Source: Parachitinimonas caeni
GTDB taxonomy: Bacteria; Pseudomonadota; Gammaproteobacteria; Burkholderiales; Chitinimonadaceae
Assembly: GCF_030129945.1 (NCBI RefSeq)
Contig: NZ_JARRAF010000017.1
Location: 1 to 64,000 of the forward strand
DNA length: 64,000 bases
Direction of reading: 5' to 3'
Shown here: piece by piece, positions 1-64,000 of the stretch
Layout: every line of letters starts with the position of its first letter
How positions within the stretch are numbered: position 1 is the stretch's first letter
Notes under the pieces: generated by a model
Told to the model about the DNA's origin: nothing
Database searches by the model: none
Seen by the model: the letters and a program-made list of their open reading frames with translations, nothing else
Position numbers and translations under genes: made by a program

Positions 1-93
1 TCAGTAAGAAATGGACCATGCCAATCCGTGACTGGAAGGCAGCGCTGACTCGCTTTACGATCTGCTACGAAGACAGGCTGCCGCAGCAGTAAC
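1..93 (+). mobile_element. 3-prime end of an IS256-family (mutator-type) transposase gene, partial at window edge
   Basis: Frame 3 reads ...SKKWTMPIRDWKAALTRFTICYEDRLPQQ*, which matches the conserved C-terminus of IS256-family transposases (KKWxMPIxNWxxALNxFxIxFxDRL). The gene is truncated by the window start. Confidence 0.4.
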
Positions 94-445
94 ACAACCC
101 CGGTTACACAAAATTAGGCACACCCTCCTACGACACGCAATCGCCCTTTCAAAGGCATCTCCATTTCCAATTTGGTGTGGTGCGGACGCTATCAGCGAGT
201 CCGACTACGAAGCTCTCGACGCTGGTGATGTGTCCCGCTTTAACTATCCGCTTGCTGGTGAGCCGAGTGAAATACTGCAAGGGGCGATTGAAACGATTGC
301 AGAACACCACCCGAATGCAACCGTCTGGATTGAGCATGTATCCGCGCTCTAACAAGTCCGCCAATGGGACGGTAAACTGCTGCGGTGTCTGGTTCTCCCC
401 GCTGCGCTCCTGCGCCCGTTACGTTCAAGGTTAGAGGTTCTTTGT

Positions 446-988
446 ATGCCTATTGCATTGCCAGATGAAATCAACACAGACCGACTAGTCTTGCGTCAAC
501 CCCAGCTCAGTGATGCTGCTGCTTTATTTAATGCCTATACGCAAGACCCGGTTGTTGTTCGCTATCTGGTTTGGTCGCCTCACAAAAATATGGCAGAGAC
601 CGAAAACTTTATCGCCTACTGCCGCGATGCTTGGGATAAAGGTAAAACGCGCCCCTACATCATTTCACCGCAAAGCGAGCCAACTCGCCCGATTGGCATG
701 TTAGACGCTCGCTTTCATCGCCATATGGTTGATCTAGGCTATGTGTTGGCCCGGGAGCATTGGGGGATGGGCCTAATGACCGAAGCGGTCAGTTCGCTTA
801 CTAACATCGCCTTGGCTAATCCTTCTTGTTTCCGTGTTCAAGCCACCTGTGATACAGAAAATTTGGCCTCTGCTCGAACGTTGGAGAAAGCAGGCTTTAC
901 TCTTGAAGCCACCCTCCAACGCTACATCGTGCATCCCAACATCAGCGACACCCCAAGGGCGTGCTTCATGTATGCAAACTGCAAGTAA
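446..988 (+). CDS. GNAT family N-acetyltransferase (RimJ/RimL-like)
   Basis: 180-aa ORF with acetyl-CoA binding motifs (HWGMGLMTEAV...AGF) and a RimL-like N-terminus. Confidence 0.8.
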   Translation: MPIALPDEINTDRLVLRQPQLSDAAALFNAYTQDPVVVRYLVWSPHKNMAETENFIAYCRDAWDKGKTRPYIISPQSEPTRPIGMLDARFHRHMVDLGYVLAREHWGMGLMTEAVSSLTNIALANPSCFRVQATCDTENLASARTLEKAGFTLEATLQRYIVHPNISDTPRACFMYANCK

Positions 989-1101
989 GCGAATCTCTAT
1001 CCGTTCAGTCAACCTGATTACCCAAAGCTACGCTTTGGGCTGCCACTGTTGCTGCGCAACTCCGGCAGCAGGTTATTTCCAACGTTAAGCGTGGAGCCAC
1101 A

Positions 1102-1380
1102 ATGAGTATTACTCGAATTAATGAGTTTCAATCTGCACCGGGCAAGGAAGAGGAACTGTTTTTGTTCTTGAATTCGATATTGCCATATATTGCTTCGTCA
1201 GAAGGCGCCATTTCCTGCGAGGTTTTGCGCCACGCAGAAAATAAAAGCTCTTTTGTTGTAATTGAAAAGTGGCAAAGTATTGAGGCGCATAAACAATCAG
1301 TTAGTCAATTTCCAAAAGAAAAAATGCAAGCTGCAATGAGTCTCTTTGGTCTTCCGCCAAAAGGGGCATACTATGCCTAA
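1102..1380 (+). CDS. antibiotic-biosynthesis-monooxygenase (ABM) domain protein / putative quinol monooxygenase
   Basis: 92-aa ORF with ABM-like pattern (SCEVLRHAENKSSFVVIEKWQSIEAH). Local GC is lower than in flanking DNA. Confidence 0.55.
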   Translation: MSITRINEFQSAPGKEEELFLFLNSILPYIASSEGAISCEVLRHAENKSSFVVIEKWQSIEAHKQSVSQFPKEKMQAAMSLFGLPPKGAYYA

Positions 1381-1474
1381 TGCTTCGTTTAACTTGGATC
1401 GCCAACAAGGCTGGCAGCTTCACCTGCTTTCGGCTTTGCTGCCTGCCGGTTAACTCAAACTTTAGGCTAGATGC

Positions 1475-1822
1475 ATGACCGAAAAAGAAAAGCTTCACGA
1501 AATTCACTATGTATTGAGCAATTTCAGCCATTTGCTTAATGAAAATGAAAGGATTGCACTAGGTGCCTTTGCATTCATTGCTGCTAAAGATGGCCATACT
1601 TCCAATGAGTTCGTTTTAAAAGGCGGTGCAGAACCAAATGCAGAATCGAGGCAATTACTTTCCGATGGGATGCAACCTTTAAGGAAAAAATTGGCGGATC
1701 GCTTATTGAATGAATACAAAGCGCTTATTTATGAAAATAGCTGCAAACAATGCGGCCGCCTTCCTGCGACACCGCGCGCGAAACAATGCCTTGGCTGTGG
1801 TTATTCTTGGCACGCGGGGTAG
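1475..1822 (+). CDS. hypothetical protein with C-terminal zinc-ribbon (CxxC...CxxC)
   Basis: 115-aa ORF in a low-GC islet. C-terminus is CKQCG...CLGCG. Confidence 0.45.
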   Translation: MTEKEKLHEIHYVLSNFSHLLNENERIALGAFAFIAAKDGHTSNEFVLKGGAEPNAESRQLLSDGMQPLRKKLADRLLNEYKALIYENSCKQCGRLPATPRAKQCLGCGYSWHAG

Positions 1823-1934
1823 GGTTTGGCCTAATGTGTGGCTCTAGCCAACACCCAAAAGCGTCGCTTTTGGGTTCCCTCCTCTATGCTCCGATGTGGC
1901 TTGACTCTCACGTTAGTGCCGCACGAGCAACCTA

Positions 1935-2080
1935 TGTTTGCCCTACCTCGCGTAAGGATCTGCGGCATTTCCAGCGTTGAAGAAGTTCAATTGGCAGTCC
2001 GGGTGGGTGCGTCCGCCCTTGGGTTCGTTTTGCATATGCCTAGCGGACCAGTGTCATCTCAGATGGCATCCCCCAAATAG
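1935..2080 (+). pseudogene. trpF: N-terminal remnant of phosphoribosylanthranilate isomerase (trpF fragment)
   Basis: PRVRICGISSVEEVQLAVRVGASALGFVLHMPSGP matches the TrpF N-terminus (VKICGIT...GADALGFVF..S.R). The frame ends after about 48 aa at a stop, and the rest of the gene is absent. Confidence 0.45.
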
Positions 2081-2110
2081 CAGCGGTTGGCCATGGCCGC
2101 TGCAGCCGGT

Positions 2111-3283
2111 TTAGCGCGAAGACAGCAGTTTTTCTTTGGCGAGTAACTGACTCAGCCCCCACACGCAAAGTATTGAGCCAAGCAGGGGCACCAGCCATGC
2201 GGCAAGCCATTCGGTGCCCATGACGGTATCGCCGCGTAGCACTTTACCCAGCAACAGATATTGGCCGTTGATCGGCACCCAGACCAGCCAGTCCGGCTCT
2301 TTGGCGAAGCGCAGGATCGACGCCAGTGGCATCAGCCCCGCCAAAGTCAACAGCACGGTGATGGAAGCCTGGGCTTCCTTGACGCTGCGGCCGGTTGAGC
2401 CTGCCAGCAACAGGGCTGCCGGCACCAGCGCGGCAAAGGGCGTCAGCACTGCCAGGAAGCCCGCCGCTTCGGGCAGGCCGAAGCGGAAGGCGATGCCGCT
2501 ATCGGGCAGGGGTACCAGGTTCATGGTGATGTAATAGCCGGCAATGCTGCCAACGACGGCGCAGAGATTGTAGGCGCTGGCGGCCAGCCACTTGCCGGCA
2601 GCTATGGCCAGTGGTGATACCGGCAGGGCGATCAAGGGCTCCAGCGACTGTCGTTCGCGTTCGCCGGCGGTCAGCTCCAGTGCGGCGGCCAGCGAGCCCA
2701 TCAGACCTGTGAACAGGGCGTAGAAGGCGATCAGCATCCCGGCGGAGCTGGCGCTTTGTGCCGGGGTGGCCAGGTCCATTTCCCCGACTTCCAGCGGTTG
2801 TGCGACGACCGGCGCAAGGCCCCGCAGCAGCAGGCGGTCTCGGCCCCAGGCTTCGCCATAAGCCTTGAGCAGACGTTGCAGCACCCGCTGCGTGGGGTTG
2901 AAGCGGTCGCGTGAGCTGTCGATCAGCAAGGTAACGCCGGCTGCCCGGCCTTGCTGGATCTGGCTGGAGAAGTCTTCGGGGATGAGCAGGACTGCCGCCA
3001 GTTCGCCATTGGCAACTTGGCGCCGGTAGTCGGCGCCGGCATTGCTGGTTTCGACTCCTTGCCGTTGCAGGAATGCCAGCAGTGCCGGTGCGCTGGCGCC
3101 GTTGACGACCGGCAGCTCGATGCGCGAGAGCTTGTCTTTCTGCGCGTGGGCGGCGAAGGCCAGAATGCCGATCATCAGGGGGCCGGAGGTGATGATGATG
3201 ATGGCCAGTGCAATCAGCGATTTGCGGTCGCGCCGTAATTCAGTGAATTCCTTGCGGAATACGGTCAGGATCGTTGCGATCAT
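2111..3283 (-). CDS. ABC-2 type transporter permease (NatB-like)
   Basis: 390-aa polytopic membrane protein. Its start overlaps the stop of the upstream ATPase gene by 4 bp. Confidence 0.8.
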   Translation of the reverse strand: MIATILTVFRKEFTELRRDRKSLIALAIIIITSGPLMIGILAFAAHAQKDKLSRIELPVVNGASAPALLAFLQRQGVETSNAGADYRRQVANGELAAVLLIPEDFSSQIQQGRAAGVTLLIDSSRDRFNPTQRVLQRLLKAYGEAWGRDRLLLRGLAPVVAQPLEVGEMDLATPAQSASSAGMLIAFYALFTGLMGSLAAALELTAGERERQSLEPLIALPVSPLAIAAGKWLAASAYNLCAVVGSIAGYYITMNLVPLPDSGIAFRFGLPEAAGFLAVLTPFAALVPAALLLAGSTGRSVKEAQASITVLLTLAGLMPLASILRFAKEPDWLVWVPINGQYLLLGKVLRGDTVMGTEWLAAWLVPLLGSILCVWGLSQLLAKEKLLSSR

Positions 3284-4047
3284 CCGAACAGCCCTTCCTC
3301 GGTACCCAGTAGTTTGACAAAGGCATCTTCCAGCTGATCACACCCAGACTGGGCCAGGAGGTCGGATGGAGTGCCTGCGGCGACGACCTGTCCGCCGTGG
3401 ATGATGAGGATGCGGTCGCACAGGGCAGCAACTTCCTGCATCAGGTGGCTGGAAAACATCACACATTTTCCGGATTGCCGCAGATCTTGAATCAGCCCGC
3501 GCATGGCTCGGGTGGCCAGGATGTCGAGCCCATTGGTCGGTTCGTCCAGCAGAATGGTTTGCGGATCATGCACCAGTGCTCTGGCGACGGCGGTTTTCAT
3601 CCGCTCCCCTTGTGAAAATCCCAGCGCCGGGCGGTCGGCGATCTTGCTCATGCCCAGCCGCTCGATCAGTTGCTGGCTGCGTTCGGCAGCAAGTTGGTCG
3701 GGCAATCCTTGCAGCTTGGCAAAGTACTCAATGTTCTCGCGGGCGCTGAGTCGTGGATATAGCCCTTTGGCATCCCCCAGCAGGCCCAGCTGACGACGGG
3801 CTGCGGCACCTTCCCGCTCGATGTCATGGCCATCAATGCGGACGCTGCCGGAATCGGCCCGGATGACGCCGGCGAGAATCCGCAGCAGCGTGGTTTTTCC
3901 AGCGCCGTTCGGGCCGAGCAGGCCGGTGACCTCGCCATCGGCGGCGGTAAAGCTGACTTCCTTCAGGGCTTCGACCTGGCTTTTGACTCTGCGTAGGCGG
4001 CCGGTAACGGTTTCGAAGTGCTTGGCAACTTTGATGACTTCGATCAT
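3280..4047 (-). CDS. ABC transporter ATP-binding protein (NatA-like)
   Basis: Walker A GPNGAGKTT, signature LSQGERMK and Walker B ILLDEP are present. Confidence 0.9.
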   Translation of the reverse strand: MIEVIKVAKHFETVTGRLRRVKSQVEALKEVSFTAADGEVTGLLGPNGAGKTTLLRILAGVIRADSGSVRIDGHDIEREGAAARRQLGLLGDAKGLYPRLSARENIEYFAKLQGLPDQLAAERSQQLIERLGMSKIADRPALGFSQGERMKTAVARALVHDPQTILLDEPTNGLDILATRAMRGLIQDLRQSGKCVMFSSHLMQEVAALCDRILIIHGGQVVAAGTPSDLLAQSGCDQLEDAFVKLLGTEEGLFG

Positions 4048-5498
4048 GGCCGTGCCTCCAGAGTGGAGATGTAGGCGGGGGGGCGTGGTGCGCGCGTCAG
4101 ATCCCGCACGCAGTCTTCAGACAGCTTGCCAAAGCCTGCTTCGTCGATAAAGGTTGCCAGAAGTTTGGGCATGCAACGATACGGCGAGACAATGTGCCCG
4201 TAGTTCGGCAAGACGATATGTCGGCTGTTGCTGAGGGTTTTTCGGGCCATTTCTGCCATGGCGGGAGGGGTGACCGGGTCCATGCCGCCCGAGAGCAGCA
4301 GGGTAGGGATGCTGGAGATGGTTGGACGGAACTGATCCGGCGGGGCTTTGCCGTGGGGAAATCGCTGGCAGGTGCTGGCAAATTCACTGGCCATGCCGCC
4401 AAAAACCGGGTTGGCCGCGCGGATGGCCGCATGGTCTCGCTGCTGCTGGAAGTCTTCGGCGCACAGCACTGCCAGACGCATCTCGCTGCCTATCTGCTCG
4501 CCAATCTTTGACTGGGCTTCAAAAGCCATCGCAAACAGCGGGGCGACGTCACCGGCTTTGGCTTGTTCGATCAGCCGTGGGATCAGTGCGGTGGTTTCTG
4601 GTAGATAGAGCAGGGGCTGCAGGGCTGCGGCAACGCTGGCGCGATGGATCTTGCCAGCCAGCGGTTTGCCCGTGGCCGGATGGCTGAACCGCACTGCCAG
4701 AGGCTGCTGGTCGAGCTGGTCCAGCCAGCGCAAGAGCCCGGCGTAGCCTTCGGGCTGGGCTTGTCGGCAGGCGGTCTGCTTCTGGCAGTCAGCAAACACT
4801 GCCTTGAGCGAGGCTTCGTTGTGGGCGACGAGATCCAGCGGGACGGCTACCGATGACGGTGCGACGCCATCCAGTATGACGCTGCGCACCTGTTGCGGGT
4901 AACGCTTCATATATTCGAGCGCGACTCGGCTGCCATACGAGCCTCCCCACAGGTTGATGCGTAGGTAGCCTAATGCGCTACGAGCGGCATCGACATCTCG
5001 CAGGTAGTCGAGCGTGGTATGGGCCGCCGGATTGCCCTTGAGGCTGGCCAGGCAACGCTGGATAGCGGCTTCGGCATCAATCTGGCCTAGCAGCGCTGCC
5101 AGCGGATCTTTGGCGCCAGGGTCTTCACAATGCAAGGTTGGGCTGCGGCCGGTACCGCGCTGGTCAACCAGCACAATGTCACGTTCTTTGCGGATGCCTG
5201 CCAGTGCCTGCGCAACGGGGGCAAGGTTGCTGGCGGCTTCTCCCGGTCCGCCAGCCAGCAGGAACAGCGGGTCGGACTTCGGCGTGCGGGCAGCGGCTGG
5301 CAGTACGGCAACGTGAATGGCCAGCATCTTGTCGTTGTTGCCAGGGGATTCTGGAACCATCAGCTTGCCGCAGCGGGCTGCGCTATCGAGCTTGGGCAGC
5401 CAGCATTCGGCGAGGGTCAGTTTCTGAGGAGGGGTGGCATGGGCCGGCAAACCACTTAGCAGCGCCAGCGCACTCAGGACGAATACAGAAAATCTCAT
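4044..5498 (-). CDS. secreted alpha/beta hydrolase (TAP-like / S33 family)
   Basis: Signal peptide MRFSVFVLSALALLSGLPAHA and nucleophile elbow GGSYGS. The start is chosen at MRFSV with an upstream RBS. The gene is in an operon with the ABC-2 transporter genes. Confidence 0.7.
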   Translation of the reverse strand: MRFSVFVLSALALLSGLPAHATPPQKLTLAECWLPKLDSAARCGKLMVPESPGNNDKMLAIHVAVLPAAARTPKSDPLFLLAGGPGEAASNLAPVAQALAGIRKERDIVLVDQRGTGRSPTLHCEDPGAKDPLAALLGQIDAEAAIQRCLASLKGNPAAHTTLDYLRDVDAARSALGYLRINLWGGSYGSRVALEYMKRYPQQVRSVILDGVAPSSVAVPLDLVAHNEASLKAVFADCQKQTACRQAQPEGYAGLLRWLDQLDQQPLAVRFSHPATGKPLAGKIHRASVAAALQPLLYLPETTALIPRLIEQAKAGDVAPLFAMAFEAQSKIGEQIGSEMRLAVLCAEDFQQQRDHAAIRAANPVFGGMASEFASTCQRFPHGKAPPDQFRPTISSIPTLLLSGGMDPVTPPAMAEMARKTLSNSRHIVLPNYGHIVSPYRCMPKLLATFIDEAGFGKLSEDCVRDLTRAPRPPAYISTLEARP

Positions 5499-5769
5499 AA
5501 GCAGGAACGGTCTTCGTCGGCGAGGAATGGCAGATTCTCTACGAGCGCTGGCTGTGGCGGCAAGTCTTGTCCGCGTCGATATCCGCCTGCTGGCCCGGCG
5601 TTTGTGGGGGCTACGATACTTTTTATGGTGCTGCAGTCGGAGTTCGCGCATGTGGCAGGCGGTTTTCGTGCTGGATTGCGGTAGTATGGGCGCCGCCCAA
5701 GAGGCCACTTAGAAAACGTCAATAGAGCCTAACTACATATCACCGAATATCAGATTCTGGAGCGAGACC

Positions 5770-7734
5770 ATGTCCGATACTGTCTGGACCCCTAGCCCGC
5801 AAGCAATTGCCCAAAGCCAAATCAGTCGTTTCATTCAATTTGTTAATGCCGAGCATGGCCTCACCCTGCGGAACGATCGCGAGCTGTATGACTGGTCGGT
5901 AAAGGAACTGGCCACCTTCTGGCACGACATGTGGCGCTTTGCGGGTATCCGGGCCAGTCGGCAGCCAGAAGTGATACTGCAGGATGGCGACAATATGCCG
6001 GGGGCCAAATGGTTTGTTGGTGCCCGTCTCAACTACGCAGAAAATCTGCTGTCACGTCGAGATGACGCACTGGCATTGGTGTTTCAGGGGGAAGACAAAG
6101 TCAACCTGAGCCTGACGCATGCCGAACTTTATGATCAGGTGGCCCGACTGGCAGCCACCCTGCGCCGGATGGGTGTGGGCGAGGGCGATCGTGTTGCTGG
6201 GTTCATGCCCAATATGCCGCAGACAGTGATTGCCATGCTGGCGACGGCCAGTCTGGGGGCCATCTGGTCTTCCTGCTCGCCGGATTTCGGTATTCAGGGT
6301 GTGCTCGACCGCTTTGGTCAGATTGCCCCCAAAGTCTTGTTCACCGCCGACGGCTATTACTACAGCGGCAAGCAGATTGATTCTCTGGAGCGTGTCGGTA
6401 GCATCCTGGCGCAATTGCCGAGTGTCGAGAAAGTCGTGGTTGTGCCCTATACCCAGTCTGAGCCTGATCTGGGCAAGCTGGGCGAGTCATCGGGCCGTGG
6501 CGTGGTCTGGAATGATTTTCTGGCTGCCGAGCAGGGGCTGGATATCGTGTTTACCCAGGTCGCCTTCGATCATCCGCTCTTCATCATGTATTCGTCCGGA
6601 ACGACCGGCGTACCCAAGTGCATCGTGCATTCAGTGGGGGGAACCCTGCTGCAGCATGTGAAAGAACACATCCTGCATGGCGATCTGACACGTGACGACC
6701 GGATTTTCTACTACACCACCTGTGGCTGGATGATGTGGAACTGGCTGGTGTCGGCCCTGGCCATCGGCGCGACAGTGCTGTTGTACGATGGATCACCGTT
6801 CCATCCGGGCCCGCGCGTACTGTGGGAATTCGCGGCCAATGCCAAAGCCACCACATTCGGCACCAGTGCCAAGTATTTGTCTGCACTGGAGAAAACCAGC
6901 TATCGCCCTATTGACAAGGTAGATCTGTCAGCGCTGACCGCGGTTTTGTCCACCGGCTCGCCATTGCTGCCGGAGAGCTATGATTTTGTCTATCGCCATA
7001 TCAAGGCCGATATCCGCCTGAGCTCGATTTCGGGCGGCACCGACATCATTTCCTGCTTTATTCTGGGCAATCCCTGCAAACCGGTGGTCCGGGGTGAATT
7101 ACAGCAGCGGGGCTATGGCATGGCGGTGGATATTTTCAACGACGATGGCAAGTCAGTCCGGCAGGAAAAAGGCGAGCTTGTCTGCACTCGACCGTTCCCG
7201 TCGATGCCGATCGGATTCTGGAACGATGCAGATGGCAGCAAGTATCACGCTGCGTATTTCGAGCGATTCGACAACATCTGGTGTCATGGGGATTACGCTG
7301 AATTGACGGCTCATGATGGCATTGTGATTTATGGCCGTTCCGACACAGTTTTGAATCCGGGCGGGGTGCGGATTGGTACGGCCGAGATCTACCGGCAAGT
7401 GGAAACCTTTGCCGAGATTGCCGAGTCGATGGCGGTTGGCCAGGACTGGCAGGGGGATGTGCGTGTGCTGCTGTTTGTGAGGATGCAGCCAGGGTTCACG
7501 CTGACCGACGAGCTGATCAAGCGTTTGAAAGACCAGATCAAGCTGGGCGCCACCCCGCGCCATGTGCCGGCCAAGATCATTGCGGTGGCGGATATTCCCC
7601 GCACCATCAGTGGCAAGATCGTCGAGCTGGCCGTGCGCAATGTCATTCACGGTATGCCCGTCAAAAACAAGGACGCATTGGCCAACCCGGAAGCCCTGCA
7701 GTTATTCGAAAACCTCGCCGAGCTGCAGAGTTGA
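5770..7734 (+). CDS. acetoacetyl-CoA synthetase
   Basis: 654-aa adenylate-forming enzyme with the AMP-binding motif YSSGTTGVPK and an N-terminus typical of acetoacetate-CoA ligases. Confidence 0.85.
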   Translation: MSDTVWTPSPQAIAQSQISRFIQFVNAEHGLTLRNDRELYDWSVKELATFWHDMWRFAGIRASRQPEVILQDGDNMPGAKWFVGARLNYAENLLSRRDDALALVFQGEDKVNLSLTHAELYDQVARLAATLRRMGVGEGDRVAGFMPNMPQTVIAMLATASLGAIWSSCSPDFGIQGVLDRFGQIAPKVLFTADGYYYSGKQIDSLERVGSILAQLPSVEKVVVVPYTQSEPDLGKLGESSGRGVVWNDFLAAEQGLDIVFTQVAFDHPLFIMYSSGTTGVPKCIVHSVGGTLLQHVKEHILHGDLTRDDRIFYYTTCGWMMWNWLVSALAIGATVLLYDGSPFHPGPRVLWEFAANAKATTFGTSAKYLSALEKTSYRPIDKVDLSALTAVLSTGSPLLPESYDFVYRHIKADIRLSSISGGTDIISCFILGNPCKPVVRGELQQRGYGMAVDIFNDDGKSVRQEKGELVCTRPFPSMPIGFWNDADGSKYHAAYFERFDNIWCHGDYAELTAHDGIVIYGRSDTVLNPGGVRIGTAEIYRQVETFAEIAESMAVGQDWQGDVRVLLFVRMQPGFTLTDELIKRLKDQIKLGATPRHVPAKIIAVADIPRTISGKIVELAVRNVIHGMPVKNKDALANPEALQLFENLAELQS

Positions 7735-7767
7735 GGATGCGCTGAGCGGGATCAGTGCTGATCGGAA

Positions 7768-7795
7768 GGGGATGCGCAGGCATCCCCTTTTCATT
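7768..7795 (+). terminator. rho-independent terminator
   Basis: Hairpin GGGGATGC-GCAG-GCATCCCC followed by TTTTCATTT. Confidence 0.7.
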
Positions 7796-8035
7796 TGCCC
7801 GTGCGGTCTCCTGATCAGGACTTGGTCGCAGATCGGCTATTGCCACAGTTAGGTGGATTGACCTCTCAAAAAGGGCGGCGATCTGAAAATGTCTTGCCTA
7901 TGATGGATTAGGCGCGATGGATGCTGGCTGCAGTTTTGTCTCGGCTTATCAGCATTCCGTGAAAGACATCAGGTGGGTGCACGCCGGGCGAAGCGCAAGC
8001 CAATAATCATTGGTGCATCCAGCGAGGAGGCAGGC

Positions 8036-9220
8036 ATGTCCACAAAGGTATTGGTTGTCGATGACGATGAAGATTTTCGTAGCCTGATCACCGAGTCGAT
8101 TTGTGATCAGTTTGCCGTGTTGGGGGCTTCCACCGGAGTGGAGGCACTGAGCACGGTGCGACGTGAACACCCCCCCATCGTATTGCTCGACGTCAATATG
8201 CCGGGCATGAACGGTTATCAGACCTGCGAATCGCTAAAAGGCATTGATCCCGAGATCCGCGTGGTATTCGTTTCCGCCGAAGACACTCTGGATGCCCGCA
8301 TCAAAGCTTATGATGCCGGAGCGGACGACTTTGTGCAGAAGCCGTTTCGGGTGGCAGAGCTGGTACGCAAGCTGCGGGTGCTTGAGCAGCTGGTGGACGA
8401 TGCCGACCGCCTGCGCGAAGCGGTCAAGAATGCGTCGGACTTTGCCATTCAGGCAATGGTTGCCTCGGGCGAGCTGGGGGCGATTGTTGATTTTACCCGG
8501 CGCGCCTTTGGCAGCCACGATGCCGATAATTTGTTGAAATCACTGATCGGCGTGTTGTCTTCGCGCTTTGATCTCATCGCCTCGGCCCAGGTGCGGATTG
8601 AGGGCGGGCAACGCACGCTCAATAGTGATGGCCGGTCCAGTCCGCTGGAGGCCGAGTTGCTGACAGGTCTGGCCAGCGACAATCGGCGTGTCTTCGAATA
8701 TGGGCGACGGCTGGTGGTGAACTTCCCGCATGTCACGGTGCAGATTCGTGATATGCCGCTGGAAGATCAGGAAGCTCGCGGCCGGGTGCGTGATAACGTC
8801 CAGATGCTGGTGGAAATCGCCGAAACCCGCATCGAAAGTCTGGTCATCGAAAATCGCATCCATGCGCACAAAGTCCATGCGCTGAATGCCATTGAGTCCA
8901 CCCGTACGGTTGTGGTCGAGCTGGAAGCCGAATACAAGCGTCAAGCCTCGATTTCGCTGGCGCTGTTTCAGGATTTACGCCGCCAGTTTGAAGACCGTCT
9001 GCTCTACCTTGGCCTGACCGACAAGCAGGAACAGGCGCTGGTCCAGTTGATTGCGGGTAGCGCAGATCAGGCGGCGGCACTGTATGAGGCAGGCTTGGCG
9101 TTGGATAAGCGCTTCGCCAGCATCACCCGCGAATTACAGGAGTCGCTGCAACTCAAGGACGAAGGCAGCGCCGAACTGAAAGCCAAGTCATCAGGCAGTG
9201 AGTCGATCATGCTGTTTTGA
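8036..9220 (+). CDS. response regulator (CheY-like receiver) with uncharacterised about 270-aa C-terminal domain
   Basis: Receiver motifs VLVVDDDEDFR...LLDVNMPGMNGY...KPF. A GGAGG RBS precedes the ATG at 8036. No adjacent histidine kinase. Confidence 0.75.
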   Translation: MSTKVLVVDDDEDFRSLITESICDQFAVLGASTGVEALSTVRREHPPIVLLDVNMPGMNGYQTCESLKGIDPEIRVVFVSAEDTLDARIKAYDAGADDFVQKPFRVAELVRKLRVLEQLVDDADRLREAVKNASDFAIQAMVASGELGAIVDFTRRAFGSHDADNLLKSLIGVLSSRFDLIASAQVRIEGGQRTLNSDGRSSPLEAELLTGLASDNRRVFEYGRRLVVNFPHVTVQIRDMPLEDQEARGRVRDNVQMLVEIAETRIESLVIENRIHAHKVHALNAIESTRTVVVELEAEYKRQASISLALFQDLRRQFEDRLLYLGLTDKQEQALVQLIAGSADQAAALYEAGLALDKRFASITRELQESLQLKDEGSAELKAKSSGSESIMLF

Positions 9221-9281
9221 GCCCATAGCCACAGCGGAGTGGCGGCTGATACGCACTGCAAGGTGAGAGTAGGGTACGCCT

Positions 9282-9734
9282 TTGATTCACATCAGCTACT
9301 TCTTCGGCCTGGCCGCTGCGGGCACCTTCTTCTTGTCGCTGACTCTGGGTTTTGTACTGGAGCAGTGCCTGGACTTACTGGCGCTGCTTGTGGGCATGAC
9401 GCTGCCCGCAGAATGGCTGCGCCCCCTGATTTATCTATCGATAGCCTTGATCTGGATTGGCTCGCTAGCAGTTTTGGGCTGGCGCAGACGAGGACTGTCG
9501 CCGCCGTTGCGCCGCGCGGGCCAACGGGACCGGCTGGTAGTGGCCGGCCACATTCTGCTGCTGACAGGGCATGCTCTGGTGGCGGCAATGCTGATCATCG
9601 ACAACATCGGCCTGCTTTTGATTCTGCCGCTTATCGCGGTAGTCAGCCTGTATGCCGCCGCCGTGCTATTGCTGGAATTGTCACGGCGCCAGGCACGCCG
9701 CCCTTCGCAAGCTGATGACCCAATATCCCCCTGA
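9282..9734 (+). CDS. hypothetical integral membrane protein
   Basis: 150-aa ORF with 4 predicted hydrophobic helices. Confidence 0.45.
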   Translation: MIHISYFFGLAAAGTFFLSLTLGFVLEQCLDLLALLVGMTLPAEWLRPLIYLSIALIWIGSLAVLGWRRRGLSPPLRRAGQRDRLVVAGHILLLTGHALVAAMLIIDNIGLLLILPLIAVVSLYAAAVLLLELSRRQARRPSQADDPISP

Positions 9735-9748
9735 AAAAGTCGCGCACG

Positions 9749-10360
9749 CTAATTGGCGGCTGCTTCCGGTGAAAACTGGCAGCTTTTCTCTCCGGGGTCA
9801 TCGAAGTACAAGCCATTTGCGTGATTCTGGAAGTTGAAGTAAGCGAGAGTGCGTTCTTCAGTCGCCAGAGCCTCGGCCCGCGTCTGCATGATGCGACGAT
9901 GCATGTCCTGCGGGGTGGTGCGAGCTTTGTTCATGACGGTCGGATTCATCAGACAGGCGATGGCATTGGCAATCTGCTGACCAGCCTGTCGCGCAGACTC
10001 TTTGTCGTGGACGGTCTCTACCGCTTGCATCCAGCCGTGCGCGAGTTGGCGCATGCCTTGTCGCGTGACGGCCGAATCGGCAAATTCCTTGTCGATATAT
10101 TGTTCGATATGGTCAGGCAGCCCATTGCGATCGGCATCGACTTCCAATGCCCGTAGCGCAGCACTATCGCCCGGTTTCGGTTTGAGCATCGGGTGCAGGT
10201 TTGGGGTTGCCGAGGTCGCCATCACTGGAGGGGCTGGCGGGGGCGCAGTGGGTGTTGCAAGGGCTGGCGGGGTGGCACCGGGCCACCAGATCAAGGCAAC
10301 CAGGCCGGCGGCACAGAGCACCGCTGCGACAATCAGAATCCGGGATTTCATACCGATCAA
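9749..10360 (-). CDS. hypothetical secreted protein (Pro-rich N-terminal linker)
   Basis: N-terminal signal/anchor, then a PPAPP stretch. Confidence 0.5.
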   Translation of the reverse strand: MIGMKSRILIVAAVLCAAGLVALIWWPGATPPALATPTAPPPAPPVMATSATPNLHPMLKPKPGDSAALRALEVDADRNGLPDHIEQYIDKEFADSAVTRQGMRQLAHGWMQAVETVHDKESARQAGQQIANAIACLMNPTVMNKARTTPQDMHRRIMQTRAEALATEERTLAYFNFQNHANGLYFDDPGEKSCQFSPEAAAN

Positions 10361-10390
10361 AGCAAGCCCGGCAGAAGCCGGGCTGTTGGT

Positions 10391-11173
10391 TTAGCGCAGC
10401 ACGGGAGCGGCAGAACGGCGGTCGATTTCACGCACGATCGCAAGCTCAGCCGGCATGGAGCTATCCATATAGATTTTCGTGAACGAATGGCCGAGGAAAT
10501 CCTTGAAGGGATGAAAGCCCTGGCTGATGTTGGAGGGCAGTACGCTCTTGATGATGCGTAGTGCCCCGATTACGGCATCGGCAGATGAGGTCACGTAGGT
10601 TGAATTTGGCATGGTGCGGGCCGCAGGCGAAGCCACGCCCACTGCAAACACATTGGGTGCTTGCGCTGCAGATTCGCCGATCAGGATATTTTGCGAAATA
10701 TTGGCGTATAGATTGCCTTGTGAGTGTGGCACCAGAACCAGCTTGCGATTGGCTGAAAGATGCTGCCGATAAAACTTCAGATGCTCGGGCAGCTCGGGGG
10801 TGACTTCTTTGCTCAGTGTGGCGACATATTTATCGCGTAGTGCAGTGCTCATCCAGCCGGGGGTGACGTTACCGCCATCGACCATCTGCCAGAAGCCCGA
10901 TACCTTTTCCCCCTCCTGTCCTTTTTGCTTGAACACTTGGTAGAGGTCGCTGAAGAAGCCATTGGTGGCGTTATAAGCGTTGCCGTAGACATAACCTTTG
11001 CCGGCACCACGCGCCGATACCCGCTGCTTCAAAACCTGCATGCTGGCGATGGCGTCATCGAAGGTGTTGTTCATGCCGTTGACAAAAACGACGGCGGTTT
11101 CGCCGTTTGCGGCAAAAACCGAGGCGCTGGCAAAGGCCAGCAGCGTGGACATCAGGGGTTTGAGCAGGCGCAT
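10391..11173 (-). CDS. secreted hypothetical protein, lipase/esterase-like (HSQGN motif)
   Basis: Signal peptide MRLLKPLMSTLLAFASASVFA and a GxSxG-like HSQGN motif. Confidence 0.5.
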   Translation of the reverse strand: MRLLKPLMSTLLAFASASVFAANGETAVVFVNGMNNTFDDAIASMQVLKQRVSARGAGKGYVYGNAYNATNGFFSDLYQVFKQKGQEGEKVSGFWQMVDGGNVTPGWMSTALRDKYVATLSKEVTPELPEHLKFYRQHLSANRKLVLVPHSQGNLYANISQNILIGESAAQAPNVFAVGVASPAARTMPNSTYVTSSADAVIGALRIIKSVLPSNISQGFHPFKDFLGHSFTKIYMDSSMPAELAIVREIDRRSAAPVLR

Positions 11174-11922
11174 TTTTAATTAGGCTCTCCATGCGGGTTG
11201 ACGTTGTCTCCGTTTCACGCGGGCTGTCTTGTGAAAATTGCAGCCATATTTCGTGAAACTTTTCGCATGGTAGGGGAGCGCGTGCTGCGCAACAAGCTTT
11301 TTTGAGTTAATGCTCCATTTAATAAAATCTGAGTTGTACAATAACTCTATAAATGACTGTTGGTCTGCTGCGTCAACGACTTAGTCTTCTCGGGATGGCG
11401 GAGACTGGCGCTCCTCGCGGTCTGGTGCCATACAGATTAGGGGCGCCATACGGTATTTAAGATGAGGTTGCGCCAAGAGAGCATTTGCTCTGGTTGCTTG
11501 ATGCCTTGCTTTTCGCGTGCGCGCCAGCCGTTTTTATCTGGCTAGGGAAATGGCTGATACCCAAAGATGAAGAAATAGGGCAGAGGTGCTGAAATAAGAA
11601 TAGTTATCAATAAGCTGCGAAGGGGTTCTGGATTTGCGCCAGATCATGAAAACGTCACATTTTGGCTATGTTTTTAATTTTCTTGGCGTTTTAGCCTAGA
11701 AAACGGTTGCGCCGGGGGGGGAATTGCTCCACAATCCGCCCTCCTTTTTTGCCGGCAGTTCTTGGGGCGGTTAGTGAGTTGGGCTGAGATATTGGCTTTT
11801 TTCATTGATGCGCACTCGATCCAAACCGGCTAGTTGGGTCGATATACTGCGTCGAAACTGCGGCGCGGCATGTCTGGTTTTCTTACACCTTCGGGTTTCC
11901 CGATTGCTTGGGGGTATGGGAT

Positions 11923-13032
11923 ATGTCCAACCTGGCTCAGTCGAACCTGCTGCAGGCTGCCAATGCGCAACTGCCAGTTTCCGCCTACTTTGACGAATCA
12001 CTTTATCAGCTCGAATTAGAGCGCCTTTTCGCGCGTGGCCCGCGATATTTTGGCCACGAATTGATGGTGCCGAATACCGGTGACTATCAGGTACTGGAAA
12101 TGACCGATGGCGCGCACTACCTCAAGCGCGCCGAAGACGGCATCAAACTGCTTTCCAATGTCTGCCGGCATCGCCAGGCAGTCATGCTGCAAGGGCGCGG
12201 CAACGCATCCACGACCGTTTGCCCACTCCATCGTTGGACTTACGACAATGGCGGCAAGCTGATTGGTGCGCCGCACTTTCCGCAAAACCCCTGTCTGCAT
12301 CTGCCTGAAACTGAGCTGGTCAGCTGGAATGGACTGCTGTTTGATGCACGCCGAGATGTATTTGCGGATCTGGCCAAACTTGGTGTTGCCAAGGAGCTGG
12401 ATTTTGCCAACTACCATTTCCACAGCGTACAGGTCGAACATTACCAAGGTAACTGGAAGACTTTCATCGAGGTGTATCTGGAAGACTACCATGTCGTACC
12501 TTTCCATCCGGGTCTTGGGCAGTTTGTTGAATGCGATGACCTGAAATGGGAATTTGGTGACTGGTACTCGGTGCAGACGGTTGGTGTCAATAACCGTCTG
12601 GCCAAAGCCGGTTCCAAGGTATATGCCGACTGGCACAAGCAAGTACTGGACTTCTACCAGGGCGAAGTGCCTGCCCACGGTGCGATCTGGCTTACTTACT
12701 ATCCGGGCATCATGGTTGAGTGGTATCCGCATGTTTTGGTGATTTCCACCATCGTGCCGACGGGTGTGCGTTCTTACAAGAATGTGGTCGAGTTCTACTA
12801 CCCAGAAGAAATCGCCCTGTTCGAGCCTGACTTCATTGCCGCTGAACAGGCGGCTTATATGGAGACGGCGGTTGAGGATGCCGAAATCATCCGACGCATG
12901 GAGGAAGGTCGTGAGGCCTTGTACCGTGCCGGGAGAAACGAGGTTGGCCCGTATCAGAGCCCTATGGAAGATGGCATGGCCCACTTCCACGAGTTTCTGC
13001 GTCGAGAACTTGGCGACGCAATTCGCGACTGA
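11923..13032 (+). CDS. Rieske [2Fe-2S] non-heme iron oxygenase, alpha-subunit-like
   Basis: Rieske motif CRHRQ...CPLHRW and a mononuclear iron region EDYHV. An alternative start lies at 11908. A 740-bp AT-rich leader lies upstream. Confidence 0.75.
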   Translation: MSNLAQSNLLQAANAQLPVSAYFDESLYQLELERLFARGPRYFGHELMVPNTGDYQVLEMTDGAHYLKRAEDGIKLLSNVCRHRQAVMLQGRGNASTTVCPLHRWTYDNGGKLIGAPHFPQNPCLHLPETELVSWNGLLFDARRDVFADLAKLGVAKELDFANYHFHSVQVEHYQGNWKTFIEVYLEDYHVVPFHPGLGQFVECDDLKWEFGDWYSVQTVGVNNRLAKAGSKVYADWHKQVLDFYQGEVPAHGAIWLTYYPGIMVEWYPHVLVISTIVPTGVRSYKNVVEFYYPEEIALFEPDFIAAEQAAYMETAVEDAEIIRRMEEGREALYRAGRNEVGPYQSPMEDGMAHFHEFLRRELGDAIRD

Positions 13033-13054
13033 GTGGGATCTTGCGTGTCAGAAA

Positions 13055-13080
13055 GGGAGCTTCGGCTCCCTTTTTTCTTT
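13055..13080 (+). terminator. rho-independent terminator
   Basis: GGGAGC-TTCG-GCTCCC followed by TTTTTTCTTTT. Confidence 0.75.
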
Positions 13081-13287
13081 TGCGCTGATGGTCGGTGGGG
13101 GCTGAGGTCAATGGCTCGACTATGCTCAAAGTACAGACCGTAGTTGTTAGGTCGCAGCCGGAGACACGCGGCAAAGTAGTGACGATGGTGGCGTATCCGC
13201 TGTTCAGAGGTCATTTCTGTAGCGGATCGGCAACGATGTAGTCAGCAACGGGGTTGTCATTGAGGTCAATACGCGACGAGCCGGATC

Positions 13288-14160
13288 ATGCGCTTCCCAC
13301 AATATTGGGCTAGTGCCCAAACAGAAATCCTTGTTGATGATCGTCGATTCGCAATCGACATCTGGCGGAGCAGTGATGATAGCCAATCTGCAGCGGTGCT
13401 GGCGGCCAGAGAGGCGGCGGAGGCTATGCGCGGCAGAAGCCCTCGTGCTGAGCGCCCTGGTTGCTATGGCTATGGGGACCACCCCTTGCGGGAGGAGGTG
13501 CTGACACGCATTCAGGATGAGCGGGGGCGGGAAGTAGCCGTCATCAGCCGTAATAAAATGGGCTGCCGAGTGCTCAATACCCACCACGCCCTGTTTGTAG
13601 ATATTGATTACCCTACCCATCATCCCTCGCTACTGGAGCAGCTGAAGATCAAAGTTGATCATTGGCTCGGGCATCCAATACTGCCAACTTTGCGCAATGC
13701 CGATGAAGCAGTGGCCTTGGAACGCGTGATGCATCTGGTGCGCCGGCATCCCGATTGGCAATTCCGTGCCTATCAGACTTATGGCGGTATGCGGGTGTTG
13801 CTGGGTCATGCCCTGTTTGAGCCAACTGATGTGACGACGCTGCAAATCATGGATGAGTTGGCGGTTGACCCGCTGTATCGCCAGCTGTGCATTCGCCAGC
13901 GCTGCTTTCGTGCCCGCCTCAGTCCCAAGCCCTGGCGTTGTGGATCACCACTGGCCCCGGGCGCCTTTCCCCGCCAATCACCAAACCAGCGTGAGGATTT
14001 TGCGAAATGGCTTGGGCAGTATCAGCGCCGTAGCGCGCACCGGGCGGTGTGCCGTTTGATCGGGATCTACGGCGCAGGAACTGTGCATCCGCAGTTGCAG
14101 GCCATTGTGCAGTTACACGATGACGCCACGGGTGTGGGGGAAGCGTGGCCGCTGGCTTGA
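13288..14160 (+). CDS. hypothetical protein
   Basis: 290-aa ORF with no recognisable motifs. Confidence 0.45.
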   Translation: MRFPQYWASAQTEILVDDRRFAIDIWRSSDDSQSAAVLAAREAAEAMRGRSPRAERPGCYGYGDHPLREEVLTRIQDERGREVAVISRNKMGCRVLNTHHALFVDIDYPTHHPSLLEQLKIKVDHWLGHPILPTLRNADEAVALERVMHLVRRHPDWQFRAYQTYGGMRVLLGHALFEPTDVTTLQIMDELAVDPLYRQLCIRQRCFRARLSPKPWRCGSPLAPGAFPRQSPNQREDFAKWLGQYQRRSAHRAVCRLIGIYGAGTVHPQLQAIVQLHDDATGVGEAWPLA

Positions 14161-14241
14161 ATGAAAAGTCTTGGTAAGTAGCGCCAATGCCTGACGGGCT
14201 TGCGTTGATCAGGCCAGCCAGGCGTTGTTGCTTACATCGAT

Positions 14242-15042
14242 TTAGCGCAGGAGCGACAGGGTGACGGACGGCAAAGCATTGGCTTGAGTCTGGACTGCCA
14301 GTGCGGCTTGCTGACTGATCTGTTGCTGCACCAATTGGGAAGTGGCACTGGCGTAGTCCGTGTCGGCAATCCGGCTGCGGCTGGCGGCGAGATTTTCCGA
14401 GCTGGTCTGCAAGGCGTTGATCTGGGCGCTGAAGCGACTGCTGACGGCGCCAAGCTGCGCTCGGGAGTCGGCAATCGAACTTAAGGTCTGATCAAGGCTG
14501 GTCAAGGAGGCGGATGCAGCCGCTGCGGAAGAAAAGTCCAGCCCGCTGCTCGCACTCTGGTTGGGCAGGCTGAACGAGATTTGGTCGCCGGCATTCGGGC
14601 CAGTCTGGAAGTTGAAGCCACTATTGCCCTGGAATAAAGGCTGACCGTTGAATTCTGCTGTGCGCACGATGTCATCATTGGACTGGGCCAGCTGCTCGGC
14701 TTCGGCAGCCAATGCCTGCCGGTCCTGTGCGCTGAGTGTGCTGTTGGCGGCAGCCACGCTAAGTTCGCGAATTCGCCCGACATTTGACTGCAGCTGACCG
14801 AGTGCCCCTTCAGCGGTCTGCACCAGAGACACGGCGTCATTCAGATTGGCACGCGCCCGGTCACTGCCAAGAATCTGGCTGGCCAGCTGAGACGCAATCT
14901 GCAAGCCCGCGGCATCATCGGCGGCCCGGTTGATGCGTGAGCCGGACGACAGTTTCTCCAGCGACTGAGTGATGCCTGTGTTCGCCCTTTGCAGGGGCAC
15001 ACCCGAAACCGCATTTGAGTTGACCGATGTGATGGAATTCAT
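14242..15042 (-). CDS. flagellin-like protein (short, 266 aa)
   Basis: Conserved flagellin N-terminal (LSSGSRINRAADDAAGLQIA) and C-terminal (SRIADTDYASATSQL...LSLLR) helices with a minimal variable region. No other flagellar genes nearby. Confidence 0.75.
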   Translation of the reverse strand: MNSITSVNSNAVSGVPLQRANTGITQSLEKLSSGSRINRAADDAAGLQIASQLASQILGSDRARANLNDAVSLVQTAEGALGQLQSNVGRIRELSVAAANSTLSAQDRQALAAEAEQLAQSNDDIVRTAEFNGQPLFQGNSGFNFQTGPNAGDQISFSLPNQSASSGLDFSSAAAASASLTSLDQTLSSIADSRAQLGAVSSRFSAQINALQTSSENLAASRSRIADTDYASATSQLVQQQISQQAALAVQTQANALPSVTLSLLR

Positions 15043-15183
15043 GGTGTGCCTCGTTGCGTGGTGAACCAGTCCAGAACTTTGCAAGCCTTGAGGAATTCAG
15101 GATGGATTCACCCATCAGGATAGGGCTTGGCAATTCAAGTTTAGCGAAGATGGCTTGCTGACGGAATTTGACCCGCCAAACGG

Positions 15184-16083
15184 TCATGTCAGTGGTTGGT
15201 CGGGCGCTGCCTGGCGCAGCAGCCAGTCTCGAAATGCCTTGAGAGCAGGGTTGGTGCCATTGGCCTCGGGATAGACGAGGTAGTAGGCGCGGCGAGAGGG
15301 GCCGGGGTGGGGATGGGCAATCCGCAGGCTACCGTTGGCCAACTCGTCGGTCACCAGGGCATGTGGCACCAACGCTAGCCCCAGACCCGCCTTGGCGGCA
15401 CCTACTGCCATCGAAAACAGTTCAAAGCGCGGTCCTTTCAAAGGGTTGATGCCATCCATATCGGTACCGCTAGCCTCAAACCACTCCCGCCAGGCCTGTA
15501 GCCGGGTAGGAAGCTGCAGCAGGGTGATGGCTGCAAAACCCTCGGCCCGCAGTCGGGCGTAAATGGCCGGGCTGCAGACGGGTACACATTCTTCTCTGAA
15601 TAGATAAACGCACTCAGCGCCGGGCCAGACCGGGTCGCCCGCATGCAAAGCCGCATCGAAGCTGGTGTCTGCAAACAGAAACGGTTTGGTGCGCACGCTG
15701 AGGTTGAGGGTGATGGCGGGCTGATGTGCGTAGAAATCTGGCAGCCGGGGGATCAGCCAGTGTGTGGCCATGCTGGGAAGTACGGCCAGTTCCAATACGC
15801 CGCCAGCACCGCCTTGCGCCATGATGTCCAGTACGTTCTGCTCAATCCGGTCGAGATCAGCCGCAACCTGGCGCCAGTAGCGCTGCCCGGCTTCGGATAG
15901 CGTCACGCCCCGTTTTCCTCTAATAAACAGTTGCATGCCGAGCGTGTCTTCCAGCGTGGCGATTTGCCGGCAGACTGCGCTGTGCGTGAGCGCCAGCTCT
16001 TCTGCGGCCTTGCTGAAACTACCGTGGCGTGCGGCGGCTTCGAAGGCGAGTAAGGTGCGAGTGCTTGGAATGATGCGACGCAT
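15184..16083 (-). CDS. LysR-family transcriptional regulator (GcdR-like), divergent from the glutarate cluster
   Basis: N-terminal HTH LRHGSFSKAAEELALTHSAVCRQI and a LysR substrate-binding domain. Confidence 0.85.
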   Translation of the reverse strand: MRRIIPSTRTLLAFEAAARHGSFSKAAEELALTHSAVCRQIATLEDTLGMQLFIRGKRGVTLSEAGQRYWRQVAADLDRIEQNVLDIMAQGGAGGVLELAVLPSMATHWLIPRLPDFYAHQPAITLNLSVRTKPFLFADTSFDAALHAGDPVWPGAECVYLFREECVPVCSPAIYARLRAEGFAAITLLQLPTRLQAWREWFEASGTDMDGINPLKGPRFELFSMAVGAAKAGLGLALVPHALVTDELANGSLRIAHPHPGPSRRAYYLVYPEANGTNPALKAFRDWLLRQAAPDQPLT

Positions 16084-16322
16084 GGGGTTTTGGGTCTGGA
16101 AAAAACAAGATGTGCAATTTTTGCACAGTATTGTAAAGATAAATCGCTTGTTTGCTGCAGTGCGGTTTGCCTATTCTCGCGCGTTATTGCGTCGTAAAGC
16201 ACGATGCTCGGTGGCGATGCCGTGCTGTGTCGGATGCGACGGATGATTTTTTTTCAAGCATTGCTGGCAGGCTCCCGATCTGACTCGGTAGAGCCGGTTC
16301 TTAAATTACCGTAAAGAAGCCA

Positions 16323-18023
16323 ATGTCCATGAATTCCACCCCTGTTTCTGCTTCTGCCGGTGTGCGTACTGGCGCCCAGGCGCTGGTTGATGCCTTGCTG
16401 GTCCATGGTGCCGATACCGGCTTCTGCGTACCCGGCGAAAGTTATCTGGCGGTGCTGGATGCCCTGTATGACGTGCAGGACCGGTTCAAGCTGGTGGTGT
16501 GCCGGCAGGAAGGTGGTGCTGCCTATATGGCCGATGCCTACGGCAAGCTCACTGGCAAGCCGGGTATCTGTTTTGTGACGCGCGGTCCGGGTGCGACCAA
16601 TGCCTCGGTGGGTATTCATACCGCGTTTCAGGATTCAGTACCGCTGATCCTGTTTGTCGGCCAGGTTGGACGCGATGCCGTCGAACGCGAAGCCTTCCAG
16701 GAGGTGGATTACCGCCGCATGTATGGTCAGATGGCCAAGTGGGTAGCGCAGATCGACGACGCGAGCCGGGTACCTGAGTTCATCTCGCATGCTTTCCATA
16801 TTGCTACCTCGGGTCGTCCTGGCCCGGTGGTGCTGGCGCTGCCGGAAGACATGCTGCACGACCCGTGCCCCATGCCCCAGCCGCAGCCTTATCGCCGGGT
16901 GGCGGCGTCCCCTGCAGCGGCGGATATGGCTGAGTTGGCTGATCGGCTTGGCAAGGCACAGAAACCCGTGATGATCCTGGGTGGTCGGGGCTGGACCGAG
17001 CAGGCATGCGCCGACATCCGCCGTTTTGCCGAGAGCTGGCAGCTGCCCGTCGCCTGCGCCTTCCGCTATCAGGATTTGTTTGATAACCGGCATCCGCAAT
17101 ATATCGGCGACGTCGGTCTGGGCATCAATCCCAAGCTGGCGGCCCGCATCAAGGAAGCGGATCTGGTGCTGGCAGTGGGGCCGCGCCTCGGCGAGTCGAC
17201 GACCTCAGGTTATACCTTGTTCGATATCCCCCGGCCCAAACAGACATTGGTGCATGTGCATGCGGGTGCTGAAGAGCTGGGGCGTGTTTATGCGGCCGAC
17301 CTGCCGATCAACGCCGGTTACCCCGAATTCGCCGCCATGGCAGCGGCACTGCCAGCGCCCGCCAATCTGGCATGGGTCGGCAGCGCCTCGGCAGGCCATG
17401 ATCTTTATCTAACCTGGAACGAACCAACCCAGACCCCTGGCGACCTGCAGATGGGTGAAGTGATGCGCTATCTGCGTCGCTCCCTGCCGGAAGACGCCAT
17501 TGTCACTAATGGGGCCGGTAACTACGCCATCTGGCTGCATCGCTTCTATCATTACCGTCAGTTTGGCAACCAGCTGGCGCCGACCAGCGGCTCGATGGGC
17601 TATGGCGTGCCATCTGCCGTGGCGGCCAAGATCACGCATCCCGAGCGGGTGGTGGTGTCATTCTCCGGCGATGGCTGCTTCATGATGAACGGACAGGAGC
17701 TGGCCACTGCCGTGCAGTATGGTGCCAATGTGGTGTTCATCGTGGTCAACAATGGCATGTATGGCACCATTCGCATGCATCAGGAAAAGAACTATCCCGA
17801 GCGGGTAGTCGGTACCCAGCTGCATAATCCGGATTTTGCCGCCTTGGCCCGGGCCTATGGTGCTCATGGCGAAACGGTGACCAAGACCGAAGAATTCATC
17901 CCGGCTTTCGAGCGGGCGCTGGCTGCTGGCAAGCCGGCCCTGCTGGAATTGCAGGTAGAGCCCGAGGCGATTACGCCTGCGGCGACGATTACGCAGATTC
18001 GTGCTCAGGCCAAAGCCAAGTGA
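16323..18023 (+). CDS. thiamine-pyrophosphate-dependent enzyme (acetolactate-synthase-like 2-oxoacid decarboxylase family)
   Basis: 566-aa protein with N-terminal TPP-Pyr domain and a central and a TPP-binding domain (GDGCFMMNGQELATAVQY). Confidence 0.8.
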   Translation: MSMNSTPVSASAGVRTGAQALVDALLVHGADTGFCVPGESYLAVLDALYDVQDRFKLVVCRQEGGAAYMADAYGKLTGKPGICFVTRGPGATNASVGIHTAFQDSVPLILFVGQVGRDAVEREAFQEVDYRRMYGQMAKWVAQIDDASRVPEFISHAFHIATSGRPGPVVLALPEDMLHDPCPMPQPQPYRRVAASPAAADMAELADRLGKAQKPVMILGGRGWTEQACADIRRFAESWQLPVACAFRYQDLFDNRHPQYIGDVGLGINPKLAARIKEADLVLAVGPRLGESTTSGYTLFDIPRPKQTLVHVHAGAEELGRVYAADLPINAGYPEFAAMAAALPAPANLAWVGSASAGHDLYLTWNEPTQTPGDLQMGEVMRYLRRSLPEDAIVTNGAGNYAIWLHRFYHYRQFGNQLAPTSGSMGYGVPSAVAAKITHPERVVVSFSGDGCFMMNGQELATAVQYGANVVFIVVNNGMYGTIRMHQEKNYPERVVGTQLHNPDFAALARAYGAHGETVTKTEEFIPAFERALAAGKPALLELQVEPEAITPAATITQIRAQAKAK

Positions 18024-18077
18024 GTGTCGGGTCTGATTTGAACGTGATGTGAAGATTTGAAAGAACAGGAGCCGATC

Positions 18078-19262
18078 ATGGCTGGAAAAGTACAGTTTCA
18101 CTGGGAAGACCCCTTATTGCTGGAGCAACAGCTGACCGGCGAAGAGCGCATGGTGCGCGAGACGGCCTACAAATATGCGCAGGAGCGACTGGCTCCGCGT
18201 GTGCTGGAGGCGTTTCGCAATGAGAAGACTGATGCCGCGATTTTCCGCGAGATGGGGGAGTTGGGTCTGCTGGGGGCGACCATCCCTGCTGAATACGGTG
18301 GCGCGGGCCTCAACTACGTCAGCTATGGCCTGATTGCCCGTGAAGTTGAGCGTGTCGACTCAGGCTATCGCTCGATGATGAGTGTGCAGTCCTCGCTGGT
18401 GATGGTGCCGATCAACGAATTCGGCAGCGAAGAGACCAAGCGCAAATATCTGCCCAAGCTGGCTTCTGGCGAGTGGATTGGCTGTTTTGGTCTGACGGAG
18501 CCGGATCATGGCTCCGACCCCGGCAGCATGGTCACCCGTGCCCGCAAGGTGGCAGGAGGCTATGAGTTGACGGGCAGCAAGATGTGGATTACCAATTCGC
18601 CAATTGCCGATGTCTTCGTGGTCTGGGCGAAGGATGACGAAGGCGAGATTCGCGGCTTTGTGCTGGAAAAAGGCTGGAAGGGCCTGTCTGCCCCGGCGAT
18701 TCACGGCAAGGTTGGCCTGCGCGCCTCGATTACCGGTGAGATCGTGATGGATAGCGTCTTCGTGCCAGCTGAAAACATGTTCCCGACCGTCAAAGGTTTG
18801 AAAGGGCCGTTTACCTGTCTGAACTCGGCCCGTTACGGCATTTCGTGGGGTGCTTTGGGTGCGGCGGAAGACTGCTGGCACAAGGCCCGCCAGTATGTGC
18901 TCGACCGCAAGCAGTTCGGCCGCCCGCTGGCCGCCAATCAGCTGATCCAGAAAAAGCTGGCCGACATGCAAACCGAGATCACGCTGGGCCTGCAAGGCTG
19001 TTTGCGTCTGGGGCGGATGAAGGACGAAGGCATGGCTGCTGTCGAGATTACCTCGATCATGAAGCGCAACTCCTGCGGCAAGGCGCTGGACATTGCCCGC
19101 ATGGCGCGGGACATGCTGGGTGGCAACGGTATTTCGGATGAGTTTGGCATTGCCCGCCATCTGGTCAACCTCGAAGTGGTCAACACCTACGAGGGGACGC
19201 ATGATGTGCATGCCCTGATTCTGGGTCGGGCCCAGACTGGCATCGCCGCGTTTGGTAATTAA
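18078..19262 (+). CDS. gcdH: glutaryl-CoA dehydrogenase
   Basis: Acyl-CoA dehydrogenase fold with a GcdH-like N-terminus ([18 protein letters not shown]) and catalytic region YEGTHDVH. Confidence 0.9.
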
Positions 19263-19347
19263 TCGCTGACGAGCCTGCCTCGTCACCGGGCGCCATGCTG
19301 TGCGGCGTGGCGCCTTTCCCTTCACTTCCCCTGCAGGAAAACTCCCT

Positions 19348-20598
19348 ATGGGTGCTCTCTCCCATCTCAAGGTTCTCGATTTATCGCGGGTGCTGGCTGG
19401 CCCTTGGGCGACCCAGTTGCTGGCTGATCTGGGCGCTGAAGTCATCAAGATCGAACGGCCCGGCACAGGTGACGATACCCGTGCCTGGGGGCCGCCTTGG
19501 CTGAAAGACGAAGCAGGCGAAGCGACCTCCGAGTCAGCCTATTACCTGTCTACCAATCGCAACAAACAGTCTGTTGCGATTGATATGGCCAAGCCGGAAG
19601 GCCAGCGTCTGTTGCGTGAGCTGGCAGCGCAGGTGGATGTGCTGGTCGAAAACTTCAAGGTGGGGGGGCTCAAGCAATACGGGCTCGATTACGAGTCGTT
19701 GCGGGTAATCAACCCCCGGCTGGTCTACTGCTCGATTACCGGCTTCGGCCAGGATGGCCCCTATGCCGCACGGGCAGGTTACGACTTTCTGATTCAGGGG
19801 ATGGGTGGTCTGATGAGCGTCACTGGCCGACCGGATGGGGAGGAAGGCGCGGGCCCACTCAAGGTTGGGGTCGCCCTGACCGACATCCTGACCGGCTTGT
19901 ACGCGGCCAATGCGATTCAGGCAGCTTTGCTGAGCCGGGAGCGGAGCGGCCAGGGTCAGCATATTGATCTGGCCCTGCTGGATGTGCAGATTGCCTGCCT
20001 CGCCAATCAGTCGATGAATTATCTGGTAGGGGGCCAGCCGCCCAAGCGTATGGGCAATGCCCACCCCAATATCGTGCCGTATCAGGATGTACCAACGCGG
20101 GATGGTTACATGATTCTGGCCATCGGTAACGACAACCAGTTCGGCAAGTTCTGTGAAACCATTGGCCACCCCGAATGGGCTGGCGATGAGCGTTTCGCCA
20201 CCAATGCGGCCCGCGTGGCCAATCGGGCGCTGTTGATTCCGATGATCGGTGAGGTCACCCGAACCCGGGATATGGAAGAGTGGATTACCTTGCTCGAAGC
20301 GCAAGCGGTGCCCTGCGGCCCCATCAACAACCTGGCACAAGTGTTTGCCGACCCGCAGGTTCAGCACCGTGGAACACGGGTCGAGATGGATCACCCGCTG
20401 GCGGGCAAGGTGCCGCAGGTGGCCAATCCGATTCATCTGTCAGCCACACCGGTCGAGTACCGCAATGCGCCGCCCTTGCTGGGGGCGGATACGCATTCGG
20501 TGTTGTCGGGTTTGCTTGGGCTGGGAGAAGGGAGTCTGACCGAGCTGGCTGAATCGGGCGTTATCGCAGCAGTGCGCAAGCAGGAGAAATCAACATGA
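19348..20598 (+). CDS. family III CoA-transferase (CaiB/BaiF; glutarate CoA-transferase-like)
   Basis: LSHLKVLDLSRVLAGPWATQLLADLGAEVIKIE is typical of CaiB/BaiF. The gene sits immediately downstream of gcdH. Confidence 0.8.
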   Translation: MGALSHLKVLDLSRVLAGPWATQLLADLGAEVIKIERPGTGDDTRAWGPPWLKDEAGEATSESAYYLSTNRNKQSVAIDMAKPEGQRLLRELAAQVDVLVENFKVGGLKQYGLDYESLRVINPRLVYCSITGFGQDGPYAARAGYDFLIQGMGGLMSVTGRPDGEEGAGPLKVGVALTDILTGLYAANAIQAALLSRERSGQGQHIDLALLDVQIACLANQSMNYLVGGQPPKRMGNAHPNIVPYQDVPTRDGYMILAIGNDNQFGKFCETIGHPEWAGDERFATNAARVANRALLIPMIGEVTRTRDMEEWITLLEAQAVPCGPINNLAQVFADPQVQHRGTRVEMDHPLAGKVPQVANPIHLSATPVEYRNAPPLLGADTHSVLSGLLGLGEGSLTELAESGVIAAVRKQEKST

Positions 20599-22025
20599 AA
20601 GCGAATTACATCGGCGGTGAGTGGATGGAGTCCGGCCGGAGTCGTCCGAATATCAATCCCTCAAATACCCTCGACATCATCGACCACTACGCACAGGCCG
20701 ACACGGATACCACCCGTCAGGCGATTGCTGCCGCGACAGCCGCTTTTCCCGCCTGGGCCACTGGTGGCATCCAGGCCCGCTCTGATGCGCTCGACAAGAT
20801 CGGTGCTGAATTGTTGGCCCGCAAGGATGAACTGGGGGCGCTGCTGGCACGGGAAGAGGGCAAGACGCTGGTAGAGGGCATCGGTGAAGTGGCTCGGGCG
20901 GGCTATATCTTCCGTTTCTTTGCGGGGGAAGTGCTGCGTTTACGGGGCGATCGCCTGCCTTCGGTGCGGCCGGGCGTGGAGGTTGAGGTGACGCGTGAGC
21001 CGATCGGTGTGGTGGGCATCATCACCCCGTGGAATTTCCCGATTGCCATCCCTGCCTGGAAAATTGCTCCGGCATTGGCCTATGGCAATTGCGTGGTGTT
21101 CAAGCCGGCCGATCTGGTGCCGGGTTCCGCCTGGGCGCTGGCAGAAATCATCTCGCGCAGTGGTATTCCCGCTGGCGTGTTCAATCTGGTGATGGGGCGT
21201 GGCCGCGAAGTGGGCCAGGTGCTGCTGGAAGATCGTCGCATTCATGGCATCAGTTTCACTGGCTCGGTGCAGACCGGGGCGCAGGTCATGGCCACGGCGG
21301 GCGCCCGTTTTGCCAAGGTACAACTGGAAATGGGCGGCAAGAACCCGCTGGTGGTGCTGGATGATGCCGATCTCGATATTGCGGTGAATTGTGCGGTGCA
21401 AGGCGCCTTCTACTCCACCGGCCAGCGTTGCACCGCATCTTCGCGTTTCATCGTGCAGAAGGGCATCTATAGCCGCTTTGTTGATGCGGTATCGGCCCGA
21501 CTGGCGACGCTCAAAGTGGATGACGCGCGCAAGCCCGGCACCGACATCGGTCCGGTCGTCGATGAAGGTCAGCTTGATCAGGATCTGCGTTATATCGAGC
21601 TGGGCAAGCAGCAAGGCGCAAGACTGGTGCTCGGTGGCGAGCGTCTGCAGCGTGAACAGCCGGGCTTTTATCTGTCGCCCGCCCTGTTTGCCGATGCTGA
21701 CGCCAGCATGCAGATTGCGCGGGAGGAAATCTTCGGCCCCGTCGCCTGCGCCATTCCCGCCGATAGCTACGAACATGCGCTGGTGCTGGCCAATGACAGC
21801 GAGTTCGGACTCTCTGCCGGCATTTGCACCACATCACTTAAATATGCCAGCCACTTCAAGCGCCACGCCCAGGCCGGCATGGTGATGGTCAATGTGCCGA
21901 CAGCCGGGGTGGATTACCACGTGCCATTTGGAGGCAGCAAAGGCTCCAGCTACGGTGCCAGAGAACAGGGCAGCTATGCCGCCGAGTTCTTCACGACCGT
22001 CAAGACGGCTTATACCGCTCCCTGA
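20595..22025 (+). CDS. NAD(P)-dependent aldehyde dehydrogenase
   Basis: ALDH motifs ELGGKNP and catalytic FYSTGQRCTASSR. The start overlaps the CoA-transferase stop. Confidence 0.85.
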   Translation: MKANYIGGEWMESGRSRPNINPSNTLDIIDHYAQADTDTTRQAIAAATAAFPAWATGGIQARSDALDKIGAELLARKDELGALLAREEGKTLVEGIGEVARAGYIFRFFAGEVLRLRGDRLPSVRPGVEVEVTREPIGVVGIITPWNFPIAIPAWKIAPALAYGNCVVFKPADLVPGSAWALAEIISRSGIPAGVFNLVMGRGREVGQVLLEDRRIHGISFTGSVQTGAQVMATAGARFAKVQLEMGGKNPLVVLDDADLDIAVNCAVQGAFYSTGQRCTASSRFIVQKGIYSRFVDAVSARLATLKVDDARKPGTDIGPVVDEGQLDQDLRYIELGKQQGARLVLGGERLQREQPGFYLSPALFADADASMQIAREEIFGPVACAIPADSYEHALVLANDSEFGLSAGICTTSLKYASHFKRHAQAGMVMVNVPTAGVDYHVPFGGSKGSSYGAREQGSYAAEFFTTVKTAYTAP

Positions 22026-22071
22026 TGTCGCCGCCGTCCATTGCTTGAACGGGGCAGAGCTGGCAGAAAAT

Positions 22072-22129
22072 GAAGGCGAGGCTACAATGCCCGCCTTTTG
22101 TTTTCTCCGGTGCGGTTGGTTGTGATGGC
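22072..22129 (+). terminator. hairpin plus T-tract terminator embedded in a roughly 60-bp repeat (second copy at 28095-28157)
   Basis: GAAGGCGAGGC-TACAAT-GCCCGCCTTTTGTTTTC followed by GGTGCGGTTGGTTGTGATGGC. A near-identical unit occurs at 28095. Confidence 0.6.
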
Positions 22130-22285
22130 TGAGTGATTCAAAGCTACTCCCATCGGCAGCTAGTCACCGCCCGATTGCTGTGCAGCGGGTAGTCGGTTGC
22201 CGCTGAGGCGCTTTTCGTGTTGCCACGCAGGGCTTCATTGCCTACCCGCATCGCACGGCAGCACGGCAGTGTTGCAAGTAAATTC

Positions 22286-22720
22286 TTACTTGACGAGGAA
22301 GTGCTGCTGATAGGATGGACGGAAGGCTTGATGGCAGGCGAGGCAGCTATGCTGCACCTGAGCGTAACGTTTGATTACCTCCTTGCCATCCCCCTTCTTT
22401 GCAGCCTGCCCCATGTCTTCTGCTGCCTTATGTACGGCGTGGTCCAGTTCACGGAACTGCCCGGCCCTGTTGCCAAGAAAGTTAAGGATGCGTGCCTTTT
22501 CTGCCATCGGCGGTGCAGGGTGTTCTGCGATCAAGGGCGCTAACTCAGCAATCTGCGCCCAGTCCTCGCGCGAAATCGCGCCAGCCACCTGCTGCATATT
22601 CTGCCCCAGGTTTTGCATAATGCGCCGCAACTCACCCGGTGTTTGAGACGGTGTGGTTTCGGCGTGGGCGAGTGCAAGGGTGGTGGTGGTGATCATCAAA
22701 GCTCGTAAAACAGTACGCAT
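22286..22720 (-). CDS. cytochrome c-prime (class II cytochrome c)
   Basis: Signal peptide, four-helix length and C-terminal heme site CLACH. Confidence 0.65.
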   Translation of the reverse strand: MRTVLRALMITTTTLALAHAETTPSQTPGELRRIMQNLGQNMQQVAGAISREDWAQIAELAPLIAEHPAPPMAEKARILNFLGNRAGQFRELDHAVHKAAEDMGQAAKKGDGKEVIKRYAQVQHSCLACHQAFRPSYQQHFLVK

Positions 22721-22741
22721 GAAACAGCCTCCAAATTTAAG

Positions 22742-25700
22742 TCAGTGGGTTGGGGAATGCGGTGAAGTTGGCGCTGAGGCCATCACTGGGGTGGTTTGCT
22801 GCTGCGCCCGCCGGCGAAATAGCCGACCCAGCCCATGTTCCAAGTCGTCGACATAGCTGAACACCACCGGCACCATCAGCAAGCTCATTACAGTGGACGA
22901 CAGCAGACCGCCGATCACCGTGATGGCCATAGGCTGGCGGAAGCTGGCGTCGGCACCGAAGCCAAGTGCGAGCGGCAGCAGACCGCTGATCATGGCAACC
23001 GTGGTCATGGTGATGGGCTGGGCGCGCTTATGGCAGGCATCCAGCAAGGCTTCGCTACGGCTCATGCCTTGCTGACGGGCGACGATGGCGTAATCGACCA
23101 CCAGAATCGAGTTCTTGGTCACGATGCCCATCAACATCACCAGCCCGATCAGCGAGGGCAGATTAAGCTGGCCCTGGGTCAGCAATAAGGCGGCAAAAGC
23201 ACCACCTACCGATAGCGGCACCGCCGACAGAATGGTGAAGGGCTGGAACCAGTCTTTGAACAGCAGCACCAGCACCGTATACAGCAGCGCTACGCCGGCC
23301 AGCATGGCGCCGCTCATGCCGGCAAATAGCTCGGCCTGATTTTCTGCATCGCCCGATTCGAGCAGCTTGACCTGAGTCGGCCTTTGCGCAAGCGCTGGCA
23401 AAGCCTTGGCGGCTTTGAGTGCGTCGCCTAAGGCATGGCCAGATAGATCGGCCGTCAGCGTCACCTGCCGTTCGCGATCGAAGCGGTCGATCTGCGATGG
23501 CCCTTCGGCCAAGCCGACCTCGGCCACGCTGCCCAGCGGCAGCAAACCAGCACGGCTCGGCACATTCAGGGCAGCGATTGCAGCCAAGTCGTGTCGTACT
23601 GCCGCAGGCAACAGCACCCGTATATCCAGCTGGCGTTGATCGAGATTGAGTTTGGCCAGCGCAGCCTGCCTGTCGCCCTGCAAGGCCACCCGCAGCGTAT
23701 CGGCAATGGCCATGCTGCTGATGCCATGCTCGGCAGCGCGGCTGGCATCGGGCCGCACCACAATGTCCTGCCGCACCATGCCGGCGGTTGAGACGATGTT
23801 ATTCAGGAAGGGCAAGCCGCGTAACTGCTGTTCCAACTCGCGTGCGCTATGCAGCAGCGCGGCCTCATCGCTGCTCGACAGCACCAGTTCCAGCTTTTCG
23901 CCCGAGCTGCCACTGCTGAGCGAGAAGCGCGCGCCGGCTAGTTGATCCAGCCGCTGTCTGATTTGCTGCTCCACCGCACGCTGCGCTGCCCGCTCACCAC
24001 GTTCGGCCAGCACCAGCACCATGCTGGCACGGCGCACTTCGCCCGCCAGGTTCTGGCTCGGGTTGCCGGCGTAGATAAAGATGGTGCGCACGCCCGCTAC
24101 ATCCTTCACCGCAGTCGCCGCTTGCTGGCTCAGCGCCATGGTTTGCTGCAAGCTGGCCCCAGGTGGTAATTCGATACTGACCGTGGTGCTGCCACGGTCA
24201 GCTGGTGGAATAAAGCCGCGTGGCAATAGCGGCAGCAAGGCCACCGACAGGGCAAAGAAGGCCAGCCCGGCCAGCAGGGTCCAGCCGCGATGCTGCAAGC
24301 ACCAGCGCGCCCATTTCAGGTAGATCGTCATGGTGCGGCCATCTTCATGCTGCGCATGCTGGCCCGGCTTGATCAGCCAAACCGCCATCATCGGCGTAAT
24401 GATTCGTGCCACCAGAAAGGACAAGGCCACCGAAATCACGATGGTCCAACCGAACTGCTTGAATACCAGCCCCGGCACGCCGCCCATAAAGGCGGTCGGC
24501 AGAAAGACCACAATCAGCGCCGCTGTGGTGGCGGCTACGGCTAGCGCAATTTCATTGACGGCATCTTCAGTGGCTTGCCGAGCCGATTTTCCGCCCTGCA
24601 TATGGCGAGCAATGTTTTCGACTTCGACAATGGCATCGTCAACCAGAATGCCCACTACCACCGCCAGCGCAAGCAGGGTGATGGTATTTAGCGTATAGCC
24701 AGCCCACTGCATATAGGCGAAGGCCGGAATGATGGAGAGCGGCAGTGCAGTGGCACCAATCAGCGTGGCACGCCAATCGCGCAGGAACAGGCCGATTACC
24801 AACACTGCCAGCAACGCCCCCTCGAACAGCATATGCATCGACCCTTCATACTGCTCATGGGTATGCTCGGTTGTGCCATTGACCTTCTCGATGCGTAGAT
24901 GCGGGTGGCGCTGCTTCAACTGCTGCAGTACTGCATCCACACCCTTGGCAATACGAATCTCGTCAAAACCCTTGCTGCGCCAGAACTGAAACCCCACCGC
25001 CGCTTTACCATCCAGCACAGCAGCCTGGCTGCGTTCGGCTGGACCATCATGTACAGTGGCTACTTGATCGAGGCGCAAACTGCGTCCGTCGCTCAACACC
25101 AGCGGCAAGGCACGCAATTCCTCCGCTCTTTGCACCGTGGCAAGCGTACGCACACTCTGCTCGGCCTCACCCAGCTGACCGCGACCGCCCGACGCTTCCA
25201 GCTGTACCCGTCGCAGGGCGCGCGAGACTTCCGCGGCCGTGGTGCCCAAGCTATTGAGCTGCAGGGGGTCGAGTACGATCTGTACTTCGCGCCTTACCCC
25301 GCCCAGGCGGGTGAAGTCGGCCACGCCCGGCACGCTTTGTACCGCCTTGGCCACTTCATCATCCACCAGCCAGGACAGCGCCTCCTCATCGAGCTGATTG
25401 CTAGCGAGGGCATAAGTCGCCATCGCCCCGCCCGGCCCAACCATCACCTTGCTGACTCTTGGCTCTTCCAACTCACTGGGCAGCTCATTGCGGATGCGAT
25501 CGACCGCGTCCTTAGTATCGGCCAATGCCTCGTTCAAATCGCGCTCAAGGGCAAAACTGACCGTAAGCAATACGCTGCCATCATTGATCTGGGTGCGGAT
25601 ATGTCTTAAGCCACGCATGCTGGCCAAGGCATTTTCCACCTTGCGTGCCACCTCGGTTTCCAGCTGGGCCGGCCCTGCACCAGGTTGGCGTAGCTCCAAC

Positions 25701-25837
25701 TTAACCGTCGGTAGATCAAGATCGGGCAGTTCCTGTATGCCCAGCTTCTGAAAACCGGCCATGCCGGCCAAGGTGAGCAGCACAAACAGCAAGATGGCTG
25801 GAATCGGGTTGCGTATCGACCAGGTAGCGAGATTCAT
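22742..25837 (-). CDS. RND efflux transporter permease (AcrB/HAE1 family)
   Basis: 1031-aa protein with 12 TM helices and AcrB-like periplasmic loops. Confidence 0.9.
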   Translation of the reverse strand: MNLATWSIRNPIPAILLFVLLTLAGMAGFQKLGIQELPDLDLPTVKLELRQPGAGPAQLETEVARKVENALASMRGLRHIRTQINDGSVLLTVSFALERDLNEALADTKDAVDRIRNELPSELEEPRVSKVMVGPGGAMATYALASNQLDEEALSWLVDDEVAKAVQSVPGVADFTRLGGVRREVQIVLDPLQLNSLGTTAAEVSRALRRVQLEASGGRGQLGEAEQSVRTLATVQRAEELRALPLVLSDGRSLRLDQVATVHDGPAERSQAAVLDGKAAVGFQFWRSKGFDEIRIAKGVDAVLQQLKQRHPHLRIEKVNGTTEHTHEQYEGSMHMLFEGALLAVLVIGLFLRDWRATLIGATALPLSIIPAFAYMQWAGYTLNTITLLALAVVVGILVDDAIVEVENIARHMQGGKSARQATEDAVNEIALAVAATTAALIVVFLPTAFMGGVPGLVFKQFGWTIVISVALSFLVARIITPMMAVWLIKPGQHAQHEDGRTMTIYLKWARWCLQHRGWTLLAGLAFFALSVALLPLLPRGFIPPADRGSTTVSIELPPGASLQQTMALSQQAATAVKDVAGVRTIFIYAGNPSQNLAGEVRRASMVLVLAERGERAAQRAVEQQIRQRLDQLAGARFSLSSGSSGEKLELVLSSSDEAALLHSARELEQQLRGLPFLNNIVSTAGMVRQDIVVRPDASRAAEHGISSMAIADTLRVALQGDRQAALAKLNLDQRQLDIRVLLPAAVRHDLAAIAALNVPSRAGLLPLGSVAEVGLAEGPSQIDRFDRERQVTLTADLSGHALGDALKAAKALPALAQRPTQVKLLESGDAENQAELFAGMSGAMLAGVALLYTVLVLLFKDWFQPFTILSAVPLSVGGAFAALLLTQGQLNLPSLIGLVMLMGIVTKNSILVVDYAIVARQQGMSRSEALLDACHKRAQPITMTTVAMISGLLPLALGFGADASFRQPMAITVIGGLLSSTVMSLLMVPVVFSYVDDLEHGLGRLFRRRAQQQTTPVMASAPTSPHSPTH

Positions 25838-25839
25838 GC

Positions 25840-26883
25840 TTACTTCCCACCTGCTGCGACCACGCTCAAGGCTTCTCCACCCTGTAGAAAGCCAGCCCCT
25901 TGCAAGACGACCGACTCACCCGGACGCAGCCCTTGCACAATCTCGACCCACTCGCCTTGCCTTCTACCCGTTTGCACGGCCTGCTTGAGTGCCCGTCCCT
26001 GCACCAGTTTGAACACTACTGGCCGTCCATCACGCAACAGCACGGCAGTCGCCGGCAATACCAAGGCTGGCCGGCGGCCGAGCTCGATTTGCCCACTGGC
26101 ATACATGGCTGCTTTGGCACTGCCGGGCTGAATCAGATCGACATAAGCCAAGCCGAGCCGGCTTTGCCCCTCCAGTGCACCGGCCAGTTGGCGCAATTTA
26201 CCCTGGGCGCTGCCGCCGTCGGGCAATTGCAGCTGCACAGCAAGGCCAGGCTTGACCTGGGCCAGCTGTTGCGCCGTCAGCTCGGCCCGCCATTCCAGCT
26301 TGTTTTGGCGTATCAGTCGAAATAGCTCACCACCCAAGGCAGGCACCTGGCCCAAAGTAGCCGGGCGAGCAATCACCAGACCATCATCGGGCGCCTGCAG
26401 CCGGGTATCGCTCAATTTGGCACGCTGCAACGCCACTTGTGCCGCTGCAGCCTGCTGCTGCGCCTGCGCCAAATCGGCCTGGGTATCGGCATTCAGCATG
26501 GCCTGATCATTGATCAAACCACTTGCACGCATGCTGCGACTGCGCTCGCGCTCTGCCTGTGCTTGCCGCAGCGCCACCTCAGCTCGCCGCAAATCTGCCT
26601 GCGCCTTTTGCAGCTCGGCTTGAATCAGTCGGTCATCAAAGCGCGCCAGCACACTACCGCGCTTGACTTGCTCGCCCACCGCCGCATTCAGCTCCAGCAG
26701 CGCGACACCCTGTAGCCGATTGCTCAGCAGCATCTCCTGCCACGGCGCAATCACCCCCTGCGCCGCAATGCTGTCTGACCATAGTTGCTGCTGTAGCTGG
26801 GTAGCGCCGACCTTGATGCTGCGCTCCGCCGCCTGCGCCCAGCCAGCCAGAAAAAGAAAGAAGACCAACAGCAGGCGGCTCAT
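25840..26883 (-). CDS. RND efflux membrane fusion (periplasmic adaptor) protein
   Basis: Coiled-coil hairpin (AELQKAQADLRRAEVALRQAQ) with lipoyl and beta-barrel domains. It is tightly linked to the RND permease. Confidence 0.8.
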   Translation of the reverse strand: MSRLLLVFFLFLAGWAQAAERSIKVGATQLQQQLWSDSIAAQGVIAPWQEMLLSNRLQGVALLELNAAVGEQVKRGSVLARFDDRLIQAELQKAQADLRRAEVALRQAQAERERSRSMRASGLINDQAMLNADTQADLAQAQQQAAAAQVALQRAKLSDTRLQAPDDGLVIARPATLGQVPALGGELFRLIRQNKLEWRAELTAQQLAQVKPGLAVQLQLPDGGSAQGKLRQLAGALEGQSRLGLAYVDLIQPGSAKAAMYASGQIELGRRPALVLPATAVLLRDGRPVVFKLVQGRALKQAVQTGRRQGEWVEIVQGLRPGESVVLQGAGFLQGGEALSVVAAGGK

Positions 26884-27500
26884 CAGCGTGGCTCCAGGCC
26901 GCGCTGGAAAATGGCATAGACACGCTGCGCCTCCAGCTTCAAGCGCTCCGCATTGCCCTGCATGATGGTCTGCACCACCAAGCCCTGGATGGTGCCGACA
27001 TAGAGCGTGGCCGCCGCTTCTTCATCCAGATCAGCCGCAAACTCGCCAGCCTGCTTGCCTTCTTGCAACAGCTTTTCGACACGCTCGCGGTAACTCTGCA
27101 CCAAGGTCTTCACCATGCGCTTGGGCATGGTCTGCCCCGGCTTTTGCAGCTCGCCCAGCAGCAGGCGTGGTATGCCAGGGTGTTCGGCAATAAAGCCGAT
27201 ATGGCTCGTAAACACCGCTGCCAGCGCCGCTTTTGGCCCATTGGCCTGCTGTGCTGCGGTGTCAACTCGGCTCAGCAAGCGCTCAGCCACCCAGTTCACC
27301 ACCGCCTGCAAGATGGCGTCCTTATTGGCGAAGTGGCGGAACAAAGCGCCCTGGGTCACCCCCATCCGCTCGGCAATCGCGGCGGTGGTGATGTCATTCG
27401 GGTTTTGCTCGGCGGCCAGTTCAACTACCGTTTCCACGGTTTTGGCACGACGTTCTTCAGCAGGCAGGATGACGCCGCTGGCGGGCATAATGGGAGGCAT
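26883..27500 (-). CDS. TetR-family transcriptional repressor of the efflux operon
   Basis: HTH TAAIAERMGVTQGALFRHFANKDAIL. The gene abuts the adaptor-protein gene. Confidence 0.8.
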   Translation of the reverse strand: MPPIMPASGVILPAEERRAKTVETVVELAAEQNPNDITTAAIAERMGVTQGALFRHFANKDAILQAVVNWVAERLLSRVDTAAQQANGPKAALAAVFTSHIGFIAEHPGIPRLLLGELQKPGQTMPKRMVKTLVQSYRERVEKLLQEGKQAGEFAADLDEEAAATLYVGTIQGLVVQTIMQGNAERLKLEAQRVYAIFQRGLEPR

Positions 27501-27611
27501 GATTTAGGTAGTAAGTGGTTACTATCTAAATGTATCGATTCGCCTCAGTTATGGCAACCCCTGGCGACATACGGTCAAAGTGCCTTATGGGCAAATGTCG
27601 GATAGATGACG

Positions 27612-27825
27612 CTAGGTTCTGTTGACGTTTTGTTCTCGGATCGTGTTTCGTCGGATTTGGGCCTGATGCAGGGCGAAAAGTGCGCCGCTAAGTGGTAGGC
27701 CACGCCATTTCCCATCTGGGCGCGCAGGTTGTAAGGCATTGCGATGCAAACCAACAGTCTGGCGGTCAATGCCGCAGCGGGCCCAAATCTGGCGAAGCCC
27801 TCCCTCCTCGCAACGGGGATGCCGT
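27612..27825. repeat. MITE-like repeat, long form, with degenerate right end
   Basis: Left TIR CTAGGTTCTGTTGACGTTTTGTT. The interior is the reverse complement of the copy at 38191-38428. The right TIR is eroded. Confidence 0.7.
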
Positions 27826-28094
27826 GGCTGTAAGCCGCTTTGCGGCGACAGCCACGCAAGGCCGGGGTCGAGTTTTGGGTGGGGCGTCGTCTGGGTTTGC
27901 TTAGTTAGCTCGCTAAACCGCGCTTACCCTACTTCGCGCTGTCCCTGAGTCTTCTCACGCCATCGGCCTGCGGTCGGGTAGAAGTCAGAGGGACCTGAGC
28001 AGCAATGGGCGCGAATGCGCTGCCGAGCGATCTGGATTGCTCTGGCATGTTGAGCCTACAGCATCGGCGATCCTGGTTCGGCGGTGGCTACCAA

Positions 28095-28157
28095 GCAAAG
28101 GCGGGCTACAATGCCTGCTTTTGCTTTTTGGTGTGGCGGTGCGGGTTGTTGTGATGG
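28095..28157 (+). repeat. second copy of the terminator-containing about 60-bp repeat
   Basis: CAAAGGCGGGC-TACAAT-GCCTGCTTTTGCTTTTTGG followed by TGTGGCGGTGCGGGTTGTTGTGATGGC. Confidence 0.55.
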
Positions 28158-28215
28158 CAGACGGATTGAAAGTCATCACGGCGAGACCTGTGCGCCGGCT
28201 TTCCCTGAGAGGATA

Positions 28216-28965
28216 ATGACTTTTTCGCTCGCTTCATCCTGTGCAAGCGCCTCGGCGCTAGTCCTGTCCCACGTTGATACGCTCCTGCCCTTTGATCTGG
28301 CCGATCTGGCATTTCAAAGCTGTGAATTCCGGTTTGCCCCCACGGGGTGGGAGACGGTGCAGTCGGTGCAGGTGGCGCCGATGGCATGCGCCGTGAGGGT
28401 GCCAGCCCGCATGGAGAGAGCCGTGCCCAAGCGTAAGGCAGAGTTTGTCGCCGGGCGCTTTTGTGCCATGTCGGCGATGCGGGCGTTAACGGACGAGTGG
28501 TACGAGGTGCCGATCCACGAAGACCGCAGCCCGATCTGGCCCGCGCATCTATTGGGTAGCATCAGCCACCGTGAAGGGCAGGCGGCGGCGGTGGCGGGCT
28601 TGGCCAGTCAGTGGCGTGGACTGGGCCTGGATCTGGAGCCCTTGATTGATGCGGATCAGGCGGAACGCATCGGGGACATGATTGTTTCCGAGGCGGAGCT
28701 GCAATTGCAGCCCGTGGGGTGGAGCTTTCCGCAATATCTGACGCTGGTGTTTTCAGCCAAAGAAGCGTTTTACAAAGCCATTTACCCGTTTGTGAAGCGG
28801 ATACTGGACTTTCATGAAGTGGCCGTTTGTGCCGTCGATGACGGCACAATCACCTTGCGATTGCTGCATAAGCAGCCAGCTGAAGCGCTGCCAGACGTCC
28901 AGCTGCCGGTGCGGTATGTGGTGCGGGAGGGGGTGTATCTGACGCTGGTGGCCTGGCGGGCCTGA
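28216..28965 (+). CDS. 4-prime-phosphopantetheinyl transferase (EntD/Sfp family)
   Basis: PPTase motifs GSISH, LGLDLE and FSAKEAFYKA. Confidence 0.75.
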   Translation: MTFSLASSCASASALVLSHVDTLLPFDLADLAFQSCEFRFAPTGWETVQSVQVAPMACAVRVPARMERAVPKRKAEFVAGRFCAMSAMRALTDEWYEVPIHEDRSPIWPAHLLGSISHREGQAAAVAGLASQWRGLGLDLEPLIDADQAERIGDMIVSEAELQLQPVGWSFPQYLTLVFSAKEAFYKAIYPFVKRILDFHEVAVCAVDDGTITLRLLHKQPAEALPDVQLPVRYVVREGVYLTLVAWRA

Positions 28966-29008
28966 CAATTGGCACGGGCGTTTGCGCCGGCTGCCCACTG
29001 GCCACAAT

Positions 29009-30142
29009 TCACTTCAGCTTCACCAGACCATTCAGCAGCTGATCCAGCCCGCCGAATACCGAAATCTTGTCGATCCGCTCAGCCAGTCGCTCCAGCGTCT
29101 CCAGTTCCTTCAGGCGCAGGGCGGTGGGGTTGTCTTCCATTACCTTTGCCGTGTTCAGCAGTGAACGGGTCGCGGCCGTTTCTTCCCGACGCCGGATCAC
29201 ATTGGCCTGAGCGGCCTTTTCGGCCTCTACCACTTGTGCCAGTAGTGTTTTCATCTCGCCGGGCAGGATGATGTCCTTCACTCCCAGGCTGCAGACTTCC
29301 AGGCCGAAACCCGGCAGCCGCTGTGCCAGATGGGCGTTGACTTCGTCGTCGATCACCTGTTTGTTTTCCAGTAGCTCATCCAGGTTGCGGGTACCTACGG
29401 CAGCCCGCAGGCCGAACTGTAGCTCGCGATACAGATGCTCGGCCGGTTTGGCTAGCTGACGGAAAGCCATGTTCACATCGCTGAAGCGCCAGTTGGCGTT
29501 CAGGTTGATCCGCAGGCTCACCTTGTCACGGGTCAGAATTTCCTGCCCGCTCACTTCGAGTGCCTGCAGGCGGGTATCCACTGTTTCCACCTTGATTTCC
29601 CGATTGAAGCACCAGAAGCCATAGCGCCCAGGCGGCAGTAGCTCTTGCTGCTTGCCATCCACCCGCAGGATGCCGACGTGTTCTGCCGGAATCTGTACGC
29701 GCAGTACCGCATTCAGCCCAGAGATGCCACGCCCGCGCAGACCCACCTGCGTCATTGAAGCCAGCAGCGAGTCTGGTACACGAAAGTCCTGTGTCAGATT
29801 GATGCGTTCCAGCTTTTGTGGTGCGCCGTCTTTCCAGTAGAGCTGGCGGGAGCCGGGCGGCAGGACTTCGACCAGCAGGCCGTTTTCATAGCGCAGACCG
29901 GCTTCGTCATCGCCCAGATCAAATACATGAAAGTGGGTGTCGAGCGTTATGGCTTCATGCTGACGCAGGTAATCGACCAGCTTGTGCTCGAAAACTGTCT
30001 GATCCAGCGAGAAGACTTCGGTGCTGTAGCGCTTCTTCCAGTCGAACAGCTTGTGTTCGCCAGAGGTCAGAATCTGCTCAAAGTCACCATCCTTCAGCAG
30101 TAGGGCGCGTTCGTTTTTCTTGATATGAAAGTTTTGCCACAT
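29009..30142 (-). CDS. SPFH/band-7 domain protein
   Basis: SPFH core followed by a C-terminal coiled coil (VEAEKAAQANVIRRREETAATRSLLNTAK). Confidence 0.8.
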   Translation of the reverse strand: MWQNFHIKKNERALLLKDGDFEQILTSGEHKLFDWKKRYSTEVFSLDQTVFEHKLVDYLRQHEAITLDTHFHVFDLGDDEAGLRYENGLLVEVLPPGSRQLYWKDGAPQKLERINLTQDFRVPDSLLASMTQVGLRGRGISGLNAVLRVQIPAEHVGILRVDGKQQELLPPGRYGFWCFNREIKVETVDTRLQALEVSGQEILTRDKVSLRINLNANWRFSDVNMAFRQLAKPAEHLYRELQFGLRAAVGTRNLDELLENKQVIDDEVNAHLAQRLPGFGLEVCSLGVKDIILPGEMKTLLAQVVEAEKAAQANVIRRREETAATRSLLNTAKVMEDNPTALRLKELETLERLAERIDKISVFGGLDQLLNGLVKLK

Positions 30143-30254
30143 ACAGATTTCCTTTGATGCGTAGTCCGGTAGGCACCAACCGGGCCGAGAGCCAGGGCGA
30201 AGAAGGCGGGGGCCAGGTGGCCTGTCGCGTGATCGGGTATGACCTCGTTCAGAC

Positions 30255-30435
30255 TCACCGCTGCCGCCTTCCTGGCCAGGGCTCCGGGCCGGGTTGGTGG
30301 AGGCTGGGCAAGCCGGAGCGAGCCCAGTCTCGCCGGGTATTACTTTCTAATAGCGTCTTTGATGACGATGAATTCAGGAGTCGAACCTGATCGGCGTCAG
30401 TCGGTGACCGTTGCCTTACCGTGTGGTGCGGCCCC
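30255..30435 (-). other. tRNA 3-prime-end-like fragments (T-arm, acceptor, CCA) with no intact tRNA; possible att-site remnants or a structured ncRNA
   Basis: On the minus strand: GCCGGGTTCGATTCCCGGGGCCGCACCA (ends about 30424), CAGGTTCGACTCCTG (about 30378-30392) and GCCCAGCCTCCACCA (about 30289-30303). No cloverleaf can be completed upstream of any of them. Confidence 0.3.
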
Positions 30436-30807
30436 GGGAATCGAACCCGGCAAAGAACCAATAGCCGTCCGTCAATCTTCCAACGGAGCGGTATGCACGA
30501 CTGCAACAGGAAATCCTGGCAGCGGGCACCCGTGCGGTCGATAAGCCGCGACGCAAGGCGCCGTTTTGGGATTGGTGGCAGGTATTTAGCGAATGGCGTG
30601 CCAGATGGTGGGGCTTTCGGTCATCTTGTTGATAATAAATAGCAATTGACCAAAGTTGCGGTTGTAGAAGGTGGACGGGTTCGAGAAGGTTGTCGAAAAA
30701 AATATCGACTTTTATCTTATGGGATAGCTAAAGGCGTGGTAGGTTCAGCAGGCTGCCAGCCGGCCAAAATCGACCAGAGGAGGCAGCTTGCCGTACCAGC
30801 CGGAAGT

Positions 30808-32034
30808 TCAGGTTGGGTTGGGGGGAGGGGGTTCGGCGGGCTTGACCTTGGTTACCCAGATGATCCCGAAGACCACGAGGACAAAAGCCAGCCAGCCAAC
30901 GTGGTTGTAGCCTTCAATCCGCCCCTGTGGGCCCGTGCTCAGAAACAGGCCGCCAAGCCAGGCGCCAACGCCGGATCCCAGCGACTGCAAGGCGCTGTTG
31001 ACACTGAGAAAAGCGCCACGCTTGCTGGGTTCTGGCACTGTGGTGAACAGGGCCTGTAGTGGAATCATCCGGCCGGACATGCAAATCATGAACAACGGGA
31101 AAAACGCCACCATCCAGATAAATGCGATATCCGGCAGATTGGTCAGGAACAGCAGCGGCAGGGTGGAAAGCCCGGCCATGAACCGGAAGACATCACGCTT
31201 GCCGAAGCGGTCGGACAGGCGACCAATCAGGCGTGACGTAAACAAGGTTGCTGCGCCACCAGCCATATAAATCCAGGAGATCTGCTGTGGCGCGACGCCG
31301 TGGTTTGCGACCAGCACTGGCGAGATGAAGGGAATGACCAGCATATGTGACACCAGAATCACAAAGGTCAGGGCAAAGGCGATCAAGTGGCGCGGCAGTG
31401 TGATCAACGCCCATAAATTGGGCAATGCCTGGGAAAGCGGCGGCGGGGTCTGGCTCAAGTGTGCGGTCAGCGATGGCACCAATCGCATGCCGGCCCCCCA
31501 GATCAGCATCGACACCAGAACCAGCACGTAGAACGGCGTGGACCAGCCCAGATGCGCACCCAGTACGATGCCAAAAGGTACACCTGCGATGGCTGCCATT
31601 GAAAATGCGGTCATGACGGTGCCGGTGGCTGCGCCGCGCCGTTCCTGCGGAATCACGTCGGCCACGATGGCCATCACGATCGACCCCATGACACCACCGG
31701 TTAGCCCGGCAAAGGCCCGGGCCATCAACAACAGAGGGTAATTCGGGGCGGCAGCGCAGATCAGGTTGGAGACGGCAAACAGTAGATAGACCGTCAGTAG
31801 CAATTTGCGACGGTCAAAGCGGTCGATGTAGGTAGCTGCAAACAGACCAGATAAGCCAGCACAGATCGAATAAGCCGAAACTGCTACCGCAAAGGCGGCC
31901 GGTGTGATGGTGAATGCCTGCATGATCTGCGGGCCTAGCGGCATCATCACCATAAAGTCGGTAATGACGGTAAATTGGGTCAGAGCCAGCAGCCACAGCA
32001 ATTGGCGTTCGCGAGAAGGGGGCAGGGAAGTCAT
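30808..32034 (-). CDS. MFS transporter
   Basis: 12-TM major facilitator with a GRLSDRFGKR-type motif. The start is chosen at MTSLPP and overlaps the upstream GNAT stop. Confidence 0.8.
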   Translation of the reverse strand: MTSLPPSRERQLLWLLALTQFTVITDFMVMMPLGPQIMQAFTITPAAFAVAVSAYSICAGLSGLFAATYIDRFDRRKLLLTVYLLFAVSNLICAAAPNYPLLLMARAFAGLTGGVMGSIVMAIVADVIPQERRGAATGTVMTAFSMAAIAGVPFGIVLGAHLGWSTPFYVLVLVSMLIWGAGMRLVPSLTAHLSQTPPPLSQALPNLWALITLPRHLIAFALTFVILVSHMLVIPFISPVLVANHGVAPQQISWIYMAGGAATLFTSRLIGRLSDRFGKRDVFRFMAGLSTLPLLFLTNLPDIAFIWMVAFFPLFMICMSGRMIPLQALFTTVPEPSKRGAFLSVNSALQSLGSGVGAWLGGLFLSTGPQGRIEGYNHVGWLAFVLVVFGIIWVTKVKPAEPPPPNPT

Positions 32035-32579
32035 GCTCCGGAACCTGTCAGCCATTCGTGTTGGAGTAAGGCAAACCACAGGTCATCGACCCATTGGTTT
32101 CTGATCCAGCTCGCTTGCACAAACCGGCCTTCTTCTCGCAGGCCGAGTGCGCGCAATAGCCTGATCGAGCCTGCATTGGCCGGGTCACAGGCGGCACTGA
32201 GGCGATGGATGCCAAGCTGACCGAACAGGTGGGTGAACAATGCCCGTAACGCTTCGTTGGCGTAGCCTTGACCCTGCGCCGGCTGGCTGAGTGTGATGCC
32301 GATTTCCGCTTGTCGCCCTTCGTCGGTCAGGCAAAAAGCACAGTCGCCGATGAGCTGCCCGGTGTCCTTCAGGCAGATGCCGACTTGTCGCCAGCGACCT
32401 GGTACAGGCGGCAGGTTGGCATCTGCGTCCTGTATCAGCTGCTGCGCGGCCTCCGTGCTATAGGGCTGGGGCCAACTTTGCCATTGCGCCACGGCCGGAT
32501 CGTTGCGATAGGCAACAAAGGTATCAAGATCGGCATCTTGCAATGCGCGCAAAACGAGGCGGGAAGTAATAATCTGCAT
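32031..32579 (-). CDS. GNAT family N-acetyltransferase
   Basis: RimL-like N-terminus (SRLVLRALQDADLD) and acetyl-CoA motif QGQGYANEALRAL. Confidence 0.8.
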   Translation of the reverse strand: MQIITSRLVLRALQDADLDTFVAYRNDPAVAQWQSWPQPYSTEAAQQLIQDADANLPPVPGRWRQVGICLKDTGQLIGDCAFCLTDEGRQAEIGITLSQPAQGQGYANEALRALFTHLFGQLGIHRLSAACDPANAGSIRLLRALGLREEGRFVQASWIRNQWVDDLWFALLQHEWLTGSGA

Positions 32580-32861
32580 TTATGCGTTTGATTTTACGGA
32601 TTAAATTAAAAATCTTCCAGGTAGGTTGGCTTGATTTATTTATATCTGGCGTTTTAAAAATGCGGTAATTGATGCGTTGAATGGTTAGGCTGAATGGCCG
32701 AGGGTATGGCTTTTCCAGTGTGGCGATTCAGCTACGATTCTGCGGGCGAAGCCCAATGGGCGTCAAATGACGTATGGGTAAATTATTTCCCTTGTTGAGG
32801 GAACGACGGGCATGCAGAATCAGCCTATCTATTTACGAATTTATTTTCAGGAGACGACAGA

Positions 32862-33263
32862 ATGCGTGGCGCAGGGGGAACGCAAGGGGGAATTGGCGAA
32901 TTCGTGCTGGGCTTGATCATGATGTGCGGCGGATTTTATTTGCTGCTGAATGCGATTTCGGTGAATTCAAGTTTTGGCATCGGTTATTCGATATTCGGCT
33001 TCTCGATGTTCGGCGGTCATGTTTCGATAACCACTGGCATGGTGATGATTCCGTTCATGATTGGTATTGGTATTATTTTCTATAATAGTAAAAATTGGCT
33101 CGGCTGGTTGTTGGCGGGCGGGTCTTTGACTGCGCTGATTTTTGGGGTGATCGCTTCGATCCACTTCAATTTGCGCTCCATGAGCCTGTTTGAACTGATC
33201 GTGATTCTGGTGCTGAGTATGGGTGGGTTGGGCTTATTTCTGCGCTCACTCAAAACGCATTGA
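32862..33263 (+). CDS. small hydrophobic membrane protein, hypothetical
   Basis: 133-aa protein with 4 TM helices, in an AT-rich stretch. Confidence 0.45.
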   Translation: MRGAGGTQGGIGEFVLGLIMMCGGFYLLLNAISVNSSFGIGYSIFGFSMFGGHVSITTGMVMIPFMIGIGIIFYNSKNWLGWLLAGGSLTALIFGVIASIHFNLRSMSLFELIVILVLSMGGLGLFLRSLKTH

Positions 33264-33802
33264 AAGGATGTCGGCAGCCAGTGTTGAAGGCTGGCTCATT
33301 CGTTTAATTGATCAACCATCCGTTTTTCCATTGCACCAATATCCAGGTATCCGGTTCTGTTGACATTTGAAGTAACCGCTTAATTTTTAAGGGTATCAAG
33401 AAATTTAAAACTCAGATTTCCAATTTAAAATCAATCGCTTGTGTGAGAGGTTCAACAGGGCCTGGCAAGTAAGGGGCTGATGTGGCGGCGCAATCGGCCT
33501 CCTCTCGCTTGCTCCAGTTCGAGGGTGGCTCGGTTAGAATAGCGTCTTTGTCAGCAAAAAATAGAATTTCGAAAGAGCGGCCGCAGGCCGTTTTTCTATT
33601 TTAAATCAGTCATGTGCTGACCAGATGTAGCCCCAATGATGAAGTTCGGCGGCGGCTTGGTCTGATATCCAGCCTATTGTTATTAGGCTCGGTTGACACG
33701 TCTTTTACGGTCGCGTCGGGCGGCAATACTTGACTCGGCGTGACTGGAAACAAAACCTCAACGGTGCCTAACGCACCATTTACCCAAACAGAAATCCGTA
33801 AT

Positions 33803-36379
33803 ATGACGAAAAGTGGCGAATCGAATCACACGCCCATGATGCAGCAATATCTGCGCATCAAAAGTGAGCACCCCGATAAACTTGTGTTTTATCGAATGGG
33901 CGATTTTTACGAATTATTTTTCGATGATGCAGTAAAAGCAGCGCGTCTGCTCGATATCACCCTGACCGCACGAGGTCAGTCTGGCGGTCAGCCCATCAAG
34001 ATGGCTGGCGTGCCTTTTCATTCGGCTGAACAGTATCTGGCGCGGCTGGTAAAGCTGGGTGAGTCAGTCGCAATCTGCGAGCAGATTGGTGATCCGGCCA
34101 CCAGCAAGGGGCCGGTTGAGCGCAAAGTGGTTCGCGTCATTACTCCCGGCACCCTGACGGATTCCGCGCTGCTGGATGACAAACGCGAGAATCGGTTGCT
34201 CGCGATCGTTGCGCATCGAGGCAGGCTGGGTTTGGCTTGGTTGACGCTGGCATCGGGCGAGTTCCGTGTGATGGAAACCGCAGCCGACAAGCTGCCGAGC
34301 GAGCTGGAACGTTTGCGCCCGGCGGAAGTGTTGGTGCCGGAGGATCTGCCCTTGGCGTTGCCGCAGCAGATGGGATGTGTGGTGAAGCGATTGCCTTCCT
34401 GGCAGTTCGATACTGATGCAGCAATGCGCAATCTGGTGCGCCACTTTGGCACTCAGGATCTCTCGGGCTTCGGTGTGGAGCCTGACCAGCCGAACTGGCT
34501 GGCAGTGGGGCCGGCCGGTGCGTTGCTTGAGTATGGTCGCGCCACCCAGGGCGGCGCGTTGCCGCATGTTACCGCGCTGACGGTCGAGACAACGGGGGCT
34601 TACGTCGAGCTGGACGCGGCGACCCGGCGGAATCTGGAGCTGACGGAAACCATTCGTGGCGAGGCAGCGCCAACGCTGCTGTCTTTGCTTGATACCTGCG
34701 CCACCAGCATGGGTAGTCGTCTGCTGGCCCACTGGCTGCATCATCCCCTGCGCCGCCAGTCGAAGATCGTACGCCGCCGTGATGCGACACGGGCCTTGCA
34801 GGAGGACCGTCAGTTCGAGCCGGTACGGCAGGTGCTTGGCGCCGTCCTGGATATTGAGCGCATCGTGTCACGCGTGGCTTTGCGCAGTGCCCGCCCGCGT
34901 GACTTGTCCAGTCTGCGGGATAGCCTGCGTGCCTTGCCTGAGTTGATTCCGCTGTTGCCGGGTAACGAATTGTTGCAGGAACTGGCGCGTCAATTGCCAC
35001 CGCCTGCCGGGGTGCTGGAGCTGCTGCAGGCCGCGATGGCCGATGAGCCCTCGGTTGTGGTGCGGGAAGGCGGGGTGATTCGCGATGGCTACGACGCTGA
35101 ACTCGATGAACTGAGGGCGATCCAGACCAACTGTGGTGAATTCCTGCTGGCTTTGGAGAGTCGCGAGCGTGAGCGCACCGGCATTCACAACCTCAAGGTT
35201 GAATACAACCGGGTGCATGGTTTTTATATTGAAGTCAGCAACGGACAGGCTGACAAAGTGCCCGACGACTACCGCCGACGCCAGACCCTGAAGAACGCCG
35301 AACGCTATATCACGCCAGAGCTGAAAACCTTTGAAGACAAGGCGCTGTCCGCTCAGGAGCGGGCGTTGGCAATGGAAAAACGCCTGTACGAGGCCTTGCT
35401 GGAACAACTGCAGCCCCATGTACCGGCCCTGCAGCTGACGGCAGCGGCAGTGGCCGGGCTGGATGTGCTCTCGACCTTTGCTGAACGCGCCTCCGAGCTG
35501 GATTGGGTTGCGCCGGAGTTTGTTACCGAGCCGACATTGAATATTGTGGCTGGCCGTCACCCGGTTGTGGAGGCGCAGCTTCGTCAGGCACAGGCTGGTG
35601 AGTTCGTCGCGAACGATCTCAACTTTCACGCAGGGCGCAAGCTTCTGCTGATTACCGGCCCGAATATGGGTGGTAAGTCTACTTATATGCGGCAGGTGGC
35701 GTTGATTGTGCTGCTGGCGCACTGCGGCGCCTTCGTGCCTGCCAGAGCGGCCACCATCGGGCCGATAGACCGCATCTTTACCCGCATCGGGGCCTCGGAT
35801 GATCTCGCCGGGGGGCGCTCCACCTTCATGGTGGAGATGACCGAGACCGCCAATATTCTCAACAACTCGGCCGAAGCTTCGTTGGTCTTGATGGATGAGG
35901 TCGGGCGTGGCACCTCTACCTTCGATGGGCTGGCCCTTGCCTGGGCGATCGCCAGGCAGTTGATCGAGAAAAACCGCAGCTACACGCTATTTGCCACCCA
36001 TTATTTCGAGTTGACACGACTGGCCCTCGACTACCCACAGGTTGCCAACGTCCATCTTGATGCGGTCGAACATAAGGACAAGATTGTGTTCCTGCATAGC
36101 GTGGAAGAGGGGCCAGCCAGCCAGAGCTATGGCTTGCAGGTGGCCCAGCTGGCGGGGGTGCCAAGAGAGGTGATCCGGGCGGCACGCAAGCATCTGGCCG
36201 AGCTGGAACAGCAGAGTGTCACTGCATCTGGTCAAGGCGATCTGTTTGCCAGTGCCCCTGTTGTCATCGAGCCGGAACCCAACCCGGCCTTGGAACGTTT
36301 GCTGGCGACCGATGTCGATGAACTCAGTCCGCGTGCAGCGCTTGAGTTGCTGTACGAACTCAGGCGCCTGGCGAGCTAG
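33803..36379 (+). CDS. mutS: DNA mismatch repair protein MutS
   Basis: N-terminal [12 protein letters not shown], Walker [10 protein letters not shown] and a C-terminus conserved with E. coli MutS. The stop TAG lies inside the CTAGG of a repeat TIR. Confidence 0.9.
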
Positions 36380-36403
36380 GTGCTGTTGACGTTTTGCTTC
36401 CGG
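36376..36403. repeat. solo left TIR of the MITE-like family
   Basis: CTAGGTGCTGTTGACGTTTTGCTTCCGG with no matching right end. It overlaps the mutS stop codon. Confidence 0.6.
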
Positions 36404-36785
36404 CCACTTCTGGCCGAGGATGCCGCGTCAGCGGTTGCTGGGGAGTACGGTTGGATTGTCTGGTGATTGGCTGTCATGAACAGATGATTGTCAGACTTGA
36501 AGATCGTACTTGGTAGACGCGCAAAAATTCGCTATAAACGGATGATCAGGATATTTATCAGTAATTCCTGATCCAGACATGCAGGACGACGAGGCTTTGG
36601 CTGGTACAAATTCAAATTTTTGAAATTGTCCAGGCAGGCAGAAACGAAGCTGAAAGTGAAACTTAAAAAAGCGAACAACAAACCGTGTTGTTTGCATTGC
36701 CGAAGCTTCAGCTTCTTCGGCGTTCAGTGAGTAAAGCCGGACGGGCGGGGGCCGGGCCGGCATTAGCCCAAGGAGTTTATGAACG

Positions 36786-37202
36786 GTGGATGCAGAAGTG
36801 AAACAACTTGACGCGGGCATTGCCCGCATCTTTGGCGCAGATCCGGCGGAGCCGGGTCTGAATCTGGACAATATCCGTACCAAGGCATCGACCAATCTGG
36901 CCGCCTATGCCCGGCATCTTTCCGAGCTGTTTGCCCGGCAACAGGTGCCAGTGCCGCCGCCAGTCAACCTGCAGTGGTGGCATGAAGGCAGCCGTATCAT
37001 GGTGGTGGGCAACCACCCAGACCGTGAGCGGATCGAGATCCTGCTCAATGGCGATGGTGAGCTGGTCGAAGAATTCAAGGAGCTCGAATTGCTGCACGAA
37101 ATCGTGCGCAATGCCGAGCTGGCCGGGGAGGCAACAACCGAGAACCAGCACTTCAATATCGGATTGACCTCGACAGGGGCATTGGCATTCTTTACAGCCT
37201 GA
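36786..37202 (+). CDS. hypothetical protein
   Basis: 138-aa ORF with a GTG start 10 nt after AAGGAG. Confidence 0.45.
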   Translation: MDAEVKQLDAGIARIFGADPAEPGLNLDNIRTKASTNLAAYARHLSELFARQQVPVPPPVNLQWWHEGSRIMVVGNHPDRERIEILLNGDGELVEEFKELELLHEIVRNAELAGEATTENQHFNIGLTSTGALAFFTA

Positions 37203-37358
37203 TCCGGCAGAGGTAATCGAATAAAGCGGCCGGGGAAACCTGGCCGCTTTTTATTTTTTGGCCGCTGCAAGGCGTTGTGGACACCTTTTTACGGCGACCG
37301 GAAAAATGTGTCCGCAGCACCTAAGCTGGCAGAATCCGAACAGACAAAGGAATAGCGT

Positions 37359-38141
37359 ATGAGCTGGCAACGTGCATTGTTGCTGGGCAGCGTGAGCAGC
37401 CTGCTCTCGACTGCCATCTGGGCGCGCACCCCTCTGACCATATGCTACGAAGACGTGACATTGCGCCCGTGGAGCATGCCTGAAGGCAAAGGGCTGAGTC
37501 TGGACTTGTTGCGTAGCGTTGAAGCGAAGCTGGGGGAGTCGTTCGTACTGGTCAGCAAGCCCTGGAAGCGCTGTCAGGCGGAACTGAAGGTTGGTAATGT
37601 CGATGCAGCCTTGGGTATGGCGCACACCGCAGAGCGGCGCAATTTTGCCGTATTTCCAATGCTCGCAAATGGGGGGGTGGATCGCACGGCAGCTCTGTTT
37701 GAGGACGACTTCCATGTTTTCGCCCTGTCTACCAGCGCACTCGAATGGAACGGGTCTACTTTCCACAACCTGAACGGGCCTGTTGCCGTACAGGCTGGCT
37801 ATGTGGTCGAGGGCCGTTTACGTGCGATGGGGATCACGGTAATCAGCGAGGATAAATCAGTACAGGATGGATTACGCATGGTTGAGAACGGCACGATGGC
37901 GGCTGCCATCCTGCAAGGGCACGAGAGCGTGCTACTGGCTACTGGCAACGAGCGCTTCAAGCGTACAGTAAGGCGCTTGCCGCAGCCGTTTTCTCACGAA
38001 GCCTTCTATCTGCCCTTCAGCCGGCAGCGATATGCCAATGAGGCCAAACGCATCCGCCGGATCTGGGCCACCATTGCCGAGTTACGCAAGTCTGCCGCTT
38101 ATCAGCAAAAAGAGGCCGATGCGCTAAAGGCAGCTCGTTGA
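37359..38141 (+). CDS. periplasmic solute-binding protein (family 3-like)
   Basis: Signal peptide and a bilobal SBP-like sequence. No cognate permease genes are adjacent. Confidence 0.6.
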   Translation: MSWQRALLLGSVSSLLSTAIWARTPLTICYEDVTLRPWSMPEGKGLSLDLLRSVEAKLGESFVLVSKPWKRCQAELKVGNVDAALGMAHTAERRNFAVFPMLANGGVDRTAALFEDDFHVFALSTSALEWNGSTFHNLNGPVAVQAGYVVEGRLRAMGITVISEDKSVQDGLRMVENGTMAAAILQGHESVLLATGNERFKRTVRRLPQPFSHEAFYLPFSRQRYANEAKRIRRIWATIAELRKSAAYQQKEADALKAAR

Positions 38142-38190
38142 TTCGCCAAGCGGGAGCGCGGTTGGTTGTTCTCAACCCCGCTCCAGGCGG

Positions 38191-38428
38191 CTAGGCTCTG
38201 TTGACGTTTTGTTCCCCGGCATCCCCCTTGCGGGGGCGGAGGGTTTCGCCGGATTTGGGCCTGCTGCCGTGTTGACTGCCAGGCTGTTGGCTTGCGATGC
38301 AAGCCTTACAGCCTGTGCGCCCAGACGGGAAATCGCGTGGCTTATCACTAAGCGGCGCGCTTTTTGCCTTGCATCAGGCCCAAATCCGACGAAACGCGAT
38401 CCGGAAATAAAACGTCAACAGAGCCTAG
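38191..38428. repeat. MITE-like repeat, complete long form (238 bp)
   Basis: Left TIR CTAGGCTCTGTTGACGTTTTGTT and right TIR AAAACGTCAACAGAGCCTAG. Internal inverted GGATTTGGGCC/GGCCCAAATCC. The right-end CTAG supplies the stop codon of the hydrolase gene at 38425. Confidence 0.8.
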
Positions 38429-39051
38429 GCGCGCCATTGATGGGTGACGATTTCAGCCAGTTGCGTCAAGCGGCCGTGAAAGAAATGACTTACGCCAGGA
38501 ACGACGATGAGGGGAAGGTGCTGTGGGCGGGCCCAGTCGAGCACGGCGGATAATGGAATGACTTCGTCCTGCTCGCCATGTATGACGAGGGTGTCGGCGG
38601 GGACGTGCGGAATGGCGTACTTGCCGCAAGCTGGGCCAGCCATTATCAGGCGTTCGATGGCGCTTTCCCCCAAGCGCTGGGCAAGCCGGGCCTGCACGTA
38701 GGTGCCGAATGAAAATCCTGCCAATACGATCGGCAGGGTACCGTGCTCGGCCTGCACGTAGGCGTACACGGCGGCCATGTCGTCCACTTCGCCCTGGCCG
38801 TGGTCATGTTCGCCCGCACTTTTGCCAACGCCGCGCAGGTTGGGGCAGTAGGCGATGTAGCCCAGGCGCGAGAGGGTCTTGGCCAGGGTATGAACGACTT
38901 TGTTGGTATTGGTGCCGCCCTGGGTCGGATTGGGATGGGCCACGAGGGCGATGCCGCGCGGGGCGCCATCGGTGCTATGCGGCAGCCGCAAGGTGTCCAG
39001 CTGGCCAACCGGCCCATTGATCATCAATGGCTCGAATTGGGGAGCTTTCAC
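38425..39051 (-). CDS. alpha/beta hydrolase (COG2945-like esterase)
   Basis: Nucleophile elbow GFSFG and a C-terminal HF motif. Confidence 0.7.
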   Translation of the reverse strand: MKAPQFEPLMINGPVGQLDTLRLPHSTDGAPRGIALVAHPNPTQGGTNTNKVVHTLAKTLSRLGYIAYCPNLRGVGKSAGEHDHGQGEVDDMAAVYAYVQAEHGTLPIVLAGFSFGTYVQARLAQRLGESAIERLIMAGPACGKYAIPHVPADTLVIHGEQDEVIPLSAVLDWARPQHLPLIVVPGVSHFFHGRLTQLAEIVTHQWRA

Positions 39052-39359
39052 AGCTTGAGCCTTTCTACGACGCGGTTGTGGACGAAGTGCTCTTCGATGA
39101 TTTCATCGATGTCTTCGTTGTCCACATAGCGGTACCAGGTTGCCTCGGGGTAGATGACCAGCACGGGGCCTTCCGCGCAGCGATCCAGGCAGCCAGCCTT
39201 GTTCACGCGGATCTTGCCGGCGCCAGCTAGCCCCAGTTGTTTGACTTTGTCTTTGGCGTGGCGAAAGGCTTCGCTGGCACCGCAATTGTTGCAGCACTGT
39301 TCGCCTTCCTGGCGCTGGTTCATGCAGAAGAATACGTGTTTTTCAAAGTAGCTCATGGC
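39048..39359 (-). CDS. thioredoxin-like [2Fe-2S] ferredoxin
   Basis: Cys spacing VFFCMNQR...CCNNCGA...CLDRC. The start is taken at MSYFEK. Confidence 0.55.
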   Translation of the reverse strand, partial: AMSYFEKHVFFCMNQRQEGEQCCNNCGASEAFRHAKDKVKQLGLAGAGKIRVNKAGCLDRCAEGPVLVIYPEATWYRYVDNEDIDEIIEEHFVHNRVVERLKL

Positions 39360-40537
39360 TGTCCCTGGCGGTTGGCGGTGGTGTCGTGGGCGGTGGGGAA
39401 GTAAGGCAGATCGTCTTTGAAGGCAGGCTGTACTTCGGTCAGTACACGGATGTCGTCGATCTGGCATTCGCGCAGCAGGGCGCTGGCGTTCTGCTGGATC
39501 AGCTCAACTGAGTCCAGAGGGTCCAGTGGCCAGACGAATCCTTCCCAAAGTTCTGAATTGCCTGCGGCGCTGAGGGTGAAACGCAATTCATTCTGTGGGT
39601 GGGCACTCATTACTGCCACAGGGGTTTCTGCGCTCTGGCGGATTTTGCGGATGATGTTGCTGGCAAAAAACTGGAAGTGCAGTTCGTGACGGGCAAAGTG
39701 GCCAACGTGGCGGGCTGCAAGCCAGCTATTGGGTTGGCGCGGAATGGCAAATAGGGTGACTCCATCCTTTTTCAGGGCATCGCCCAGCAACTTGGTCAGC
39801 GGCATGCCCCATGCGCCGACTGGCCCCCCGAAGTGGACCGGATTCGGGCAGGTATCGATGACTTCGGCAAACCCGACGATGTAGCGCAGGAATACCCCAT
39901 CACCGCCAACTTCGATCGGTGCGGCTGGCTGGTGGACGAAGGCGGCACCTGGGTCGTTGATCAACTCCCGGGTCCAGCGGCGCAGGGCTTGTGGGCCGAC
40001 TTCGTCGAATACCTTGCCGGCAATCAGTTTGGGTGACAGATAAATCCTGGCATCTCGATTGAATACGCCGTGGCTGGTGAGCAGGTCTTTGATGGCTTCG
40101 ATATTGCCAAGGGTGCCAAGCAGGCTGGCCTTGCCTTTGACGCCGGCAACCAGAATGACCGGGATCGCGAATGGTAGTGCCCATCGGTTGCCAGAGCCGC
40201 GTACGCCGGTTTCGATGGACTGATTGATCAGTTCATATACTTGCTGGCTGGGGGCGTTGGCCAGCGCGGTTTCCAGCAAGGCTGCGTCATCTTCAATGCC
40301 ACGATTGATTTCAGTAAGCAAAGCCAGGCGGCGCTCTGGCTGGCGGGCCGCATCGGCCTCGGTCAGCAAGGCCATGGCAGTACGGATGATGGGGTGCTTG
40401 GGGTCTACTCTCGGGTAGAGCCGTGGATCGGGCAGGTGCATGGCGTACAGATCGTCCAGGTGCGACAAAGTACTGATTATATCAGCCTGCCCCCGGCCTG
40501 ATCCGTTTGCTCCGAAGTGTGCACTATCTTGGTGCAA
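39353..40537 (-). CDS. hypothetical protein
   Basis: 394-aa ORF, 4-bp overlap with ferredoxin gene. Confidence 0.5.
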   Translation of the reverse strand: MHQDSAHFGANGSGRGQADIISTLSHLDDLYAMHLPDPRLYPRVDPKHPIIRTAMALLTEADAARQPERRLALLTEINRGIEDDAALLETALANAPSQQVYELINQSIETGVRGSGNRWALPFAIPVILVAGVKGKASLLGTLGNIEAIKDLLTSHGVFNRDARIYLSPKLIAGKVFDEVGPQALRRWTRELINDPGAAFVHQPAAPIEVGGDGVFLRYIVGFAEVIDTCPNPVHFGGPVGAWGMPLTKLLGDALKKDGVTLFAIPRQPNSWLAARHVGHFARHELHFQFFASNIIRKIRQSAETPVAVMSAHPQNELRFTLSAAGNSELWEGFVWPLDPLDSVELIQQNASALLRECQIDDIRVLTEVQPAFKDDLPYFPTAHDTTANRQGQP

Positions 40538-40756
40538 AAAGTCGCTGACCTCACCGTGGCGCGCCTGTTTCGCACCATTTTATTGCGCACCGCACCAATT
40601 TGGGTTGACAGCGGAAGGTAAATAAACCGATAATGCGCCCCGTTGAGATGCATTGATTGCTTCTTGATAGTTTCTCCTCTATTTCTCCTTTGTAGAATTC
40701 AGCCCGGATTGTCAAATCCGGGCTTTTTTTTTGAATTTTTCATAAGGAGAAATCCG

Positions 40757-41233
40757 ATGTCCTCTGTAACCCGCATCAGCGCTCAATTGTTGGACACGGT
40801 GACCGCCGCCGCACAATCACTTCCACGCCGTCGGCGCAATCATAATTTTCATAATTCAGATTCGGCAATTTGCCACAGATTATTAAATGCTGTTGAGCCG
40901 GAGAGCTATGTCGCGCCCCATTGTCATCTCGATTCAACAAAAGATGAAATGATGGTTGTGTTGCGGGGCAGCATAGGCATCGTGATTTTCGATGCCGAAG
41001 GCGTTGTGATCGACACTGTAGTGTTGAGCCAAAATGGTCCGGTTTACGGGGTGGATCTCCCGCCGGGCACCATTCACAGCCTTGTGTCCTTAGAGTCGGG
41101 CTCGGTTATTCTGGAAGCCAAGGCTGGCCCCTACCTGCCGCTGTCGGATGAAGAAAAGATGCACTGGGCGCCCGCGGAGAATGCTCCGGGTTGGGAAGTC
41201 TACCGCGACCGGCTGATTGCTCTCTTCAAGTAG
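40757..41233 (+). CDS. cupin-fold protein (WbuC-like)
   Basis: 158-aa protein with a His-containing cupin motif APHCHLDSTKDEMMVVLRGS. The start at 40757 follows AAGGAGA. Confidence 0.5.
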   Translation: MSSVTRISAQLLDTVTAAAQSLPRRRRNHNFHNSDSAICHRLLNAVEPESYVAPHCHLDSTKDEMMVVLRGSIGIVIFDAEGVVIDTVVLSQNGPVYGVDLPPGTIHSLVSLESGSVILEAKAGPYLPLSDEEKMHWAPAENAPGWEVYRDRLIALFK

Positions 41234-41442
41234 GCCGATTATTTCATAAACCCATTGCGGGGCGGGATGGGCCAGATACCGGGCGTGCGTGGTACGCACA
41301 AACTTTGGACTGTCTACTGCCTCGGTGGCGCTGGTGTGGCGGACAAAATTTCACCCGTGAGAACGGAAAGCAGGCTCATTGTGGCCTGCTTTTTGTTTTT
41401 CAGCGTGAGCTACTCCAATAAGCTCCCGTATCCAGGGATACG

Positions 41443-42870
41443 CTATTTGACTTCACGAATCGTCACCAAAGCGGCGCCGAAGGCGTTTGAGCAGGGATTA
41501 GTGGCCGAGGTGTCGCTCTGACAGTGACTGGTCTGGCTGCCACTGGCCAGCGCCTGCAGGCTGCGGCTGGCGCTACGGCTGACGGCGAGAGCTGAAAACG
41601 GGCCGGAGGGGCGCATGCCCAAGCCGGAGAAGTCTCGCGGGGTATCCGTCACGATGGCGAGCAATTGGTTGCCGCCCGCTGGGCCCTGCGCCGTGATCTG
41701 CCAGCTTTCGCGGGGCAGTCGTAACGGCTGGCCGGCGGTGACGAAGTTGTCGCGGTCGATCTGATTCGGGAACAGCAGATCGAAGCTTTTACCGTCCGAA
41801 CCGACCATCAGCACATAGAGATAGCCCGACTGATTGCTGGTAACGGTGAAGTCGAGGCTATCTTCGCCGATTTTCAGCTCAGGTTTGGCTGGGGCGAGGC
41901 TGACGACGCGGCGGTCATCCCGACTATTGAATAGATCGCGTAGCGTGGCGCTGGCGGGGGCATCTCTGCTGCCCGTTTTGCCGGCGCCTTCGGGCAGGGC
42001 AAAGACCGAGCGGCTGTTGCCGGCCAGGGTGATGGTGGATGGCTTGATGTCTCGGGCGCCGGCGAGTTTTTGTTCCAGCTTGTTTTGCGCACACAGGCGC
42101 AGCTCATCAACACTGAGGCCGCCGCTCCGATCGGTATCAGCCCCCGCATTGATGCAGGCCAGCCAGGCGGAGGTGACCAGCCCGCCTTCCTTGGGATGGT
42201 CGAACGATACTTCATTGGCCTTGGCTGCTGCGATGTAAACGTAGTTGTTGCCACCGCTGCCCAAGGAACGACTGGCGACCCGCAGGTGTTCGCTCAGAAT
42301 GTTGACCGGGACCGAGCAGCTATCCTGTGCGCCGGCCCTGACGGCAAATTTGGGGCGTAGTCCTGCCAGATCGGCGCTGCGCTTGTTTACCGAGCGGGTG
42401 GTCACGCCGCCAGAGTGGCAGGCGTCAATCATCACAACCAACCGGCTGGCCTGCTCGCCAAGCCTTTTCAGGCGCTTTTCCAGTTCAAAGTCGAAAAACA
42501 GCAGGCCATCGGTGGCGACCAGTCCTTCCGCACAGCGTTCGTTGGGGTCTTGCACCAGGGCACGGCCACCGTGGCCCGAGTAATAGACGAAGACCTGATC
42601 ACCCTGACGGACGCGCTGTTCCAGTTCATCGAAAGCTTTGTTGATGCCGGAATAAGTCAGCTCGCTATCTTTGTAGAACCGCATATTCGCTTCGCGAATG
42701 CCCATGCGACGGCTGATTTCGCGTGCATTGTCGATATCGTGCCGCACACCGGGTAGTCCTGGCATATCGCTGGTGTATTGGCTGATGGTCAGGATCAGGG
42801 CGTGCGTTTCGGCAAGGGCGGGGCCCCAGCACAGGCTGGCGGCTAGGGTCAGACCCAGCAGGCTGCGCAT
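41443..42870 (-). CDS. secreted caspase-domain (peptidase C14) protein with C-terminal beta-rich domain
   Basis: Signal peptide MRSLLGLTLAASLCWGPALA. Catalytic His in YYSGHGG and Cys in IDACHSGG. The RBS GGAGG is 6 nt upstream. Confidence 0.75.
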   Translation of the reverse strand: MRSLLGLTLAASLCWGPALAETHALILTISQYTSDMPGLPGVRHDIDNAREISRRMGIREANMRFYKDSELTYSGINKAFDELEQRVRQGDQVFVYYSGHGGRALVQDPNERCAEGLVATDGLLFFDFELEKRLKRLGEQASRLVVMIDACHSGGVTTRSVNKRSADLAGLRPKFAVRAGAQDSCSVPVNILSEHLRVASRSLGSGGNNYVYIAAAKANEVSFDHPKEGGLVTSAWLACINAGADTDRSGGLSVDELRLCAQNKLEQKLAGARDIKPSTITLAGNSRSVFALPEGAGKTGSRDAPASATLRDLFNSRDDRRVVSLAPAKPELKIGEDSLDFTVTSNQSGYLYVLMVGSDGKSFDLLFPNQIDRDNFVTAGQPLRLPRESWQITAQGPAGGNQLLAIVTDTPRDFSGLGMRPSGPFSALAVSRSASRSLQALASGSQTSHCQSDTSATNPCSNAFGAALVTIREVK

Positions 42871-42871
42871 T

Positions 42872-43528
42872 TTATTTACCTCCTTCGCCGCCCATCTGAT
42901 CATCCATGCGCTTTTTCATGGCTTCGACGGTCTGGTTGGCTGGCTGCCGCTTGTGCATATCGGTCAGCAGTTTCTGCGCCTCCTGATATTGCTTGAGGCT
43001 GATCAGTTCGTTGAGAAAGTAGAGGTCGGGCAGCAGATCATCCGGCGCAGCTGACTGGCGCAGGCCGGCATAAGCCTCACGCGCCTTGGTCAGCTCGGAG
43101 TTCTCGCCGCCTCCTTGGCGAATGAACAGCACGCCGGAGAGTTGCTTGACCTCGCCGACTGTCGTGGGCGCCCGGTTGAGGGCCTGCTTCAGCAGGGGAG
43201 GCAACTGTTTGACTTCAGCGGGGGTGGCGCCGGCACTTCCCTTTGACTCCACTTCACCCACCTGCAGTTCGGAGGGGCCATTCCACGATTCCTGCCGGCC
43301 GGAATTTGACCAGGCGATCTGCAGGCTGGCCTTGCTTGCCAGTTTCACCCGATCGCCACTATGCAGTTGCATGAAGGCTTCAACAGGTTTGGCGCGGGCC
43401 TGCTTGCTGGTGTAGCTGACCTGACCTTCGACCTTGGTGACCAGGATGGTCACTCGCTCGGTAGCCAGGCTGCTGGCGGTCAGTAGCCAGAAGATGGCCA
43501 GCGCACAGGCGCGGTGTAATGACTTCAT
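42872..43528 (-). CDS. secreted hypothetical protein
   Basis: Signal peptide MKSLHRACALAIFWLLTASSLA. Tightly flanked by the cyclase and caspase genes. Confidence 0.55.
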   Translation of the reverse strand: MKSLHRACALAIFWLLTASSLATERVTILVTKVEGQVSYTSKQARAKPVEAFMQLHSGDRVKLASKASLQIAWSNSGRQESWNGPSELQVGEVESKGSAGATPAEVKQLPPLLKQALNRAPTTVGEVKQLSGVLFIRQGGGENSELTKAREAYAGLRQSAAPDDLLPDLYFLNELISLKQYQEAQKLLTDMHKRQPANQTVEAMKKRMDDQMGGEGGK

Positions 43529-45471
43529 GATGCTTCCTCTCTGATCCCGACGACTTCGAATACTTCGACTGCTTCTTCCCGTCCCTTAACCTGTAACGAG
43601 CGCTGGGCACCGGTAACGATGCCGCTGCCGGCAGCGCGGACGGTTGCCGCACTGGCGGCAACCGTGCAGCCCAGAACCTTGGTGAGCCCTTCCAGCCGGG
43701 AGGCGATGTTCACGGTATCGCCCACGGCGGTGTAGTCGGCTTTCTGGGTTGAGCCGATATTGCCCAGCACGGCAGTGCCGGTGTGAATGCCAATGCCGAT
43801 ACGGAACAGCGGCAGGTCATGCCGGGGAAAGCGTTCGTCCATCCACTGCTGGAACTCAATGGCGATCTCCCGCATCCGCAACGCAGCACGCAAGGCCCGG
43901 CGTGCGTGGTCGGGCAGGGGCAGCGGCGCCCCGAATTCAGCCATGACGGCATCGCCAATGAATTTATCCACGCTGCCGCCTTCTTTAAGAATAGGCTCGC
44001 AAACCCGTTCAAAGTAGGCGTTCAGCATTTCCACCACTTCATTCGGGGCAAGTTTTTCGGAAATAGTGGTGAAGTCCCGCAGATCGGCAAACAACACCGT
44101 CACTTCAGCGGCTTCGCCACCCAGATCGGGCATGCGGCCGCTCTCCAGGACGGCTTCGAGTACGGCGGGTGATACGTAGCGCCCCCATGCCTGGCGCGCC
44201 AGCGCACGGTCGCGGGCTTCCTGCGATAGCCGGGCCGCAAACGCCAGCAGCAGGGCGACAGCCAGACCCAGTTGCAGGCTGGCCAGCGGTAGCATCCAGT
44301 CGGCGAGGAAGGCTTGAAAGGCGGTCGAGGCGGCCACTGCCGATAGCGCGGCAAAGGCGATCAGGGCGGGGGTGGAGCGCAGCCGCCAGAACAGGGCGGT
44401 GCCAACCAGCAGGAAGCTGCCAAGCCAGGCCCAGCGCCAGTGGTCGGGCGCCGCTTCGTAACGACGGCCACTCAGGAGGGTTTCCACGGCATTAGCCAGG
44501 ATTTCGGCGCCCGCCATGAAGCTACCGTGCTGGATCACCCCCACGGCGTAGGGCGTCTGGTGCCAGTCGAACAGCGCGGTACTATCGGCGCCAATAATGA
44601 CCACCTTGCCGCGTAGCGCCAGAACCTGAGGATCTTGCAGAGCCCCAGGCGCCAGCAGGCGCGAAATGGAGACGCGGGGCACAGTATTCGGTGGTCCGTA
44701 AAAGGCGATCGGGAATGGCGGATCTCCCGGCAGATACTGGCGGCCACCAATATTCCAGCCAGCGGCGTCGGCTTTGAGGCCAGCAGCCCGGACCGCGAGC
44801 AACGCAGGGAGTGATAGGCGCGGCGAACCTTGGCGTAACTCGGGCCGTAGGTTGATGGGGGGGGCAAAGGGCATGCGGCGGATCAGGCCATCGCTATCAG
44901 GCGGTAGGTCGGCCAGGCCCACGGTCGATACCAGATCGGGGGCTGAGAGCAGCACTTCAGGTTGGGGGAGGCGGAACTGATCGTAGCCGGCATCAATCGC
45001 CGGCTGGGTTGTGGCTGCAAGGGCCACCTTGCCCGAGGCGACTTCTCGCCGGAAGTTCTGATCAAAACGGCGCGCAATGTCGGTGTTGGGCAAGTCCATC
45101 TTGGCCAGCCAGCGCTCGGGAGAGATTCCATACAGAATATCGAGGCCAATCGCCGAAGCACCCACCTGCCGCAATACCTGCGAGGCTTGGGCGACATAGG
45201 GGGACCAGAATACCAGCGGGTCATCCGGATATGCCGCCAGGCTCTGATCGTCGATCACCACCAGCACCACATGGCCGGGCGTGGCGCGCACTCCGGCAAG
45301 GCGGTGCCACAAATCACTGTAGAAGTGCTCAATCCGCTCCGTCGCATTGCTGCGATACAGCCCCTCGGCGGCCGTCAATGCTGCCAGCACGGTGGCGACC
45401 AGCGCCAATCGTCGCCGCAAGCGAAAACCGATGAAGGGCAGAAGGGGCATGGCGTCTGTACACCTGTTCAA
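43525..45471 (-). CDS. CHASE2 sensor-domain class III adenylate/guanylate cyclase
   Basis: N-terminal TM plus CHASE2 region and three C-terminal TM helices. Cyclase catalytic motifs VTVLFADLRDFT...FIGDAVMAEFG...GIGIHTG. Confidence 0.85.
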   Translation of the reverse strand: MNRCTDAMPLLPFIGFRLRRRLALVATVLAALTAAEGLYRSNATERIEHFYSDLWHRLAGVRATPGHVVLVVIDDQSLAAYPDDPLVFWSPYVAQASQVLRQVGASAIGLDILYGISPERWLAKMDLPNTDIARRFDQNFRREVASGKVALAATTQPAIDAGYDQFRLPQPEVLLSAPDLVSTVGLADLPPDSDGLIRRMPFAPPINLRPELRQGSPRLSLPALLAVRAAGLKADAAGWNIGGRQYLPGDPPFPIAFYGPPNTVPRVSISRLLAPGALQDPQVLALRGKVVIIGADSTALFDWHQTPYAVGVIQHGSFMAGAEILANAVETLLSGRRYEAAPDHWRWAWLGSFLLVGTALFWRLRSTPALIAFAALSAVAASTAFQAFLADWMLPLASLQLGLAVALLLAFAARLSQEARDRALARQAWGRYVSPAVLEAVLESGRMPDLGGEAAEVTVLFADLRDFTTISEKLAPNEVVEMLNAYFERVCEPILKEGGSVDKFIGDAVMAEFGAPLPLPDHARRALRAALRMREIAIEFQQWMDERFPRHDLPLFRIGIGIHTGTAVLGNIGSTQKADYTAVGDTVNIASRLEGLTKVLGCTVAASAATVRAAGSGIVTGAQRSLQVKGREEAVEVFEVVGIREEAS

Positions 45472-45527
45472 ATTCGCGGCGACTGCCGCTTGCGGCTGAG
45501 GGGGTGCTGAATGGGTGGGACGACTGG

Positions 45528-45587
45528 CTAGGTTCTGTTGACGTTTTGTTTTCGACTGGAAAGTAGAACGTCAACAGCGCCTCGTAC
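45528..45587. repeat. MITE-like repeat, short (60-bp) form
   Basis: CTAGGTTCTGTTGACGTTTTGTTTTCGACTGGAAAGTAGAACGTCAACAGCGCCTCG. Confidence 0.65.
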
Positions 45588-45769
45588 TGGTTTCAGTATC
45601 GTCAAGCCCATGGCCATTTGCCATTGCTGGCGGCGATGACCGATTAACGGTCGCGTCGGTGTGGTGGGCCTTGAGTCGGAATTGATCTTGCGGCAAGGCG
45701 AAAATCAATCAATTAACGTTCAAGGAGTCAGGCTCTGCCTGGGTCGAAAGCGCGGGCGTACCAACGAAC

Positions 45770-48505
45770 TTAGCGGGAAACCGCCTCCTGCAGGGTGCGC
45801 TGAATTCTTTCTCTCAGAATGTTGGCCTTGGCTTTCTCCCCTTGCGAGTCATCGGCGGTCTCTATGGCCGCCAATGCCTTATCGGCGGATGTCAGGAGTG
45901 CCTGGGCCTTGTCCCGATGTCCTTCGAGCAAGGCCAGACGGCCGAACTCGTATTGCAGGCGGGATTCCCACAAGTTGGAGCGCTGCGTTGCAAAGAGTGT
46001 CTTGGCACTCAAACCAGAGAGCAATTCGGCCACCCCCTGGATTTTCTTTTGATCGAGCCGGGCGCTTGCCAAATTGTATTGAAGGATTTGAATGGCAGGG
46101 CTGCTGGCCTCGATTTTGGGGCTGGCGAGCGCGAGTGCTGCAATCAGAATTTCCTCTGCCTTGGCTGGCTGTCCGACGCGTATGAAATTGGATGCTGCAT
46201 TGGCATAGATCACCGCAGAAAATTTAACCTTGCCGTTGGCTTTCTGATTCATTTCTGCAGCACGCAAAGCTGTATTGGCCGCAGCCTCAAACTGACCGGC
46301 ATTGCCGTACACCCGACTCAAGGTGTGGTAAGCGCGCGATAGGCTCAGATTATTATCACCAATTGCTTGTTGCATGCAGGCTATGGCGTCCTGGGCATCC
46401 TTGATGCTCTCGGTGCTTAGCCCTCGCACTGAGCGTATTTCGGCCATACTCCGCATGGCTTCACAGCTCAGGTAGTGCTTGCTCCCGAAACGGGCTTGAG
46501 CCTGATCCCATTGCATTTGCGCGATCTGCTGGGCCCCTGCCAGATTTCCGGTCATGCGCGTCGACTGCGCATTGGCGTGGATAATCTGGTGGCGCAGCAC
46601 CGGGTCGGCCTGCCCCAGACGATCCTGAATTGCCAGCGCATTTTCATAAGCTTGTATCGAGGCTTTCCATTGAAAGTTGCTGCCAAGAATACGGCCCCTT
46701 ACAAACCAATAACGAGCCTGGGTGTCGTCAGTGGCGAGGCGCTGCAGAAAGCCGGATTTCTCAACCAGATCAAGCTGTGCGGCAGCGTCGGCATTCTTGT
46801 CTTGATTGATGAGGCTACGTGCATAACTGATCCGGATTTGTGCAATGAGTGTCGGATCAAGCCGGGTGGCTTGATTGGCGGCAGCCAGCGCTTTCTGCGC
46901 CTCGGCGGTTGCTTCACCGAATTCATCCAGTTCGTTGAGGGCTGTCTGGGCGGCGGCATGGACGGTAGCGCGGATCTCGGGTGACAGCGGGTTTGGGCCT
47001 TGATCAATCTCGGCTGTGGCGGTTTTGAGTGCCTCGGCCAGGGTGATGCCGACGCGGCCCGAAACAGCCGGCCCGGCCTTGGCCACCAGATCACGGGTCA
47101 GAAACCGGTTCAGGGCGCTGATGTTCCGGTGTTCTGCGGCCAATGCCTGCTCACTGCGTTTGAGCGCTGAATAGGCATAGAGGCTCGTTGCCAGCCCCGC
47201 GATCAGTGTGACGACAACACTAATCACCCAAGGCCGACGGGCCCGGTTGCGGCGAATGGCTTCGCGATCGCGTGCAATCTGCTCGCGCTCTGCGATTTCC
47301 TGCTGGCGTTGCGCATGGCGTTGCGACAGGTTGGAAATCTCTTCCAGCAGGGCCTGGGCGCTACCGGTGCGTTGTTCGGGGTTGCCGTCGGTGGCGTGGG
47401 CGATGGTTTCGACCAGCAGGGCGTCATCGATCTCGCGTTCCCAGCCAGGGGCCAGCGCCCGCTTGAAATCGCCGATCAGCAGCTGATACAGCATCACGCC
47501 CAGCGCAAATACATCGCTACGTTCGGTCGATGTCTCCCCTCGCAGTACCTCAGGTGAGACATAGAGGGTCGTTCCGAATGCAGAGTCGAGTGCCAGTGTT
47601 TGTACCCCGGCAGGGTAGTGATCGGCCTGACCGGAATCGATCAGCCGTGCCGGGTCACTCAGGCGGCCACTGCCAAAGTCCACCAGCTTGAGCTGGGCAC
47701 CGCTGCCGGCTTGGGGGGTGATGAGCACATTGGCTGGTTTGAGGTCTTTATGCAGTACGCCAACAGAATGGGCGGCCGCCACGGTAGTGGCAATGCGGCA
47801 AAACAGGCTTAGCCTGTCGGCGCGGGGCAGCGATGCCAGGGCTTGATCTTTGGCGGACCATTCCACCAGATTGATGCCGCCATACTCGCTTTCCAGAAAA
47901 TAGGGCTGCTCGGTGAAGTTCCAGTCGAGAACACGCAGAAAATCGGCGCGCTCGCCCAGTTGATCATGCAGCAGGCACGACAGGCTGGCTTCGCGTTTTA
48001 GCGCCTGCAATCCCTCTGCGTTATGGCTGTATTTGAAGACACGCTCGATGCCGCGCTTGCGCTGCCGGGCGAGCCACACTTCCGCCCCCTGGCTATAGCC
48101 AAGTTGCTCGACCAGCTCGAATGCGTCGCGCAATGGCGCGGTTTTACCCGCTGCGAATGCCGTCGTGGTATCGGCTGGCCTCTCAATCGCTTGGCACACC
48201 ACTGGCGCAGTGATGCGATAGCCCAGTTTGGGTAGCGCTTCAATCAACCCGGCATGCGACTCCCCTAGTGTAGTGCGCAACCGGGTGATGGCGCTGGCCA
48301 GTACGTTCTCGCCAACATGCCGTCCATTCCAGATGTTTTCCTCGATTTCAGCCCGGGGGACCAATTCGCCGGCACGCGCCAGCAGCAGGCAGAGGATGCG
48401 CCAGGACTGTGGCTGGATTTCCACTTCCAGCCCGTTGATGGTCAAGGTGCCGGTGGATTCATCAAGAAAGCTGGCTCCAAACTGATATCGATTAGGCATA
48501 CGCAA
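45770..48505 (-). CDS. one-component membrane regulator: OmpR/CadC-type winged-helix, Ser/Thr protein kinase, TM helix and periplasmic TPR domain
   Basis: wHTH (WRILCLLLARAGELVPRAEIEENIW...LRTTLG), kinase subdomains (VFK, HKDLKPANVL, VDFGSG, SPE), a TM helix (WVISVVVTLIAGLATSLYAYSAL) and about 430 aa of TPR-like repeats. Confidence 0.8.
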   Translation of the reverse strand: MRMPNRYQFGASFLDESTGTLTINGLEVEIQPQSWRILCLLLARAGELVPRAEIEENIWNGRHVGENVLASAITRLRTTLGESHAGLIEALPKLGYRITAPVVCQAIERPADTTTAFAAGKTAPLRDAFELVEQLGYSQGAEVWLARQRKRGIERVFKYSHNAEGLQALKREASLSCLLHDQLGERADFLRVLDWNFTEQPYFLESEYGGINLVEWSAKDQALASLPRADRLSLFCRIATTVAAAHSVGVLHKDLKPANVLITPQAGSGAQLKLVDFGSGRLSDPARLIDSGQADHYPAGVQTLALDSAFGTTLYVSPEVLRGETSTERSDVFALGVMLYQLLIGDFKRALAPGWEREIDDALLVETIAHATDGNPEQRTGSAQALLEEISNLSQRHAQRQQEIAEREQIARDREAIRRNRARRPWVISVVVTLIAGLATSLYAYSALKRSEQALAAEHRNISALNRFLTRDLVAKAGPAVSGRVGITLAEALKTATAEIDQGPNPLSPEIRATVHAAAQTALNELDEFGEATAEAQKALAAANQATRLDPTLIAQIRISYARSLINQDKNADAAAQLDLVEKSGFLQRLATDDTQARYWFVRGRILGSNFQWKASIQAYENALAIQDRLGQADPVLRHQIIHANAQSTRMTGNLAGAQQIAQMQWDQAQARFGSKHYLSCEAMRSMAEIRSVRGLSTESIKDAQDAIACMQQAIGDNNLSLSRAYHTLSRVYGNAGQFEAAANTALRAAEMNQKANGKVKFSAVIYANAASNFIRVGQPAKAEEILIAALALASPKIEASSPAIQILQYNLASARLDQKKIQGVAELLSGLSAKTLFATQRSNLWESRLQYEFGRLALLEGHRDKAQALLTSADKALAAIETADDSQGEKAKANILRERIQRTLQEAVSR

Positions 48506-48788
48506 GGTAGAAATTTGACAATGAGCGTTAGGGGGGCGGTTTGCCTTCCAGACACGCCAACGAGAAGCTGCCGCAAAAGGAGTGGCGTTGAGGCCGGGCC
48601 GACGACGTGTGATTCGCCAGAAGAGTTGACTATGTTACTCGCATTACCCGTTTGAAAGAATTTTGTAAGCAAATGCGGCGATATTGCGCCAGGAGGATCT
48701 GCCTCGGGAGAGATCTGGCAGCCAAAAAGGGCGGGTGCTGGTTTCATCGCCTTCTGGATGAAGACCAGGCACCCGCCATTGGCAGCGC

Positions 48789-49244
48789 TTAGCGCTTGGC
48801 GATCAAGGTATTTTGATCATGCACCAGGGCCCAATGCGATCCTTCTTTTTTGAAAATCAAATTCAAGTAGTAATCAAGATGATGCAGTTTTCCGTGTTCG
48901 TCCTTTTCGTCATAGCTGACAAGTAATAAAGCACTCGCCATATCGACCGACTTTTGTTTGCTGACGAGGCGGTATTGGAGTTTCCAGCTTTGATCGGCAA
49001 ACCATTCTTTCATCATGGCCCGAAATTGCTCGGCGCTCTCACTGAAATGGCCATTAGGCAAAATCAAGGTGAGATTTTTGCCCTTGGTAAGCGTCTTCTC
49101 AAATGCCGGGTAATCCCGTTTCTCTATGGCATTCAGGTGCTGTTGCAAAGTGCAGTCAAAATCGCATTCTGCAGCTTCGCTGATTTGGGTGGTTTCCAGC
49201 ATAAGGGCGAATCCTAAAAAGAGTATTTTGAAAAATCGTTTCAT
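48789..49244 (-). CDS. small secreted protein (NTF2/SnoaL-like), hypothetical
   Basis: 151-aa protein with signal peptide MKRFFKILFLGFALMLETTQISEA, low-GC. The longer 330-aa annotated ORF is an artefactual 5-prime extension through the lysE region. Confidence 0.5.
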   Translation of the reverse strand: MKRFFKILFLGFALMLETTQISEAAECDFDCTLQQHLNAIEKRDYPAFEKTLTKGKNLTLILPNGHFSESAEQFRAMMKEWFADQSWKLQYRLVSKQKSVDMASALLLVSYDEKDEHGKLHHLDYYLNLIFKKEGSHWALVHDQNTLIAKR

Positions 49245-49258
49245 TTCAAATATCCGGT

Positions 49259-49906
49259 TTACTGGGTTTTGCTGAGCGCCAGCCTGGCGGCCATTCCCCA
49301 AAACAGCAAGCCGAGAAGACCACTGCTGTGCCGGGAAAATCGAGCCGACATCACGACCCTGGCGCGCGCCCTGGCAAAGATCCAGGCGGCCAGCAGGTTG
49401 TAGAGCAGCGCGAGGCTGGTCAGCAGCATGCCCAGGGTGAACAGCTGCAGACTGCTGTGGCCCAAGGTCGGGTTGACGAACTGAGGCAGGAACAGGCTGA
49501 AGAACAACAGGGCTTTGGGATTGAGCAGGTTGTTGACCAAACCTGCGGTGATCAGCCTGGAAACCGGAACGTTGCGGGGCGTGGGCCGGTGGTTCGGAGT
49601 GGGGCTGGTCTGCGTACGTGCCCAGTTCCGCACCAGACCGAATCCCAGCCAGGCCAGATAAATCGCTCCGATCAGTTTGATGGCAAAAGCCACGTTCGGC
49701 ATGGTTTCGAGGATATGCCCAAGACCGAAAGTCACCAGCAGCGTTTGAATCACCCCTGCCAGGGCAATACCCAGACCACAAGCGGCACCATGCCGCCAGC
49801 TATTACTGACCGACTGCGAGAAAATCAGCAGCATGTCCGGTCCGGGTACGGCCAGCAAAATGGCAATGGCTGACAGGAATAAAGGCAAGATAGTTAAGTC
49901 AATCAT
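49259..49906 (-). CDS. LysE/RhtB family amino-acid exporter
   Basis: 6-TM protein with a LysE-type N-terminus MIDLTILPLFLSAIAILLAVPGPD. Confidence 0.8.
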   Translation of the reverse strand: MIDLTILPLFLSAIAILLAVPGPDMLLIFSQSVSNSWRHGAACGLGIALAGVIQTLLVTFGLGHILETMPNVAFAIKLIGAIYLAWLGFGLVRNWARTQTSPTPNHRPTPRNVPVSRLITAGLVNNLLNPKALLFFSLFLPQFVNPTLGHSSLQLFTLGMLLTSLALLYNLLAAWIFARARARVVMSARFSRHSSGLLGLLFWGMAARLALSKTQ

Positions 49907-50218
49907 TCGGCGGTCTCCTGTAAAGGGCATTGGCCAATTTGGATGAAATAGAGGGCAATTAATTTATTTTTCAGATGAATCGATTCGCGGCCATGAATCA
50001 CCCTGCTTGCATTGTAAGGTTTGGGGCATTTGAAAATATCTCTTTATCTATTCAAATCGCGGCACCGGCATTTTATTTACTCGTCAGAATGTTTTGCGGT
50101 GCCTGAATATTTTCTTGCCATACGTGGGATCACGCCGGGAAAACAAATCGCCACCCATAGCGGGTGGCGATTGTTGGATGGACTGATCAAGACCACTTCC
50201 GTTCAGGTGATACGGGCT

Positions 50219-64000: not shown

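Follow-up and report, generated by a model that had tools for sequence, protein, structure and literature searches.

Transposases of the IS427 group of the IS5 family are typically encoded by two frameshifted ORFs, and IS1301, at ~844 bp, belongs to this group. ISPsy2, the insertion sequence from which the element MITEPsy1 is derived, is placed in the IS5 group as well. Duplication of TA is also a property of IS630/Tc1-mariner elements, IS630 having CTAG as its target. For IS1301 in Neisseria meningitidis, PMC2193550 (citing Hilse 1996) gives the target as 5'-AYTAG-3', with TA duplicated. ISPsp10 of Pseudomonas, a further member of the IS427 group of the IS5 family, likewise duplicates TA, and its transposase ORF has no stop codon of its own and uses the TAA of the target (PMC4133298). 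MITEPsy1, a 100-nt MITE of Pseudomonas syringae with IS-like inverted repeats, inserts at CTAG or YTAA (PMC3189936). Correia/NEMIS, RUP and ERIC are short, non-coding, multicopy repeats that end in TA, form long hairpins and are often co-transcribed at the 3' ends of genes (PMC2229807).

The window analysed here, the whole stretch of 64,000 nucleotides from Parachitinimonas caeni, comes from a host, identified as this species by a 100% GNAT match, that belongs to the Neisseria-related betaproteobacteria. Within it, the pattern CTAGGYTCTGTTGACGTTTT (up to three mismatches) has 16 matches where 0.29 are expected, and these mark about 10 copies or sites of 29-232 bp without coding capacity. Being short, non-coding and multicopy within 64 kb, the repeats are MITEs, non-coding derivatives of IS5-family insertion sequences (ISs) with which they share the terminal inverted repeat GGYTCTGTTGACG. 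The tetramer CTAG is scarce in the window (40 occurrences in 64 kb), and roughly a quarter of these are repeat ends. At 53032..53241, a 179-bp MITE (53032-53210, TTAG...CTAG) is followed by a 29-bp mini-element (53210-53238) that sits in the TA of its right junction, with the CTAG at 53207-53210 common to both; tandem arrangements of this kind also occur at loci L038 and L056. A 57-bp mini-MITE (45528..45584, CTAG...CCTCG), its right TA mutated, lies in a non-coding spacer and contributes no stop codon, and a degenerate 89-bp copy (33683..33771, TTAG...CTAA) is found upstream of the mutS start at 33803. The long copy of ~215 bp on the plus strand (27612..27826) retains an intact left-end CTAG, lacks the right repeat and matches 38303-38428 at 88% over 126 nt, and a lone 20-nt repeat end on the minus strand (5713..5732, TTAG...) is situated between divergent genes. 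No Rfam family matched the repeats in our search. The Correia repeat (TATAGTGGATTAA...) bears no relation to GGYTCTGTTGACG. RUP and ERIC likewise differ in repeat sequence, and for this TA-ended group as a whole the parent IS family differs too, RUP being linked to IS630-Spn1 (PMC2229807) and the present parents belonging to the IS5 family.

The same repeat ends enclose a single ORF of ~250 aa at five loci (L016, L060, L063, L023 and L082, the last of these on an Azotobacter plasmid). These parent ISs measure ~820-860 bp (826 bp in L016, 851 bp in L060), and the first 18-21 nt of the MITEs are identical to the IS ends in L016, L060 and L082. The parent ORF scores 261-263 bits against the NCBIfam model for IS5 family transposases (NF033580, cutoff 110) and matches the Pfam families DUF4096 (PF13340) and DDE_Tnp_1 (PF01609); its homologues from Chitinimonas, Azotobacter and Methyloglobulus are annotated as IS5 family transposases. 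An IS630/Tc1-mariner parentage, suggested by the CTAG/TA flanks, was considered and rejected, the transposase having significant matches only to IS5, IS982, IS1182 and IS4 models and none for IS630. All parent IS copies found sit in C/T-TA...TA-G, and lengths of 826-857 bp together with Y-TA...TA-R flanks fit the length and TA context of the IS427 group and of IS1301-like elements. The parents resemble IS1301 in the YTAG context of their junctions, in a probable duplication of TA and in a size of ~0.85 kb. They differ in that IS1301 has an A before the Y and our junctions show no preference for A, a comparison based on its published consensus. The ORF is uninterrupted in L016, L060 and L082, without the two-ORF frameshift feature; for IS1301, by contrast, two ORFs are predicted (PMC2828469). 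The 64-kb window itself holds no transposase gene, remnant or similarity, no autonomous copy from this species appears among the best 120 transposase homologues, and the search for one yielded just a truncated copy in Chitinimonas sp. BJB300 (L025).

An initial annotation of the window had placed four TAG stop codons in the terminal CTAG of a repeat. All four were confirmed at those positions, each inside a CTAG at the end of an 18-28 nt copy of CTAGGYTCTGTTGACGTTTT, and each of the four ORFs is matched by Pfam (MutS domains I-V, Abhydrolase, GNAT and, weakly at 1.5e-8, IcmW). The four differ in geometry: the mutS, alpha/beta-hydrolase and GNAT genes read into the repeat, and the ORF at 54081-54626 reads outward. 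In the three inward-reading genes TAG occupies positions 2-4 of CTAG, following the pattern ...xxC TAG GYTCTG....

The mutS stop (36377..36379, plus strand) is composed of host TA at 36377-36378 and the first G of the element at 36379, directly preceded by C36376, the third base of a serine codon, AGC. The decayed mini-element located here (36379..36438, plus strand) carries the left repeat GGTGCTGTTGACGTTTTGCTTCCGG and a putative degenerate right repeat, CGTCAGCGGTTGC, at 36426-36438, after which the sequence reads TG-G and not TA-G; alignment to full copies is confined to the left 28 nt, and the right boundary is uncertain. The protein ends within 0-3 residues of the ends of its closest homologues, which bears out the view that this is the natural C-terminus of MutS. 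For the hydrolase, the stop (38425..38427, minus strand) appears to combine a duplicated TA with the terminal C:G pair of a complete 232-bp MITE (38194..38425). This copy is bordered by TA at 38192-38193 and 38426-38427, with outer host bases C38191 and G38428 and a reconstructed target of CTAG, and the length of the hydrolase C-terminus is within the range seen in its closest orthologues from metagenomes.

The GNAT stop (63392..63394, minus strand) adjoins a 50-bp mini-MITE made of two repeat ends and a 4-nt loop (63343..63392). Here TA occupies 63341-63342 and 63393-63394, with T63340 and G63395 as the host bases outside it, and the reconstructed target on the GNAT strand is C-TA-A. Since the far junction reads CC-TA-A, the GNAT stop before insertion was probably TAA, the two junctions together suggesting a change from CAC TAA to the present CAC TAG. 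At this gene the sequence also shows a second, terminator-like hairpin, flanked by runs of A and T, at ~63271-63298.

The fourth, IcmW-like ORF (54081-54626) stops at the outer edge of a lone 18-28 nt repeat end (54599..54626, minus strand). Over 18 nt this end equals the MITE repeat exactly, and over 28 nt it matches the right end of the L060 autonomous IS at 89%. The tail of the ORF through the repeat end reads ...CCT AAC GTC AAC AGA GCC TAG (...PNVNRA, stop), and the stop codon (54624-54626) consists of TA and a host base, G. This is the frame in which the parent transposase would reach a stop supplied by the target. The geometry is like that of ISPsp10, reading outward through the repeat end to TA plus a host base; in ISPsp10, though, it is the transposase that uses the target stop, whereas here a host ORF does so and the parent transposases terminate at a TGA of their own, 15 nt upstream in that frame. 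The only match to this ORF among 1.84 billion representative proteins was to itself; there being no usable homologues, its tail may be either native or a fusion made by deletion.

We think it likely, with good confidence, that these overlaps are a by-product of target choice by an IS5-type transposase that targets YTAR and duplicates TA. The target would most likely be the palindrome 5'-Y-TA-R-3', mostly in the form CTAG, with its central TA duplicated, and with an element running from G to C every junction would read Y-TA-G from outside to inside. Where TA occupies codon positions 1 and 2, TA plus R can only be TAA or TAG, so that an in-frame target is always an existing stop codon. Insertion would then rebuild the stop as TA plus the G of the element, converting TAA to TAG where needed and leaving the protein unchanged. 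Insertions at stops would be nearly harmless and would persist, whereas those at YTAR within genes would presumably be purged by selection. In GC-rich genomes YTAR is rare, and a sizeable share of the tolerated sites are stop codons. For the spacer between the solute-binding-protein gene and the hydrolase, the predicted empty allele is ...GGCGGCTAGGCGCGCC...; for mutS it is ...GAG CTA G... and for GNAT ...GCC CAC TAA CAGC....

The initial annotation had proposed a comparison with orthologous loci in related strains to see the ancestral stop codons. The only close relative shares the insertions at mutS and GNAT and supplies no empty allele: the metagenome-assembled genome (MAG) GCA_041909315.1, of the same species at 98.9% identity, has the same mutS junction (L081) and the same GNAT insertion (L083). 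The next relatives are only ~75% identical in MutS, and the GNAT orthologues, at no more than 44% identity, are too distant to inform on the stop. At orthologous hydrolase loci the repeat was found in none of 80 metagenomic loci, and among the MAG and the other relatives compared we found no filled and empty pair of one locus.

To what extent stop codons are occupied beyond what YTAR targeting predicts can be judged from the distribution of sites. The window contains 178 YTAR sites, including 65 that are free and intergenic, 11 at free stop codons and 82 in coding sequence. Three to four of the ~10 insertion events are at stops against an expectation of 16-17%, and a model restricted to YTAR fits these counts (P 0.08-0.21). 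Most junctions are not at stop codons. When GC-rich hosts are pooled, stop junctions exceed the naive YTAR expectation by no more than ~2-fold, with P 0.02-0.11 depending on how events are counted. These data leave room for some extra bias towards stops beyond the choice of YTAR. A margin of up to 2-fold is, however, what would be expected if YTAR sites in promoters are less well tolerated than sites just after a stop, and we see no need for a stop-specific mechanism. Of the target preference proposed earlier, the TA/CTAG motif is involved and explains the overlap with stops, but gene ends as such are not preferred, the motif being YTAR anywhere. We regard as rather unlikely a safe-harbour strategy, in which this IS5-family lineage exploits stop codons and occupies them more than other YTAR sites. 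If it were true, each insertion would bring a TAA to TAG change with a fixed G at position +4 and a strong 3' hairpin, and a MITE burst would measurably shift both the stop-codon usage of the genome and its 3'-end processing.

A related explanation is that placement next to stops was itself selected, the MITE hairpin serving as a 3' stabiliser, an RNase processing site or a terminator, and REP, ERIC and Correia repeats do influence mRNA stability and processing. The hairpins are certainly very stable: the RNA fold of the 232-bp copy reaches -151 kcal/mol (z -11.2), and z-scores are -5.0 for the 50-bp GNAT copy, -5.7 for 45528..45584 and -4.1 for 33683..33771. In addition, the mutS and GNAT insertions are common to two genomes 1.1% apart, and the pooled enrichment described above would accommodate a selective contribution. 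Against this, the decayed mutS copy folds no better than expected by a significance test (z -1.4), GNAT already has its own terminator-like hairpin at ~63271-63298, most copies lie away from stops, and the enrichment is neither robust to event counting nor beyond what lower tolerance of 5' regulatory YTAR sites would give. The hairpins also lack a U-tract. Terminator scans found no terminator-like site at any MITE end, and the bases after the hairpins are host flank without a T-run. The suggestion that a hairpin immediately after the stop could act as a terminator is therefore right as to the hairpin (z -5 to -11) but not as to a canonical intrinsic terminator. A stabilising or processing role of the kind seen in REP or Correia repeats is conceivable. 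Selection for the stop-adjacent position is, on balance, unlikely.

A different reading is that CTAG is the terminus of the element, or a 4-bp duplication of the kind made by the IS5 group, in which case the element would supply a new stop and replace or truncate the end of the gene. A scan with the pattern GGYTCTGTTGACGTTTT, which includes no flank bases and so samples the flanks without bias, covered a single genome for each species and recovered the repeat in Chitinilyticum, Chitinimonas, Chitinibacter, an Oxalobacteraceae MAG, many Methylococcales, Endozoicomonas and others. TA precedes 58 of the 96 sampled matches; the remaining 38 probably include many that arose by chance in unrelated genomes. 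Among the 58, this TA follows C in 48 cases and T in 10, never A or G, with no preference further out, and TA borders both ends of complete copies. CTAG is thus the commonest junction tetramer, as a CTAG terminus or a 4-bp duplication would have it, and there are precedents: ISMysh01 has 4-base CTAG direct repeats (PMC9241763), and MITEPsy1 duplicates 4 nt at CTAG/YTAA (PMC3189936). The outer base nevertheless varies between C and T while the repeat is conserved across distant taxa, and complete copies have unequal outer tetramers, namely TTAG...CTAG (53032-53210 and 63340-63395), TTAG...CTAA (33683-33771) and also CTAG...CTAA, with further unequal pairs at L006, L024 and L041. CTAG is therefore neither owned by the element nor a 4-bp duplication, which overturns both the earlier view that the terminus of the element donates the stop and the proposed duplication of CTAG. 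Unlike MITEPsy1, which duplicates its whole 4-nt target and differs in repeat sequence, these copies do not fit a 4-nt duplication.

Read from these junctions, the element proper extends from G to C, and CTAG is a composite of a host base, TA and the first G of the element; the element supplies only the G, the other three bases coming from the host. That TA is the target duplication is suggested by the flank statistics and by the precedents of IS1301 and ISPsp10. Where one element lies within the TA at the junction of another (53207-53241, L038 and L056), this is consistent with the reuse of a regenerated CTAG as a target.

The reading frames at the junctions bear on the same question. Elsewhere, TA+G forms the in-frame stop of genes identified by Pfam as encoding an S8 peptidase, an EAL protein, a LysR regulator, a PRA isomerase and an AhpC/Bcp peroxiredoxin. 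The same junction is found at uvrA in another genome, where UvrA, aligned to solved structures of the protein (PDB), ends at the natural C-terminus. Frame 0 thus holds six recognisable genes in other genomes and three in the window, while the two other inward frames, used as controls, gave only antisense-looking or unannotatable ORFs. The repeat has an inward TGA in frame +1, and random insertion at 3' ends should yield genes ending in R-L/F-C followed by that stop; among the frame +1 ORFs examined, none with such an ending encodes a recognisable protein. The strict frame specificity predicted by YTAR targeting is seen in the data. A stop newly supplied by the element also sits poorly with the natural C-termini kept by UvrA and the hydrolase, although MutS C-termini differ by 1-3 residues among relatives and a very short truncation there is conceivable. 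We accordingly judge an element-supplied stop very unlikely, whether from a CTAG terminus or from a 4-bp duplication. Pure coincidence is extremely unlikely: only four cases occur in 64 kb, one of them with the other geometry and one (mutS) decayed, but uniform placement over the 8.2 kb of intergenic DNA predicts ~0.06 exact stop overlaps (P of three or more ~3e-5), and the exact junction, with its frame specificity, recurs at six confirmed genes in unrelated genomes.

As far as we have found, the MITE family is previously undescribed in this clade, is of a well-known kind and involves no new mechanism. In our literature search no paper described a coincidence of MITE ends with host stop codons, the nearest being the statement on the ISPsp10 transposase. 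For annotation, a TAG followed by GGYTCTGTTGACG in Parachitinimonas and its relatives is to be read as a MITE junction, neither a special terminator nor a gene truncation. Four of the 12 TAG stops in the window are MITE junctions, and in MITE-rich genomes TAG usage could be inflated by such junctions. The underlying rule may apply widely: a transposon that duplicates TA within YTAR would land in frame only on stop codons, turning TAA into TAG and leaving the protein intact.

Tiny elements bearing the terminal inverted repeat, at 29-31 bp, comprise scarcely more than two repeat ends, and were found at window positions 53207-53241 and in L038 and L056, two loci from other genomes that carry the same repeat. 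Each of these occupies the junction TA of an adjacent element. Internal deletion and slippage are candidate origins, either of which may have produced such minimal hairpins. Within the AT-rich spacer upstream of mutS, a 16-nucleotide partial repeat (GGTTCTGTTGACATTT, 33353-33368) is not preceded by TA; it may be one more copy in decay, or the resemblance may be due to chance.

The mini-element next to the GNAT gene (63343-63392) allows a comparison with L083, the same insertion in a near-identical metagenome-assembled genome, where it lies at 3504-3560. The two copies differ at 3 of about 50 positions, whereas the locus around them is approximately 99% identical, which suggests, from this pair of sequences, that change inside the hairpin is faster than in the surrounding locus.

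The sole candidate for an out-of-frame case is a 200-amino-acid ORF at a contig edge in L040, from an Oxalobacteraceae metagenome-assembled genome, which reads straight through the repeat in frame +2 (...YVDPLGSVDVLLRL...). Its sequence is protein-like, with no match in Pfam, and it may be a gene broken or lengthened by the insertion.

Just past the truncated MITE at 27612-27826, whose right repeat is missing, the stretch at 27850-28000 appeared structured on reading; Rfam and tRNA searches gave no match there. A full-length Rfam match to NmsRb (RF02877), the Neisseria metabolic switch regulator sRNA, was found on the plus strand at 40640-40729. It scores 75 bits, where the gathering score is 52, and overlaps the beginning of the ORF at 40643-41233, which matches DUF6016. 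The host is a Chitinimonas-like betaproteobacterium, far outside Neisseria.

Between the orphan IcmW-like ORF and a group of pilin-like genes lie five successive plus-strand ORFs (54664-59779) of 291, 246, 405, 393 and 371 amino acids, closely spaced or overlapping; this run is an uncharacterised operon, with no Pfam family detected in any of the five at E<=0.001. Beyond it lies a plus-strand tandem pair of regions encoding an N-terminal methylation/pilin-type signal (60006-60092 and 60377-60463, 82% identical over 87 nucleotides). The ORF at 59842-60192 has a Pfam N_methyl match. The pair has the appearance of type IV pilin-like genes that are paralogous and arranged in tandem.

Follow-up and report, generated by a model that had tools for sequence, protein, structure and literature searches.

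The repeats scattered through the window (the whole stretch of 64,000 nucleotides, or 64 kb, from Parachitinimonas caeni that was analyzed) are, as judged from sequence comparison, very probably MITEs (non-autonomous DNA transposons) with ends, GGYTCTGTTGACGTTTTG, that serve as recognition ends in a clade of IS5-family insertion sequences (ISs) of small size, 817-859 bp. The common termini, the target with its duplication, an insertion event, the lack of coding capacity and the spread over multiple genomes are all directly observed. The current understanding of MITEs is left unchanged, and the window family is an ordinary, well-defined one; what it offers is a checkable MITE/IS pairing in the little-studied, chitin-degrading Chitinibacteraceae.

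With up to 3 mismatches allowed, the terminal inverted repeat (TIR) of 23 nt, CTAGGYTCTGTTGACGTTTTGTT, is found 9 times in the window but never in 100 dinucleotide-preserving shuffles; at ≤5 mismatches there are 13 matches, distributed over ten intergenic places. In a looser scan up to 6 mismatches were allowed, and 50 shuffles there averaged 0.18 matches. The family of repeats that a preliminary description had reported for the 64 kb is thus borne out, with its TIR far above the shuffle expectation; the seven loci counted there are all present, but two others (5710-5732 and 33736-33771) had been missed. The TIRs in the window measure 23 nt and show 0-3 mismatches.

The long form with both TIRs lies on the minus strand between convergent genes (38191-38428, 238 bp, as originally delimited), and is built of a TIR, a module-A hairpin with an enlarged loop, and the second TIR. 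The copy on the plus strand at 53032-53210 consists of TIR, module-A hairpin and TIR, with the flanks TTAG…CTAG, and shows 93% identity with the 38191 copy along 100 nt; it had been given as 180 bp starting at 53031, whereas its length is 179 bp. Within its right-end CTAG sits an internally deleted, unstranded mini element of 35 bp (53207-53241), so placed that the two have one CTAG in common. This 35-bp palindrome and its common CTAG had been recognized correctly, with coordinates (53206-53240) that have to be moved by one position; its right end reads CCTGG (CTAGG -> CCAGG). The third long form, on the plus strand at 27612 to ~27825, has lost the right TIR and lies where a TetR-family gene and a phosphopantetheinyl-transferase gene diverge, in the space between them. 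Reverse-complemented, the 38191 copy matches it with 84.7% identity over 216 nt, in agreement with the eroded right end and the inverted interior reported before. The inner inverted repeat of the long forms, GGATTTGGGCC/GGCCCAAATCC, is likewise present, and so are the near-identical spurious peptides, namely EGFARFGPAAALTARLL at 27752-27802 (minus strand) and a version identical in 15/17 residues at 38239-38289.

The short forms, both unstranded, comprise two TIRs and a common center. The one at 45528-45584 (57 bp, center TTTTCGACTGGAAAG) has a right TIR eroded by 5 mismatches and ends three positions before the boundary first assigned to it (45587), while the one at 63340-63395 (56 bp, same center, TTTCCGACTGGAAA) has exactly the extent first given. 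The right half of a short form (GTGACTGGAAACAAAACCTCAACGGTGCCTAA) is found on the minus strand upstream of mutS (33736-33771). The center TTTYCGACTGGAAA, common to the 57-bp form, the 56-bp form and the 33736 half copy, represents a single deletion junction at three loci, from which it seems that the mini form has itself spread. The remaining copies are solo TIRs: a left one on the plus strand at the mutS end (36376-36403, TIR proper 36376-36398), present as described; a right one on the minus strand at the end of the IcmW-like ORF 54081-54626, present but located at 54604-54626 and not at 54607-54627; and a degenerate right one on the minus strand (5710-5732), with 4 mismatches and a flank reading CTAA, in the 61 bp between two divergent genes. 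The mutS gene (about 33805-36379) is flanked by two remnants, 33736-33771 and 36376-36403, the TIRs of which point away from the gene.

Every copy in the window sits between Pfam-supported ORFs (e.g. those of mutS, an alpha/beta hydrolase, a TetR regulator, an M1 peptidase and a GNAT acetyltransferase), inside the copies there are just short, non-conserved ORFs, and tblastn finds no trace of a transposase; the intergenic and non-coding character ascribed to all copies is confirmed in this way. The copies are 85-93% identical to one another, several are truncated, and they may be mostly old and perhaps no longer mobile.

Beyond the window, genomes (one per species, P. caeni not being in the set) were scanned for the exact TIR, which occurs at 16 loci in Chitinilyticum litopenaei and 2 in C. 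aquatile, and also in Chitinibacter sp. S2-10, in the gammaproteobacterium Endozoicomonas numazuensis and in one Anaerolineae MAG contig. The canonical element in these genomes has 269-273 bp, and related 272-bp copies are found in Chitinilyticum and Chitinibacter. Aligned with the 272-bp element, the long forms of the window prove homologous to its first half (72-78% identity over ~65-150 nt); they keep the TIR, hairpin module A and the TIR, without module B. The MITEs of the window measure 35-238 bp and those found elsewhere 63-330 bp, with defined size classes recurring at many loci. A metagenome scan added 93 loci with the TIR. Clustering of the interiors gives at least eight MITE lineages served by this one TIR and without interior similarity, spread over Betaproteobacteria, Gammaproteobacteria (Endozoicomonas), a Chloroflexi MAG contig and metagenomes; one of them has 18 members of 196-236 bp and low GC. 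The occurrence of the TIR across phyla suggests horizontal spread of the IS clade together with repeated independent formation of MITEs, the MAG contig being possibly mis-binned. The copies in E. numazuensis (L007:502-770) and on the Anaerolineae MAG contig (L005:2640-2805) have the same TIR and unrelated interiors.

A plasmid collection searched with the 272-bp MITE gave a single chance match, and viral contigs scanned with the TIR core gave 3 chance matches and no element. Metagenome contigs often start or end in or beside a TIR (L026, L034, L047, L074, L093, L105, L112, L114 and others). Repeats of this kind break short-read assemblies and give rise to spurious ORFs; as strain markers they could be useful. 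A literature search with the TIR strings returned no paper using them in a relevant context. An automated census counts thousands of unnamed Neisseriales MITEs (PMC11602168), and the window elements may already be listed in such a census.

As for the host, the hydrolase encoded beside the 238-bp copy is 100% identical to a P. caeni protein, and the NCBI taxonomy places that species in Neisseriales, Chitinibacteraceae. The window also holds a match to the Rfam family NmsRb, a Neisseria metabolic switch regulator sRNA of Neisseriales type (40640-40729, 75 bits vs a gathering score of 52), which overlaps the start of a mechanically called ORF (40643-41233) with a weak DUF6016 match. At 60006-60092 and 60377-60463 there are tandem gene starts, 82% identical, with type IV pilin-like N-termini, and a sequence similar to these gene starts is found in a Chitinilyticum block (L020:1032-1106).

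The target of the elements can be read from their flanks, which follow YTA|G…C|TAR in 22 IS and 42 MITE copies, with nothing longer repeated and CTAG…CTAG as the commonest pair. Mixed pairs (TTAG…CTAG, CTAG…CTAA and TTAG…CTAA) occur among both IS and MITE copies and are irreconcilable with a duplication of 3 or 4 bp; it follows that TA is duplicated and that the element begins with G and ends with C. An exact paralogous empty site, …GATGCTTT-CTAG-GGCTGCGG…, is present on one metagenome contig (L081:5517-5640) along with its filled counterpart (L081:7183-7418), a 236-bp MITE with flanks 98% identical to the empty site; this pair belongs to a different, low-GC MITE lineage than the window copies. 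A 273-bp copy in C. aquatile (L012:735-1007) corresponds to the sequence GAGCGC-TA-CCGCAG, without a copy, in C. litopenaei (L016:~7241-7262). The orthologous flanks differ by 1 nt per side, so that presence and absence are shown and the exact duplication is not, and the difference means gain or loss after the split of the two species. In the surroundings of the 38191 copy the nearest relatives reach ~70% protein identity, synteny ends downstream of the hydrolase gene, and these relatives yielded no orthologous empty site for the copy. The target-site duplication that the preliminary description had wished to see defined is at hand, as a TA duplication in YTAR.

The tetranucleotide CTAG is scarce in the window, with 40 observed where the base composition predicts 235; nine of these 40 are ends of elements. 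Because the ends of the element are G…C, CTAG is rebuilt at both junctions, and as a result TAG stops stay intact, as in four genes of the window. In the case of mutS, the stop (36377-36379) consists of the target TA and the first G of the 36376 solo TIR; the IcmW-like ORF takes its TAG stop (54624-54626) from the CTAG of the 54604 solo TIR; the alpha/beta-hydrolase gene (38425-39051, minus strand) takes its own (38425-38427) from the right-hand CTAG of the 38191 copy; and the stop codon of the GNAT gene (63392-63979, minus strand) at 63392-63394 comes from the right CTAG of the 63340 short form. The rebuilt CTAG also makes tandem insertion possible, and tandem copies with one common CTAG are observed at 53207 in the window and at L008:5884. 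At one terminus CTAGG has changed to CCAGG (right ends …AACCTGG) in five independent copies (53237-53241 in the window, L004:975-979, L011:7671-7675, L012:1003-1007 and L017:3794-3798). Very-short-patch (Vsr/Dcm) repair, to which textbooks attribute the scarcity of CTAG, would produce just this substitution.

The 272-bp copies fold into a TIR stem carrying two ~100-nt hairpins with a 9-nt mini-hairpin between them; this Y-shaped layout and a length of ~270 bp recur in the Chitinilyticum L004-type, the Chitinilyticum L008-type and the Endozoicomonas L007 element, the interiors of which have no detectable similarity. With z from -12 to -13, the copies have very stable folds. The 238-bp copy, for which a long hairpin had been foreseen, does form a single one with lateral branches (-87 kcal/mol, z = -13). 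In an alignment of 11 sequences 90% of the cells are paired, and both sides have changed in 42 of the 105 pairs, compared with 11.5 in shuffles and 10-14 in slid controls. The both-side changes come mostly from two divergent lineages, with a few compensatory changes within the close Chitinilyticum group. We regard this covariation as a lead and not as proof of selection; it may reflect independent palindromes. We consider it rather unlikely that the interior of the hairpin modules is under selection for its fold instead of being passive filler. Were it so, folded DNA or RNA could be needed for the transposition of TIR-only MITEs, or the host could have co-opted the elements for RNA processing or stability at gene ends, which they would have entered by stop-codon-preserving insertion.

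The stable folds, the pairs changed on both sides and the four copies abutting stop codons would also agree with MITEs that the host, after their arrival, retains for a structured cis-regulatory or RNA function, for example as RNase III substrates or as stabilizers of 3' ends. This is compatible with the main explanation but quite unlikely, as copies are found in either orientation and with all arrangements of genes around them, and many of them are truncated; moreover, the both-side changes derive for the most part from two divergent lineages aligned to the rest. The two copies scanned for promoter-like or terminator-like sites show none above chance, and no copy has a match at the Rfam gathering score, the 238-bp copy reaching just chance level (E = 0.5-0.7).

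The IS side of the pairing was found among the 93 metagenome loci, where ~21 elements of 817-859 bp are bounded by the same TIRs, each pair enclosing one ORF of ~250-258 aa. The IS ORF scores 268.6 bits (cutoff 110) against the NCBIfam model NF033580 transpos_IS5_3 ('IS5 family transposase') and contains the Pfam domains DUF4096, DDE_Tnp_1 and DDE_Tnp_1_2 (PF13340, PF01609 and PF13586) above gathering thresholds. By tblastn, all elements of IS size and many end fragments contain transposase coding sequence. In three IS copies with a DNA identity of just ~70%, the outermost ~30 nt hardly vary, and the terminal 18-21 nt of the MITEs are identical to those of the IS copies L104, L107, L036, L103 and L125. 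Of these, L104:204-1041 and L107:128-986 are metagenome copies with the same TIR, and L125:2926-3784 is an 859-bp IS of the cultured Chitinimonas sp. BJB300 with the full TIR, CTAG flanks and the ends CTAGGCTCTGTTGACGTATTGC… and …GCAAAACGTCAACAGAGCCTAG. The ISs of Endozoicomonas montiporae (ends beginning GGTTCTGTTGAC, flanks TTAG…CTAG) and of an Azotobacter salinestris plasmid (ends beginning GGTTCTGTTGACG, CTAG flanks) match the TIR over the first 12-13 nt alone and likewise encode one IS5-family DDE transposase of ~250 aa each. By their size (~0.8-0.9 kb) and 2-bp TA duplication the ISs may belong to the IS427/IS1031/ISL2-like subgroup. In L033, L046, L076, L077, L087, L100 and L116 the tblastn match to the transposase is split (~residues 9-104 and 124-258), for which either decay or a programmed frameshift of the kind seen in two-ORF groups of the IS5 family could be responsible; the other IS copies have a single intact transposase ORF. 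The IS with matching ends that the preliminary description had proposed to look for therefore exists, and it is of the IS5 family. IS6 and IS903, the ends of which begin GGTTCTGTTG and GGCTTTGTTG, were first considered as parents on account of these ends and were abandoned once the full-length IS5-type elements had been found.

The target alone would also suit another parent. IS630-family elements insert into CTAG and duplicate TA, so that the CTAG/YTAR target and the TA duplication seen here would also be expected of a MITE of IS630/Tc1-mariner type moved by an IS630-family transposase. This assignment is very improbable, because the transposase family is different: all full-length elements with the window TIR encode the DUF4096/DDE_Tnp_1 protein of the IS5 family and not one of IS630/DDE_3 type, and no IS630-family element bounded by GGYTCTGTTGACG occurs among the 93 metagenome and 21 genome loci.

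Equally hard to sustain is the idea that the repeats are decayed fragments or internal-deletion derivatives of one IS, and not an independent non-autonomous family. The solo TIRs at 36376, 54604 and 5710 could derive from either an IS or a MITE, but the sequence beside the first of them, GCTTCCGG, resembles a MITE subterminus and is unlike that of the IS. In a BLAST comparison of 42 MITE with 21 IS copies the alignment is confined to the 19-24 nt termini, which means that the MITEs are not deletion derivatives of the IS body, and defined size classes recurring at many loci argue in the same direction. By tblastn the window holds no trace of a transposase, and the low-GC ORFs of the window, examined for one, gave none.

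The two observations named in the preliminary description as arguments against its reading both turned out the other way: the TIR, rather than being absent elsewhere, is abundant in the other genomes searched, and the copies, rather than being pieces of an IS with a coding body, have a terminus of ~20 nt alone in common with the IS. The designation as MITEs is upheld by the small size, the absence of coding sequence, the TIRs, the many intergenic copies, the size classes, the defined target with duplication and the TIRs matching those of an autonomous IS that could act in trans.

For these MITEs with IS5-type ends we infer from the sequences that mobilization takes place in trans, by an IS5-family transposase of the same clade. 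Against this speaks that tblastn detected no transposase homolog in the 64-kb window or in the 21 MITE-bearing blocks of Chitinilyticum, Chitinibacter and Endozoicomonas numazuensis, and that the 120 best transposase homologs listed include no Parachitinimonas or Chitinilyticum protein; co-residence of MITE and IS in one genome is therefore conjectural, and an active transposase may or may not persist in P. caeni. A ~250-aa DDE transposase (DUF4096 + DDE_Tnp_1), supplied by the IS, would bind both TIRs and insert the element into YTAR, mostly CTAG, with duplication of the central TA. The G…C ends would then rebuild CTAG at each junction and leave a TAG stop that had been hit intact, so gene ends would be tolerated landing sites in a CTAG-poor genome; each insertion would make two new target sites, from which tandem copies with a common CTAG may arise. 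The interior, unrelated to the IS, is made of one or two ~100-nt hairpin modules, and the window copies, which keep one module, would then have decayed by internal deletion to 57-bp TIR-loop-TIR forms and solo TIRs. Such G…C ends, together with TA duplication in CTAG, would provide a simple route to harmless insertion, in which both the TAG stop and the target are restored.

Comparison with known systems places the window MITEs next to the small IS5-family ISs, with which they have in common the terminal 18-21 nt, the flanks and the TA duplication. The IS has 817-859 bp and codes for the ~250-aa DDE transposase, whereas the MITEs have 35-287 bp, are non-coding and resemble it in the termini alone. 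REP/REPIN palindromes mobilized by a RAYT enzyme (IS200/IS605-like, HUH) are also short, hairpin-forming intergenic repeats, and the 57-bp forms superficially look like REPIN doublets, yet REPs typically carry a GTAG head, and the 23-nt arm of the window family has none, is not self-complementary, is identical to the TIRs of a DDE IS and goes with a TA duplication at a defined target, which leaves this origin a negligible chance.

The Correia (CREE/NEMIS) elements are abundant intergenic MITEs of Neisseriales, the order of the host according to NCBI; they too use TA as target and come in several size classes that arose by internal deletion (PMC2649163, PMC10969869). Their hairpin transcripts are RNase III substrates (PMC2649163, PMC10969869) and their mobilizing enzyme is unknown (PMC2649163). 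The term 'Correia-like' used in the preliminary description is apt as an analogy, but the published Correia termini are missing from the window: the terminal repeat TATAGYGGATTAA… (patterns from PMC2649163) has 0 window matches at ≤3 mismatches for both groups. The two TIR sequences are unrelated, sizes and interiors differ, the window copies show no detected promoter-like sites, and the window TIR family has an evident transposase, in contrast to Correia; a divergent member of the neisserial family is thus scarcely conceivable.

The closest analog in logic is the pair MITEAba12/ISAba12 of Acinetobacter, in which identity is confined to the TIR sequences (PMC6382973). Like the window MITEs, MITEAba12 is linked to its IS through the TIR alone, is non-coding and is presumed to be mobilized in trans (PMC6382973), and the terminal motifs are similar, GGCTTTGTTGCACAAA (GGCTTTGTTG…) in MITEAba12 and GGCTCTGTTGACGTTT in the window family. 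MITEAba12 has 113 bp, is AT-rich, generates 9-bp duplications and has no CTAG target (PMC6382973); the window family differs from it in the TA duplication within YTAR and in its interiors of hairpin modules.

Follow-up and report, generated by a model that had tools for sequence, protein, structure and literature searches.

Three minus-strand genes of Parachitinimonas caeni, encoding a CHASE2 class III cyclase, a small protein with a signal peptide and a caspase fused to a DUF4384 domain, form a translationally coupled operon, and these genes are found together in other genomes. The reading that we favour, with a probability of roughly 0.4, is that they constitute a conserved envelope-to-cytoplasm module, in which the caspase would cleave the middle protein (termed here the adaptor) or another envelope partner and so change the cAMP level.

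Structure of the operon and its products

Parachitinimonas caeni is a soil betaproteobacterium that carries the cyclase-adaptor-caspase unit. ORF calling in the window (the whole stretch of DNA analysed, 64 kb) recovered the three ORFs of the original prediction, all on the minus strand, as are all features listed below. Direct reading of the sequence showed that the cyclase stop codon TGA (43527-43525) overlaps the ATG of the middle gene (43528-43526), giving an ATGA overlap (43525..43528); in related loci, the two genes likewise overlap or are separated by a few bases. At the second junction (42868..42885), the TAA of the middle gene (42874-42872) is separated by 1 base from the caspase ATG at 42870, which is preceded by the Shine-Dalgarno sequence GAAGGAGG within the 3' end of the middle gene. 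The longest ORF of the caspase gene begins at 42903, and the start at 42870 is likely the true one. The longest ORF of the cyclase gene begins with TTG 45471, and the in-frame ATG 45450 (MPLLPF...) is the likelier start. A GC-rich hairpin (41368..41391; fold z-score -2.0) located approximately 52 nt past the caspase stop was missed by the consensus terminator scan and is a weak candidate for a terminator.

The cyclase gene (43525..45450; 641 aa from ATG 45450) was delineated from its ORF, start context and domain matches. Its product contains a CHASE2 extracytoplasmic sensor domain (44398..45360), which matches PF05226 with an E-value of 3.7e-34 and 118.9 bits (cut-off 26.3) over 249 of the 257 profile positions. 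According to the hydropathy analysis, hydrophobic segments are located at residues 15-29, 340-354, 362-376 and 392-406, i.e., one on the N-terminal and several on the C-terminal side of CHASE2, which suggests that CHASE2 faces outside and the catalytic domain inside. The class III catalytic domain (43570..44109) was identified by PF00211 (Guanylate_cyc; E = 8.9e-23, 81.3 bits, cut-off 21.9) and by alignments with Cya2 (2W01), IlaC (6FHT) and CyaC (1WC1). With residues numbered from ATG 45450, the complete catalytic set is present, namely, the metal-binding Asp456 and Asp500, the specificity residues Lys496 and Thr574, Asn581 and Arg585; Asp456, Asp500, Asn581 and Arg585 match the corresponding positions of all three enzymes. 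The position of Lys496 is occupied by Glu in the guanylate cyclase Cya2 and by Lys in the engineered adenylate cyclase 6FHT, and Thr574 is aligned with the Thr of CyaC, so that the Lys/Thr pair is as in CyaC. At these substrate-specifying positions, we take Lys with Thr or Asp to indicate ATP and Glu with Gly or Cys to indicate GTP, based on Cya2 and CyaC. Because of the Lys496/Thr574 pair, the protein is predicted to be an adenylate-specific class IIIb cyclase producing cAMP. The original description as an adenylate/guanylate cyclase with intact motifs therefore stands as regards the cyclase, and its undecided substrate gives way to a predicted adenylate specificity.

The middle gene (42872..43528) encodes, as proposed previously, a 218-aa protein with a signal peptide. 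The signal peptides of this protein and of the caspase were assessed by inspection, hydropathy and alignment, and both proteins are probably exported. The adaptor consists of an N-terminal FecR-like beta-sandwich (residues 28-108; 43205..43447) with conserved SGRQExW and EVKQLP motifs, a linker, and a C-terminal four-helix TPR-like region (residues 142-213; 42890..43105). It belongs to a large family (948 clusters) outside the coverage of Pfam and NCBIfam, and the protein itself matched zero Pfam families even at E <= 10. The FecR label suggested for it can be kept in part. The FecR profile PF04773 did not match the adaptor at E <= 10 or any of 92 family members at E <= 0.01, and the hhalign probability with the E. 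coli FecR was 0.2%. Comparison with CHASE2-linked FecR-domain proteins gave a probability of 93.4% (E = 2.5e-7) over only 68 columns (residues 18-95), which take in the first quarter of the Pfam FecR region in these proteins together with the stretch immediately preceding it. This points to a remote and partial kinship of the N-terminal ~70 residues, not to membership in the FecR family. In addition, the adaptor shares the fold of the LapA-type retention module; it scored 22.1 bits with the NCBIfam retention module NF033682, far under the cut-off of 50, and 6 of the 92 members gave weak matches to retention_LapA.

The linker contains Arg137 (codon 43118..43120), a candidate protease site or docking residue. 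This residue ranks within the six most conserved positions of the adaptor (conservation of 90% or more across 92 diverse members), is invariant in A1 and A4, and is kept in the divergent L052/L053 subfamily. The linker around it is disordered, with pLDDT below 50. Arg137 could be a binding residue instead of a scissile site.

The caspase gene (41443..42870; 475 aa) encodes a putative exported orthocaspase. Its caspase-fold domain (42076..42804) matches Peptidase_C14 (E = 8.7e-17), has the caspase-hemoglobinase fold and contains both the SGHGG and DACHSGG motifs. The dyad residues His100 (42571-42573) and Cys151 (42418-42420) are invariant in two homologue alignments (31 and 34 sequences), and Asp45 and Asp149 are likewise invariant (n = 34); the dyad is thus intact, as originally claimed, and is conserved in orthologues. 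Judging from the equivalent motifs of TbMCA2 and AtMC4 and from PMC6426788, Asp45 and Asp149 would form the acidic S1 pocket of metacaspases. Orthocaspases cleave after basic residues (PMC6426788), and since DxCHSG and the second Asp appear to form an acidic S1 pocket, the enzyme is expected to cleave on the C-terminal side of Arg or Lys. The aligned homologues have N-terminal leaders and six conserved cysteines, which is consistent with export. A basic loop after Cys151 (residues 156-166), predicted with low confidence, hints at a processing linker. The beta-rich C-terminal domain noted earlier is DUF4384 (41638..41877; PF14326, E = 6.1e-20, 71.5 bits, cut-off 27), a macroglobulin-like binding domain with a macroglobulin/Ig-like beta-sandwich fold.

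Gene linkage and relation to known systems

Among 25 independent loci, 20 have the cyclase gene directly upstream of a gene of the adaptor family (a scripted count of 19 plus L024), and 12 of the 14 loci with 4 kb or more of sequence downstream contain a gene for C14 and/or DUF4384. When caspase-DUF4384 homologues were sampled independently, a CHASE2 cyclase was found within 10 kb in 4/7, and an adaptor or adaptor-like gene adjoining the cyclase was confirmed in 3 of those 4 (the stored L021 locus stops at the cyclase). The same cyclase-adaptor adjacency exists in the loci L018, L052 and L053, which were reached through the caspase. In the other three of the seven homologues, no CHASE2 cyclase was detected within 7-10 kb, which indicates that the protease does not serve the cyclase exclusively. 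Chitinimonas has the same gene order, as do many genomes and metagenomes of Rhodocyclales and Burkholderiales; C14 and DUF4384 are encoded by separate genes in some clusters, whereas they are fused in Parachitinimonas caeni. Only 18% of prokaryotic genomes carry a metacaspase (PMC3501461), which makes chance adjacency very unlikely. The association of cyclase, adaptor and caspase is non-random, and neither of the refuting outcomes named at the outset, random association and a non-conserved dyad, was borne out.

Pairs of FecR-domain and CHASE2 proteins have been described in the Burkholderia BiofilmReg operon and as the P. aeruginosa PA4035/4036 type (PMC5192318), and a CHASE2-cyclase/FecR/TPR/phosphodiesterase cluster in Campylobacterota (PMC9239204); such gene pairs were also found at Ruegeria and Shinella plasmid loci. 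As in these systems, the gene of a CHASE2 transmembrane sensor adjoins that of an exported FecR-type protein, this adjacency of accessory and CHASE2 genes is conserved, TPR and outer-membrane barrel partners recur, and the adaptor shows distant homology to these FecR proteins in their N-terminal part. Unlike the FecR proteins, the adaptor is unmatched by the Pfam FecR profile, is much shorter and has its FecR-like part fused to TPR hairpins; its gene lies downstream of the sensor gene, whereas theirs lie upstream, and a caspase-DUF4384 protein, unmentioned in the descriptions of those systems, is added.

The CyaD1/CyaD2/CyaK-NsrA-Clr pathway of Sinorhizobium meliloti also uses CHASE2 receptor class III cyclases making cAMP (PMC5498481, PMC7529298, PMC13001267), which answer a protein signal via an outer-membrane barrel (PMC13001267). 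A periplasmic FecR-domain gene lies beside cyaD1, and the beta-barrel needed there has a counterpart in Rhodocyclales versions of the module, which carry an autotransporter-type barrel. In contrast to the module described here, the S. meliloti pathway acts in symbiosis and has no known protease, and its FecR neighbour is an output of Clr, not a proven co-sensor.

Caspase-fold proteases and CHASE2 coexist within one system in the caspase-CHASE2 fusions of cyanobacteria (PMC3501461) and in EACC2-caspase-CHASE2 proteins (PMC8195603). There, a single polypeptide receives its external input through CHASE2 and delivers its output through the cytoplasmic caspase, whereas in Parachitinimonas caeni the caspase is a separate, probably exported protein on CHASE2's side of the membrane and the output is the cyclase. 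The His/Cys dyad and the putative acidic S1 pocket are common to ortho- and metacaspases (AtMC4, 6w8r; AtMC9, 8a53; Geobacter GSU0716, 3bij); the predicted export, the DUF4384 fusion, the six conserved cysteines and the genomic tie to a receptor cyclase distinguish the present protein.

Possible direction of signalling

The original prediction coupled cNMP production to the caspase. As a direct output this is unlikely because cAMP would arise in the cytoplasm and the caspase is probably exported; it is more plausible that the caspase contributes to the input or works in parallel. In the proposed mechanism, the inner-membrane receptor would have its CHASE2 domain in the periplasm and its class IIIb domain, producing cAMP, in the cytoplasm. 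By analogy with FecR-CHASE2 sensor pairs, the periplasmic adaptor may bind CHASE2 and set the cyclase activity. The metacaspase-type cysteine protease, held in the periplasm on its macroglobulin-like DUF4384 domain and cutting after Arg or Lys, would have as its substrate the adaptor, with Arg137 as the most likely cleavage site, or another envelope partner. Envelope proteolysis would then alter cAMP, with the signal flowing from outside to inside. A counterpoint to such an input role is provided by Dechloromonas-type loci, where Arg137 is kept, no C14 gene was detected in the cluster and only a DUF4384 protein is present. The 64-kb window also encodes no cAMP receptor, which speaks against the proposed mechanism as well.

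Alternatively, the adaptor and the caspase may be periplasmic effectors rather than sensors, the caspase remodelling surface or envelope proteins as a response; they could be made together with the cyclase or stand under cAMP-Crp feedback. Neighbours of this kind can be outputs and not inputs, since the S. meliloti genes beside cyaD1, which encode the periplasmic FecR-domain protein SMc02177 and SMc02178, are Clr-cAMP targets and dispensable for signal perception (PMC5498481). Possible substrates also abound in related clusters, which contain OmpA-like, PG_binding_1, autotransporter-type barrel and MlaD/MlaE genes. However, translational coupling in one operon implies that the caspase is not regulated separately by the cyclase product, an exported enzyme would be beyond the reach of cAMP, and the tight and widespread coupling of cyclase and adaptor suggests a stoichiometric complex. 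Moreover, no Crp-like gene lies within the 64 kb. We consider this explanation unlikely, although it is the strongest of the alternatives.

A little less probable is envelope surveillance without adaptor cleavage, in which caspase-DUF4384 would carry out housekeeping or quality-control proteolysis of outer-membrane proteins or of proteins associated with peptidoglycan, and the cyclase-adaptor pair would sense the resulting peptides or the envelope state. The large size of the caspase-DUF4384 family (at least 800 matches), some members of which occur apart from any cyclase, its recurrence with OmpA-like, barrel, PG-binding and Mla-like genes, and the binding character of DUF4384 agree with such a function. 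It leaves the conservation of Arg137 in a disordered linker unexplained, and its substrate is only hypothetical.

An inside-out arrangement resembling LapA-LapG-LapD and the MpIBP retention module (PDB 5ix9), in which the cytoplasmic nucleotide state would hold or release a periplasmic cysteine protease that cuts a retention-module-like protein, appears very improbable. The gene for a putative periplasmic cysteine protease does adjoin that of a membrane protein with a role in nucleotide second-messenger signalling. Nevertheless, LapD is an inside-out c-di-GMP receptor, whereas the membrane protein here is a predicted cAMP producer lacking a nucleotide-binding receptor domain; LapG is a transglutaminase-like protease unrelated to the caspase; and the substrate in the Lap system, a giant adhesin, is threaded through LapE, whereas the adaptor has 218 aa and is not the N-terminus of such an adhesin. 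RTX adhesin and LapE, LapG or LapD partner genes were absent from the operon and its flanks, and the 64-kb window contains no gene for a LapE-like pore.

Finally, a Pycsar-like anti-phage or abortive infection system, with a nucleotide alarm from the cyclase and the caspase as death effector, is hardly credible. Several defence systems do employ caspase-like effector proteases (PMC8195603), the cyclase domain was matched by the PycC profiles of PADLOC (best E = 9e-27), and a generic caspase model gave a match at E = 2.5e-14. However, the PycC matches are confined to the catalytic core common to class III cyclases, the Lys/Thr residues are of the purine/ATP type, the cyclase has a CHASE2 ectodomain, neither operon partner has a cNMP-binding effector domain, the caspase and the adaptor, both probably exported, would be out of reach of activation by a cytoplasmic nucleotide, and the surrounding genes have housekeeping and envelope functions and do not form a defence island. 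Nothing was found in support of the suggested cell-fate or cell-death role.

If the preferred reading, with the protease on the input side, is true, the module links an envelope cutting event to intracellular cAMP signalling.

Gene order and junctions of the operon

The three overlapping or abutting minus-strand genes of the original prediction, encoding a CHASE2-class III cyclase, a 218-aa middle protein (the adaptor) and a 475-aa caspase-DUF4384 protein, were found in the window at the predicted coordinates. Reading of the junctions revealed an ATGA at 43528-43525, in which the cyclase stop overlaps the start of the middle gene, and a single base between the middle-gene stop codon and ATG 42870, the likely start of the caspase gene. 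The likely start of the cyclase gene is ATG 45450, whose frame was checked. The 3' end of the middle gene reads GGC GGC GAA GGA GGT AAA TAA; this sequence and its spacing from ATG 42870 place a GAAGGAGG Shine-Dalgarno within the end of the middle gene.

No sigma-70-like promoter was detected in 41100-45900, the Rfam search gave zero matches, and the two matches of the terminator-like scan both lie within coding sequence. A GC-rich hairpin is located 3' of the caspase stop (41368-41391, fold z-score -2.0); since the consensus terminator scan did not flag it, it gives only weak evidence of a terminator. Neither a Crp-like gene nor any homologue of the accessory envelope genes seen in related clusters was found within the 64-kb window.

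The product of the minus-strand gene directly upstream (45770-48505), 911 aa long, begins with an OmpR/CadC-type winged helix (Trans_reg_C), continues with a Ser/Thr kinase domain and a hydrophobic segment, and ends in TPRs; it is predicted to be an unusual DNA-binding kinase on one polypeptide. The gene was ruled out as a fourth operon member because none of the related loci gathered from other genomes and metagenomes contains a homologue and because 300 nt lie between it and the operon.

Properties of the encoded proteins

According to the profile search, the cyclase contains CHASE2 (E 3.7e-34) and Guanylate_cyc (E 8.9e-23) domains. Hydropathy analysis indicated a single hydrophobic segment N-terminal to CHASE2 and three C-terminal to it, which would place CHASE2 outside the cytoplasm and the catalytic domain inside. 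The catalytic set is complete (D456, D500, N581 and R585, numbered from ATG 45450), as expected for the CHASE2 sensor with intact class III motifs proposed originally. The closest solved relatives are Cya2/IlaC and CyaC. Lys496 aligns with the Glu of the guanylate cyclase Cya2 and with the Lys of the engineered adenylate cyclase 6FHT, and Thr574 aligns with the CyaC Thr; from the Cya2/CyaC literature, we take both positions to be substrate-specifying. These two residues predict cAMP as the product, so that the cyclase part of the initial "adenylate/guanylate" label is retained and its undecided specificity is replaced by a predicted adenylate cyclase.

In the caspase, the profile search detected Peptidase_C14 (E 8.7e-17) and DUF4384 (E 6.1e-20), so that CHASE2, Guanylate_cyc, Peptidase_C14 and DUF4384, all anticipated for this operon, were matched. 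AlphaFold modelled it as a compact structure with high confidence (pLDDT 85.6, pTM 0.88). Among 34 homologues (~50% identity), H100, C151, D45, D149 (numbered from ATG 42870) and four cysteines are invariant, two further cysteines are conserved in at least 90%, and an N-terminal leader is always present; the predicted His/Cys dyad is thus both intact and conserved. D149 (of the DACHSGG motif) and D45 probably represent the acidic S1 pocket known from metacaspases. Orthocaspases cleave after basic residues (PMC6426788), and we infer that the caspase is exported and Arg/Lys-specific. Its basic loop 156-166, located just past the catalytic Cys and modelled with low confidence, looks like a putative processing linker. 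Some Csx30 proteins, which serve as substrates for the caspase-like Csx29 of type III-E CRISPR, likewise have DUF4384 at their C-terminus (bioRxiv 10.1101/2022.08.17.504292), a second context joining DUF4384 with caspase-fold proteases.

The adaptor is 100% identical to a hypothetical protein from Parachitinimonas caeni (Betaproteobacteria, Chitinibacteraceae), the presumed source of the window. Pfam gave no match to the adaptor with the threshold relaxed to E<=10, and NCBIfam gave nothing over cut-off. Whereas a word-indexed search returned just 23 relatives, an exhaustive profile search retrieved 948 clusters (E<=1e-3, clustered at 50% identity), nearly all of 200-250 aa and aligned across the bulk of their length. 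In the model of the adaptor (pLDDT 81.7), a leader is followed by a beta-sandwich (28-108), and after a disordered linker (123-140) come four TPR-like helices (142-213). Pfam FecR matched 0 of 92 diverse family members, the hhalign comparison with E. coli FecR was negative, and a sequence-profile search of the PDB yielded nothing beyond weak TPR/Fis1-like matches. The hhalign comparison with a profile of FecR-domain proteins whose genes immediately precede those of CHASE2 cyclases in Ruegeria and its relatives gave 93.4% probability (E 2.5e-7) over only 68 columns. For the middle gene, a FecR label therefore holds only as a remote, partial likeness to CHASE2-linked FecR proteins and fails as membership of the Pfam family. 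Together with the model, the hhalign and Pfam results argue for a remote, truncated FecR-like sandwich joined to TPR hairpins. The sole recurrent NCBIfam match in the family was the LapA retention module (6 of 92 members, under cut-off). Across the adaptor family, the most conserved positions are G35, G58, E80, W82, G84 and R137 (numbered from ATG 43528), of which R137 lies within the disordered linker and is kept in a divergent subfamily that lost the SGRQE motif.

Conservation of the module in related loci

Related loci were collected via the adaptor alignment (12 genome and 28 metagenome loci) and, further, from exact-protein look-ups, and were collapsed at 90% identity into 30 clusters, 25 of them with upstream sequence. 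In this survey, skewed to Rhodocyclales/Burkholderiales relatives retrieved by one peptide pattern, a CHASE2 cyclase lies directly upstream of the adaptor in 20 of the 25 clusters, mostly with an overlap of a few bases. The remaining five share one alternative layout, with two small genes (~188 and ~305 aa) ahead of the adaptor; where upstream sequence suffices (loci L008 and L016), the cyclase is found ~6 kb upstream, and an OmpA-like gene and a DUF4384 protein gene lie between. Downstream, among the 14 clusters with at least 4 kb of sequence, C14 was present in 8, DUF4384 in 7, and either or both in 12. Sampling from the caspase side (seven caspase-DUF4384 homologues on long contigs) detected a CHASE2 cyclase within 10 kb in four; an adaptor or adaptor-like gene adjoins this cyclase in L018, L052 and L053, the available L021 sequence ends at the cyclase, and in L019, L020 and L051 no CHASE2 cyclase was found within 7-10 kb of the homologue. 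As only 18% of prokaryotic genomes carry a metacaspase of any kind (PMC3501461), the C14/DUF4384 linkage is far beyond chance, not obligate, and the proposed three-gene module is not a random association (20/25, 12/14 and 4/7).

The gene order is cyclase, adaptor, autotransporter-type barrel, alpha/beta hydrolase and C14 in Rhodocyclales, and cyclase, adaptor and a PG_binding_1 + DUF4384 gene followed by further genes in Dechloromonas. In Rhodoferax the C14-DUF4384 gene is convergent, and Parachitinimonas and Chitinimonas carry the minimal version, in which C14 and DUF4384 are fused.

Several of these loci contain additional genes. In the Dechloromonas-type loci (L003 5855-11707, L013, L015, L040, L047), those after the adaptor encode a 532-561-aa protein with PG_binding_1, DUF4384 and a faint CsgG match (E 0.038), conserved 200-aa and 301-aa proteins without known family, an OmpA-like protein and several secreted 100-115-aa proteins, some sharing "...QGVQIQGNT(D/N)I"; the cluster looks like envelope or fibre assembly. 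Locus L052 (4312-9875) encodes a second CHASE2 protein (557 aa) without a cyclase domain, an SH3_3-DUF4384 protein and a 992-aa TPR-CHAT protease, so that CHASE2, DUF4384 and a caspase-fold protease may form a wider triad. Elsewhere in L052 (10001-18123) and in L053 (10001-18326), MlaD/MlaE-like genes and an ATPase-like fragment are interspersed among the genes for caspase-DUF4384, a DUF4384 protein, a CHASE2 cyclase and a longer adaptor-like protein that contains an Ig-like insert; this may point to a connection with outer-membrane lipid transport. WD40 beta-propeller + C14 proteins (~970-1000 aa) are encoded beside the module or the caspase-DUF4384 gene in L023 (13082-16075) and L051 (11685-14594), and several Rhodocyclales loci have two or three C14 paralogues. 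Two tandem adaptor paralogues follow the cyclase in L024 (7063-8591), where no C14/DUF4384 gene was detected within 8 kb. On a Shinella plasmid (L055, 102-11032), NHLP-type bacteriocin export genes come directly after genes for a protein with TPRs and an outer-membrane barrel, a FecR-domain protein of 849 aa and a CHASE2 cyclase. In Chitinimonas sp. BJYL2 (L001), a TPR-CHAT protease gene (15999-16669) lies ~6 kb downstream of the orthologous operon, behind four unannotated secreted or lipoprotein genes; the window has no TPR-CHAT counterpart.

Possible function and significance

That exported FecR-type proteins are encoded beside CHASE2 sensors is already known (PMC5192318, PMC9239204, PMC5498481), and the sole studied CHASE2 cyclases sense a protein signal via an outer-membrane barrel (PMC13001267). 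The near-universal translational coupling suggests a cyclase-adaptor complex. An exported, Arg/Lys-specific caspase would meet the conserved Arg of the adaptor in the flexible linker joining its two domains. The preferred reading, with a probability of about 0.4, is that signalling runs outside-in: processing of the adaptor, or of another envelope partner, by the caspase would alter cAMP synthesis. Its specific form, a "protease-activated receptor" in which a periplasmic Arg-specific orthocaspase cuts the adaptor after Arg137 and turns the CHASE2 adenylate cyclase on or off, is a tentative and rather improbable proposal.

Outside-in signalling is weakened by the Dechloromonas-type loci without a local caspase, by the three of seven sampled caspase homologues without a local cyclase, and by the S. 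meliloti FecR neighbour, a cAMP-regulated output dispensable for perception (PMC5498481). The alternative that the module follows an output/effector model is itself doubtful, and envelope housekeeping by the caspase, sensed by the cyclase-adaptor pair, is unlikely. LapD-like inside-out control is very improbable. Pycsar-like defence, with generic PADLOC matches and nothing else in its favour, is the least probable, a Pycsar-type system being rejected on the cyclase specificity residues and the absence of an effector.

The family of every catalytic part and the pairing of a FecR-like accessory with a CHASE2 sensor are already known. Three features appear to be new: an exported orthocaspase/DUF4384 component that has been recruited in a conserved way, the structural resemblance of the adaptor to the LapA retention module, beside a periplasmic cysteine protease, and the adaptor family itself, a large family of putatively exported proteins (~950 clusters at 50% identity) annotated in no domain library. 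The papers retrieved on CHASE2/caspase/FecR, DUF4384 and orthocaspase/periplasm/adenylate cyclase contained no description of the three-gene module.

CHASE2 domains are widespread among bacterial sensors; to our knowledge, no ligand has been defined for them, and a protein signal from the plant, sensed by S. meliloti, is the one input described so far. Orthocaspases are abundant in bacteria, and for almost none do we know of a substrate or a role beyond cell-death speculation. Here a CHASE2 adenylate cyclase and an adaptor that offers an obvious candidate cleavage site are genetically tied to an exported orthocaspase, catalytically intact as judged from its sequence. If the protease-activated receptor were true, it would provide the first defined CHASE2 input mechanism, a proteolysis-gated protein partner and not a small ligand, and would assign a physiological substrate and role to a proteobacterial orthocaspase for the first time. 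Two old questions, the input of CHASE2 and the role of orthocaspases, can be tested through one small operon.
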